Shown here one piece after another: positions 1 through 64,000 of a stretch of DNA of 64,000 nucleotides. Made by a program: the position numbers and the translations under genes. This stretch comes from Macrostomum lignano (lineage: Eukaryota): contig NIVC01000128.1 of NCBI GenBank assembly GCA_002269645.1, positions 62,001-126,000 of the forward strand. Direction: 5' to 3'. A model generated the notes under the pieces. The model was not told where the DNA came from and did not search any database. It was given only the letters and a program-made list of their open reading frames with translations. The first letter of the stretch is position 1. Each line of letters begins with the position of its first letter.

Positions 1-1077
1 ATGCCGCGACGCCGCCTGGAGTTCGCTGACCCGGATTGTCCGCCGCACAGTCACCAGCAGCATCAGCTGATGCCGCAACAGGGTGGCGACTGCAGCATCC
101 CGGAGACGGCAGCCGTTGGTGACGCTGAAATTGAAATCAACGAACGAAGCGGCGTCGGCGGCAGCGCTGGCGGCGGCAGCGGCAGCAGTCTTGCAGGAAG
201 CGTTGCAGTGCCGACTGCATGCTGGAAAACCCTGCTAGCCCTGGCATGCATGGGCGGCGGCATGCTGCTGACCGCCATCAGCCTGGCGTATGTGCACGAC
301 TACGTGCCCGAGTACCCGCCGCTGCCGGACGTCAGCCTCAGACTTGTGCCGCGCAGCGACTGGGCCCTGATGGCCTGCGAGGCCCTGCTACTATTGAACA
401 TGAGCACCGCGCTGGCCCTGTGCTTGGCCCACAGACACCGTTGGGTGCTGCTGCGCAGGACCGGCTTCATACTGGCCATTGTGTTCCTCTATCGCTCCGT
501 GACCATCGCCGTGACCGCCATGCCCGACCCGAACGCCCGACGGCACTGCGGGCCGCGCTCCAACTCCAGCCTGAACTTCGCCGAGATCTACGGCCGAGTT
601 AGCCGCATAGCCATGGGCGCCGGCTTCTCGGTTAGCAACACGCACAACATCTGCGGCGACTCCATCTTTTCGGGGCACACGGCCAGCCTCACCCTGTCCT
701 ACCTGACCATCAGGGAGTATACTCCTGCGACAGCCAGTCCGCTTCGCTGGGCGAGCCTCATCACCTGTCTGATCAGCTTCATGCTGCTGCTGTCCTCGCA
801 CGCCCACTACACGGTGGACCTGATCATCGGCTACTGGCTGGCCAGCCGCCTGTTCCTCGTGTACCACGCCTTGGCCAAGTGCCCCTCTGCGGAACGGCGG
901 AGCAGCCACCTCGCCCAGGTCTGGTGGTATCGCGCATTCGAATTCTTCGAGGCCGGCGTGCCGGGCCGGCTGCCGTGCGAGTTCCAGCTGCCCTGGCCGC
1001 ACGGCTGCTGCCAGAGAGCCTACCGGCGGCTAGGCAGCTTCCGCGAGAGGCTGCTCCGCGGCTTCACCACCCGCTGA
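1..1077 (+). CDS. Sphingomyelin synthase family phosphotransferase (PAP2-like, multi-TM), intronless
   Basis: 358-aa ORF with several hydrophobic segments and the SMS motifs CGDSIFSGHT and HYTVDL (catalytic His/His/Asp intact), plus PLPD and HCGP motifs. No SAM domain is visible. The ORF starts at base 1, so an N-terminal extension cannot be excluded. Confidence 0.9.
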   Translation: MPRRRLEFADPDCPPHSHQQHQLMPQQGGDCSIPETAAVGDAEIEINERSGVGGSAGGGSGSSLAGSVAVPTACWKTLLALACMGGGMLLTAISLAYVHDYVPEYPPLPDVSLRLVPRSDWALMACEALLLLNMSTALALCLAHRHRWVLLRRTGFILAIVFLYRSVTIAVTAMPDPNARRHCGPRSNSSLNFAEIYGRVSRIAMGAGFSVSNTHNICGDSIFSGHTASLTLSYLTIREYTPATASPLRWASLITCLISFMLLLSSHAHYTVDLIIGYWLASRLFLVYHALAKCPSAERRSSHLAQVWWYRAFEFFEAGVPGRLPCEFQLPWPHGCCQRAYRRLGSFRERLLRGFTTR

Positions 1078-2149
1078 GGGCTCCGCCCGCGTGAATTTCA
1101 GATTCATAACAGCCGGGACACTGACAGTACACTGCAAGCCTCTTTCTTCAATCAGTTTAGAATGCTGCGATGCCAAGCCAGACCAAATTAATTTAGCCGA
1201 TTAATCTAGTCTAGCTACTATAAAACTTAATTTTAGAATTTGACGTCGCAGTATTTGAAAATTGGCTGAAAATTGGAGGATAATTTGATCGATTTTTACT
1301 GCTAAAATCAACGTGGTCATGCCAGCAGGTAACTTGTTTGAAACTGTAGCTAACTTGAATAACTTGCATGAATTATATACCTAGCGATGCCAGCCATTCT
1401 GTCACTCATTCACTTCGGTCGGGAAAGCCCGATTGCCAGAGAATTTCATTCACCGTTTTTTGTTGCGTTATTTGCTCGTCACGATTAGTTCGAAAATCTC
1501 AAGTAAACGGGACATTGGATGCTTGCAAGCAGAAAATATGATGATGGACGAGATTTACAGGCGTTTTTTTCTGTGACTCAGGCTTGATTAGTTATCCAAT
1601 ACAAGTTATCGAGTTATCTGCAAGTCATCAAGTCACGTTAAGTTATCTGCACCTAAAAATCCAAGCATGAGCCATAGGAGACAAGTGGATTATCTGAATA
1701 ACGACACTCCAACGACACTGGTTCGATTCCGCACTCGCGTGGCCATTCATTTCGGGCTTGTGAACGAAAATTGGTCCAGAGAGGTTGTGCTGCGATTCGC
1801 AGCCATGAACGCCAGCCCCCAAGGCACACAGAGTGTACATGTCTGACGATTAGAAAGTCAGGGCCGCTGTACACCCGGAGTGAGCGTGTGTATGAGTGCG
1901 TGGCTGCGTACAGCATTAAACCACATGGTCCCCCAAGAGTAAGAGTTTCTTGCTAACTTCGTGGCTTATGCTTAAGTTCCTTGGCAACTCACTCTGAATG
2001 TGGCAACTTCTCTGCAGGAGATGACAATAGAAATAGGGCACTGCAGAATAAATTGCTGGCGAAATTATGAAGTTTTTCCCCGAGGTTGACTCAAAATTTT
2101 ATCAGGATATTTGGTTAAAAATGTCACCGTCAACTGTTACTTATACGAG

Positions 2150-2820
2150 CCAAGATTACTAAAGTAGGAAAGGAAACTACGTTTCTTAGAAAATATTAGT
2201 AGGCGGGTTGCTGGTTTTACCGAAAAAACATTACGGAGATAAGTTTTCATTTTTAGCACAAAAAACTGCTACGGCTCTTGATAAAAGAGAGACACAGTGC
2301 TCATCTTTCGATATGTCTTGCCTTTGTTATAGCTCTATATTGATATTCACAATTAAGGCATTTCGTTTAGAAAATTAGGATTCCATGTTGATTTTATATC
2401 CTCCGACATGTCCCATGCCTAAATAATAAAAAAACTGGCACAACTTGACTCTTTGAGTTTATTAAACTATTTGATCATTCATTCTGTTTCACATTTTGTT
2501 ACTCAGTCATTGAGCTAAGAATGATAAAAAGATTCATAACGTCAATGAGACGAGCTGTGCCATTTTTATGATTCTTTTAGGCACAATATGCATGTACGAA
2601 TGAAAGTAGGATATAAAATTAACACAGAGCACTAATTTTCTAAACGAAAAGCTTTATGAACATCCATAGAGCCATAAGAAGCTGGGCCTGCCCCCTATTC
2701 AAAGCAATAACAATTTTTGTGCTGAAAAAATTAAAACTCCATAATGTTCTTTTCGGTAAAACCTTCCTTCCTAAAAGTTTCTAAGAAATGTTGTTTCTAA
2801 ACTGCCACTTGAGTAGGTCC
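2150..2820. mobile_element. MITE-like element with imperfect long inverted arms
   Basis: ~2150-2290 is the approximate reverse complement of ~2700-2815 (shared tttcttagaaa...ggttttaccgaaaa..acatta.ggag...agcacaaaaa). A related arm occurs at ~13080-13270. Confidence 0.55.
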
Positions 2821-2860
2821 TGGATACGAGCGCATATTGAGTACGAGCGTATCCATCTAA

Positions 2861-4405
2861 CCCGATGAAAGCGGTACCCAGGCCAAGAATCGCCCCGGAG
2901 TCGTTTCAGAGGCGTTGCAGATGACAGGTCAAATAGGAAAGAAGTGATTCTAAACGACTCTAAAACGACGACATGTCACGGTACAAGCCTCCAAAAATTC
3001 GTCAAAGAGTCGCCCCAGAATAACTTTGAAGTGTTTTATTGTCTGCGACTCTGAAACGATTCTGGCGCGACTCTGGTGACTCTGGGGCGACTCTAGTGAC
3101 TCTGGGGCGACTCTAGTGACTCTGGGGCGACTCTAGTGACTCTGGGGCGACTCTAGTGACTCTGGGGCGACTCTAGTGACTCTGGGGCGACTCTAGTGAC
3201 TCTGGGCGACTCTAGTGACTCTGGGGCAACTCTAGTGACTCTGGGGCGACTCTAGTGACTCTGGGGCGACTCTAGTGACTCTGGGGCGACTCTAGTGACT
3301 CTGGGGCGACTCTAGTGACTCTGGGGCGACTCTAGTGACTCTGGGGCGACTCTAGTGACTCTGGGGCGACTCTAGTGACTCTGGGGCGACTCTAGTGACT
3401 CTGGGGCGACTCTAGTGACTCTGGGGCGACGCAAGTGACTCTGGGGCGACTCTAGTGACTCTGGGGCGACTCTAGTGACTCTGGGGCGACTATAGTGACT
3501 CTGGGGCGACTCTAGTGACTCTGGGGCGACTCTAGTGACTCTGGGGCGACTCTAGTGACTCTGGGGCGACTCTAGTGACTCTGGGGCGACTCTAGTGACT
3601 CTGGGGCGACTCTAGTGACTCTGGGGCGACTCTAGTGACTCTGGGGCGACGCAAGTGACTCTGGGGCGACTCTAGTGACTCTGGGGCGACTCTAGTGACT
3701 CTGGGGCGACTATAGTGACTCTGGCGCGACTCTAGTGACTCTGGCGCGACTCTAGTGACTCTGGCGCGACTCTAGTGACTCTGGGGCGACTATAGTGACT
3801 CTGGCGCGACTCTAGTGACTCTGGCGCGACTCTAGTGACTCTGGCGCGACTCTAGTGACTCTGGGGCGACTCTAGTGACTCTGGGGCGACTCTAGTGACT
3901 CTGGGGCGACTCTAGTGACTCTGGGGCGACTCTAGTGACTCTGGGGCGACTCTAGTGACTCTGGGGCGACTCTAGTGACTCTGGGGCGACTCTAGTGACT
4001 CTGGGACGACGGTATAACGATTCTGGGGCCGCACAGTCGTATTTGAGGCGTTCCAGAGTCGCATTAGAGTCACTGAGTTGTGTTTGAATCGCATTTGCGT
4101 CGCTTGATAAATTAGAGTCACATTTCCGGCATTTCAGCGGCGTTCTGCAGTCGCATAAAAGTCGCAGAAAAAGCGCTTTAGCGTCACTGTAGAATCGTTA
4201 GTGCGTCACTTCTGAGGCGTTCTAGGAGAATAGAAAACGCAGCTCATCGACCGTGATTTGTACCGTGACATCTCGTTTTAGAGTCGTTTAGAATCACTTC
4301 TTTCCTATTTGACCTATCATCTGCAACGCGTGTGATGTGAACCGATTCTGGGGCGACGCAAGTGACTCCGGGGCGATTCTTGGCCTGGGTACCGCTTTCA
4401 TCGGG
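2861..4405. mobile_element. Non-autonomous foldback/TIR element with an internal 20-bp minisatellite
   Basis: Termini cccgatgaaagcggtacccaggccaagaatcgccccggagtc (2861) and its reverse complement (ending 4405); inverted similarity continues ~130 bp inward. No clean TSD (ctaa / caat). Related fragments at 4480-4670 and 36820-37025. Confidence 0.8.
3075..4005. repeat. 20-bp tandem repeat (gactctggggcgactctagt), ~46 copies
   Basis: Directly visible with period 20; variants gcgcg, gcaag and tatag occur in blocks. Confidence 0.97.
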
Positions 4406-4687
4406 CAATGAACACTCAGTTTTAGCCTATAGAACCCTGATTGCACTCTAACTAATCTACTGCGTTGTAGAAAGTTAAGCGCCAGCACAATGATTCTTGG
4501 ACGACTTTTTCGCGACTCTTACGATTCTGCAACTCACGTGACACGATTGTGATGCAGAAGTCGCCTCTCCGTCGCATTTGACGCGTTTGAGTCGTTAAAA
4601 AGTCACAAGAGTCACTAGAGAGTTGTTTGCAATGACTCTAGTGATTCTTGTCACGGTATCGTTTTCAACGGGTAATTGACTTCTTAC

Positions 4688-7600
4688 CTGTCCTCCTCTT
4701 CCTCTGCGATCACAGAGTAGTCCTGCAGCGACAGTTTGGCTCGCGGCTCAAGAAAGACGTTGTGCGAATTGAAACGCCTGATTAAAATGCCTTTAGCGTG
4801 CAGGTAGCCGGCCGCCTGCGCCAGGTCACGAATGATTGACAGCTTACTGGCTGAGCCCAGCTTCTCCCTGGGGTGCAGGTGCACCCGGTCGTAGAGAGAC
4901 TGGCCCTTACGCTGGCAGGTGACCACGGCGAAACGCGACGTCGGCGGGTCCATCGACGCGCCCATGAACAGGAAGATGTTCTCGTGCCTGATGAGGCTGA
5001 GCTTGGCCACCTCCTCCCAGAACTTGCTGCGCTCCTTGCAGTCAAGATTCTCGTAGGTGTGAATCGTGACGTCACCGTGCCACTGACCCCTGCGAATGCG
5101 TGGAGTTGCGGGATTTGTCAGTTTGGATCAGGGTTGACAGCTGAAATGTCGGTCACTGCTTGAACTGAAAAAAACTAAACAGATATGAAGTTTTGAGCTC
5201 ATGAGATTTGAGCATACGATATTTGGAGCTTACACTTCTGAGTCGCTAGAGATAACTCACGCCAATTTTTGACTTAGCTAAGTAGAAAAACTTATTTCTT
5301 TAAAAATATTTTAACTAAAAATTTTTTATAAGTTTTTATAGATGTCCTCACCAAAAATCCTTAAAATGTCTAAAAATGACTATAAATTAGATTATTATTT
5401 TGTTCCTCCTCCACGTTTTTTAAACAATAAAATTCATATTGTATGGGCCAGATGTGCAACTGACAGCTCAGCCGCAGCTATCGCGCGGCGCATCTGAAGG
5501 CTGCGTACGGCTGTTCAGTCCAATGACTGGGGGGGGGGGTCACCACACACACCCTCAATTACCCCAGCTAATGCTGGCACCCATTTTACAGCTAGGTGAG
5601 CTGAAATAGTGCAGAGTTAAGCGTCTTGCTCGGTTACACAAATTGTTCCAAGTAGGTTAAGAATCGAACCCCCGACGCTCTAACCACTAGGCTACAACCC
5701 CCATCGTTAAGCTGATATGTGAAGTGTACACGTAAAAGTCAAAGTCAAGTGCCCACTCCAACCTGAACACTTTGCGCCTCCTGCCCTTGGCTAAGCAGTC
5801 TTGAAACACGATGCCGTCATAGGGAATGTTAAATTCGAACTCCTTGATTTCGAAGCTGAAAGAGAATCGAAATCGGGTTTAGGCGATTTGTACTTTTTGA
5901 AAATAAAAAAGCATCAAAACTTTGAAAAGTCGAGCAGAGAAAACGCCCACGCAGTCACATGATTCGAGAAGTTTTGTTCGGTTTCTTTCCACTCCCCCGC
6001 ACCTAGGCCTCCCAGGCCGGTCACTGCTGCTGCTGCGGGATCCAGGCAAGCCAGCAAGAGTCCGATCCAGGGATTGAAAGCGCGATAATTTGGCTCCACA
6101 GATAGGGGAGTTCCAGGGAGCCGCCAGGGCAGCGCCGGTAGGAGGTGCAAATCAGCCCAGCCAAAAGGGTGAGTGGCATGGGAGAGAGAGAGAAGGAAAT
6201 CAATCGATAAAAACTGGCTTGGACAAGAAACCGATTCCCAATTCCCCTGCCCCAAAGCAGAAAGGGCCGGTCCGGGACAAGGGAGACGCGGAGACAACAG
6301 ACAATAAAGCTCATGCACTTACAAACTCCAGAAGATTGATTCATTTTCAACAAAATATGAGACTCAATAATTGCTGACGTCTTCAGTCGAAGTGAGTCGC
6401 TAGGAAAAAGAGGCTTAGCTAATTTTATTATCCTTCTCTGTAGTCGCTGTGAGTAAATAGATTTGTTTTCTGTTGACAGCGGGACACCGGCTGAATATAG
6501 TAGGCGCACAGTTGGAGAACAATGGGACACTTAGATTCCTGTTGATCCCGGCATTATACTTTACCTTCCTCGGCTGTTTTGCACCACGCTATCAACAACT
6601 TGGAAGCAGGCAGCGCCGCCGCCCGTTGAGCAGTCCTCCTCTTCTGTAATTGTGGGGGTGGTTTTGGGGGATTTCCGATCAGGCAACAGTTGAGCTGCAG
6701 TGCACTCGTAGAGAGCTGCATGACCAATCCTGGCTGCAGGCACTCACGCTAGACTTGATCCTGAGATTGACAGGATCGGGGATCGCACCTGTCCCTGGCT
6801 CTGCTTTAATATAATAGTCTGCCCAGAATTAAAAGTTCACAACCCCTTAAAGATCTTTAGCTTTGAAGACGATTGAGAACTAGGGCCGATGACCGATGAC
6901 CGATATCAGCTTATTGATGCACTGGTAAGGTTGAAATTTTTGCCTATGGCATAATAATTAATATAATTTATTAAGTACACCTGCCCTAATAGGCAGATGT
7001 GCAACCGACAGCTCAGCCGCAGCTATTGCGCGGCGCATCTGAAGGCTGCGTACGGCTGTTCAGTCCAAGGACTGGGGAGTCGCCACTGGCCACACACACC
7101 CTCAATTACCCCAGCTAATGCTGGCACCCATTTTACAGCTGGGTGAACTGAAGCAGTGCAGAGTTAAGTGTCTTGATCCAGGACACAAATTGTTCCGAGG
7201 GTCGAGAATCGAACCCCCGACCTTACAGTCGTGAGTCCGACACTCTAATCACTAGGCTGCAACCCCCTCCTGTCTATAGCCTAAAACAAGGAAAACTTGG
7301 TAACTTTGCTATTAAGATATCCTCGGAAACAATAGGGTCCAGTAAACAAGTAAACAGGTCTTACGTGAAGAAGCACAAGCACAATATACAACTACTCCAG
7401 TGTGTACCTGCTTGCTCTCGGAGAGGGAGGTTAGGCGGAGGAAAAGGTTTCTGTTTCCCTGGGTCTTTATAATCGTAGGCTTTACCACGGATTGCGAGGC
7501 TCCAACGGTACTAAAAAGACTGCTCAAACACTCCGTTTGATGCCTATGCAAATGCTGTAGTGGAACACAAAATCCCTGTCTCTAAGCAGCACCGTTCAAT

Positions 7601-10600
7601 AATTGGGCAAAAAGCGGTGAAGGCTGAAGCCCCGGAAGGCAAAAAAAAATTCAGAGCAGTCCGTTCCATCAGTCAGTCGGACAACCAGTTGCCTGCAGCC
7701 TAGGGGTGCAAAAATTGCATCCAATGGCGACTCTCACCGCTGCTAAGCGCAGCCAGTCGCCAACCGCTTGGCGGCCAGGTGGAGCAGAGCAGCAGCTGGC
7801 CCTTCCGCTCCTGCCCGCCGCCGCTGCCTGCCTGCGACTGAAGACTCCAGCTGCGCGCGGTGGTCGCGGCGTCAAGCATCCGGCGGGCGGCCTGGCGCGG
7901 GTTCCTCCGCTGCAGCAGGTCGTAGTCGAGCTGGACGCCCCAGTTGACGAATCCGTCAACAATGGACGAGGAGGCTCCACCGTCGCGGCCGCTGTCGAAG
8001 GTGCCGAAGCCGTTGCTGCTTCCACTGGCGCAGCCGCTTCCACCGCCGATGGTGAAGGCCCCGGCAGCGTCGCCGTCCTCGGTGCGGCACGGCGTCGATG
8101 GCAGATCGGAGGCGGCGGACGAGCAGGCCGACGGGCTGGTGTAGCAGTGCAGCAGATAGTCGCTGTCAAAGCTGCTGCTCATGTTCATGACATTGTGCGC
8201 GTGCTGCAGGTCCGAGTTGCTGCACTCCTGCGGGAACTGCGGGCAGGCGATGTTCAAGTACTGCGCCTTTCCGCCCCTACCGGCCCCGCCGCAGGCGCCG
8301 TTTGCGACACCGTTGTGACCTTCAGCGGAACTGGCTGTCGTTGCAGCCGCGGCAGAGGAGGCTTTGGTCTCGCGGAGCCACTTGGTGAAGAGGCCGCGGA
8401 TGTTGGAGAAGAGGTTCGCAGCTGGTGGTGAAGCAACGTCAGAAGAGGCCGTCGCTGCCGAAGCGACCGTCACGCCGACGACCCCTGAATGAGCAGCCTC
8501 TGATCCGGCCGCTGCCGCTGCGGCCGCTGACTTGCGCATCTCGCGCCGAGCTCTCGAAGTTGACGCGATGGAGGATTTGCGGCTCTTTCGCGACCGGCAG
8601 CTGGCGGCTCCAGTGGAGGAGATCAGCGAGCAGCTGTCGCACTCGCAGTCGTCTCCGCAGTCGGCGCAGACGCCGCTGCTGCCGCCGCCGCCGCCGGCAC
8701 TGCGTCGGGAGAGACGCAGTCGGGGCTGCGGATAAAAGGGCGTCATCTCGGTGGTCTCCACCGCGTTGCTATGTACGATGTCGTACTCGGACTCATCTGT
8801 GGATGGGCGGTTTCGATGCGATCGATTTAGAATAAGATTTCGATATTTTTATATGAACTTCTTGACACGTTTTGAGCATAAAAAATGAAATTAAAGACCC
8901 GAGCTGAGCACCCATATAGTCATAAATGGTTCCAAAACATACCGAACTGAAACTCTGCCACTCTATGCTGCTGCTGTTGCTGAGGCTGCTGCTGCCGCTG
9001 CGGCTGTGGTGCCAGCGCCAGAGCCGTCAGCTGCTTGCGCTGCCCGCCAAGGGGCGGCGGCCGTCGCACGGGGCTCTCCGCCGATCGCTCCGACTGGTAC
9101 GACGAGGACGAAGGCCGGCTGACTGACGTGCCGGTGGAGTCCAGCGGCAGGCGGCTCCGCAGGCTGCCAGCCGAGGTTTCGGACGCGCTGTATGGAAAAT
9201 ATTAGCGACTGTTTATAGGGAAATCAGCAACACGCTTTTACCCCCGAAGCCAGTGGTCAGCTTTAGTCAGAGCTCAGCCACAAGTGACGCAATTTACACC
9301 GCGGTTCTGGTCTCACTCAGAGCTCAGCCACAAGTGACGCAATTTACACCGCGGTTCTGGTCTCACTCAGAGCTCAGCCACAAGTGACGCAATTTACACC
9401 GCGGTTCTGGTCTCACTCAGAGCTCAGCCACAAGTGACGCCATTTACACCGCGGTTCTGGTCTCACTCAGAGCTCAGCCACAAGTGATGCAATTTACACC
9501 GCGGTTCTGGTCTCACTCAGAGCTCAGCCACAAGTGACGCCATTTACACCGCGGTTCTGGTCTCACTCAGAGCTCAGCCACAAGTGACGCAATTTACACC
9601 GCGGTTCTGGTCTCACTCAGAGCTCAGCCACAAGTGACGCAATTTACACCGCGGTTCTGGTCTCACTCAGAGCTCAGCCACAAGTGACGCAATTTACACC
9701 GCGGTTCTGGTCTCACTCAGAGCTCAGCCACAAGTGACGCAATTTACACCGCGGTTCTGGTCTCACTCAGAGCTCAGCCACAAGTGACGCAATTTACACC
9801 GCGGTTCTGGTCTCACTCAGAGCTCAGCCACAAGTGACGCAATTTACACCGCGGTTCTGGTCTCACTCAGAGCTCAGCCACAAGTGACGCAATTTACACC
9901 GCGGTTCTGGTCTCACTCAGAGCTCAGCCACAAGTGACGCAATTTACACCGCGGTTCTGGTCTCACTCAGAGCTCAGCCACAAGTGACGCAATTTACACC
10001 GCGGTTCTGGTCTCACTCAGAGCTCAGCCACAAGTGACGCAATTTACACCGCGGTTCTGGTCTCACTCAGAGCTCAGCCACAAGTGACGCAAGTTACACC
10101 GCGGTTCTGGTCTCAACTGTGTGGGTGATGCAAGTTGCGGCACCAGGCTGCTAGTGTAGGCTGGTGAGGTGAGAGTGGAGCGTTTTCAAGGCGACAGCGG
10201 ACCCTCTAATCGGAAGGCATGTACACTGTCAGCGCTCTTGGGGGCATCAATAGCCTGAGAAACCTTTTTTTGAACTCTGCCAATAGTCATATTTCATCCC
10301 ATTCCAATTTCTCTGCAATTGTTCAGTTTCTCAGTTTTCCTGAGAAAGAAGAAACTTGCAACAATTTGTCTCGCAGCCAGACAAAGTCGTCCCCCAGTAG
10401 CAGATAAGAAAAGCCTGTGCGAAGAACCACATTGGAGGCGAATTAAACTGCACAAAAATCCAACCCTAAATCTGAGCCTGGCAGTAACCGTCTACTGATA
10501 TTGACTACTGTAAGATTTATGACAATTGTGAAACTCAAAGCAAAGAAACAGGAGGTTTTAGAGCGACAAAATTTGAGTGATTTATTTCTATGCCTTTCAA

Positions 10601-11357
10601 GGTTAGCTATCTATTTTATTTTTTTTTCATGTTGACTCGATTAGCAATCTATTATATTCCTTCATCTATGCATTGGATAGATTAGCAATCCATTCTATTA
10701 TTTCATCTATGCATTGGATAGATTAGCAATCCATTCTATTATTTCATCTATGCATTGAATAGATTAGCAATCCATTCTATTCCTTCATCTATGCATTGAA
10801 TAGATTAGCAATCCATTCTATTCCTTCATCTATGCATTGAATAGATTAGCAATCCATTATATTCCTTCATCTATGCATTGAATAGATCAGCAATCCATTC
10901 TATTCCTTTATCTATGCATTGAATAGATTAGCAATCCATTCTATTCCTTTATCTATGCATTGGATAGATTAGCAATCCATTATATTCCTTTATCTATGCA
11001 TTGGATAGATTAGCAATCCATTATATTCCTTCATCTATGCATTGAATAGATTAGCAATCCATTCTATTCCTTCATCTATGCATTGAATAGATTAGCAATC
11101 CATTCTATTCCTTCATCTATGCATTGGATAGATTAGCAATCCATTCTATTCCTTCATCTATGCATTGTCTAGATTAAGCAGTCCTCTCCTTCTTCATCCG
11201 ATATAGGAGTTGCCCCAAACTCAGCAGCCAAGTCGATAGGCAGGCTCGCATTTTCACTCACTTGTCCCTGAAGATGTTGTCGTCCATGCCAGCGCAGCAG
11301 TGCCTGTTGCGCTGCGTGAAGCCGCCGGCTTGCTGAGAAATCATGCTGCAGTTTCTT
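4688..11357 (-). CDS. KSR/RAF-family pseudokinase (KSR3-like), partial. Exons 11262-11357, 10067-10147, 8943-9187, 7738-8796, 6565-6733, 5763-5855, 4688-5089; possible micro-exon 1993-2011
   Basis: Spliced translation EFNIPYDGIVFQDCLAKGRRRKVFR|GQWHGDVTIH...EEVAKLSLIRHENIFLFMGA...YLHAKGILIRRFNSHNVFLE...LQDYS matches the RAF/KSR kinase N-lobe (W-H-G-[DE]-V, RHENxxLFMG, YLHAKGI). All GT-AG junctions are phase-compatible. The two most upstream exons are less certain. Confidence 0.82.
5445..5702 (-). mobile_element. tRNA-derived SINE, copy 1 (head partly deleted)
   Basis: Highly similar to 6980-7266 and to the reverse complement of 49906-50190; B-box GGTTCGATTC present on the minus strand. Confidence 0.8.
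6980..7266 (-). mobile_element. tRNA-derived SINE, copy 2
   Basis: Minus strand begins ggggttgcagcctagtgattagagtgtcggactcacgactgtaaggtcgggggttcgattc (tRNA-like A/B boxes), followed by core cttcagttcacccagctgtaaaatgggtgccagc and an AT-rich tail. Confidence 0.85.
9268..10114. repeat. 50-bp tandem repeat, ~17 near-identical copies
   Basis: Unit agagctcagccacaagtgacgcaatttacaccgcggttctggtctcactc, period 50. Confidence 0.97.
10637..11172. repeat. 41-bp tandem repeat, ~13 copies
   Basis: Unit gattagcaatccattctattccttcatctatgcattgaata, period 41; intronic in the kinase model. Confidence 0.95.
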
Positions 11358-14300
11358 CTGTTAGAGGCAGTACAGGCCAAAACTGCACAATAGTGAACTA
11401 AAACTTAATAATTCCGATTACTAAACTTAGTTAAGCGACGGATGCGCTGAGCGCAGCGGTCTGCCAATAGACATTGGCTCGGGGAAGAGAACTTGTCTTC
11501 TGCTGCAGTCGTCTCGGCTTCGCCCCAACTTTCTGTCTTACATATATATCTGCCCTTCCCGGCGCATTGGATTTATAGGCGCCCAACAAGAAGCAGAAAT
11601 GAGAACAACCACTGTTCCGTCATTGGCTAAGCGCTGGAAGCAGCAAGCCGACCTCGAAGTGTAACCCCCCTCTGTATGCGCATTGTACGCATATTTCGCT
11701 CTCAAGCGGAGCGATTAGGAATTAAAAGGGCGAGGGGTTGCTCTCGGACAGGAAGAACAGCTGAGGAACTGTTTTATGAGGCTTGCCCTGGATTTTCGGG
11801 TTTTTTGACTCGCACGCAAGCTAAAGCGAAACGCTACCACCGCATACTGCAGTGCCCATACATTCTCTGCAGACCCATGGGAGGCAATTGTTATGCATGC
11901 ATGTACAGCTGATCCCTGCACCTTCTCCAATAGTTGATCCCAAACCTGTCAAAGCAGCATGTCCGGGAGTCGGGCGATTTTCTCTTCAATCCCAATAAAA
12001 GTGCAACAATTCCCTCATGCGCTCCTATATGTATAGGGAAGAATAAGATTGCAGCGCATATGCATGTACAGCATTGGGATCTGCAGTTGTATGCGAGCCT
12101 CTGTGACTGCATCTGTGACTGTACTTATAATAATCAATTTTAGCAGTATATCATTCGATTTACAACTCTCTCATTTTCAATCAGTCTTTCTTTTGCGAGC
12201 AGTTTTTGCAGCTCAGGCCGCCCCAACGCGTGCACCTAACCTGTGTATAAAAGTGATGGGCCAATATCTGATACATTTACATATACGCACGTGATAACGT
12301 TAGTTCCACAGAGTATTATTGTATCCTATAGCACGTGTGTCTACTGAAATAAAGTGCATTCAAGGCGAGAAAAATGCAACATAGGCTTTGTGTACTTCAT
12401 TACTTGACAATAACGCAATTTACCGGGATATCATTTTAGAAAACGAACGAGTCTATGAGCGTAAAATAAAATAGTCTATGGTTGTAAGTGGGGGCTTCGC
12501 CTCCACACCCCCATTCCCCCTTCCCACTCGGATCCTGATGGACAAATTGACCAATGAAGTTAGCTGGAAGTGAGAAAACATGGTAATGGCCAAATTACCA
12601 TGAATTCTCACTTCCAGACAACCCCCATTGCCATTTTCAAGCAATGACCGGTCATTGCTTGAATGCCATTGTCTTAACGTAAATTACCATAGACATTTTG
12701 AACAATGTCGCTCAAAGTGCGCCAGGGTGCACAGCCCATTGCCTCTGATTATAAAAAATAATTTATTGACTTCAATTTAAGAAACTTTCCATTCTGGCCA
12801 TGTAATTTCCCGCTCGCCCGGGGCGCATAAATGGCAATGTTACGGTTCACGCTGAACCCGTTCAAGACCCTTACCATAAATTGTTGCCAGAAGTGTGCTC
12901 GTACACAAATGATCGAAGCATACGACAGTAGTCGCGAAGAAGACATCGCGAAATATGCTCAGTACTGTCACAGCTCTCCTGGTCACAGCGACAATCAAGT
13001 CGTACTTTTAGTTGCTAACCTTTCGACAGGGTTCTCGCCCCTGGCAATGTACGTAGAATAAGAAATTAACATAGAATCCTTAAGAAAGACAAAACATATC
13101 AAAATATGAACATTGGGTCTGCCTCTTACGTCGTCGCTTCGTATCAAAAGCAATAACAATTTTTGTGCCAAAAATGAAAACTTACGATCTCCGTAGACGG
13201 TCTTCGTTTTTTCCGGAAAAACCTGCTTCTTAAAATTTTCCAAGAAACGAGGTTTCCCGTCCTACTACTTGTGTAGTCCTTGAGTAAATAATTCATATTG
13301 TTTTGTCTTGTTGTTTTGTAATTCTTGTTTATATGTTTGTTTTTTGTTTTTGTTGTTGTTTTATTTCTTGCAAGTACAATATACGCTGATCTTAAGCAGC
13401 TTAGGCATTTGTTGCTCTCGCGCCCAGTTATTGTTGACATGCAGTGACGCACAATGTCCTGTGTGACGGCTGGAATAATCCGAAATCTGCCGAATCAAAA
13501 GCTCTTGCACAGAGCCCTATCTGTAATACGTGTGTCCGCAGGTGCTGCTCTATATTCTTTCTATCCTGTTACTCTCCCTTTATTAAATGCTAGACTATTA
13601 TAGTACTTGTTACATGACCGACGAGCTGCACCTGCTGGCACTGACAACAGATACTAGAATAACAAGACGGGCCACTCAGCACATTTGCGTGTAAACTACT
13701 TCCAGTTCAGTAGTAAGTTAAACAGAAGCATTTTGATTTATTTTCAAAGCCAAGGCTCTTAACTATATTGGCTCTTAACCCCCAGCTTGAACCCTCCAAC
13801 CGCGCCTTTCCACACTACCCCCCTCCCCCGCCCCGCCCCAATTTTTATTGCCTTTCTCGGAATTCCAGCCTAAAGCTGCCATCTACTTTTCAGTGGACTG
13901 GCTAATGTACATTATTGCCAATTATTGCCATTGGCAATTTACATTTGCCAGAAGAAATGGGCGGCAAAAATTTGACAGTAGAAATGACTGATTTTGCTTA
14001 GTGCAGCCTGCGGCTAGGTGCCTGGGCTTCTGTTGCCACCGGCTCCTTCAGTAGTTCCTTATCATTAGCCTCCCGATCTGGGCCGCATGAGTTACACTGA
14101 CTTGCGTTTTTATCAGGGCTCTCGGTATTCTTATCGTTATCGATTGTGACTTTGTTTCGTGTGACATTGCACAGTGTGACTCCAAAGCCTGCAGGTCTGA
14201 CTCGCGATACCTTGACTGTCCTTGGTGTTCGTCCTGATGTCGCTGGAGTCACCACGTTGCCTTGCTAGGAGGTGATTGCGCCAAGTGCGAAATGTACTAT

Positions 14301-14651
14301 ATTAGCATACAGTTGGCACAATGTACGCAGTTTCCGACGGAGCTAAGAGATAATCAGGGGCCGTCCATTAGTCACGGGGGGTCGCATCGGTAATTGACTT
14401 TTAAAAGGCTTAGACTTTTATGGCACTTCATCGTTTTTATCTAAAGCTCAATTTTGATTGGTCGCAAGGTACAGAGATAACATTGATTGCAGCAGTTTCA
14501 TGAACTGCAGACGTAAACGAAAGGCATGCAAGCAAGCGAAAGACTACAAGAAACAGGTTCGTGCATACGAGCTATGAGCTACAGTGAACACTTGCATACC
14601 GAAGCCATGTTACCGTAAACATTTTTCTGCAAAGTGGAGCTCATCATCAAA

Positions 14652-15939
14652 ATGCCTCGGTTGCTGAATAGACGCACTGCAGCTCAGTGGATTTTAGGGT
14701 ATTTCCTGTTAGCAACGTTCTGTACAATATCTGCGAAGCTATATTTTGATTACTTGAGCGCACAGGCGAAAAAGTCACGGGAATCGGTTAGCGATAATGA
14801 ATGTCCCACAATGCACCAAGGCTTCAGCAGGAAAAACACGGAGAACACCACTCAGCCAGCTGAGCTGCCGCAGCTGCCTTCCTCTGAGTTCTACATTCGA
14901 ATGCTGGGCGCTAGGTCGCCGCCTCGAGGAGACCTGTTCGATCCGCAGATCAATGCGACTGAACTGCGAGCAACTGTCAAGCTGCTGTGGGCGTTTTTGG
15001 ACCTGTGCAAACAGCACAACATCCAGGTGATGCTGTATGGAGGTACACTTCTAGGCTCGTACCGGCATCACGGCGTCATTCCATGGGATGACGATGTAGA
15101 CATGCTGATGAGGGAGGCCGACAAGCGCAGACTTATTGAAGCACTGAAAGGGTGAGTCTGCATCGACATTGCGAGCAACTATTAGCGTTCCCGCCACATT
15201 AGACTGTTGGTAGTCAAGTCGTCTCACCTTTTCGCCACAAGTCGAGGCAAATAGCCATGACTCTGGCTCCAGTTTTTCCTTAAGACGTCTCAAAAATGAA
15301 TTTCTCTCTGAGGCGTCCCAAAAATGAATTTGTGCAAAACTTAATTAATTACTCGTATTTTTCATGTGCTTTATTTTTACTTACAAAAGACAAAAAATCA
15401 ACATCAACAGGCACCCGGACCTTCGCCTAAGGCAAGCTGGTCGATGGAAAGTGTCCAGCAAGTCACATTGTCTTAACGTGGCCAGGCACGGCTGCTGGCC
15501 CTTCATTGACCTGTCATTCTACGAGCTGAAGGACGGCTGGGTTGTTGACTTGCTCGGCTCTTTTGGGAAGAAGTACCGCTACCCAGAGACTGTGACCTTC
15601 CCGCTGCATAAGAGGCCGTTCATGGGCCGCTGGATCGACTCGCCCAGAGATGCGCTCAAATTTCTATCCTACTCGATTAAGCTTTCGAGCGCATGCATCA
15701 GCCTGCACTATTCCCACAAGTTTGAGCGCTATCCAAAGGTTGAGTCGGTGTCAATCGACTGCAAGGAACTCGCTCTGACCTACCCGTTTGTGTGTCGCGT
15801 CCCGGACTCTGCTACCTCTCATGGTGGCGTCTTGGAGACGCTGACATTTTCTGACGGCGGACCGGTGTACACTGTGCCAGTTAATGAGCCAAAGGGTGTG
15901 ATTAATGCTATTTACAGCACTCTGTCGGTGAAGAATTGA
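14652..15939 (+). CDS. LicD/fukutin-family nucleotidyltransferase-fold protein, type II membrane. Exons 14652-15151, 15411-15939
   Basis: Motif [23 protein letters not shown]-terminal signal anchor ([16 protein letters not shown]) and FIDLSFY. The phase-2 intron GG|gtgagt...caacag|G joins the two ORFs. Confidence 0.88.
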
Positions 15940-16160
15940 GGCGAGAAGATAGAGATCGATACTATGAACTAGTTGCCGATTAAGTAACTTTAGTATGAAA
16001 AAGCAACATAAAATACAATAGGTCTGAGATAAAAATTTCAGTTTTACCTTAAAAATTTGTTTGTACCAATTGTATCATTTTTGAGTGGCATTTTGGTTTT
16101 TTAATGTACAGTCAATCCAATCTAATTTACTAACATACACGGAAAACTTAATCACTTGTA

Positions 16161-17280
16161 TGTGAAATTGCTAACATATTCAATATATAATAACCTACTG
16201 AAACGAGGAGAATGTCTATGTGAGGAGTTGATTCGGGAGGTGATCAGTCTCCCGAAAACTCCCACTTCCAGACACTTAAGCCTGGGAACAAAATTAACGT
16301 GTTCACTTACTGTGGCGGGCTTTTTTCTGTGTCCGGCAGGTTCTTCGAGCTCGTTCCTTGTTTCTTCTCTGTTGCGCGCGTTTGTAGAGTTCGCTTCTTC
16401 CAATCTTCTCCTCCGGAGGAATCTTCTTGAAGTCTTCGAAGTCCAAAATCGGCCGAGAGTGAGAGCAGAACAGTGAAGTCGACGTCGAAATATCTCCTTG
16501 AGTGCGGGATTCAGTACGCTTCTCGAGTGCCAAATCAGTATCAACAGTGCGCCCTAATAAACTCAAATTCTAACGCGAGGTCCTCCAAAGGGGGCGTCTT
16601 CTTCTAGATCTAACGGAATCGGAGTCGTGTGCTCCTATCGGTTAACCTAGGATAATCCAAATCAACAGTCAGTAATCCTCTAAGGGTATCGGAATCGGTC
16701 CGCAGATCCTATCCAATCCCTTAGGAAAATGGGAGGCCTCAAATAGTCTCAGTAAAGTCAGTGGATCAGCAACGGCCGGCCGGCAATAAAATCGCTCTCA
16801 ATTAATCAAAATAACGAAGACTTGAACAACACTTCACAATTGATACGCTTCTCTCCCAGAGATATAGCCTCGATTAGTTGCTCTAACTAACCACAAGATC
16901 TTTTGAGGCTGCTCCGAGTCTGAGGTTTCAGCTCGGATTTTACGCTTATATTTATAGTCGAATTTTTGGTATATATTTAGTAGCGCGACTCATATTTCAT
17001 CATATTTCATCAGATTTTATCTTATTTCATCATATTTCACCATAGTTGCGACATATTTCACCATCGTTGCAACTTGTCTCATGCTTCGTTGTACGTTGTA
17101 TTCACGGTCTTAAAATAGAGTATGACAGTTTGCAATTTTTATAACATTCAAGTTTTTCGCATTTTTATGTTACTACTTACAGTAGTTTACTTTGTATCGT
17201 ATTTGGAGATCTCTACATATGCAGAGTCTCCGAGCTGGCGAACCCGAGCCATACATTCTCCTCGTTTCAGTTGGTTATTG
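16161..17280. mobile_element. Unclassified repeat element with 26-bp inverted repeats; possibly LTR-like
   Basis: ataacctactgaaacgaggagaatgt (16190-16215) pairs with 17253-17278 with 1 mismatch. Antisense TATA-like tttatatttatag at ~16945. No TSD found. Confidence 0.4.
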
Positions 17281-18183
17281 AAATGTATCCCACGAATGCA
17301 AGGAGCGGAGAATATTGACTAGATTCGCGGAGATTATGAGTATTCTCCGCTCCCTGTATTCGCGGGACACGTTTTGTCTATGGTAGAAGAAAGTGTTCAA
17401 TCAACCTCACTCTGGCTCAAGGCGTTAATTTTATTGTCTATGGCAGCAGAGGTAGTGAGAATCTCCGCTAGCAAAGCACTAGCGACATAGACAAGGCGTA
17501 CAGGCAAAGTGGGATGCATATGCAAAAAATGAATTGTTTCTAGTTAGGCACGAGGCAGTATATTGATTTTAAAAAATAATATCTATAGCCAAAAAGAAGA
17601 CTCCCGTCGCTCTGTGAACAAATCAGTGACCAAAGGTTTCAGCTTTATTTATATTGATAACAACGATGCAGATACCATAAAAATATACTACAAGTACGTT
17701 TGATCTCATATTACCATAAGCTAATCGCGAACCAGTCTAACCGCGCGCTATTATTAGGACCCTTCAAAACTTGTTATTAAAATGAAAATGAAACGGGTCA
17801 GAAGAAGCCAGCGTTTGTATCTCTGTTGCAGCAGCAGTCTGAGCTGCTCTCGAAAAGCGGAATGGCTTGTACCAAATCGTAACCTTTAATTCCCGCGTGG
17901 ACACTCCAGACGCACTCATTTCGGTTGTTATGACGACTCTTAACAGTAGAAAGACCACGGTGATAAATAGGCAATTAGATAATAGCATGCACGGTAAGCA
18001 ATTTTTTTTAGGCCCTAGACAAACCTACTTGGAGCGTTCGAAGATTTTAAAGCTATTAATCCTAATCGCCTATCGCCGGTCGGCGAGTCCTACCAGTCTT
18101 TCTCCAATAGCCGCAGGTACGGTACAAGAAAATAAAGAACACGAGGGAACACAAACCGAAAGATTTAGAGAGTGATAATCCTA

Positions 18184-18986
18184 TGTGATACAACTGATAA
18201 TTGGCTAGACGGTTTAATTCGGTTATACGAGTTACAGGATTCAAGCAATTTCGCGACGCAGATAATTAGACTGATGATAACGAATAGTAACGATTAATAA
18301 TAATGATTATATTACGCATACGCACTGACAAGCGGATCTCAGCTTGAAGAAGAAGGAGAAGAACCGAACACGACCACGGAGAAGACTCCTAACCCCTGGC
18401 CTAAGCCAGAACCTACTCTCAAACGAGAGCCCTGCCGAACCGACCGTTCAACGGAGTACCGACTAAATTCTATCGGCACTGCCCTTCAGTGTAACACTGA
18501 GGCCCTCGGGGTCGAGGCCGCGTACTTGATCAGATCCGACAGTCTCTATCTAACCGCGCTTGATAGCGACGACTTCAGACAGAAATTTGCCGTAGACGTT
18601 ACGCCACAAGACTACTGCGGTTGGGCGGGGACAAAAAAATGTGGACCGGGGTGATGAATTCAGGCGCCTCAAAGCGCGAACCAACAAGAGAGGAGAAATC
18701 GGGCCACCGGCCGGGAACTGGACAAGACAAAACCGGGGAAAGGGAGCAAGCGAGATCCGATTGCCAAAACACACTTTCATTTATAGTCAGAGTCACAACC
18801 CCTCAAAACCCCCCTCAAGCCGGGTGGTGGTCGTCTGGCCGGCCGCTTGCTTAAGCCGAATTGCACTGTGCCCGCGGCGCCGGGTAAAATTGAAACTTGC
18901 CGCGTGCCAGGGTCCAGGCCGGTTCTGATTGGCTGGCCGCGCAAAGCTGGGGTTCGCAGACAAACTCAACCCTCCGCTGAGTCACA
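18184..18986 (-). mobile_element. Candidate solo LTR
   Basis: TGTGA...TCACA termini, ~800 bp, antisense TATA-like catttatag at ~18780. No matching TSD, so tentative. Confidence 0.4.
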
Positions 18987-19149
18987 AACGGCGTCTAACT
19001 CTAACCTGTTTACCATTTTAGATTTCAACCAACTAGAAAAAGTACACAAAAAACGCATGACTAAACTAAAGCAAAATAACAATTCAATAACAATATAGAA
19101 ACTAATGCAGTCAATTTACAACAAAATACACGCAAAGATGCTCACACTA

Positions 19150-20430
19150 CACCACGCTATTTTTCCCCATGGGGAAAGACCACGAGAATGTATTACAAAT
19201 ACACACGACCCATTTCACGATAGCTCGCAAACCGAATAACCGATTTTCGTAAAAGTCCACCATATGGATCAAAATTTTCCGCCCTTTCCGACGAACCAAC
19301 TTTCAAAGTCATCCGACGTCAGCATCGTCGAGATATTCAACGATTATTGTCGAAGACACTGGTGGCAAGGACAACCAACACTACACTGTATAAACCTTAA
19401 TGGTAAATCCATATTGGCTCAATAATCTGGGTCCACCTGTCGTAGAGGCCTTTGTTCTCAGCATCCCAGGCACCAGGGTCCCCTTCATCTCCGTCTGGAG
19501 CAACGGCAGCGACCGTCGGGATCTTCAACAAAAGAACCCGATCGGTATCTCAGAGACGGCTGCGTTCCCAAAACTGAAATGGAAGAATCCTCTTCTGCAT
19601 GCAACATACTGTAATATCATTTTTGACATACTGTAATATCATTTTTAACAAATTAAATATTTTATTTTTCAGTCGCCAGTTAAATCTGTAACTCTCCAAT
19701 TTAACATGGTACAAATGCATTGTATAATATGCAGACATGCCTGGTTTGGAGCCTTGATAGAAAAATCACGATGTTGGGGATCGTCAGGGCCGCAAGGTGG
19801 CACTCCGTTGAAGGTTCCGAAGGTCGCCTGTATGTCTACAGGTCAGCCTAGAGGGTCGCCATCGTCTATTTCATTCACCGATTGTGTCTACTGACTGAAT
19901 GCTGCATGCAGAAGAGGATTCTTCCATTTCAGTTTTGGGAACGCAGCCGTCTCTGAGATGCCGATCGGGTGCTTTTGTTGAAGGTCCCGACGGTCGCTGC
20001 CGTTGCTCCAGACGGTGATGAGGGGTACCCTGGTGCCTGGGACGCTGAGAACAAAGGCCTCACGACCGATATGCATAGTTTGTTGAGCCGACGTGGTTTC
20101 ATGATGAGATTTTGTGAGCAGAAAAATTTTGCCAATGTTGGTGGTTTTTGCTACGTGACACCCCGAGGAGAATCGTTGAATATCTCGATGATGCCGATTT
20201 TTCGTGATTCTCGAAGTTGCTTCATCGAATAGAGCGGAAAATTTTATCCCGTGTTCTGGATTTTCATGGTAATTGGTTGAATATTTTTGGAGATACAGAC
20301 AAAGGAAAATGTGTGTATTTGAAATACACCCCCATGGTCTTTCTACTGTTAAAATTCTACGGGCTCGTACAAAATCTGTCTCAAACTGGCCGCTTGGGAG
20401 ATAACAGGCCTCGAGTTTCCAAAAGTGTTG
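19150..20430. other. Inverted pair of diverged copies of an unidentified coding-like segment
   Basis: 19445-19605 and 19905-20065 are near-perfect reverse complements, with weaker similarity out to ~19150/~20335. The right copy (minus strand) has a stop-free frame of about 180 codons. Confidence 0.7.
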
Positions 20431-21299
20431 CCGTCTTATACCTGCTTAGCAAAGCCACGTGATTCTGCGAAACCGCGCAAACGAGCACGTCGGAACAACA
20501 CCACGCTGTCCAACTTGAATCGCTGGCACACGTGCGCATCCTATTGTATTTTCTAAGTCTAGGGGGTCTCCTGCATTGCGCTGAAATTCTTTAATTTAAC
20601 CGTCTGATTTGATGAACACAGCGGCTGTGGCTTTCAATTGCAGATTGTCCTTTGCAAAGTTATAATCCTGGATGATATTCACTACGCACGGGTGCTGCAT
20701 CATTGACGCACTGTATTCCTAGATTTTCCGCCTGAGTTAACAACCGAGGCAAAAATTAATGACGACATTTTTTAAAAGCAAAAACCCGAAACAATTGTAC
20801 AATGATGCGCGTTTGAAAAATGCACTGGAGTAACGGTTAAGCGTGGGGAATGCATGCAAGCAAAGCTAAACCATTTTTCCTTTTCTGCGTAAAAACCTTT
20901 ACAAAAAGAGTACTTGATACTGAAAAGTAGTAGTCTATCAACCATAAGGCCATCTGCCATGCCAGTTTCAGGCCCTCAAAATTACACAGTCGTCGCGCAC
21001 TGCTTGTAACTTTAAAAGTCTCACATTTGACGATGCCTGTCTTGCGCTAATTGGAATGGAACACCGTAATGCATTTCGTTCGCCGAAAATTCACGAGCTG
21101 CCAAGGCGCTGCTGCTTTGGCAACGCTGATTGTCGAAGGCGGTACTGAAGCACCTGACTCCACGGACCGGTCATCGGACAGGTCAAGCGGCTTCGGCAGC
21201 TCCCAGGATAAGCCGGAGTCGCCATCGCTCTTTCGTTCGCCCTGCTGGCCCTCGCTGTCACGGCAGGCAATGCCGCTAAGCCTCGGCTACGAACACTAT

Positions 21300-22010
21300 G
21301 GCCGAGTGAAGCAAAGCGAGGCAGCGCCCGCGGGCTGAATGGATCAGGCGGCATTCCATAATAATCTAAACCGAGTGTTCGTCCGGGTACCCAGCTCAGA
21401 CAGACGGGTAATCCTCCAGAGACCGGCCAAGCTGCGGTCGAGTCGATGCGTCGTCCACCAGGATGACCTCGTGCAGCAGGCTCGAAGGGCGACCTCTCCA
21501 GCATGGAGTGCAGCGTCCTGACCAGGCCTCGTGTGCGCAGACGATGACGCTGGTATTGGGCAGGCCGGCCTCTGTCCAGTTATTCTTGCGGCAGGCCAGC
21601 GGCCGAACGTCTTGCAGGCGACGTCTCGGTCCGATTCGATCGCTGGCGATTGAACTCGTTGAAGCCGCTGTCGCGCCAGTCAGCCTTGAATCGGTCGCGC
21701 TCGTCGGCGTTCAGCTGGCTCGGGTCGACCCCACACCGGGGCGTTAAAGTCGCCGGGACCGTCGACTGCTGATGTCGGCGCACTGGTTTATGGCGTCGTC
21801 AAGCTTGTCTTTATCGCGGAGTTTGTCGTCCAGCTTGTTGCTCCTTCCATCATGAGGATGTTGCGCAGCCGATCCTGATGGTCGCGCAGTCGCTGCAGCC
21901 GCTTCCCCCGGTCGCTGTTCCAGAACTCAGTGCTCAGGTGAGGTGAGCAGAAGCAGAAGACGAAGCAGCGGGTACCGTCGCCAGAACAGCCGAACCTTGG
22001 ATCGCTTTCC
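21300..22010 (-). pseudogene. Polypeptide N-acetylgalactosaminyltransferase (GALNT)-like pseudogene fragment
   Basis: Across frameshifts it reads DGPGDFNAPV, FNEF/ASDRIGPRRRLQDVRPLAC, LPNTSVIV, HEAWS/RTLHSMLERSP, LLHEVILVDDAS, LEDY and RFRLLWN, the typical ppGalNAc-T stem and GT-A start. Multiple indels; truncated before the DxH motif. Confidence 0.85.
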
Positions 22011-23310
22011 AATGTGGTATAGCCTTCTGTGGCGGAAAGCGGACGGGAGTAGTCCTGACAAGATGGACCCGAGGGAAAAGAGTCCGGAGATCCGGAAAAG
22101 CGGTCAGGCCGCCCCCGACCAACCGACCCTTTTTGTCAACGACGGCAGAAAGTAGCCGACTCTGACGTCGCTAAAACTCAGGCTAAACAACCCGGGGAGG
22201 GAAGGAAGTCGAGAGAGAAAGGATGCATAGGACCATAGCAACACCAGTCACCTTCACGTGCGATAGGTGTACTAAGACATTCGGACAAGAGGTGACCTGG
22301 CTCAATCATGGAAAAAAAGTATGCCGTGGAGAAAAGAAGGCATGAAAATCTGCTTTCAAATGCCTCTCTGGCTCAAGACTGGGCCGGGGCTCAGTTCCAC
22401 TCGCTGTAGTTGTGCGCAGTTTGAAGAGGAAGCTCCAGTTACGAGTATTACAAAGTCTTCGTGGCCTATGCTCAGCGCTAAGTTGGCTAATCCCTATCCG
22501 ATTGGCCACACAACAAAAATCACTGCTTCAACCGGCTTTCCTACCAGAGTTCGGAAAGCATTGGAAACGGACTGTGAGCCATTGGCTTTCGACCATTGCT
22601 TGGCGAAGGAGAAAAGAGCTCAGCGACTATCTCTCCAAGCCCCGTTGCTACCCTCCATCCAGAGCGGCTGTCCAGCCGAAAAATAGAGCAGAAATGCGTT
22701 TCCCAGCTGGGCTAGTGTGTGTCCCATGGATGAATAACATAAATAGATCGCCAGAAGTTCGATTATTTCGGTTTCATTTTTAGATAAGCACCAGCCTGAA
22801 CCGCTGTGTTGCTTGAAGCTCAAAACTTCTACTTCGGCACTAGAACCAGTTGTGTGTGTGTTTCAGAAAAAGGCCGTAAACAGGTAGCATTGTAAACAAT
22901 TCAAAAGTAGTACTATACTCGTATGTTTTAAACAACAGGCAGATCAAGGACAACTGAAGTTACGTTATAGTTGTCCTTGAGGCAGATGTTAGATTTCTAG
23001 GTTAAGATTAGGTATCTGGACATGGGCGGCGGGAGTTTGCGGCACCGGGGCACGTGCCTCCCCCCCCCCCCGAAAATGAGTCCATGCTGCGGCACGCAAT
23101 GTACGAGTATTGAGCCCCCTGAATTTTTGATCGCTTAGTAATATCTAATATCGGTAATCGGTTCGCTCGTACACGGGCTGTCTTCTGTTCTTGAGCCTAG
23201 ACTTAAGGATTCGTCAGTAGTCGAAAGCCAACTGAGTTCAAACAACAAATCACGCTGTGTCGTAGACATCTCAAATGAAAAACAGCAGCGTCACAGAGCG
23301 CGCCTCAACA

Positions 23311-25024
23311 GGGAGTACGACGTTTGCTTGCGGGAAGTTTGCTTGCCGAGCTTTGCTTGCCGAATTTTGCTTGCCGAACTTTGCTTGCCGAACTTTGCTT
23401 GCAGGAAATTTGCTTGCAGTAATTTTGCTTGCCGAAGTTTGCTTGCAGGAAATTTGCTTGCCGTAATTTTGCTTGCCGAAGTTTGCTTGCAGGAAATTTG
23501 CTTGCAGTAATTTTGCTTGCCGAAGTTTGCTTGCAGGAAATTTGCTTGCAGTAATTTTGCTTGCCGAACTTTGCTTGCAGGAAATTTGCTTGCAGTAATT
23601 TTGCTTGCCGAACTTTGCTTGCAGGAAATTTGCTTGCCGTAATTTTGCTTGCCGAAGTTTGCTTGCAGGAAATTTGCTTGCAGTAATTTTGCTTGCCGAA
23701 CTTTGCTTGCAGGAAATTTGCTTGCAGTAATTTTGCTTGCCGAACTTTGCTTGCAGGAAATTTGCTTGCAGTAATTTTGCTTGCCGAACTTTGCTTGCAG
23801 GAAATTTGCTTGCAGTAATTTTGCTTGCCGAACTTTGCTTGCAGGAAATTTGCTTGCAGTAATTTTGCTTGCCGAACTTTGCTTGCAGGAAATTTGCTTG
23901 CAGTAATTTTGCTTGCCGAACTTTGCTTGCGGAATTTTGATGTCTGCCTCCTAGAAATTCGCAATCACAATTGCAAGATGTTAACTTGCCGAATTATTTT
24001 CTTGTTTGCTTGCTTGTTTTGATTGCTTGTGAAGTTGGTCAGTCAATTATTACTTACTACAGTCTACAGATGCTTTGCTTTGCAAGTGGATTCTTATCAG
24101 CGTCGACGTAAACTGACTTGACACTAAGCTTTCACACTAGGCTTATAGAGTTTCATTCTAAGAATTTAGTATATATAGAATGATTAGAGATTTAGTATAG
24201 GTAGATAGGGATCGGTAACAGTATAAATCTGTAGTTCCTGATTTCAGCACGATTGAGCAGGTATGATAATTGTAGTGATGCTAATGTATAAAAATGCATG
24301 TGCTAATAATAATCAGTATATAAACTGTAAACGCACTTGGACTAGCGGATTTGCACGAGTACTAGTGTCGTGTACTTGTCACCGAGGAACAAAAGTTAAA
24401 TAGAACCGAAAGTTTCGTTGAGTTTCGAAAGTTTCTGCGTTAGGGCTAAAATCATAACACTATAAGCGACTTCCACGAATCTTAGGGCCTTTTCATATTG
24501 CTTGTTCTGGTTCCAGAACCAGAACCAATTTGTGAAGTATAACTTTTTGTCTCCATAACTAGAGGGAGATACGCGCTATAAAGTTTTTATTATTGAATGA
24601 CAATCGCCAAGAAGAAAGTGAAAAATTGTGCTAAGTGAGGCAGTCAAACATTCAACAGAATTAAATAGTTATACTGCTTTTTTCTTGGAAGATCCGAACC
24701 GATTCTGATTCTGGAATTGGTAATATGAAAAGGCCCCTAGAAAATGAAAATTAGAAATACAAGAGCTCAAAAATAGGTTCTTTAAGATTCCGCAAGAAAG
24801 CTTTGCCTGGCAAACCTCGGCAAGCAAAATTTCTGCAAGCAAATTTCGGCAAGCAAAGTTCGGCAAGCAAAGCTCGGCAAGCAAAGCTCGGCAAGCAGAC
24901 TTCGGCAGGCGAAAATCCGCAAGCAAAGTTCGGCAAGCAAAGTTCGTCAAGCAGACTTCGGAAAGCAAATTTCCGCAAGCAAACTTCGGCAAGCAAACTT
25001 CTCGCAAGCAAATTTCATAGACCC
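23311..25024. mobile_element. Mutator/foldback-like element with GGG...CCC termini and inverted arrays of ~15-bp subterminal repeats
   Basis: Left gggagtacgacgtttgcttgcgggaagtttgcttgccga matches the reverse complement of the right end (gggtctatgaaatttgcttgcgagaagtttgcttgccga). (tttgcttgc..)n at 23322-23935 and the inverse (gcaagcaaa..)n at 24790-25012. Confidence 0.75.
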
Positions 25025-26100
25025 CAACCAGCTGAAGCAGCAAGCGCTGCTGTTGGCTCCGATCCTGGCGTTCACCGACAGAGCGAGTCGGGCTCCGAAT
25101 TTATCTTGGACACCGACGCGAGTGACTACGCAATCAGCGCGGTGCTCTCGCAAGTGCAGGCGGGCGAAGAGCGGGTCGAAGAGCAGCGCCGCGTCGCCTA
25201 CGCCAGCTGCGGCCAGATGGCTGCAGCTGCTCGATGAGTTCAACTTCAAGGTCGTCTTTCGCCGAGGCCGCCAACACGGCACCGCAGATGCCCTCTCTTG
25301 ACGAGAGCAAAACTGCACCAGCCAGGGTCGAGTCTGTCGGCCAGGGACGACTGCGGTGGCGGCAGTCGAGACTTCAACAGCCGCCTGTCAGACAGAACCG
25401 ATTGTCAAGGCGCCGGTGCCAACTGCGGCGGCTGCCGACCGGATCGACGCAGCCGAATTCAACTCCGTGCAAGCAAACGCAGCAAAATCAGCGCCTGCCA
25501 CCTCTGCGGCTGCCCAGACCAACGCCGGGCCAGAACTACAGGGTGCTTCAAGACGGAAGCAGTAGCTACAACCGCGGCGAGGACGAAATCAGCGACGAGG
25601 CCGTTCTGGAGGGCGAGGCGCTTCCGATATGCCTCAGTCACTGTGTGAACTGCAGCTCCGATCCAGACATCGGCCCGGTACGGTTTCGCCTGCTTTCCAG
25701 CGGGCCAAGACACCGAGTCAGCGTCGAGCTTCGCTGCAGAGTGGATTCCCTATGCAGCGCGTGGGCATCGACACGGTCAAGGTAGGACGGACTGTCACGG
25801 CGGGGCAACGATCGGCGGCTCACCATTGTCGACAACTTCACCAACTGGGTCGAACTGGTGCCAATTCCCGACAAGAAAAAGCGGCCACACCAACGCCAAG
25901 GCCCAGTTCGACAACTGGGTAACGCGTTTCGGAGCCCCGCACGTTCTGCACTCCTACCATGGGAAGGCCGTGGACGGCAAGGTCATCAGGAGCCTAGCTT
26001 GTGCCGGCTGCTGGAGATTCAGAAGACGCGGACATCCGGCTACCATCCGCAGTGCTACGGCCTAGTAGAAATTAGGTTCCACCGCACCCTGCACTTTTGA
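25025..26100 (+). mobile_element. Decayed Ty3/Gypsy pol (RT connection, RNase H, integrase)
   Basis: ALLLAPILAFTD, FILDTDASDYAISAVLSQ, VAYAS, RWLQLLDEFNFKVVFRRGRQHGTADALS, FPMQRVGIDTV, VDNFTNW, WVTRFGAP and KTRTSGYHPQ, spread over shifting frames. Confidence 0.92.
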
Positions 26101-26190
26101 TGCTCCGCTGCCACGGAGCATTTTTTATCTTATAAAGTCAATCTCTTCGAATGTGTCAATTTTCAGCGCAATCGGGACATTGTTTTTTCG

Positions 26191-26640
26191 TGAGGAGGAG
26201 TGTGTACACCCTATTTTCGTAATTTAAAATGGTGTCACCCGTGGCGGGGTTGAGTAAAGCAAAGTAATCGGATCACAATGTATTAATACTCATATATTAT
26301 CTTTTCGCTCGGTACTTATATTCGTAATTTATATCAGTTGAATTGCATCCCCTAGTAACTCCATGCAGTGAGTCCAATAAATGCTGAATCATGGTACGAA
26401 CTGTAACTTTTTATGCCTTAGAGTGTGCCTTGTAAGCATGGTGAGCTGTGAAAGCGCGTGATTGGGCGGTAAAGGCTCAAAGTTAAATTCGATGGACATC
26501 CAAGTTGCCTCTGTTTCTGCTACAGTTAAAAGGTGTGAAAATTACCATATTTAGTGCGACTTCTACTTTTCTATCGACTTGTGATACTCAGGCATTGCAT
26601 AGTATATCTAAAATTTTAGGATAAGGGATAATCTCAGTTA
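26191..26640 (+). mobile_element. Polypurine tract and probable 3' LTR start of the Gypsy element (right end uncertain)
   Basis: gaggaggag immediately followed by TGTGTACA at 26201, about 100 bp after the integrase remnant; aataaa at ~26376. Confidence 0.5.
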
Positions 26641-28179
26641 GTCAGATCACTGCTGTTAAAGGCTAAAATGCAGTTTTTTGTTAAAATGAATGAATGCAAA
26701 ATAATTTCTTCGAAATTAAAAAGGGCTCTAGTCTAATTTATTTTTTAGTTATTGATAGTCTGCTACATCTCCACATAGATTTGTCAAGCTTAACAAGATT
26801 TTATAGCTTTTGCTATAATTTTTGTTAGTAGCTTTAGTTCTAATCCTAATATTTGGGCTAAATTGGTAGGTTCCACAAAAGTTAGCAAAAGTGTTAGCGC
26901 AGCTAGAGGGTCTTGATGGTAATGACAATATCGAATAGGCCTATGGCAATAGACACATGGCCACTTTTCTCGTCTTTTGTTATATGTTTGTACTTTCTAT
27001 AATTGTTAGGCCTATGAAATTAGGTCTAAATTAGACCGTAGGCCAGGGCTAGCTGCGTGTAGGCCTGAGCATAGGGCATAGGGCTTAATAAAATGCTTTA
27101 AGTTGATCATGATGAATCAGTGCTGCACTTCCACCAGTTTTTTCTGGTTGGATTCTCTGCTTATAGGCTCCCTCAGGCTGTTAACAGCCTTGCAGGTTAT
27201 TGAGCCAGTTGCAGTCAGTCTTTGTGTAGCTGCTCTGATATAAAATAATGAGATATATACAGATACTTTGATCTTATCTGAACCATCTGGCTTTTTAAAA
27301 AGCCTCTTGGAATGATCTTTCATAATATCTGAGCCTTCTTTGGCTATGATGGATTTTTTATAAAACTCAACTAAATTATTATATTAATTAAGGCCTTGCC
27401 TTGCCCTTAGTAATACTATTTTTTACTAAAATAGACCTATTAATAGGCCTATATGTCTATTTTTGATTAGCAGGCTAGTTAACCTTGGTCTAATATGTAT
27501 TAGTTTAATGATCATATAGGTATAACTACTAGCCAATTTATTTTTAGCCAAAATAAATTTTTGGATCCTAGGCCCATTCATTTTGTCAATTGCCATTTTG
27601 TCAACTTGGAAAGATAGAGAAGTCTTGCACCTAATTGTTTTTTTAATTGTGAATATGTAAGGTCTAAATGACAGATGTACACAAATTTGGCAACAAACAA
27701 ATTCAGAGACAAAAATTTAACACACAAATTCAGCAAAAACAAATTTGGCAACATGTCTTTTTGTAAATTGTAGCTAAAGACAAGTTAAAACAAATTACAC
27801 GTAATAAAGGCTTTCTTGAAATACTTGTGAAAGTTTAAAAATATAAAAAATTGCCACATTAAGCGTGTTAAAATAGGCCTAACCAAAAAGTGTGTTGTTA
27901 AATTGGACATCTTGCATATTTGAGAATGTGGTACATATACATAGTGCATGGGGACCACTTGACATTTTTTAATTTTGTCATTTTTCTTTGCATGGCATAT
28001 TTTTTGCAAATCCCTTTCCCCAACATTGTAGCCTTATTACTATATTAGGCATACAAGAAAATCATTTTTCTTGTTTTTTCTAAGGCTCAAAGGTCTTTGC
28101 TTATTATGAGGCCATCTAGCCCAACCTAAATTAAGGAACATTTCTTGGAAAGGATTTTCAAAACTCATAAGGATAAATT

Positions 28180-31095
28180 CATACATGCGCAACTGCTGGC
28201 CGACCTGGCCGATCCGGCCACCGTAAATCGTGGCTGACCAGGGGTAAGTCGCAAAATTGAGTCAACCAAAAACAGAAAAACACAAGAACCAAGAAAGGCA
28301 AGAGGAAAGCGAAAGAAAGAGCAGTTCAGGGAAAATCGTGAAGCAAAAGAAAAACAATTCGCAAAAGAAGCAAACTAAGTTGTAAAAATAATCAGGTAAG
28401 TCGCAAAAAGGATCAGGTAAGTCGCAACAGGAATCAGGTAAGTCGCAAAAGGGTTAGGTAAGTCGCAAAAAGGATTAGGTAAGTCGCAAAAAGGATTAGG
28501 TAAGTCGCAAAAAGAATCAGGTAAGTCGCAAAAGGATCAGGTAAGTCGCAAAAGGATCAGGTAAGTCGCAAAAGGATCAGGTAAGTCGCAAAAGGGTTAG
28601 GTAAGTCGCAAAAGGGTTAGGTAAGTCGCAAAAGGGTTAGGTAAGTCGCAAAAAGGATTAGGTAAGTCGCAAAAAGGATTAGGTAAGTCGCAAAAAGGAT
28701 TAGGTAAGTCGCAAAAAGAATCAGGTAAGTCGCAAAAGGATCAGGTAAGTCGCAAAAGGATCAGGTAAGTCGCAAAAGGATCAGGTAAGTCGCAAAAGGG
28801 TTAGGTAAGTCGCAAAAGGGTTAGGTAAGTCGCAAAAGGGTTAGGTAAGTCGCAAAAGGATCAGCTAAGTCGCAAAAGGATTAGGTAAGTCGCAAAAAGG
28901 ATTAGGTAAGTCGCAAAAAGGATTAGGTAAGTCACAAAGGGTTAGGTAAGTCGCAAAAGGATTAAGTAAGTCGCAAAAAGGATTAGGTAAGTCGCAAAAA
29001 GGATTAGGTAAGTCACAAAGGGTTAGGTAAGTCGCAAAAAGGATTAGCTAAGTCACAAAGGGTTAGGTAAGTCGCAAAAAGGATTAGGTAAGTCGCAAAA
29101 AGGATTAAGTAAGTCGCAAAAAGGATTAGGTAAGTCGCAAAAGGGTTAGGTAAGTCGCAAAAGGATTAGGTAAGTCGCAAAAAGGATTAAGTAAGTCGCA
29201 AAAAGGATTAGGTAAGTCGCAAAAAGGATTAGGTAAGTCACAAAGGGTTAGGTAAGTCGCAAAGGGTTAGGTAAGTCGCAAAAGGATTAAGTAAGTCGCA
29301 AAAAGGATTAAGTAAGTCGCAAAAAGGATTAGGTAAGTCGCAAAAAGGATTAGGTAAGTCGCAAAAAGGATTAGGTAAGTCACAAAGGGTTAGGTAAGTC
29401 GCAAAGGGTTAGGTAAGTCGCAAAAGGATTAAGTAAGTCGCAAAAAGGATTAAGTAAGTCGCAAAAAGGATTAGGTAAGTCGCAAAAGGGTTAGGTAAGT
29501 CGCAAAAGGATTAGGTAAGTCGCAAAAAGGATTAAGTAAGTCGCAAAAAGGATTAGGTAAGTCGCAAAAAGAAGCAACTAAGTCGCAATAAGAGGGAAGT
29601 AAGTCACAATCAGAGGCAATCAGGGGGTAGTAGGTGCAAGTGTGGCAGGAGAGCAAAAACAGAATAGAAGCCTTCAACCACAGACAAGATCTTTGAAATC
29701 AGAAGCCCGCGTCATTTCTTAAACTCTGGAGCAGGGGTTGGCAAACTCCGGCTCGCGAAGCCCCTCTATCTGGCCCTCGCCCTCGGGTTCTTTGAAACTT
29801 CCTAACTACGAGTAGCAAGGTTGGTGTCTCTTCAACTCTCATCTCTCTCTTCTTCTCTACCTTGCCTCCCCTCTTCTCTCTCTCCCCCCTTTTCCCTCTT
29901 CTCTCTCCTCTCATTTTTACTCTCCTCTCTTCTCCCCCTTTCTCTCTACCCTTTCTCCTCAATGCCCTCTTCTCTCCTCTTATCTTCAGCAAAAATATGT
30001 GCATATTTTCTTACTTCAAAGTAGAGGGAATAGAAGATTAGAGATAAGCAAACAGAGGAGAGGCGAGCGATGCGATGGGAGAAAAGATAGAAGAGGAGAG
30101 AAAAGCTGAGGGAAGAAAAAGAGATGAGAGAGAAGAGGAGATGAGAAAAAAAAGAGGAAAGAAAAGATGATGGATAAGATCAGAAGAGAGGAAAGAGGAA
30201 AGAGGAGAGAGTAGATGAGAGAAGAGAGGATAAAGAGGAGATAAGAGGAGAGTGAAGAGAGGAGAGATGAGAGAGTAGAAAAGAGAGGAGAGATAATGAG
30301 AGAGTAGAGTGGAGAGAGACGAGAGGGAAGATAAGATGAGAGAGTAGAGTAGAGTGGAATGGAGAGAGATGAGAGGAGAGATAAGAATGTAGAGAGGAGA
30401 CAGAAGAGATAGGAGAGGAGAGGAAAGAGAGGAGAGAGGAGAGGAAAGAGAGAAGGGATAAGGGATGAGAGAGAAAAGAAAAAGAGGATGAGAAGATTGA
30501 GGAATGGAGAGAATTTGCAAAGGCCTCAAATCTTAGTTTAACATGCATTACTCCCATCTTTGCCTTTTTCCTAACTGTTAACAAGTTTTTGTTTGAGCAT
30601 GACTTCAAATTTAGAATCTATGCAAAAATAGTTCCGGGAATTAGAATTCAGTGGTTTAAAAATCTGTGGGTTTTCACAGCTTGTATCTCTACTGGATTCG
30701 TATTCTGCATCTGATGAGCCATCTGAATCAGGGCTCTCATCTTCCATGCCAAATCGTCTAGCGAATCGTTCTTGAGCTATAGGTCACACTGTATTCACTT
30801 CACTTACTTCTGGACATTCATGAATCATGACTTTTGTAGTATGCTCACTACACTGTACTGACAATTTACTAATTGCTTCATGCCGCCACTAGATGACATA
30901 CTGATTAGCTGTTAAAAACGCGGAATCTGCACGCAGCACTAATTAGCTGGCGAGGCATATAGCTTTAAAAATATGGTCATAGTTACTCCTGCCGTTTACC
31001 TAAAGTTTTTGCTTGGCTCTTTCATAGGTAAGTCGCATTTTTTATCGAAAACTAAGTCGCACGGCCAGCGTAATTTCAGAAGTTGCGCATGTATG
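28180..31095. mobile_element. Non-autonomous TIR DNA transposon, copy A (15-bp TIR catacatgcgcaact)
   Basis: Perfect 15-bp TIRs; flanks aggataaat(t) / aggataaat(g). Interior: 20-21-bp array, CT-rich and GA-rich tracts, and an acidic coding remnant on the minus strand (MEDESPDSDGSSDAEYESS). Confidence 0.9.
28393..29570. repeat. 20-21-bp tandem repeat (ggtaagtcgcaaaaaggatta), ~55 copies
   Basis: Directly visible; a second array of ~26 copies lies at 32350-32905. Confidence 0.95.
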
Positions 31096-32110
31096 AGGAT
31101 AAATGATAGATAAAACAAATTCAATTAAAAGGGAAAGCTAATATGTATTGAAGAATACCATTGTAGTAAAGAAATTATCCAAATTATCCATAATATTTTT
31201 GGTTAATTAATTTTCGCCAAATTTGCCTAGATTGTCATTGAATGTGCTTTTGCCAAATTGGTCCATTGTGAATCTCTGCTGCCAAATTAGTTTGTTGCCA
31301 AATTGGTCAGCACTCTAAATGACTAGTTATTTTTTAAACTGCTAATGCTATAGAAGGTCAATAGACTTTATAGACATTACATACAAAGATATTTTTCTAC
31401 AAAATAATCAAAGTGGCTATATTTTTAGTTTTCAAATTTATCTACTAGAGCTTTGTATAAGACTACCTAGGATTATTAAAAGAAAGACAAAAATTCACAC
31501 TTATCTTAATGAAGTCTATATGTTGTATGCAAATACAAATTGTATATGGGACTTAAATCCAAGGGCAAAAAAGTATAGAGCTATATAGAAAACTTAAACC
31601 AAAGCTTTATTTAAATTTAAAAACAATTTGGCCATTTTTTATAAATATAAGCCTTTTAAAAGCTATAGTTTGGATTTTGTACTTGTATTAGTATACGCCA
31701 GGTTTAATACTGGAAAAAATGACAAGACCTTGTTTGTACATTGGCTTGATATGCCAATGCAAAAAATTGTCATTTGACACAATGTATCTGCTGTCATGTA
31801 CATTGGGATAGATCCTGATGTACGCTGATAAATGGTAAGACCCTTGTATGCCAAGAAATCCTAGCATACATTGCTTTACAAACGGTTATAAGGCAATGGC
31901 TATGTAGGCCCTATAGTAGATAATTTTGTCTCAAAATCAATGATATTTGAGCATTATATTTTAAAATTTGTTTAACTTGCAAATATAACATTTTATCTTC
32001 TATTTTAAACAAAGTCTTATTAAAAAACAAGCATAAATTCAATTCAAACACTGTAAGAAATCTTAGCACTTGTAGAAATTCAATTGAAACAAAGACCCTT
32101 TCTATTAAAC

Positions 32111-34454
32111 CATACATGCGCAACTGCTGGCCGAGCTGGCCGATCCGGCCACTGTAAATTGTGGTGGACCAGGGTAAGTCGCAAAATTGAGTTGACCAAA
32201 AACGAAAAAATGCAAGAGGAAAGAGCAATATAGGGAAGTAAAATGGTGAAGCAAAAGAAAAACAAGTTGCAGCAGAAGCAAATTAAGTTGCACAAATGAT
32301 TAGGTAAGTCGCAAAAGGAGCAACTAAGTTGCAAAAAGGATTCGGTCAAGTCGCAAAAAGGATTAGGTAAGTCGCAAAAGGATTAGGTAAGTCGCAAAAG
32401 GGTTAGGTAAGTCGCAAAAAGGATTAGGTAAGTCGCAAAAGGAGCAACTAAGTCGCAAAAAGGATTAGGTCAAGTCGCAAAAAGATTAGGTAAGTCGCAA
32501 AAAGGATTAGGTAAGTCGCAAAAGGATTAGGTAAGTCGCAAAAGGATTAGGTAAGTCGCAAAAAGGATTAGGTAAGTCGCAAAAAGGATTAGGTAAGTCG
32601 CAAAAGGATTAGGTAAGTCGCAAAAGGGTTAGGTAAGTCGCAAAAGGAGCAACTAAGTCGCAAAAAGGATTAGGTCAAGTCGCAAAAAGATTAGGTAAGT
32701 CGCAAAAAGGATTAGGTAAGTCGCAAAAAGGATTAGGTAAGTCGCAAAAGGGTTAGGTAAGTCGCAAAAGGAGCAACTAAGTCGCAAAAAGGATTAGGTC
32801 AAGTCGCAAAAAGATTAGGTAAGTCGCAAAAAGGATTAGGTAAGTCGCAAAAAGGATTAGGTAAGTCGCAAAAGGGTTAGGTAAGTCGCAAAAGGAGCAA
32901 CTAAGTCGCAATAAGAGGGAAGTAAGTCACAATCAGAGGCGATCAAGGGGTAGTAGGTGCACGTGTGGCAGGAGAGCAAAAAAAAACAGAATAGAAGCCT
33001 TCAACCACAGACAAGATCTTTGAAATCAGCAGCCTATGTCAACAGTTTCCCATTGATTTCTTTAACTCCGGAGCAGGGGTCGGCAAAGTCCAGCTCGCGA
33101 AGCCCCTCTATCTGGCCCTCGCCCCTCGGGTTCTTTGAAACTTTCTAACTAGCAAGGTTGGTGTCTCTTCAACTCTCATCTCTTTCTTCTTCTCTACCTT
33201 GCCTCCCCTCTTCTCTCTCTCTCCCTTTTCCCTCTTCTCTCTCCTTTCATTTTTACTCTCCTTTCTTCTCCCCTCTCCTTTCTCCCCTTTTCTCTCTACC
33301 CTTTCTCCTCAATGCCCTCTTCTCTCCTCTTATCTTCAGCAAAAATGTGTGCATATTTTCTTACTTCAAAGTAGAGGGAATAGAAGATTGGAGATAAGCA
33401 AACAGAGGAGAGGCGAGCGATGCAATGGGAGAAAAGATAGAAGATGAGAGAAAAGCTGAGGGAGGAGATAGATGAGAGAGATGAGAGGAAAGAGGAAAGA
33501 TATGATGATGGATGAGATCAGAAAAGAGAGGAAAGAGGAAAGAGGAGAGAAGAAAGGAGATAAGAGAGTAGACGAGAGAAGAGAGGATAAGGAGGAGATA
33601 AGAGGAGAGTGAAGAGAGGAGAGATAAGAGAGTAGAGAAGAGAGGAGAGATGAGATGAGAGAGTTGAGTGGAGAGAGACAAGAGGAGAGATAAGATGAGA
33701 GAGTAGAGTGAAGTGGAGAGAGACGAGAGGAGAGATAAGAATGTAGACAGGAGACAGAAGAGATAAGAGAGGAGGAAAGAGAGGAGAGAGGAGAGGAAAG
33801 AGAGAAGGGATGAGGGATGAGAGAGAAAAGAAAAAGAGGATGAGAAGATTGAGGAAAGGAGAGAATTTGCAAAGGCCTCAAATCTTAATTTAACATGCAT
33901 TTACTCCCATCCTTGTTTGCCTTTTTCCTAACTGTTAACAAGTTTTTGTTTGAGCATGACTTCAAATTTAAGAATCTATGCAAAATAGTTCCGGGAATTG
34001 GAATTCAGTGGTTTAAAAATCTGTGGGTTTTCACAGCTTGTATCTCTACTGGATTTGTATTCTGCATCTGATGAGCCATCTGAATCAGGGCTCTCATCTT
34101 CCATGCCAAATCGTCTAGCAAGTGAAATTATTCTTGAGCTATAGGCCACACTGTATTCACTTCACTTACCTCTAGACATTCATGAATCATGACTTTTGTC
34201 ATTACATGTCTTTACTCATTGTCATCATTACTATTTGCCTCAGGCCGCCACTATGATATACTGATTAGCTGTAATAAAAACCGCGAAATCTGCACTAATT
34301 AGCTGGCGAGGCATGTAGCCTTTAAAATATGGTCATAGTTACTCCTGCCGTTTACCCACAATTCTTTGTTTAGCTTTCTTACATACGTAAGTCGCATTTT
34401 TGATCGAAAACTAAGTCGCACGGCCAGCGTAATTTCAGAAGTTGCGCATGTATG
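32111..34454. mobile_element. Non-autonomous TIR DNA transposon, copy B (same family as 28180-31095)
   Basis: Same 15-bp TIRs, flanked by the exact direct repeat attaaac (32104-32110 / 34455-34461); collinear interior. Confidence 0.9.
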
Positions 34455-34891
34455 ATTAAACTATGAACTTTAACTAGACTTTGTTCAAAAAGGTCAATGG
34501 TAGCTCGTATTACTCAGTAGAAAATAACCTTAAAAATTGAGTCAAGTTACTTATTCGACTAGACTGTAAGATATATTTATAGTTTAACCAAAAGGGAGTT
34601 GGGGAATTATACAAAAGAAGTCTTAAGAGTGATGCTATGATCTGTGTGCAGCCGCACTCATTTGGGGCTTGTGCACAAAACTTGGCTGGGGGATGTGGCG
34701 CGATCAACAGTCATGAGAGCCAATCCCCAAGGCACAGAGAGTGTACATGCCTGACCATTAGCAAGCCAGGGCTGCTGTACACTGTGTGTGTGTGTGTGTC
34801 TTACTAGGCCAAGCTGCCTAGCTTTGGAACTGTTTGCTAATGTTTCTTTTCAGCTTTTAATAAGCTCGGGCAAAGGAAAAGTGCATACGAA

Positions 34892-36143
34892 ATGCCTTCT
34901 AGCCAATCAGAGCGTCGCCTGCTGTGGGGCGGCGCCTTTGCTGTCCATCTGCCTAGCAACTGCATTGACGCCAGCGAACTGCGACAGGTGCCCGACAATC
35001 AGGAGGTGTACCTGCATCCGCGACACGATCAGAGTGTCATGCTAGAGCTGTTGGAGCCTCTAGCCGGGTCGGACAGCGTCGAGTCAGCGGCGCGAGAGTT
35101 CTTCACCGACCTGGCCGATGCGAACGGTGGTTCGGCGAGCAGCCGGATTGTTGAATGCCGGTTGCTGTCTAACGAGGCCTGGCCTCTCAGGCAGTTTGCC
35201 TACCTGATTGGCGAGCAGCTCGTGGCCAAGTATAACGAATCGGCTCGCAATCTTGTACAGGTGAGATAGTTTCACCAATAATAAGCACACATCACCCCAT
35301 TATGCACCAGCCACTTTTAACAACCTACCAGCTAATCAAGACATTGGGGAACCTACCAGCTCATTGAGCACATCGGGGAACCTACCAGCTCATTGAGCAC
35401 ATCGGGGAACCTACCAGCTCATTGAGCACATCGGGGAACCTACCAGCTCATTGAGCACATCGGGGAACCTACCAGCTCATTGAGCACATCGGGGAACCTA
35501 CCAGCTAATCAAGACATTGGGGAACCTACCAGCTCATTGAGAACATCGGGGAACCTACCAGCTCATTAAGAACATTGGGGAACCTACCAGCTCATTGAGA
35601 ACATCGGGGAACCTACCAGCTCATTAAGCACATCGGGGAACCTACCAGCTAATCAAGACATTGGGGAACCTACCAGCTTATTGAGCACATCGGGTAACCT
35701 ACCAGCTAATCAAGACATTGGGGAACCTACCAGCTCATTGAGCACATCGGGGAACCTACCAGCTCATTAAGCACCAACCATCTAAGGGCATACATCTAGT
35801 TATTTTTAGTACCGACCTTATCGAACATATTAGTACTGTTAGCTCCTAGATTGAATGGCACCAGCTCATGGAAACTTTACTACGCCATAGCAACCAACTT
35901 GCATCGAGTATCTACTTGCAAAAACAATTATCGACCTCACTCACCCAGATGCACATTCTACTGCACAGACTGGCTGAGCACAGTTGCGACTTGGCTGTCA
36001 CCCTCAACCATCCAATCAGCGTGTGTTCCGAATCATCCAGCTCAAGCCTGTTGGATCCTGAATCCGCCTGGCAACCAGACGAATTGATTAGCAGGATTGC
36101 CGAGTCCTTGGAACTGCTTGATCCAACTATATTCAATGCTTAG
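34892..36143 (+). CDS. MOG1: Ran guanine nucleotide release factor Mog1. Exons 34892-35260, 35949-36143
   Basis: LWGGAF..LP...DASELRQVPDNQEVYLH...DQSVMLELLE, KYNE, and exon 2 MHILLHRL...DLAVTLNHP. Phase-0 intron cag|gtgag...cccag|atg. Confidence 0.92.
35320..35772. repeat. 29-bp tandem repeat, ~15 copies, in the MOG1 intron
   Basis: Unit ggggaacctaccagctcattgagcacatc, period 29. Confidence 0.95.
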
Positions 36144-37721
36144 TTGCAATCACAGATCAATGGGCCACTCAGCGCATTTGCGCATAAGCTACTTTCGGTT
36201 CAGTAGTAAGTCAATTAGACGCATTTTAATGTATTTTAGGACAGCACTCGTGTGTCACCCTTCTTACCCATGGCCTAACTCATTCGACCGCGTCTTTCCA
36301 CACAAATCTCTGGCCCACGTGTCATTCTAACTGTCTTCCTTTTTATAAAATAGCTTATGTATTCTTTCATGCTACTGAACTGGAAGTAGAAAACTGTTTT
36401 CTAAGCATATGGCCATCTAATTGTTAGTACCAGTGGCTGCAATCATAAGAGGCGGAACACTTCAATTTTATGCAACTTTTCTTAAAAGTTTGTAAGACTG
36501 AGTTTACCTTTAGTCTCTCGTGAACGAAAATTGACCTGCGGTTCCGTAGTCGCCTTGATTCGTGGCTATCGCCTGTTGAACTAATCAACATTCTTCTTTC
36601 TCTAATGTTATTTTAAGAGCTATTAATAGCTATTAAAAGCTCTGGACGATCTGATGCGACTGTTGAGTCACGAGCGCACCACGTGAGTGACAGAATCGTA
36701 AAAAGGTTGCGAAAAAGTCATCCAAGGGTCTGTGCTAGCGCTACTAACTCAAGTAGACTTAGAGTTGTTTTAAATACGAAAAGCAATTCTAATTCATAAA
36801 ATGGTGCTGATGCACTTTAGACGCAACTCAAGTGATTCTACAGCGACTCTAGCAGGTCTCAGATACGACTCTACGGCCCCAGACTCTTAGGCGACTCTTA
36901 GGCGATTCTTTGACGACTTGTACCGCAACATCTCGTTTTTAGAGTCCTCTAGAGTCACTTCTTTTCTAGCTGTGTTATCTGCAACTGCTCTAAAACGACT
37001 CTCTCACGCTTCTTGGCCTATGTACCAATTTGGAATATTCACTGCTTAACGCTTCGCTTAACGCCTAAATTTGTCAATGCATTTTAGCACAAAATAAAAT
37101 CTTATCGATCCACTTCTGCAAAATCATTCTTGTGTATTTTTTTAAAAAAACGAAAGCATTCAAAAATTACTTTTCACTGTTGGTTTATTTATTTGTCAAC
37201 AATGATTTGTTTTCGCTAGCAAAGTGCGCAGAGTCGAGCTTCAAACTATTAATCATGTATTTTTGGCAAAGGTGATTCTAAACCCCATTTATTCTAAACG
37301 AAATAATAAAAAAGACATATCCAGCATCTTAAATTTTTGTGAAGCACAAGGCTAAAGAGGTGCATTGGCTTGAATCGTTATAAAAAATATAACGCTATTT
37401 GGTCACTTTCACGTACTGTTAAAAGCTTTAAGGAAACAAGCGTGCCTATGTAAAATTGTCTTTCATTAATATAGATGGTTATAATGATACTGCTATCAAT
37501 AAGGCATGGCAATGGTGCATAGTCTGTTAGGGGCCTGAGCCAGCATGTTAAGGCAATATAGCGGGAGATTTTATTTAGTAAAAATTGTGCTAAACGTTTT
37601 AATCTAAAATATATTCGTGCTTTGTTTAAGTTTGCTGATGAATATCGGAAATGAGAGGAAAATTTGCTTTTAGAGAACTGTTTGACCTTGCTTTTGCACG
37701 GATGGGTTAAAACTCGGAACC

Positions 37722-50318
<12,597 letters not shown>

Positions 50319-51309
50319 CTTCACTTGATGCTCCACTGAAATTTACAATTCGAGCTGGCGTAAAGACTATAATACGATAACTAAATAGCCCTAATATTCA
50401 AATGAACGTCAATCTCATATAAAAAATGATTAGCCTACTCACTTTCTTAGAAAAAGGTAAAACTAATTTGATTGCACTACGATGATGCAAACGAAACCCT
50501 TTGAGTCCGACTGTTTCTTCCGCTGAGGCGAAAGCAGATTTTGACTGCTTTTTATGCGGGGCTTGACCGACAGGATTTTTAATATAGAGAAGAAATATGA
50601 TTCTCTACAGTTGCCGTCCAATTACAGGCAGTTCTCTCAGGGAGTGTGAGAGAGTGCGAGGCTCATTTATGTTCGCCGTTGGTGTGACGATCTTTATGCC
50701 AGTGACTATAGTCACACTGACCCGGGGCACGCTAAATTACTTCCACTTTTCTCAAGCGACTATGGGTATTAGCTAGACATTTTGTTGCATTGGAAAGGAA
50801 GGTCTGTAGCCCACACTATAATTACGAAAATTATAAGCAATAGAAAAATATAAAAAGGCGCTTTGAATGTTAATCTAATGTTTAATCGTCGGTATTATAT
50901 GGCTATAGTTATTGATTCTGGACCAATATATGAAAAATAACAGTGTATATTGCATACTCTAGTTAAGAAGGTTCTTTAATTTGTATTGCATAGCATATAC
51001 TGTGGTTATGTCATTTAGCTATATATTCAGAAGTTAGTAAGCCAAATATGAGCGTAAAATAAACCTGTCTCTATTCTTGAACTATTATTATACATTCCTC
51101 GTATTTCCACCAGATAGAGCTACAAAGTCTTCGCCAAAAGCATGTAATTTCCTACTATCTATAATAATAAGGATTTCACCTAAAGACAGCAAATTTTTAA
51201 TACGTTAATAATAAATCTCTATATATAACGAGGTTTTCTAAAAATTTTATAATGCGTCCGTATCTAAGAGGGATGAAATAGTCTGCTCCCATGATAGAAC
51301 ACTTATTGT

Positions 51310-51658
51310 GGGAGCACGAGAAATGCCCGCAGACGAATTGCCCGCCGAGAATTTCCCGCCGAGAATTGCCCGCCGAGAATTGCCCGCCGAGAATTGCCAG
51401 CCGAGAATTGCCCGCAGTGAATTTTTCCCGCGAGAGTGAATTACCCGCGAGCGAATTTCCCGCCGAGTTTAATTTTCCCGCCGAGGTCTGCCGCAATGCT
51501 TTTTTCCTACAGCGCATTTGGCCACTCGGCGGGCAATTCGCTCGCAAGCAATTCACTCGCGGGCAAAATGCACTGCGGGCAAATCTTGGCGGGCAAAATG
51601 CACTAGCTGCGGGCAAATCTCGGCGGGCAATTCGTCTGCGGGCATTTCTCATGGACCC
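51310..51658. mobile_element. Mutator-type MITE with a 9-bp TSD
   Basis: GGG...CCC termini, a shared 33-bp inverted core gagaaatgcccgcagacgaattgcccgccgaga, and an exact flanking duplication acttattgt (51301-51309 / 51659-51667). Confidence 0.88.
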
Positions 51659-54600
51659 ACTTATTGTATGTAACCATAAAGGCAAACGAGCAACACAGTT
51701 TTCTACACAGTGGATGTTTACCCATACTAATTCGCAACCATGAATACAGCTAAGCCTCAAAAGCCGGCCTCCATCTACACAACCGCGGCTTGGAACTTGT
51801 ACGGTTCCTTCAAAGCTTGTACGGTTAAAAACTAAATTCGATCAACGGCGACAGAGCTTCAGAGGTCATAATAGCTAGTTGTTTCTTTAATTAAACTGAC
51901 GTAACCAGTAAGCTCCAAATATGTGGGGTTATTGTCGCAAAAATTGTGACGGTGACGGTTAAGGAAGCTCGTGATCGGCTAGTCTTGTCGTCCGGAAGTT
52001 GAAGGGAAATGTTTTTCATTATATATATTTACTAATCAGAATATAAAATGTACGCAAACCAAAACCGATCGTAAAACAAGTTTTACAGCATTGATAATTC
52101 TCAATGCTTGAGACGCGTGACTTCTTGGACGACTTTTGTTGTTGATAGTTTACTGGAGAGTTGAAGAAGTCTTTTTCCATTTGGAAAGAATTTCTGATTA
52201 TTTCTCTATGAGAAACTCGCTAATATGCTTGTATGGTGCTTAGTGATGCTTTTAACAACGGACTTACTAGTTTCAAAGTAAAATTAACCTGGTCACGAAG
52301 TTCCGAAAAAGTGCCATTCAAAGTCGCGGTGTCGTAATTTGAGTCTTATTTAAACCAAATAAAATCGAGCGGCAGGTCATTGACTGCAAAAGTTGTCTAG
52401 TGTTTTAATTTTTTTATAAGCTTTTTTGCTTTATTTAGCTATAAATATGATTGGTCAATTTAATAAAGCATTTAATCATCATCTCTGCTTCAAAGAAACA
52501 CCGGAAAGAATTGCCTATTGAAAAAATCTATAATTGTTGGCTTTCAATACAGAAAAAAACTAAATTTGCGCCTAAGAGACGGTGGGAAAGAGTTAGGATG
52601 TAATTTTGCCTAGTCTGCATTGCATGCTAAGCCTAGGCTCCAGCCTACATTTCAGCAGGGTGTGATTCTACAATTTTGGATTGGGTGATGCTAGGCTGTG
52701 CCTGCGGCTTTGGTCTGCGGGAAGACCTTGCTGGCTAGCCTACTATACTAACTACTATTCACACTATAAAAACCTAGCTAGGCGGCCTGAGCCTATTTAG
52801 CATTGTTTTTTGTTTTTTGTCTCGTAGCATTTATCGCTTATATTGCTTTATTTAATTGCTAATTCGACCCAGAGTCCCAGAACTGTCTCCCTTGCTTATG
52901 TGTATGTTAGGCCTAGGCCTACTCTAGTCTAAGCCTAGTCTAGGCTAGGCCTACCTGGAAATCTCTAGTCTAGTCTAGACTCTAGGCTCTAAATGATAGA
53001 CCATTGACTAAGGCCAATGGCCTAGCTGAGACCTAATTGCCTAAAGGCCCATTTATACTACCATTAAATGAGCTATCAACTTATTTTAAGTTATTTAGGC
53101 ATATCCAATATACAAAGAGAGAACAAATTTGTTGTAGGCCTAGGCTTAAAATTGTATGATATATTCATTTTGGCCTTATTTGATGCTAGTATTAAGAAGC
53201 CATAAGTAGCTTAAACCTAATTCATATAGAACCTAGTTGATTTTTTGCAACATAGGGCCTAGGCTTTACCCAAGGCTGCCTATTTAATATATTAAATATG
53301 CTGAACAAAAAATTGACCAAAAAGCTGCTAAGGCATGCACAACAGTACAGTAGGCCCTAGATTTTTTTACCAGAAGAGCATATATTTTGTTAGATTTAAA
53401 TATAGTAATGATAAAATTAGTGCCAATATTAATTAACTAAAGCTTCCTCAAGGCCAAAATTTGGCGATTTTCCTCTTTCGTTCGTTAAATTATTTTTTCG
53501 ACAGAAACAAGTTGTGACTACTGAGTAATGTCAGAAAACGACAGTAATGGGATGCTGGGACTTAAATTTTTCTCGGAAAGTTGGATGGAGTTGTTTAACT
53601 AAAGACAAATGGTAATGGTAAACGACATGTAATGACAGCAGGGACACAGTTGTCCAGGAGGGACAATGAATGTAGGTGCCGCTGGGCGCCCAGCCATGTT
53701 GCAGTTCGAGTAAAATTTCGAATGCGATAAGTCAAAGCTCATGCGAGAGTGGGAAGGGGAGCAAGGAGCGAGTGCAAGCTGCTGCCTATACTCTGCCACA
53801 AACCGAGTAGGTGAGTAGTGCCATAGACATGTGTCAGCAGCAACCCCATGTCCTTTCCACTACTGCCACATCATTTTTTCAATAGGCACAATTTCAAATG
53901 CTGCCACGTCACTTTTTCGCGTCTACGCACCGATTCAAATTGAAAAAATAATTTAACAAACAAAAGAGGAAAATCGCCCAAAATTTTTTAAATTAAGTTC
54001 TACTTATATTTGGTCTTATATTTAATTTTTTACTTTTTAGAATGTAGTTTCTGTTTTTAAGATGAATTTCACCTTGGGCCCTACCACTATAAAAAGAGAA
54101 AAATGCAATTGACTAAATTTCCCTAGTCATTTAAAGCAAGATAGTTAGGATCACAGCATATATACCCTAGAATATTAATTTAAGACCAAAAAACTTTGTT
54201 TCAAAATGCTTTGATTCCCTAAAACTCAGATTCAAAATCTGCTTTAATACCTTAAAGTAGTCCCAAGTTTGCTTTTGTCACATTGCTTAATTCCATATTA
54301 AAAATTATAAGACTATTATTTGATAGTAAGAATACCAAGCCATTCTTCTACTAGTCAAACTACTTGATAGGGGAATTCTCCTTTCTCCCTTCCTTGATAG
54401 ATTTTTTGCTGCATTGGGATAGAATAATACAGGTACAGGGCATACAAAAGAAAAAAATGTGGGCTAACTTTTTATTGTATACCTAACAAGAATAAGTTGC
54501 TAGCCTTCTAGACCATCAAGATATTTGACAATTTTGCTAGAAGGTAGATTTTTTCTATAAATGCTTGTTTATTCAATATACCCCTATGCACTAATCAGCA

Positions 54601-55006
54601 CTGTGCCTGAGTATAGCCTTGCCAAGCTTCCAAATTTTATTAGCACATCAACCACATGTGTCTGTCAGCTCTGCCTTTTTTGGTTGCTGGCCTTCACCCA
54701 GGCAGAGCTTCTGGACCTTCAACAGGTGGCACCAGGTGACTATGAACACCCTGATGCGAATTTCTCTAGTTTTGCTGATCAAGCCTCGATAGTAGGCATG
54801 CCTTGACTGCCAGACATTCTCAGCTGGTCTTCCAAGTATTCCCTATAATGTTAAAATCTGTTTAATTTTATACTATGCTCATAGATTGAAACTAGCATTC
54901 ACTCCTTAGGCTTTTATTGTCGAACAAATAGTTTTGTAATTTTGTATACTGGTAAATACTTTAACCTTTTGCATGCTTAATTGAATCCGATTTTTAAATC
55001 AGCTAA

Positions 55007-55417
<411 letters not shown>

Positions 55418-57001
55418 GGCTTGAAAAACTGATCGACCTACTATCACTAAGTAGGTGAAAACGTGCAACTACTTAATCGTCTGAAATTCTAAACTATTCA
55501 ATTTTGTGACAAAATATTATATACAAATCGTGTACTACTTTTAGTACTACGTAACCGATTCAACCAATTACAATTTTCCCAGTTTAACTTATGCTAAGCA
55601 ACAGGCAGACTGATAGCTATTAATAAATTTTATGCACAGCATTAGTCATTCTCTTTATTAATATTATTTATTGTACAAATTAAAACTCAGTGACAATATA
55701 CTTTTCATCAGTTTAGAATTCAATCAGAATTTTAAATTCAATAACAATTAACCTCACAATTCTGGCGAAGTCGTAAAACATTATTGTTTGTATACTTTTT
55801 AAATGTCTATTGTTAATTGTTTTAGCTGTTTATTAATTACTTACTGCTCTGACCCGATTGGAACATCTGGAGGATGGTGGTGGCCCAGCAACGGAGGATC
55901 TGGGAGGGTGGTGGTGGCCGGAGGATCTGGGAGGGTGTTGGCCGGAGGATCTGGGATGGTGGCGCAGTGGACCAGCAACTGAGGAGCTAGATGGTGGCGG
56001 TCATCCCGATAAAGAACAAAAGCGGAAGTTAACTGTAAAATTTCCGAATGCGCAATTAACGCGATGCGAACACGTAAAGACAGGATGGAAACCCGGTTTA
56101 TATTTTGCCTCAATTGCAGGCATCTGCTCACAGCTTGTAACAGTCAAAACATGAATTTATTAATTACACCGTGTCGAACATGCTTAATGCTAAAAAATCG
56201 ATTTCAGAGCCATCAGTTCCAGCTACATGTAGTCAAGTTTAATCGCGTGTTTTAATTAAAAAAGATAGAAAAGGCGCCTGCACTCCTACTAATAGTAGAC
56301 AAGTAGAGAAAGATCGAATTCGAATGTTCGGCTAGCGCAATTAAAAACAGCGTCGAGGCTAAAATCTCTAATGACGCAGAGCGGCTCGAATTTAGGGAAA
56401 TTATACTGCAAGTCAGGTTGAATTGAACGCAACAGCTGCAGGTATTATTAGTACATGCACATGTATGTACATAATATGCTATGGCAGAGGATGCTTCAGC
56501 TATGTAGGATGTAATAAGCATAGTTATATAATATATACAGACTAAGCACAATGCTTCGAATAATAATGTAACAATCACACATGTCTTCCGGTGGGCGCGG
56601 AGGCAACAGAACAGGATGGGGGAGGAAATTTCGAAAATCGATATAAAGCAAAAAACACATTTTGGCTACTTATAGTAGCTAGCGGATTGAGGCATTCGTT
56701 GGTGTCATAAAAACTGCCTAGCTATGCTGACTGAACGAATTAAATAAACAAAACGAGATTTTCAGGTCTGAGAATGAAAATCTGAGACGCCTGGGATGTA
56801 CTCTCAATCGCTTCGAAAACGGCAAATATATAAAACTGTAATTAAAAATACGGTTAAAACATAGCATTAGCATAGCATTACTTAAGGTGTTCAGTTAATA
56901 TTGGGTTCGACATATTACACTAATGACACTAATGACACTAGGTAATAAAAGCATTCTAAACTCTCGTCTTTGTCCAAACAAGTTCCATCCTCATTTTTGT
57001 T

Positions 57002-60000
57002 TTAGTTGGCCGTCTGAGGCGGGAAGAGGTCCTGGGTAGCTGGGGCCAGCTGAAGCGTCTGGCGCAGCTGTAGCAGCCAGGCGCGGATGCTGGCGTCCTG
57101 CTGCATCATCTCCTGCAAATTGGGGGTGATAGTCACCTAGACAATGTGTACTCTTCTAAGCAGCCTTTATCACCTTCGATCCCAGAGTGAGCAGCATTCA
57201 TCCCTCCGATCCCAGTGTGATCAGTCATTATCCCCTCCGATCCCAGTGTGATCAGTCATTATCCCCTCCGATTCCAGTGTGATCAGTCATTATCCCCTCC
57301 GATTCCAGTGTGATCAGTCATTATCCCCTCCGATCCCAGTGTGATCAGTCATTATCCCCTCCGATTCCAGTGTGATCAGTCATTATCCCCTCCGATCCCA
57401 GTGTGATCAGTCATTATCCCCTCCGATCCCAGTGTGATCAGTCATTATCCCCTCCGATCTTAGTGTGAGCAGTTATTATCCACTCCGATTCCAGTGTGAT
57501 CAGTCATTATCCCCTCCGATCCCAGTGTGATCAGTCATTATCCCCTCCGATCCCAGTGTGATCAGTCATTATCCCCTCCGATCCCAGTGTGATCAGTCAT
57601 TATCCCCTCCGATCCCAGTGTGATCAGTCATTATCCCCTCCGATCCCACTGTGAGCAGTCATTATCCCCTCCGATCTTAGTGTGATCAGTCATTATCCAC
57701 TCCGATCCCAGAGTGAGCATCACCTCAGATCCCAGAGTGAGCATCCCCTCAGATCCCAGAGTGAGCATCACCTCAGATCCCAGAGTGAGCATCACCTCAG
57801 ATCCCAGAGTGAGCATCACCTCAGATCCCAGAGTGAGCATCCCCTCAGATCCCAGAGTGAGCATCACCTCAGATCCCAGAGTGAGCATCCCCTCAGATCC
57901 CAGAGTGAGCATCTCTTCAGATCCCAGAGTGAGCATCTCCTCAGATCCCAGAGTGAGCATCCCCTCAGATCCCAGAGTGAGCATCACCTCAGATCCCAGA
58001 GTGAGCATCACCTCAGATCCCAGAGTGAGCATCCCCTCAGATCCCAGAGTGAGCATCACCTCAAATCCCAGAGTGAGCATCCCCTCCGATTCCAGAGTGA
58101 GCATCACCTCAGATCCCAGAGTGAGCATCCCCTCAGATCCCAGAGTGAGCATCTCCTCAGATCCCAGAGTGAGCATCCCCTCAGATCCCAGAGTCAGCAT
58201 CACCTCAGATCCCAGAGTCAGCATCTCCTCAGATCCCAGAGTGAGCATCCCCTCAGATCCCAGAGTCAGCATCTCCTCAGATCCCAGAGTGAGCATCTCC
58301 TCAGATCCCAGAGTGAGCATCACCTCAGATCCCAGAGTGAGCATCTCCTCAGATCCCAGAGTGAGCATCCCCTCAGATCCCAGAGTGAGCATCCCCTCAG
58401 ATCCCAGAGTGAGCATCACCTCAGATCCCAGAGTGAGCATCCCCTCAGATCCCAGAGTCAGCATCACCTCAGATCCCAGAGTGAGCATCCCTTCAGATCC
58501 CAGAGTGAGCATCCCCTCAGATCCCAGAGTGAGCATCACCTCAGATCCCAGAGTGAGCATCACCTCAGATCCCAGAGTGAGCATCCCCTCAGATCCCAGA
58601 GTGAGCATCCCCTCAGATCCCAGAGTGAGCATCTCTTCAGATCCCAGAGTGAGCACCCCCTCAGATCCCAGAGTGAGCATCACCTCAGATCCCAGAGTGA
58701 GCATCCCCTCAGATCCCAGAGTCAGCATCACCTCAGATCCCAGAGTGAGCATCCCCTCAGATCCCAGAGTGAGCATCCCCTCAGATCCCAGAGTGAGCAT
58801 CCCTTCAGATCCCAGAGTGAGCATCCCCTCAGATCCCAGAGTCAGCATCACCTCAGATCCCAGAGTGAGCATCTCCTCAGATCCCAGAGTGAGCATCCCC
58901 TCCGATCCCAGAGTGAGCATCTCTTCAGATCCCAGAGTGAGCACCCCCTCAGATCCCAGAGTGAGCATCCCCTCAGATCCCAGAGTGAGCATCTCCTCAG
59001 ATCCCAGAGTGAGCATCCCTTCAGATCCCAGAGTGAGCATCCCCTCAGATCCCAGAGTGAGCATCACCTCAGATCCCAGAGTCAGCATCACCTCAGATCC
59101 CAGAGTGAGCATCACCTCAGATCCCAGAGTGAGCATCCCCTCCGATCCCAGAGTGAGCATCCCCTCAGATCCCAGAGTGAGCATCACCTCAGATCCCAGA
59201 GTGAGCATCCCCTCAGATCCCAGAGTGAGCATCCCCTCAGATCCCAGAGTGAGCATCTCTTCAGATCCCAGAGTGAGCATCCCCTCCGATCCCAGAGTGA
59301 GCATCCCCTCAGATCCCAGAGTGAGCATCTCTTCAGATCCTAGAGTGAGCACCCCCTCCGATCCCAGAGTGAGCATCCCCTCAGATCCCAGAGTGAGCAT
59401 CCCCTCAGATCCCAGAGTGAGCATCCCCTCAGATCCCAGAGTGAGCATCTCCTCAGATCCCAGAGTGAGCATCACCTCAGATCCCAGAGTCAGCATCACC
59501 TCAGATCCCAGAGTCAGCATCACCTCAGATCCCAGAGTGAGCATCACCTCAGATCCCAGAGTGAGCATCCCCTCCGATCCCAGAGTGAGCATACCCTCAG
59601 ATCCCAGAGTGAGCATCCCTTCAGATCCCAGAGTCAGCATCACCTCAGATCCCAGAGTGAGCATCCCCTCAGATCCCAGAGTCAGCATCACCTCAGATCC
59701 CAGAGTGAGCATCCCCTCAGATCCCAGAGTGAGCATCCCCTCAGATCCCAGAGTGAGCATCCCTTCAGATCCCAGAGTGAGCATCCCCTCAGATCCCAGA
59801 GTCAGCATCACCTCAGATCCCAGAGTCAGCATCACCTCAGATCCCAGAGTGAGCATCACCTCAGATCCCAGAGTGAGCATCTCCTCAGATCCCAGAGTGA
59901 GCATCACCTCAGATCCCAGAGTGAGCATCTCCTCAGATCCCAGAGTGAGCATCCCCTCCTATCCCAGAGTGAGCATCCCCTCAGATCCCAGAGTGAGCAT

Positions 60001-62323
60001 CCCCTCCGATCCCAGAGTGAGCATCCCCTCCGATCCCAGAGTGAGCAGCGGCTCCCCCAGCCCAGCAGCCGGTAACCAACCTGAAAAGTGTCGTCCCGCA
60101 GCGCATCAGGCAGAGTGGTAGCCAGGGCCTGCCTTGCCCGCGGATTATCGGCCAGGCGGGTGTAGCATCGAACCACCGGCTTCAATAGGCGGGCGCTCCT
60201 CTCCCTAGCAAGGAACTGCACCATCTTGTTAAGGATGCTGGCCACGTGGGCGAATCTCTCGTAGGTTTGGCAGATATAAGCTAAGCCGGTATCGTCAAGC
60301 AAAATCTTTTGCAAGATAAAAGTGGCCACAGTTTTACTCAGCTCCGAGCCCGTCTCCATGATGCGCAGGCACAGCGGTATGATCTCCGTGTGCAGCAGGA
60401 AGGCGATCACGTCCGCATCGTCTGTTTTAACCAGGGCGCCAATAACGCCTAGCGAGGTGAGCCGCAGATACTCGAACGGGCGGGATCGGCACGATGTGTG
60501 CAGGAACGAATAGAGATAGAGTGGAATTGACGTCTGCAAGAATTGGGCCCGAGTGTCCGGATGAGAGGCCACGCACTGCAGCAGGGCCAGGGCGTGGCAG
60601 ACCCGGTTGGACTGGTGCGCCTGCGGTGCGGTGGAATTAAGTTAACTGTACAGTGTATTTCATTCTAAGCAAGCTTAAGGGTTCGTTAAGTGGATTTTTG
60701 ATAGGGATTTGCCGCGATTAGGAGCGATTCTCAGGTGGTTGAGCAGCGATTCTCAGGGTGGTTGAGCAGCGATTCTCAGGGTGGTTGAGCAGCGATTCTC
60801 AGGGTGGTTGAGAGGCGATTCTCAGGGTGGTTGAGAGGCGATTCTCAGGGTGGTTGAGAGGCGATTCTCAGGGTGGTTGAGCAGCGATTCTCAGGGTGGT
60901 TGAGAGGCGATTCTCAGCATGGTTGAGCAGCGATTCTCAGGGTGGTTGAGAGGCGATTCTCAGCATGGTTGAGCAGCGATTCTCAGGGTGGTTGAGAGGT
61001 GATTCTCAGGGTGGTTGAGCAGCGATTCTCAGGGTGGTTGAGCAGCGATTCTCAGGGTGGTTGAGAGGCGATTCTCAGGGTGGTTGAGCAGCGATTCTCA
61101 GGATGGTTGAGAGGCGATTCTCAGGGTGGTTGAGAGGTGATTCTCAGCATGGTTGAGCAGCGATTCTCAGGGTGGTTGAGAGGCGATTCTCAGCATGGTT
61201 GAGAGGTGATTCTCAGGGTGGTTGAGAGGCGATTCTCAGCATGGTTGAGCAGCGATTCTCAGGGTGGTTGAGAGACGATTCTCAGCATGGTTGAGAGGCG
61301 ATTCTCAGGGTGGTTGAGAGACGATTCTCAGCATGGTTGAGAGGTGATTCTCAGGGTGGTTGAGAGGTGATTCTCAGGATGGTTGAGAGGTGATTCTCAG
61401 GATGGTTGAGAGGTGATTCTCAGGATGGTTGAGAGGCGATTCTCAGGGTGGTTGAGAGGTGATTCTCAGGATGGTTGAGAGGAGATTCTCAGGGTGGTTG
61501 AGAGACGATTCTCAGGGTGGTTGAGCAGCGATTCTCAGGGTGGTTGAGAGGCGATTCTCAGGGTGGTTGAGAGGTGATTCTCAGGGTGGTTGAGAGGAGA
61601 TTCTCAGGGTGGTTGAGAGGAGATTCTCAGGGTGGTTGAGAGGTGATTCTCAGGGTGGTTGAGAGGTGATTCTCAGGGTGGTTGAGAGACGATTCTCAGG
61701 GTGGTTGAGAGGCGATTCTCAGCATGGTTGAGCAGCGATTCTCAGGATGGTTGAGAGGCGATTCTCAGCATGGTTGAGCAGCGATTCTCAGGATGGTTGA
61801 GAGGTGATTCTCAGGATGGTTGAGAGGCGATTTTCAGGGTGGTTGAGAGGTGATTCTCAGGGTGGTTGAGAGGTGATTCTCAGGGTGGTTGAGAGGCGAT
61901 TCTCAGGGTGGTTGAGAGGTGATTCTCGGGGCGTTTGAGCAGCGATTGTCAGGGTGGTTAAAGAGCGATAAACTTTTATAAATTCTACACACACGAACTT
62001 GGAAGTGAGCTATCAGAGCAGCCGATTAGGAAACTCACAGACAGCACGGGCGGGTGAATATACGGATAGATCTGCACAATCTCCTGAAGCAGAGCGGCAA
62101 TGGTTCCAAAGGAGTTCCACAGCAGAGGAGCCAGTTCCGGAATGGCGTCACGCTTCCTTGACAGCTCCAGCAGGGCGGTCTCGCGACTCTCCAGACTGTT
62201 TAGATCAAGGATCCAACGATAGAGGAGCTCTTTCTCCTGCTGCGGGCTGGATACGGAGGTTGGCGGACCGACTGTCATGTTGAAACCGGCCTGGGTCACA
62301 GCTGGCACGCTTAGCGAGTTCAT
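57002..62323 (-). CDS. CNOT9: CCR4-NOT subunit 9 (RCD1/CAF40). Exons 62039-62323, 60081-60620, 57002-57112
   Basis: [86 protein letters not shown]; phase-0 GT-AG introns. Confidence 0.95.
57175..60047. repeat. Compound minisatellite: 31-bp units (~17 copies, 57175-57700) then 24-bp units (~98 copies, 57700-60047), CNOT9 intron 2
   Basis: Units cccagtgtgatcagtcattatcccctccgat and cccagagtgagcatcccctcagat. Confidence 0.97.
60723..61965. repeat. 23-bp tandem repeat, ~54 copies, CNOT9 intron 1
   Basis: Unit gagcagcgattctcagggtggtt with gaggc/gaggt/gcatg variants. Confidence 0.96.
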
Positions 62324-62692
62324 GGCAGACTTTTGGCCTGGTGGTGGGGGGCAATGTCTGAAATAAGAAATCGATAGAAATGTTTATTATAAAACATGAA
62401 CAGGAATTCTACTAAAATAAAAAAATCATTAAAACATTCTTTACTAGCAAGTGAAACGTGCTGTCATACATGTTTTGTGTATTAAAAGGACTAACTGTAA
62501 AGTAAAACGGCCCTTTTCAGATCCACCCCAAACTAACTTAGCAGTTGAGGCTAAAAATAACTATAAGCACAAAACATGCAAAATATAGAGAACACAATGA
62601 TGTGGTTTAGTTTCTTTAATTCTAAAAATAAAACCCCATTGCCCTGGGTGTGAAGTAAGAATACTTATCTTTTTGTTCCTACACTACAGTGC

Positions 62693-62724
<32 letters not shown>

Positions 62725-63339
62725 GTGCAACAGAAAAACATGTACATAGCCTGCTAAAATTTTACAAATATGCAACAGTTGTATCTGAAGAGCCTCTGTG
62801 TAACAGCTTTGGTTTGCATGCAATTTAAAATTTTCTATTTGGCTTCAACTAGTTAATGCTCTTTCTTTCTTTATATTTGTTTTTTTCTTTTTCTAGAAAC
62901 CTAGAGAAAAAAGCTATAATTTTTTTAATTAGGGTGTTAATAAATATACCCTATTTGTGGGTAGGCCTAATTGAAAGTTAGTGGAATCTGTAGTTCATTC
63001 TAAAATTTACCTTTTCATTACAGATTCTATATTTTATTGTGCTATTCCATTCCAATTCCACTGCAGATTTAGTATTTAACTGGGTGCCATGAGCTATGAC
63101 TTTTTATTTTAAACTTTAGTAATACAAGGACTAAAAGAGAAATTTTCCTTGGAATAAACTTAGGAATTGGAATAAGATCATTCATAGATTTAGTACTATA
63201 AGACCACTTAGGCCAATCAAACAAAAGGTGCTACTGACTTTACATGATATATTATTAATATAAATAGTATAGTACTAAGGCAAGCAAAGTCTTATTTTAG
63301 GATTTTAGTATTTTAGTATTAAGGCAAGCAAAGTCTGAC

Positions 63340-64000
63340 TAGCAAAGCGTAGTCTTATTAGTAATTAGGCTTAACAAGCAATGGGATATTTTCCAGGATG
63401 ATAGTACCAGGATGATAGTGAGAAAACTGCATTTATATGCCATCAGGGCCTGTATCAATTCTGTGTGACACCATTTAGTCTTAAAAATGTGCCTTTTTGG
63501 GCAGGTCATTACAAGAACATAATAAGAACCTTGCAAAAGTCCTCCAATTTCTTAAAGATCCTAACCTCCATTTAAAGCTTAGCAAATGTCTCTTTGCTTC
63601 AAAATCTATCAAGATACTCTGGTTATAAAATCACTCCAAATGGTATTGTGGTCAACAAAAAAAGTACAAGTAATTTGTACTTGGCCTCAACCATGAACTA
63701 TAAAGGAAGTGCAAAGTTTTTTAGGCCTTGCATCATACTAGATCACAAATTCATACAAAACGTTTCCTCATTAGCTGAACCTTTGCGCCAACTGACTTTA
63801 AAGAACCAACATTTCACATGGATAGAAGAACAAGAATAGTGTTTTGAAAGCTTGAAGCAATGCTTGACCTCAGCACCAATCCTAGCCCTTCCTGAAACTA
63901 CAAGTAGTAGCAGTCCATTCATTCTTGATACAGATGCTAGTGGATTTGGCGTAGGTTGTGTTTGTTGCAGGTCCAAAATGGATACAAAAAAAGTAATTGC
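63340..64000 (+). mobile_element. Decayed Ty3/Gypsy RT-RNase H fragment (runs off the window end)
   Basis: DDSEKTAFICHQGLYQF, GYKITPNG, SLAEPLRQL, FESLKQCLTSAPILALP and FILDTDASGFGVG, interrupted by stops and frameshifts. Confidence 0.88.

Follow-up and report, generated by a model that had tools for sequence, protein, structure and literature searches.

What kind of protein does a RAF/KSR-family gene encode when its catalytic motifs have degenerated and its dimer interface is kept? This question is raised by a locus of the flatworm Macrostomum lignano on contig NIVC01000128.1, from which we analysed a stretch of 64,000 nucleotides (the window). A sequence-only reading had proposed an orthologue of KSR3, with a phylogeny of the kinase domain as the check, and had noted reports that kinase-dead KSR3 proteins of non-chordate metazoans activate RAF and ERK independently of RAS. 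Such activation of RAF/ERK without RAS was described for the KSR3 family in a 2023 study (Chessel et al., PMC10322840).

Gene structure at the locus

The KSR3-type gene lies on the minus strand, and our gene model comprises 10 exons with a 794-aa product. Six exons (11344-4688) fall within the window and the four that encode the C-lobe and tail lie 0.4-2.2 kb past its left end; none of the C-lobe exons was found when they were sought within the window. Bases 1-14965 of the locus sequence (L001) are 100% identical to window positions 14965-1. The interval 4688-5855 (minus strand), on which the sequence-only reading was based, consists of exons 5 and 6, whose outer borders coincide with it exactly and whose junction uses canonical GT/AG sites.

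11262..11344, minus strand: exon 1; ATG at 11344; MISQQAGGFTQRNRHCCAGMDDNIFRD; 100% tblastn match to paralogue P0002; GT donor
8943..9187, minus strand: exon 2; Ser/Pro/Gln-rich N-terminal region; GT-AG splice sites
7738..8796, minus strand: exon 3; 353 aa, mainly low-complexity Ala/Ser/Gly
8375-8416, 7838-7855 and 7772-7783, minus strand: three KSR3-conserved N-terminal motifs in exon 3, NLFSNIRGLFTKWL, RSWSLQ and STWP, from alignment with KSR3 proteins
6565..6643, minus strand: exon 4; acidic EEEDC stretch; linker leading into the kinase domain
5763..5855, minus strand: exon 5; acidic NtA segment EIKEFEF at 5831-5851; degenerate P-loop AKGRRR at 5774-5791
4688..5089, minus strand: exon 6; VTIH at 5059-5070; αC FWEEV at 5008-5022; dimer interface SLIRHEN at 4978-4998
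4688..5089, minus strand: catalytic part of exon 6; degenerate catalytic loop IRRFNSHN at 4759-4782; DYS in place of DFG at 4714-4722
1..4687, minus strand: in-window part of intron 6 (whole intron 5086 bp)
399-2215 bp beyond the left end of the window, minus strand: exons 7-10; activation segment, C-lobe and HSSSEP tail

Exon 5 (minus strand, 5855-5763) translates as (S)FEIKEFEFNIPYDGIVFQDCLAKGRRRKVFR and exon 6 (minus strand, 5089-4688) as GQWHGDVTIHTYENLDCKERSKFWEEVAKLSLIRHENIFLFMGAS...GYLHAKGILIRRFNSHNVFLEPRAKLSLQDYSVIAEEEEDR. The same 10-exon GT-AG model recovers the 794-aa paralogue PAA82595.1. By contrast, the GenBank entry for the copy on NIVC01000128.1 is a truncated 233-aa "hypothetical protein", a record that the present model corrects.

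Intron 6 also houses a PAP2_C gene on the opposite strand (1-1077, plus strand) and a 20-bp satellite (3061-4010). About 230 bp upstream of the ATG are a CCAAT (11626-11622) and a TATAAAT (11577-11571), both consensus-level matches only. A tRNA scan across the window found none.

A degenerate kinase domain of the KSR3 type

Residue states were read from an alignment to BRAF. The P-loop has become AKGRRR (G464A, S465K, G466G, S467R, F468R, G469R), the β3 lysine lies in VTIH (K483H), the catalytic loop reads IRRFNSHN (H574I, R575R, D576R, K578N, N581N) and DFG is replaced by DYS (D594D, F595Y, G596S), all as the sequence-only reading had quoted them. The DFG aspartate is thus retained, as it is in 30/38 members of the KSR3 clade described below, and APE is replaced by PPE. 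With histidine for the β3 lysine, arginine for the catalytic aspartate, an arginine-filled glycine loop and DYS for DFG, the domain is incapable of phosphotransfer catalysis.

The fold and the regulatory elements are kept. The 166 aa encoded within the window match Pfam PK_Tyr_Ser-Thr (2e-12) and, among solved structures, Drosophila KSR (8bw9_D, 1.3e-23), human KSR2 (8e-22), KSR1 (1.9e-21) and BRAF (about 1e-18), which places their relation to the kinase family far beyond chance. An AlphaFold2 model (pLDDT 89.1, pTM 0.86) finds its closest PDB matches in BRAF kinase domains (TM 0.72-0.89). R509 and H510 of the BRAF dimer interface are retained as R554 and H555, so that the arginine in LIRHEN singled out earlier is indeed the BRAF R509 equivalent; because this residue is conserved across all RAF and KSR sequences, it does not discriminate for KSR3. 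The acidic segment before the kinase domain is likewise present: EIKEFEF carries E494 and E496, and the BRAF D449 position is Glu or Asp in 38/38 clade members. The tryptophan that follows the NtA acid position is a phenylalanine here, as in 11/38.

An exhaustive HMMER search returned, as its top single-domain matches, proteins 530-680 aa long that carry a pseudokinase at the C-terminus (36-43% identity, E 1e-69 to 1e-47). KSR1/2-type proteins begin at about 1e-43 in the same search, and RAF-type sequences, judged by a listing of motifs, are absent among the best 150 matches. The matches include XP_009044189.1 (P0007, Lottia) and XP_013397833.1 (P0027, Lingula), both given as KSR3 in PMC10322840. 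A Saccoglossus protein, XP_006826018.1 (P0014), is probably the Saccoglossus KSR3 of the same study, which gives only the mRNA accession XM_006825955.1. When only the 166 aa from the window were used in a word-indexed protein search, they matched just the cluster of their own locus. In a distance-based neighbour-joining (NJ) tree of 91 sequences, whose RAF outgroup was entered by hand, 38 KSR3-type sequences and the M. lignano protein form a clade separate from KSR1/2 and RAF in 200/200 bootstraps; among its members are the Lottia and Lingula KSR3 accessions and the Saccoglossus protein. Profile scores point the same way, with 337.9 bits for KSR3 and 230.6 bits for KSR1/2.

Individual residues agree with this placement. 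At nearly every discriminating site the protein has the KSR3 residue (K483H, K499W, R506S, T508I, D576R, K578N, F595Y; BRAF numbering), including the β3 histidine, the commonest KSR3 state (28/38), and the KSR3 'donor' residues W544, S551 and I553 (BRAF K499, R506 and T508). Between β7 and β8 it has one additional residue, as KSR3s do, and the R636-A637 pair there consists of conservative variants of the K-V type pair of KSR3. From the β3 lysine position to the dimer arginine we count 24 residues, the mode among KSR3s (22/38), versus mostly 26-27 in KSR1/2 and 26 in BRAF; the β3-αC region of KSR3 is described as 3 residues shorter (PMC10322840), and the present alignment gives 2. At the BRAF L485 position, the protein has Y532. 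An arginine at this position is ascribed to 'most' KSR3s and is needed for the activity of sea-urchin KSR3 (PMC10322840); because the clade counts are F16, Y9 and R8, we regard it as a feature of a sub-lineage.

Beyond the kinase domain, the C-terminal tail WHSSSEPENLH (residues 774-784, exon 10, outside the window) contains HSSSEP, which fits the KSR3-specific HxxSxP and compares with KRHSSSEPERLH in Limulus KSR3, whereas RAF and KSR1 tails carry RxxSxP. Alignment shows N-terminal motifs common to the M. lignano protein and KSR3 proteins, and across 34 sequences the TWP proline does not vary. RAF proteins combine an RBD and a CRD with a competent kinase; here neither RBD nor C1 was found, and other residues stand at the catalytic positions. 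The tree, the profile scores, the signature residues and the conserved N- and C-terminal motifs agree that this is a KSR3 orthologue, as had been proposed.

Proposed RAF activation and alternative readings

We consider it probable, at roughly 0.65, that M. lignano KSR3 is a catalytically dead, constitutive allosteric 'activator' of RAF. By analogy with the sea-urchin, hemichordate and cnidarian proteins, from which its ERK-driving role is extrapolated, it would serve as the constitutive activator protomer, binding side-to-side to a RAF kinase domain through R554 and H555 and their KSR3-type neighbours S551 and I553. The acidic pre-kinase segment and the short β3-αC connection, which would hold αC 'in', are predicted to favour this role, and 14-3-3 bound to the C-terminal HSSSEP site would stabilise the RAF complex. 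ERK signalling would then be set by transcription of the KSR3 gene, not by RAS-GTP.

The N-terminal region departs from that of sea-urchin KSR3. It spans 488 aa and is largely low-complexity, with large Ala/Ser/Gly insertions among which the short KSR3 motifs are kept. Pfam finds the kinase domain alone, with no C1 or RBD, in the full 794-aa model, a result that assumes exon 1 to be the true 5' end. A C1 regular expression run over the six frames of the window found no full or core pattern, its sole partial match lying on the plus strand within exon 3, opposite to the gene (8196-8264). A KSR3-derived C1 HMM, run on six-frame translations of the window and the paralogous locus, found nothing, with positive controls at 33-40 bits. 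Its best hit, considered as a possible missed C1 exon, falls in both copies some 850 bp before the ATG ('GLSCKNCSQK'); at 8 bits and 10 residues it was rejected as a chance match. The sequence-only reading, which had likewise found neither domain in the exons it recovered, took the missing C1 as fitting KSR3 and an upstream C1 as grounds for refutation. This is backwards, since KSR3 is described with an N-terminal CRD and without CC-SAM and proline-rich regions (Chessel et al. 2023, PMC10322840), and mutation of the CRD cysteines strongly reduced the activity of sea-urchin KSR3 (PMC10322840). The absent C1 is thus a departure from the KSR3 prototype, though one that mollusc KSR3s share: a C1 was detected in only 14/33 clade proteins, and the Lottia KSR3 of PMC10322840 has none.

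A second departure lies in αG, where Glu721 occupies the aromatic position of BRAF F667, which is Trp, Tyr or Phe in 82/88 homologues. One paper places BRAF F667 within the BRAF-MEK1 hydrophobic interface. Because E721 replaces an aromatic residue there, the docking of MEK by the M. lignano protein may be altered. According to another paper, 16 solubilising BRAF mutations, F667E included, do not involve MEK1 interactions.

These departures allow a reading in which the protein derives from KSR3 and its function has shifted, either to a decoy or inhibitor that binds RAF or to a scaffold for other partners via its long disordered N-terminus. The lack of a C1 although sea-urchin KSR3 requires its CRD, E721 at the F667 position, Y532 in place of the activity-relevant arginine and the 488-aa N-terminus all speak for it. 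However, mollusc KSR3s, that of Lottia included, also lack a C1 and have Phe or Tyr at the L485 position; because molluscs share both, these are traits of the spiralian KSR3 lineage and not one-off decay. The dimer interface, the NtA segment, the short β3-αC region and the 14-3-3 site are moreover all retained, and the statement on F667E weakens the argument from MEK binding. We judge a shifted function unlikely, at about one chance in five.

A more specific extension of the activator reading is more doubtful still. A KSR3 that lacks the CRD and is acidic at the αG MEK-contact position might be a RAF-activating pseudokinase of minimal design, dependent neither on C1-mediated membrane recruitment nor on MEK docking, in M. 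lignano and perhaps in spiralian KSR3s generally; retained as two copies under purifying selection, it might then let transcription drive ERK activation independently of RAS in this highly regenerative flatworm, for instance in neoblasts or at wounds.

That the protein is instead a fast-evolving KSR1/2 orthologue, a RAS-dependent scaffold drawn towards KSR3 by long-branch attraction among degenerate pseudokinases, is highly improbable. The closest solved structures by sequence are indeed Drosophila KSR, KSR2 and KSR1, and NJ is a simple method of tree building. Against this stand the 200/200 bootstraps, a preference of 107 bits for the KSR3 profile and KSR3-type N-terminal motifs. The similarity also consists of specific derived states and not of mere losses: histidine at β3, tryptophan at K499, S-x-I-R-H, arginine at the catalytic aspartate, asparagine at K578, the one-residue β7-β8 insertion and the HxxSxP tail. 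Neither CC-SAM nor GxGxxG, HKD or DFG, all kept by KSR1-clade sequences, occurs here, and the Lys or Arg at β3, the CRD and the RxxSxP tail that further mark KSR1 and KSR2 are also missing.

The genome carries the gene in at least two near-identical copies, and a syntenic duplicate lies on NIVC01000461.1. Their coding sequences differ at 21 positions (15 synonymous, 6 non-synonymous; dN/dS 0.12, p = 5e-6), with 4 synonymous and 0 non-synonymous differences in the kinase domain, and their introns differ by 1-8% plus indels. Because dN/dS relative to this paralogue is 0.12, the gene is under constraint; it is real, conserved and under purifying selection. There is accordingly very little chance that it is a decaying pseudogene from the recent M. 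lignano genome duplication with motifs lost to relaxed constraint, as its multiple copies and the model cut to 233 aa might suggest, given that the frame stays open from exon 1 to exon 10 and the splice sites are canonical throughout, that no amino acid of the kinase domain has changed between the copies, that the 'dead' residues are ancient because they are common to KSR3s of other phyla, and that an RNA-seq-guided transcriptome (PMC5730564) underlies the gene models given in GenBank for this assembly.

KSR3 has been recognised only since 2023, and echinoderm, hemichordate and cnidarian proteins alone have yielded functional data; a literature search for Macrostomum and KSR found nothing. In M. 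lignano, a spiralian that regenerates from stem cells and permits transgenesis and RNAi, the modelled gene offers a way to probe ERK activation independent of RAS, and the natural CRD loss and αG glutamate provide ready-made variants for mapping the parts of KSR3 needed in RAF activation. Because the family picture is unchanged by the M. lignano gene, we regard the result as a useful annotation and not a surprise.

Comparison with known RAF and KSR proteins

Close precedents are Paracentrotus lividus and other non-chordate KSR3s (PMC10322840). They share with the M. lignano protein a RAF/KSR-fold pseudokinase with degenerate P-loop, β3 lysine, catalytic loop and DFG, a dimer arginine with a serine three residues earlier (S361/R364 in sea urchin, S551/R554 here), Leu or Trp at BRAF K499, a shortened β3-αC region, an acidic NtA segment, an HxxSxP 14-3-3 site and the lack of CC-SAM and Pro-rich domains. 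Unlike sea-urchin KSR3, the flatworm protein has no N-terminal C1/CRD, has Tyr and not Arg at BRAF L485, His and not Gln at the β3 lysine, Glu at the αG aromatic position and PPE for APE, keeps the DFG aspartate (DYS) and bears an N-terminal region about 200 aa longer and of low complexity.

The KSR3s of molluscs (Lottia gigantea XP_009044189.1; Haliotis, Babylonia, Mizuhopecten) match best over the full length, with 40-43% identity in the kinase domain. They too have no Pfam-detectable C1, Phe for the pre-kinase tryptophan, VT[IV]H at β3, Phe or Tyr at the L485 position, FW in αC, an HS.SEP tail and the N-terminal motifs F..I...F..W, T.S.P and TWP. They differ in their length of 590-670 aa, in keeping the αG tryptophan and APE, and in the long Ala/Ser/Gly insertions of the flatworm protein. 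Among flatworms, KSR3 is already known from Schmidtea mediterranea (SMEST026170001.1; PMC10322840), to which M. lignano adds another; the two were compared by tail only, KRHSSSVPGNLH versus WHSSSEPENLH.

KSR1 and KSR2 share the superfamily, the fold, the GYLHAKGI and RHEN motifs and the dimer arginine, but keep GxGxxG, Lys or Arg at β3, HKD and DFG, and have a longer β3-αC region, CC-SAM and CRD domains and an RxxSxP tail whose last residues are ...SAESVF. Kinase-impaired oncogenic BRAF mutants of the G464/G469/D594 classes, finally, are substituted at the same positions as the M. lignano protein (G464A, F468R, G469R). These mutants retain RBD and CRD, and their kinase-dead class needs RAS. 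KSR3s have been argued to mimic kinase-impaired BRAF mutants, whose dimerisation activates wild-type RAF (PMC10322840).

Gene structure and duplication

On the minus strand, 5855-5763 and 5089-4688 form two open exons joined by a canonical GT/AG junction, reading FEIKEFEFNIPYDGIVFQDCLAKGRRRKVFR up to the junction and GQWHGDVTIHTYENLDCKERSKFWEEVAKLSLIRHENIFLFMGAS to GYLHAKGILIRRFNSHNVFLEPRAKLSLQDYSVIAEEEEDR beyond it; their outer boundaries coincide exactly with the limits of the stretch originally flagged, and their translation contains every motif quoted in the sequence-only reading. The only close database match is PAA90038.1 ('hypothetical protein BOX15_Mlig000150g1', Macrostomum lignano), 233 amino acids starting at an internal methionine of exon 6. 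Its contig, NIVC01000128.1 (GCA_002269645.1), matches 1-14965 of the window at 100% identity in reverse orientation. PAA90038.1 shares a 90% cluster with PAA82595.1 (BOX15_Mlig007280g2), a full-length model of 794 amino acids from a second contig, NIVC01000461.1. Threading PAA82595.1 onto the window locus yielded a KSR3-type gene of 10 exons, with every intron GT-AG and a product of 794 amino acids.

Exons at the window locus, from PAA82595.1 threading
11344-11262, minus strand, exon 1
9187-8943, minus strand, exon 2
8796-7738, minus strand, exon 3
6643-6565, minus strand, exon 4
5855-5763, minus strand, exon 5
5089-4688, minus strand, exon 6
399-2215 bp past the window's left end, minus strand, exons 7-10 (activation segment, C-lobe, tail)

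Minus-strand CCAAT (11626-11622) and TATAAAT (11577-11571) motifs, consensus matches only, precede the start codon by ~280 and ~230 bp, positions that agree with exon 1 as the start of the gene. Because the GenBank annotation goes back to a transcriptome guided by RNA-seq (StringTie/TACO and de novo assembly, ORFs by TransDecoder), its models are transcript-based, with reads apparently not assignable between the two near-identical copies.

Intron 6 (5.1 kb) holds a 20-bp satellite and, on the opposite strand, a PAP2_C (sphingomyelin-synthase-like) gene (1-1077, plus strand, continuing past the left end; Pfam 1.1e-20). A LicD-family gene (14634-15155, plus strand, and onward) lies upstream in divergent orientation. 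The NIVC01000461.1 locus is syntenic: the PAP2_C gene is again nested in intron 6, and because LicD again lies upstream, the duplication spans several genes. The two coding sequences are equal in length (2385 nt); of the 21 codons that differ, 15 do so synonymously and 6 non-synonymously. All six non-synonymous differences fall in the low-complexity N-terminal region, and the kinase domain carries 4 synonymous and 0 non-synonymous ones. Introns diverge by ~1-8%, plus indels. The Nei-Gojobori dN/dS is 0.12 at dS 0.027 (binomial p = 5e-6 versus neutrality); purifying selection has therefore acted on both copies ever since they duplicated, and the gene is not a pseudogene.

Intron lengths differ between the window copy and the second copy (intron 1, 2074 versus 2812 bp; intron 6, 5086 versus 3209 bp). 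Intronic tandem arrays occupy 3061-4010 (20 bp x 47.5 copies, 97% matches), 9267-10115 (50 bp x 17, 99%) and 10632-11184 (41 bp x 13.5, 95%), and copies of a ~230-bp interspersed repeat, 88% identical, lie at 5449-5676 (intron 5), 6994-7221 (intron 3) and, 43 kb off, ~49906-50217. Elsewhere, at 44617-45522 (plus strand) and 46524-47864 (minus strand), an ORF with HTH_32, DDE_3 and Sleeping-Beauty HTH matches, by its domains a Tc1/mariner-type transposase remnant, adjoins a gelsolin-repeat ORF. ARAGORN found no tRNA in the window.

Placement within the KSR family

The 166 residues of exons 5 and 6 match Pfam PK_Tyr_Ser-Thr (2e-12) and, among solved structures, Drosophila KSR best (1.3e-23), ahead of human KSR2 and KSR1 (~1e-21) and of BRAF and CRAF (~1e-18); the observed kinase likeness is genuine and well past anything expected by chance. 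An exhaustive HMMER search of the 306-amino acid kinase region against 1.84 billion representatives returned 125 proteins at E <= 1e-30. Multi-kinase-domain proteins aside, the top matches (E 1e-69 to 1e-47, 36-43% identity) are 530-680 amino acids long with a C-terminal kinase domain, and show WHG.V.I[H/Y/Q/N], degenerate P-loops and tails like K-R-H-S-x-S-E-P; KSR1/2-type proteins (~900 amino acids, G.GRFG, VA[IV]K, HKD, ...SAESVF) appear only from ~1e-43. Cluster look-ups identified two homologues, P0007 and P0027, as Lottia XP_009044189.1 and Lingula XP_013397833.1, both KSR3 in Chessel et al. 2023 (PMC10322840). P0014 is Saccoglossus XP_006826018.1, which we take to be the product of XM_006825955.1, the mRNA as which alone that paper gives Saccoglossus KSR3. 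P0026 and P0024 are echinoderm proteins (Diadema, Acanthaster), and P0049, in the other group, is a Ptychodera 'KSR2-like' protein of 896 amino acids.

A neighbour-joining tree of 88 matches and the flatworm protein, with BRAF and CRAF of human (sequences entered by hand) as outgroup, divides into a KSR1/2 and a KSR3 clade, the latter including the flatworm protein in 200/200 bootstrap replicates. Against profiles built from the clades, the protein scores 337.9 bits for KSR3 and 230.6 for KSR1/2. At sites that tell the two clades apart, it carries the KSR3 state.

Residues at clade-separating positions (BRAF numbering): flatworm; KSR3 clade (n=38); KSR1/2 clade (n=50)
K483: H; H 28; K/R 50
K499: W; W 15, L 15; K/R 49
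R506: S; S 18; R/K 47
T508: I; I 33; T 47
D576: R; R/K 21; D 48
K578: N; N 19; K/R 46
F595: Y; Y 18; F 47

Counted from beta3 to the dimer arginine, the protein has 24 residues, the KSR3 mode (KSR1/2 mostly 26-27; BRAF 26), and beta7-beta8 has one added residue that is missing from the KSR1/2 clade. Chessel et al. (PMC10322840) single out these very features for KSR3: remodelling of the ATP site, a beta3-alphaC of reduced length, L/W at K499 and an S-K-I-R interface. The C-terminal WHSSSEPENLH fits the KSR3-specific HxxSxP, whereas RAF and KSR1 have RxxSxP. N-terminal motifs also align with KSR3 proteins: NLFSNIRGLFTKWL, T/R-S-x-S, and STWP with an acidic run behind it; the proline of TWP is invariant in a 34-sequence alignment. 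An AlphaFold2 model (46-sequence alignment; mean pLDDT 89.1, pTM 0.86) best matches BRAF kinase domains in the PDB (TM 0.72-0.89).

The sequence-only reading had proposed a KSR3 orthologue and named kinase-domain phylogeny as its check; tree, profiles and signature residues bear the proposal out, and we put the probability that the protein belongs to KSR3 at about 0.9.

The KSR3 clade also contains P0041 (KRX59163.1, Trichinella sp. T9), labelled 'Kinase suppressor of Ras 2', with VMIN at beta3 and a C1 domain. Nematode loss of KSR3 was described from C. elegans (PMC10322840); the Trichinella sequence suggests that KSR3 may survive in basal nematodes.

Departures from the KSR3 prototype

Pfam returns only the kinase domain for the flatworm protein, no full or core C1 pattern occurs in the six frames of the window, and a C1 HMM derived from 16 KSR3 proteins reaches at most 8.6 bits at either locus (KSR1 controls, 33-40 bits). 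The earlier criterion, under which a C1 found upstream counted as refuting KSR3, was mistaken, as sea-urchin KSR3 is reported to require its CRD (PMC10322840). The missing C1 sets the protein apart from the prototype and does not confirm KSR3. A Pfam-detectable C1 occurs in 14/33 KSR3-clade members, and mollusc KSR3 proteins, the paper's Lottia KSR3 among them, have none, like the flatworm protein. A small cysteine cluster, CADCGDDCECDSC (residues 151-163, exon 3, ~8308-8346), lies in the N-terminal region; mollusc KSR3s without C1 have similarly placed short clusters (CECG, CNCRH, CRGC). It may be left over from the CRD zinc site or have replaced it.

The flatworm protein has Tyr532 at the BRAF L485 position, which is Arg in most KSR3s according to PMC10322840; among the KSR3 sequences sampled here, F and Y are more frequent than R. 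PPE replaces APE, and the N-terminal region is ~200 amino acids longer than in other KSR3s, with Ala/Ser/Gly-rich insertions. Glu721 (exon 8, outside the window; 15925-16054 of L001, the reverse-oriented contig) replaces the alphaG aromatic, BRAF F667, which is W/Y/F in 82/88 KSR3 and KSR1/2 homologues. F667 lies within the hydrophobic BRAF-MEK1 interface according to one paper; another, using F667E as a solubilising change of BRAF, reports no involvement in MEK1 binding. From its position, Glu721 may alter MEK docking.

Proposed mechanism and known KSR3 proteins

Phosphotransfer catalysis is not possible, since the lysine, the catalytic aspartate and the Gly-loop are all replaced. The protein keeps the RAF/KSR side-to-side interface, the acidic pre-kinase segment, the short beta3-alphaC and, at the C-terminus, a 14-3-3-type site. 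By analogy with its family, it would form dimers with RAF and activate it allosterically and constitutively, and ERK activity would track KSR3 transcription, not RAS-GTP. The main alternative, a functionally shifted KSR3 derivative, we consider unlikely. Activation through RAF dimers, with ERK following transcription rather than RAS-GTP, probably operates here, a view we hold with moderate confidence.

A literature search found no paper on the Macrostomum KSR3 gene, and the database entries for both copies read 'hypothetical protein', one of them truncated. The result serves annotation and offers some natural variants worth testing. The KSR3 family is published and already lists a flatworm member, from Schmidtea (PMC10322840); the Macrostomum gene adds to that family and is no surprise.
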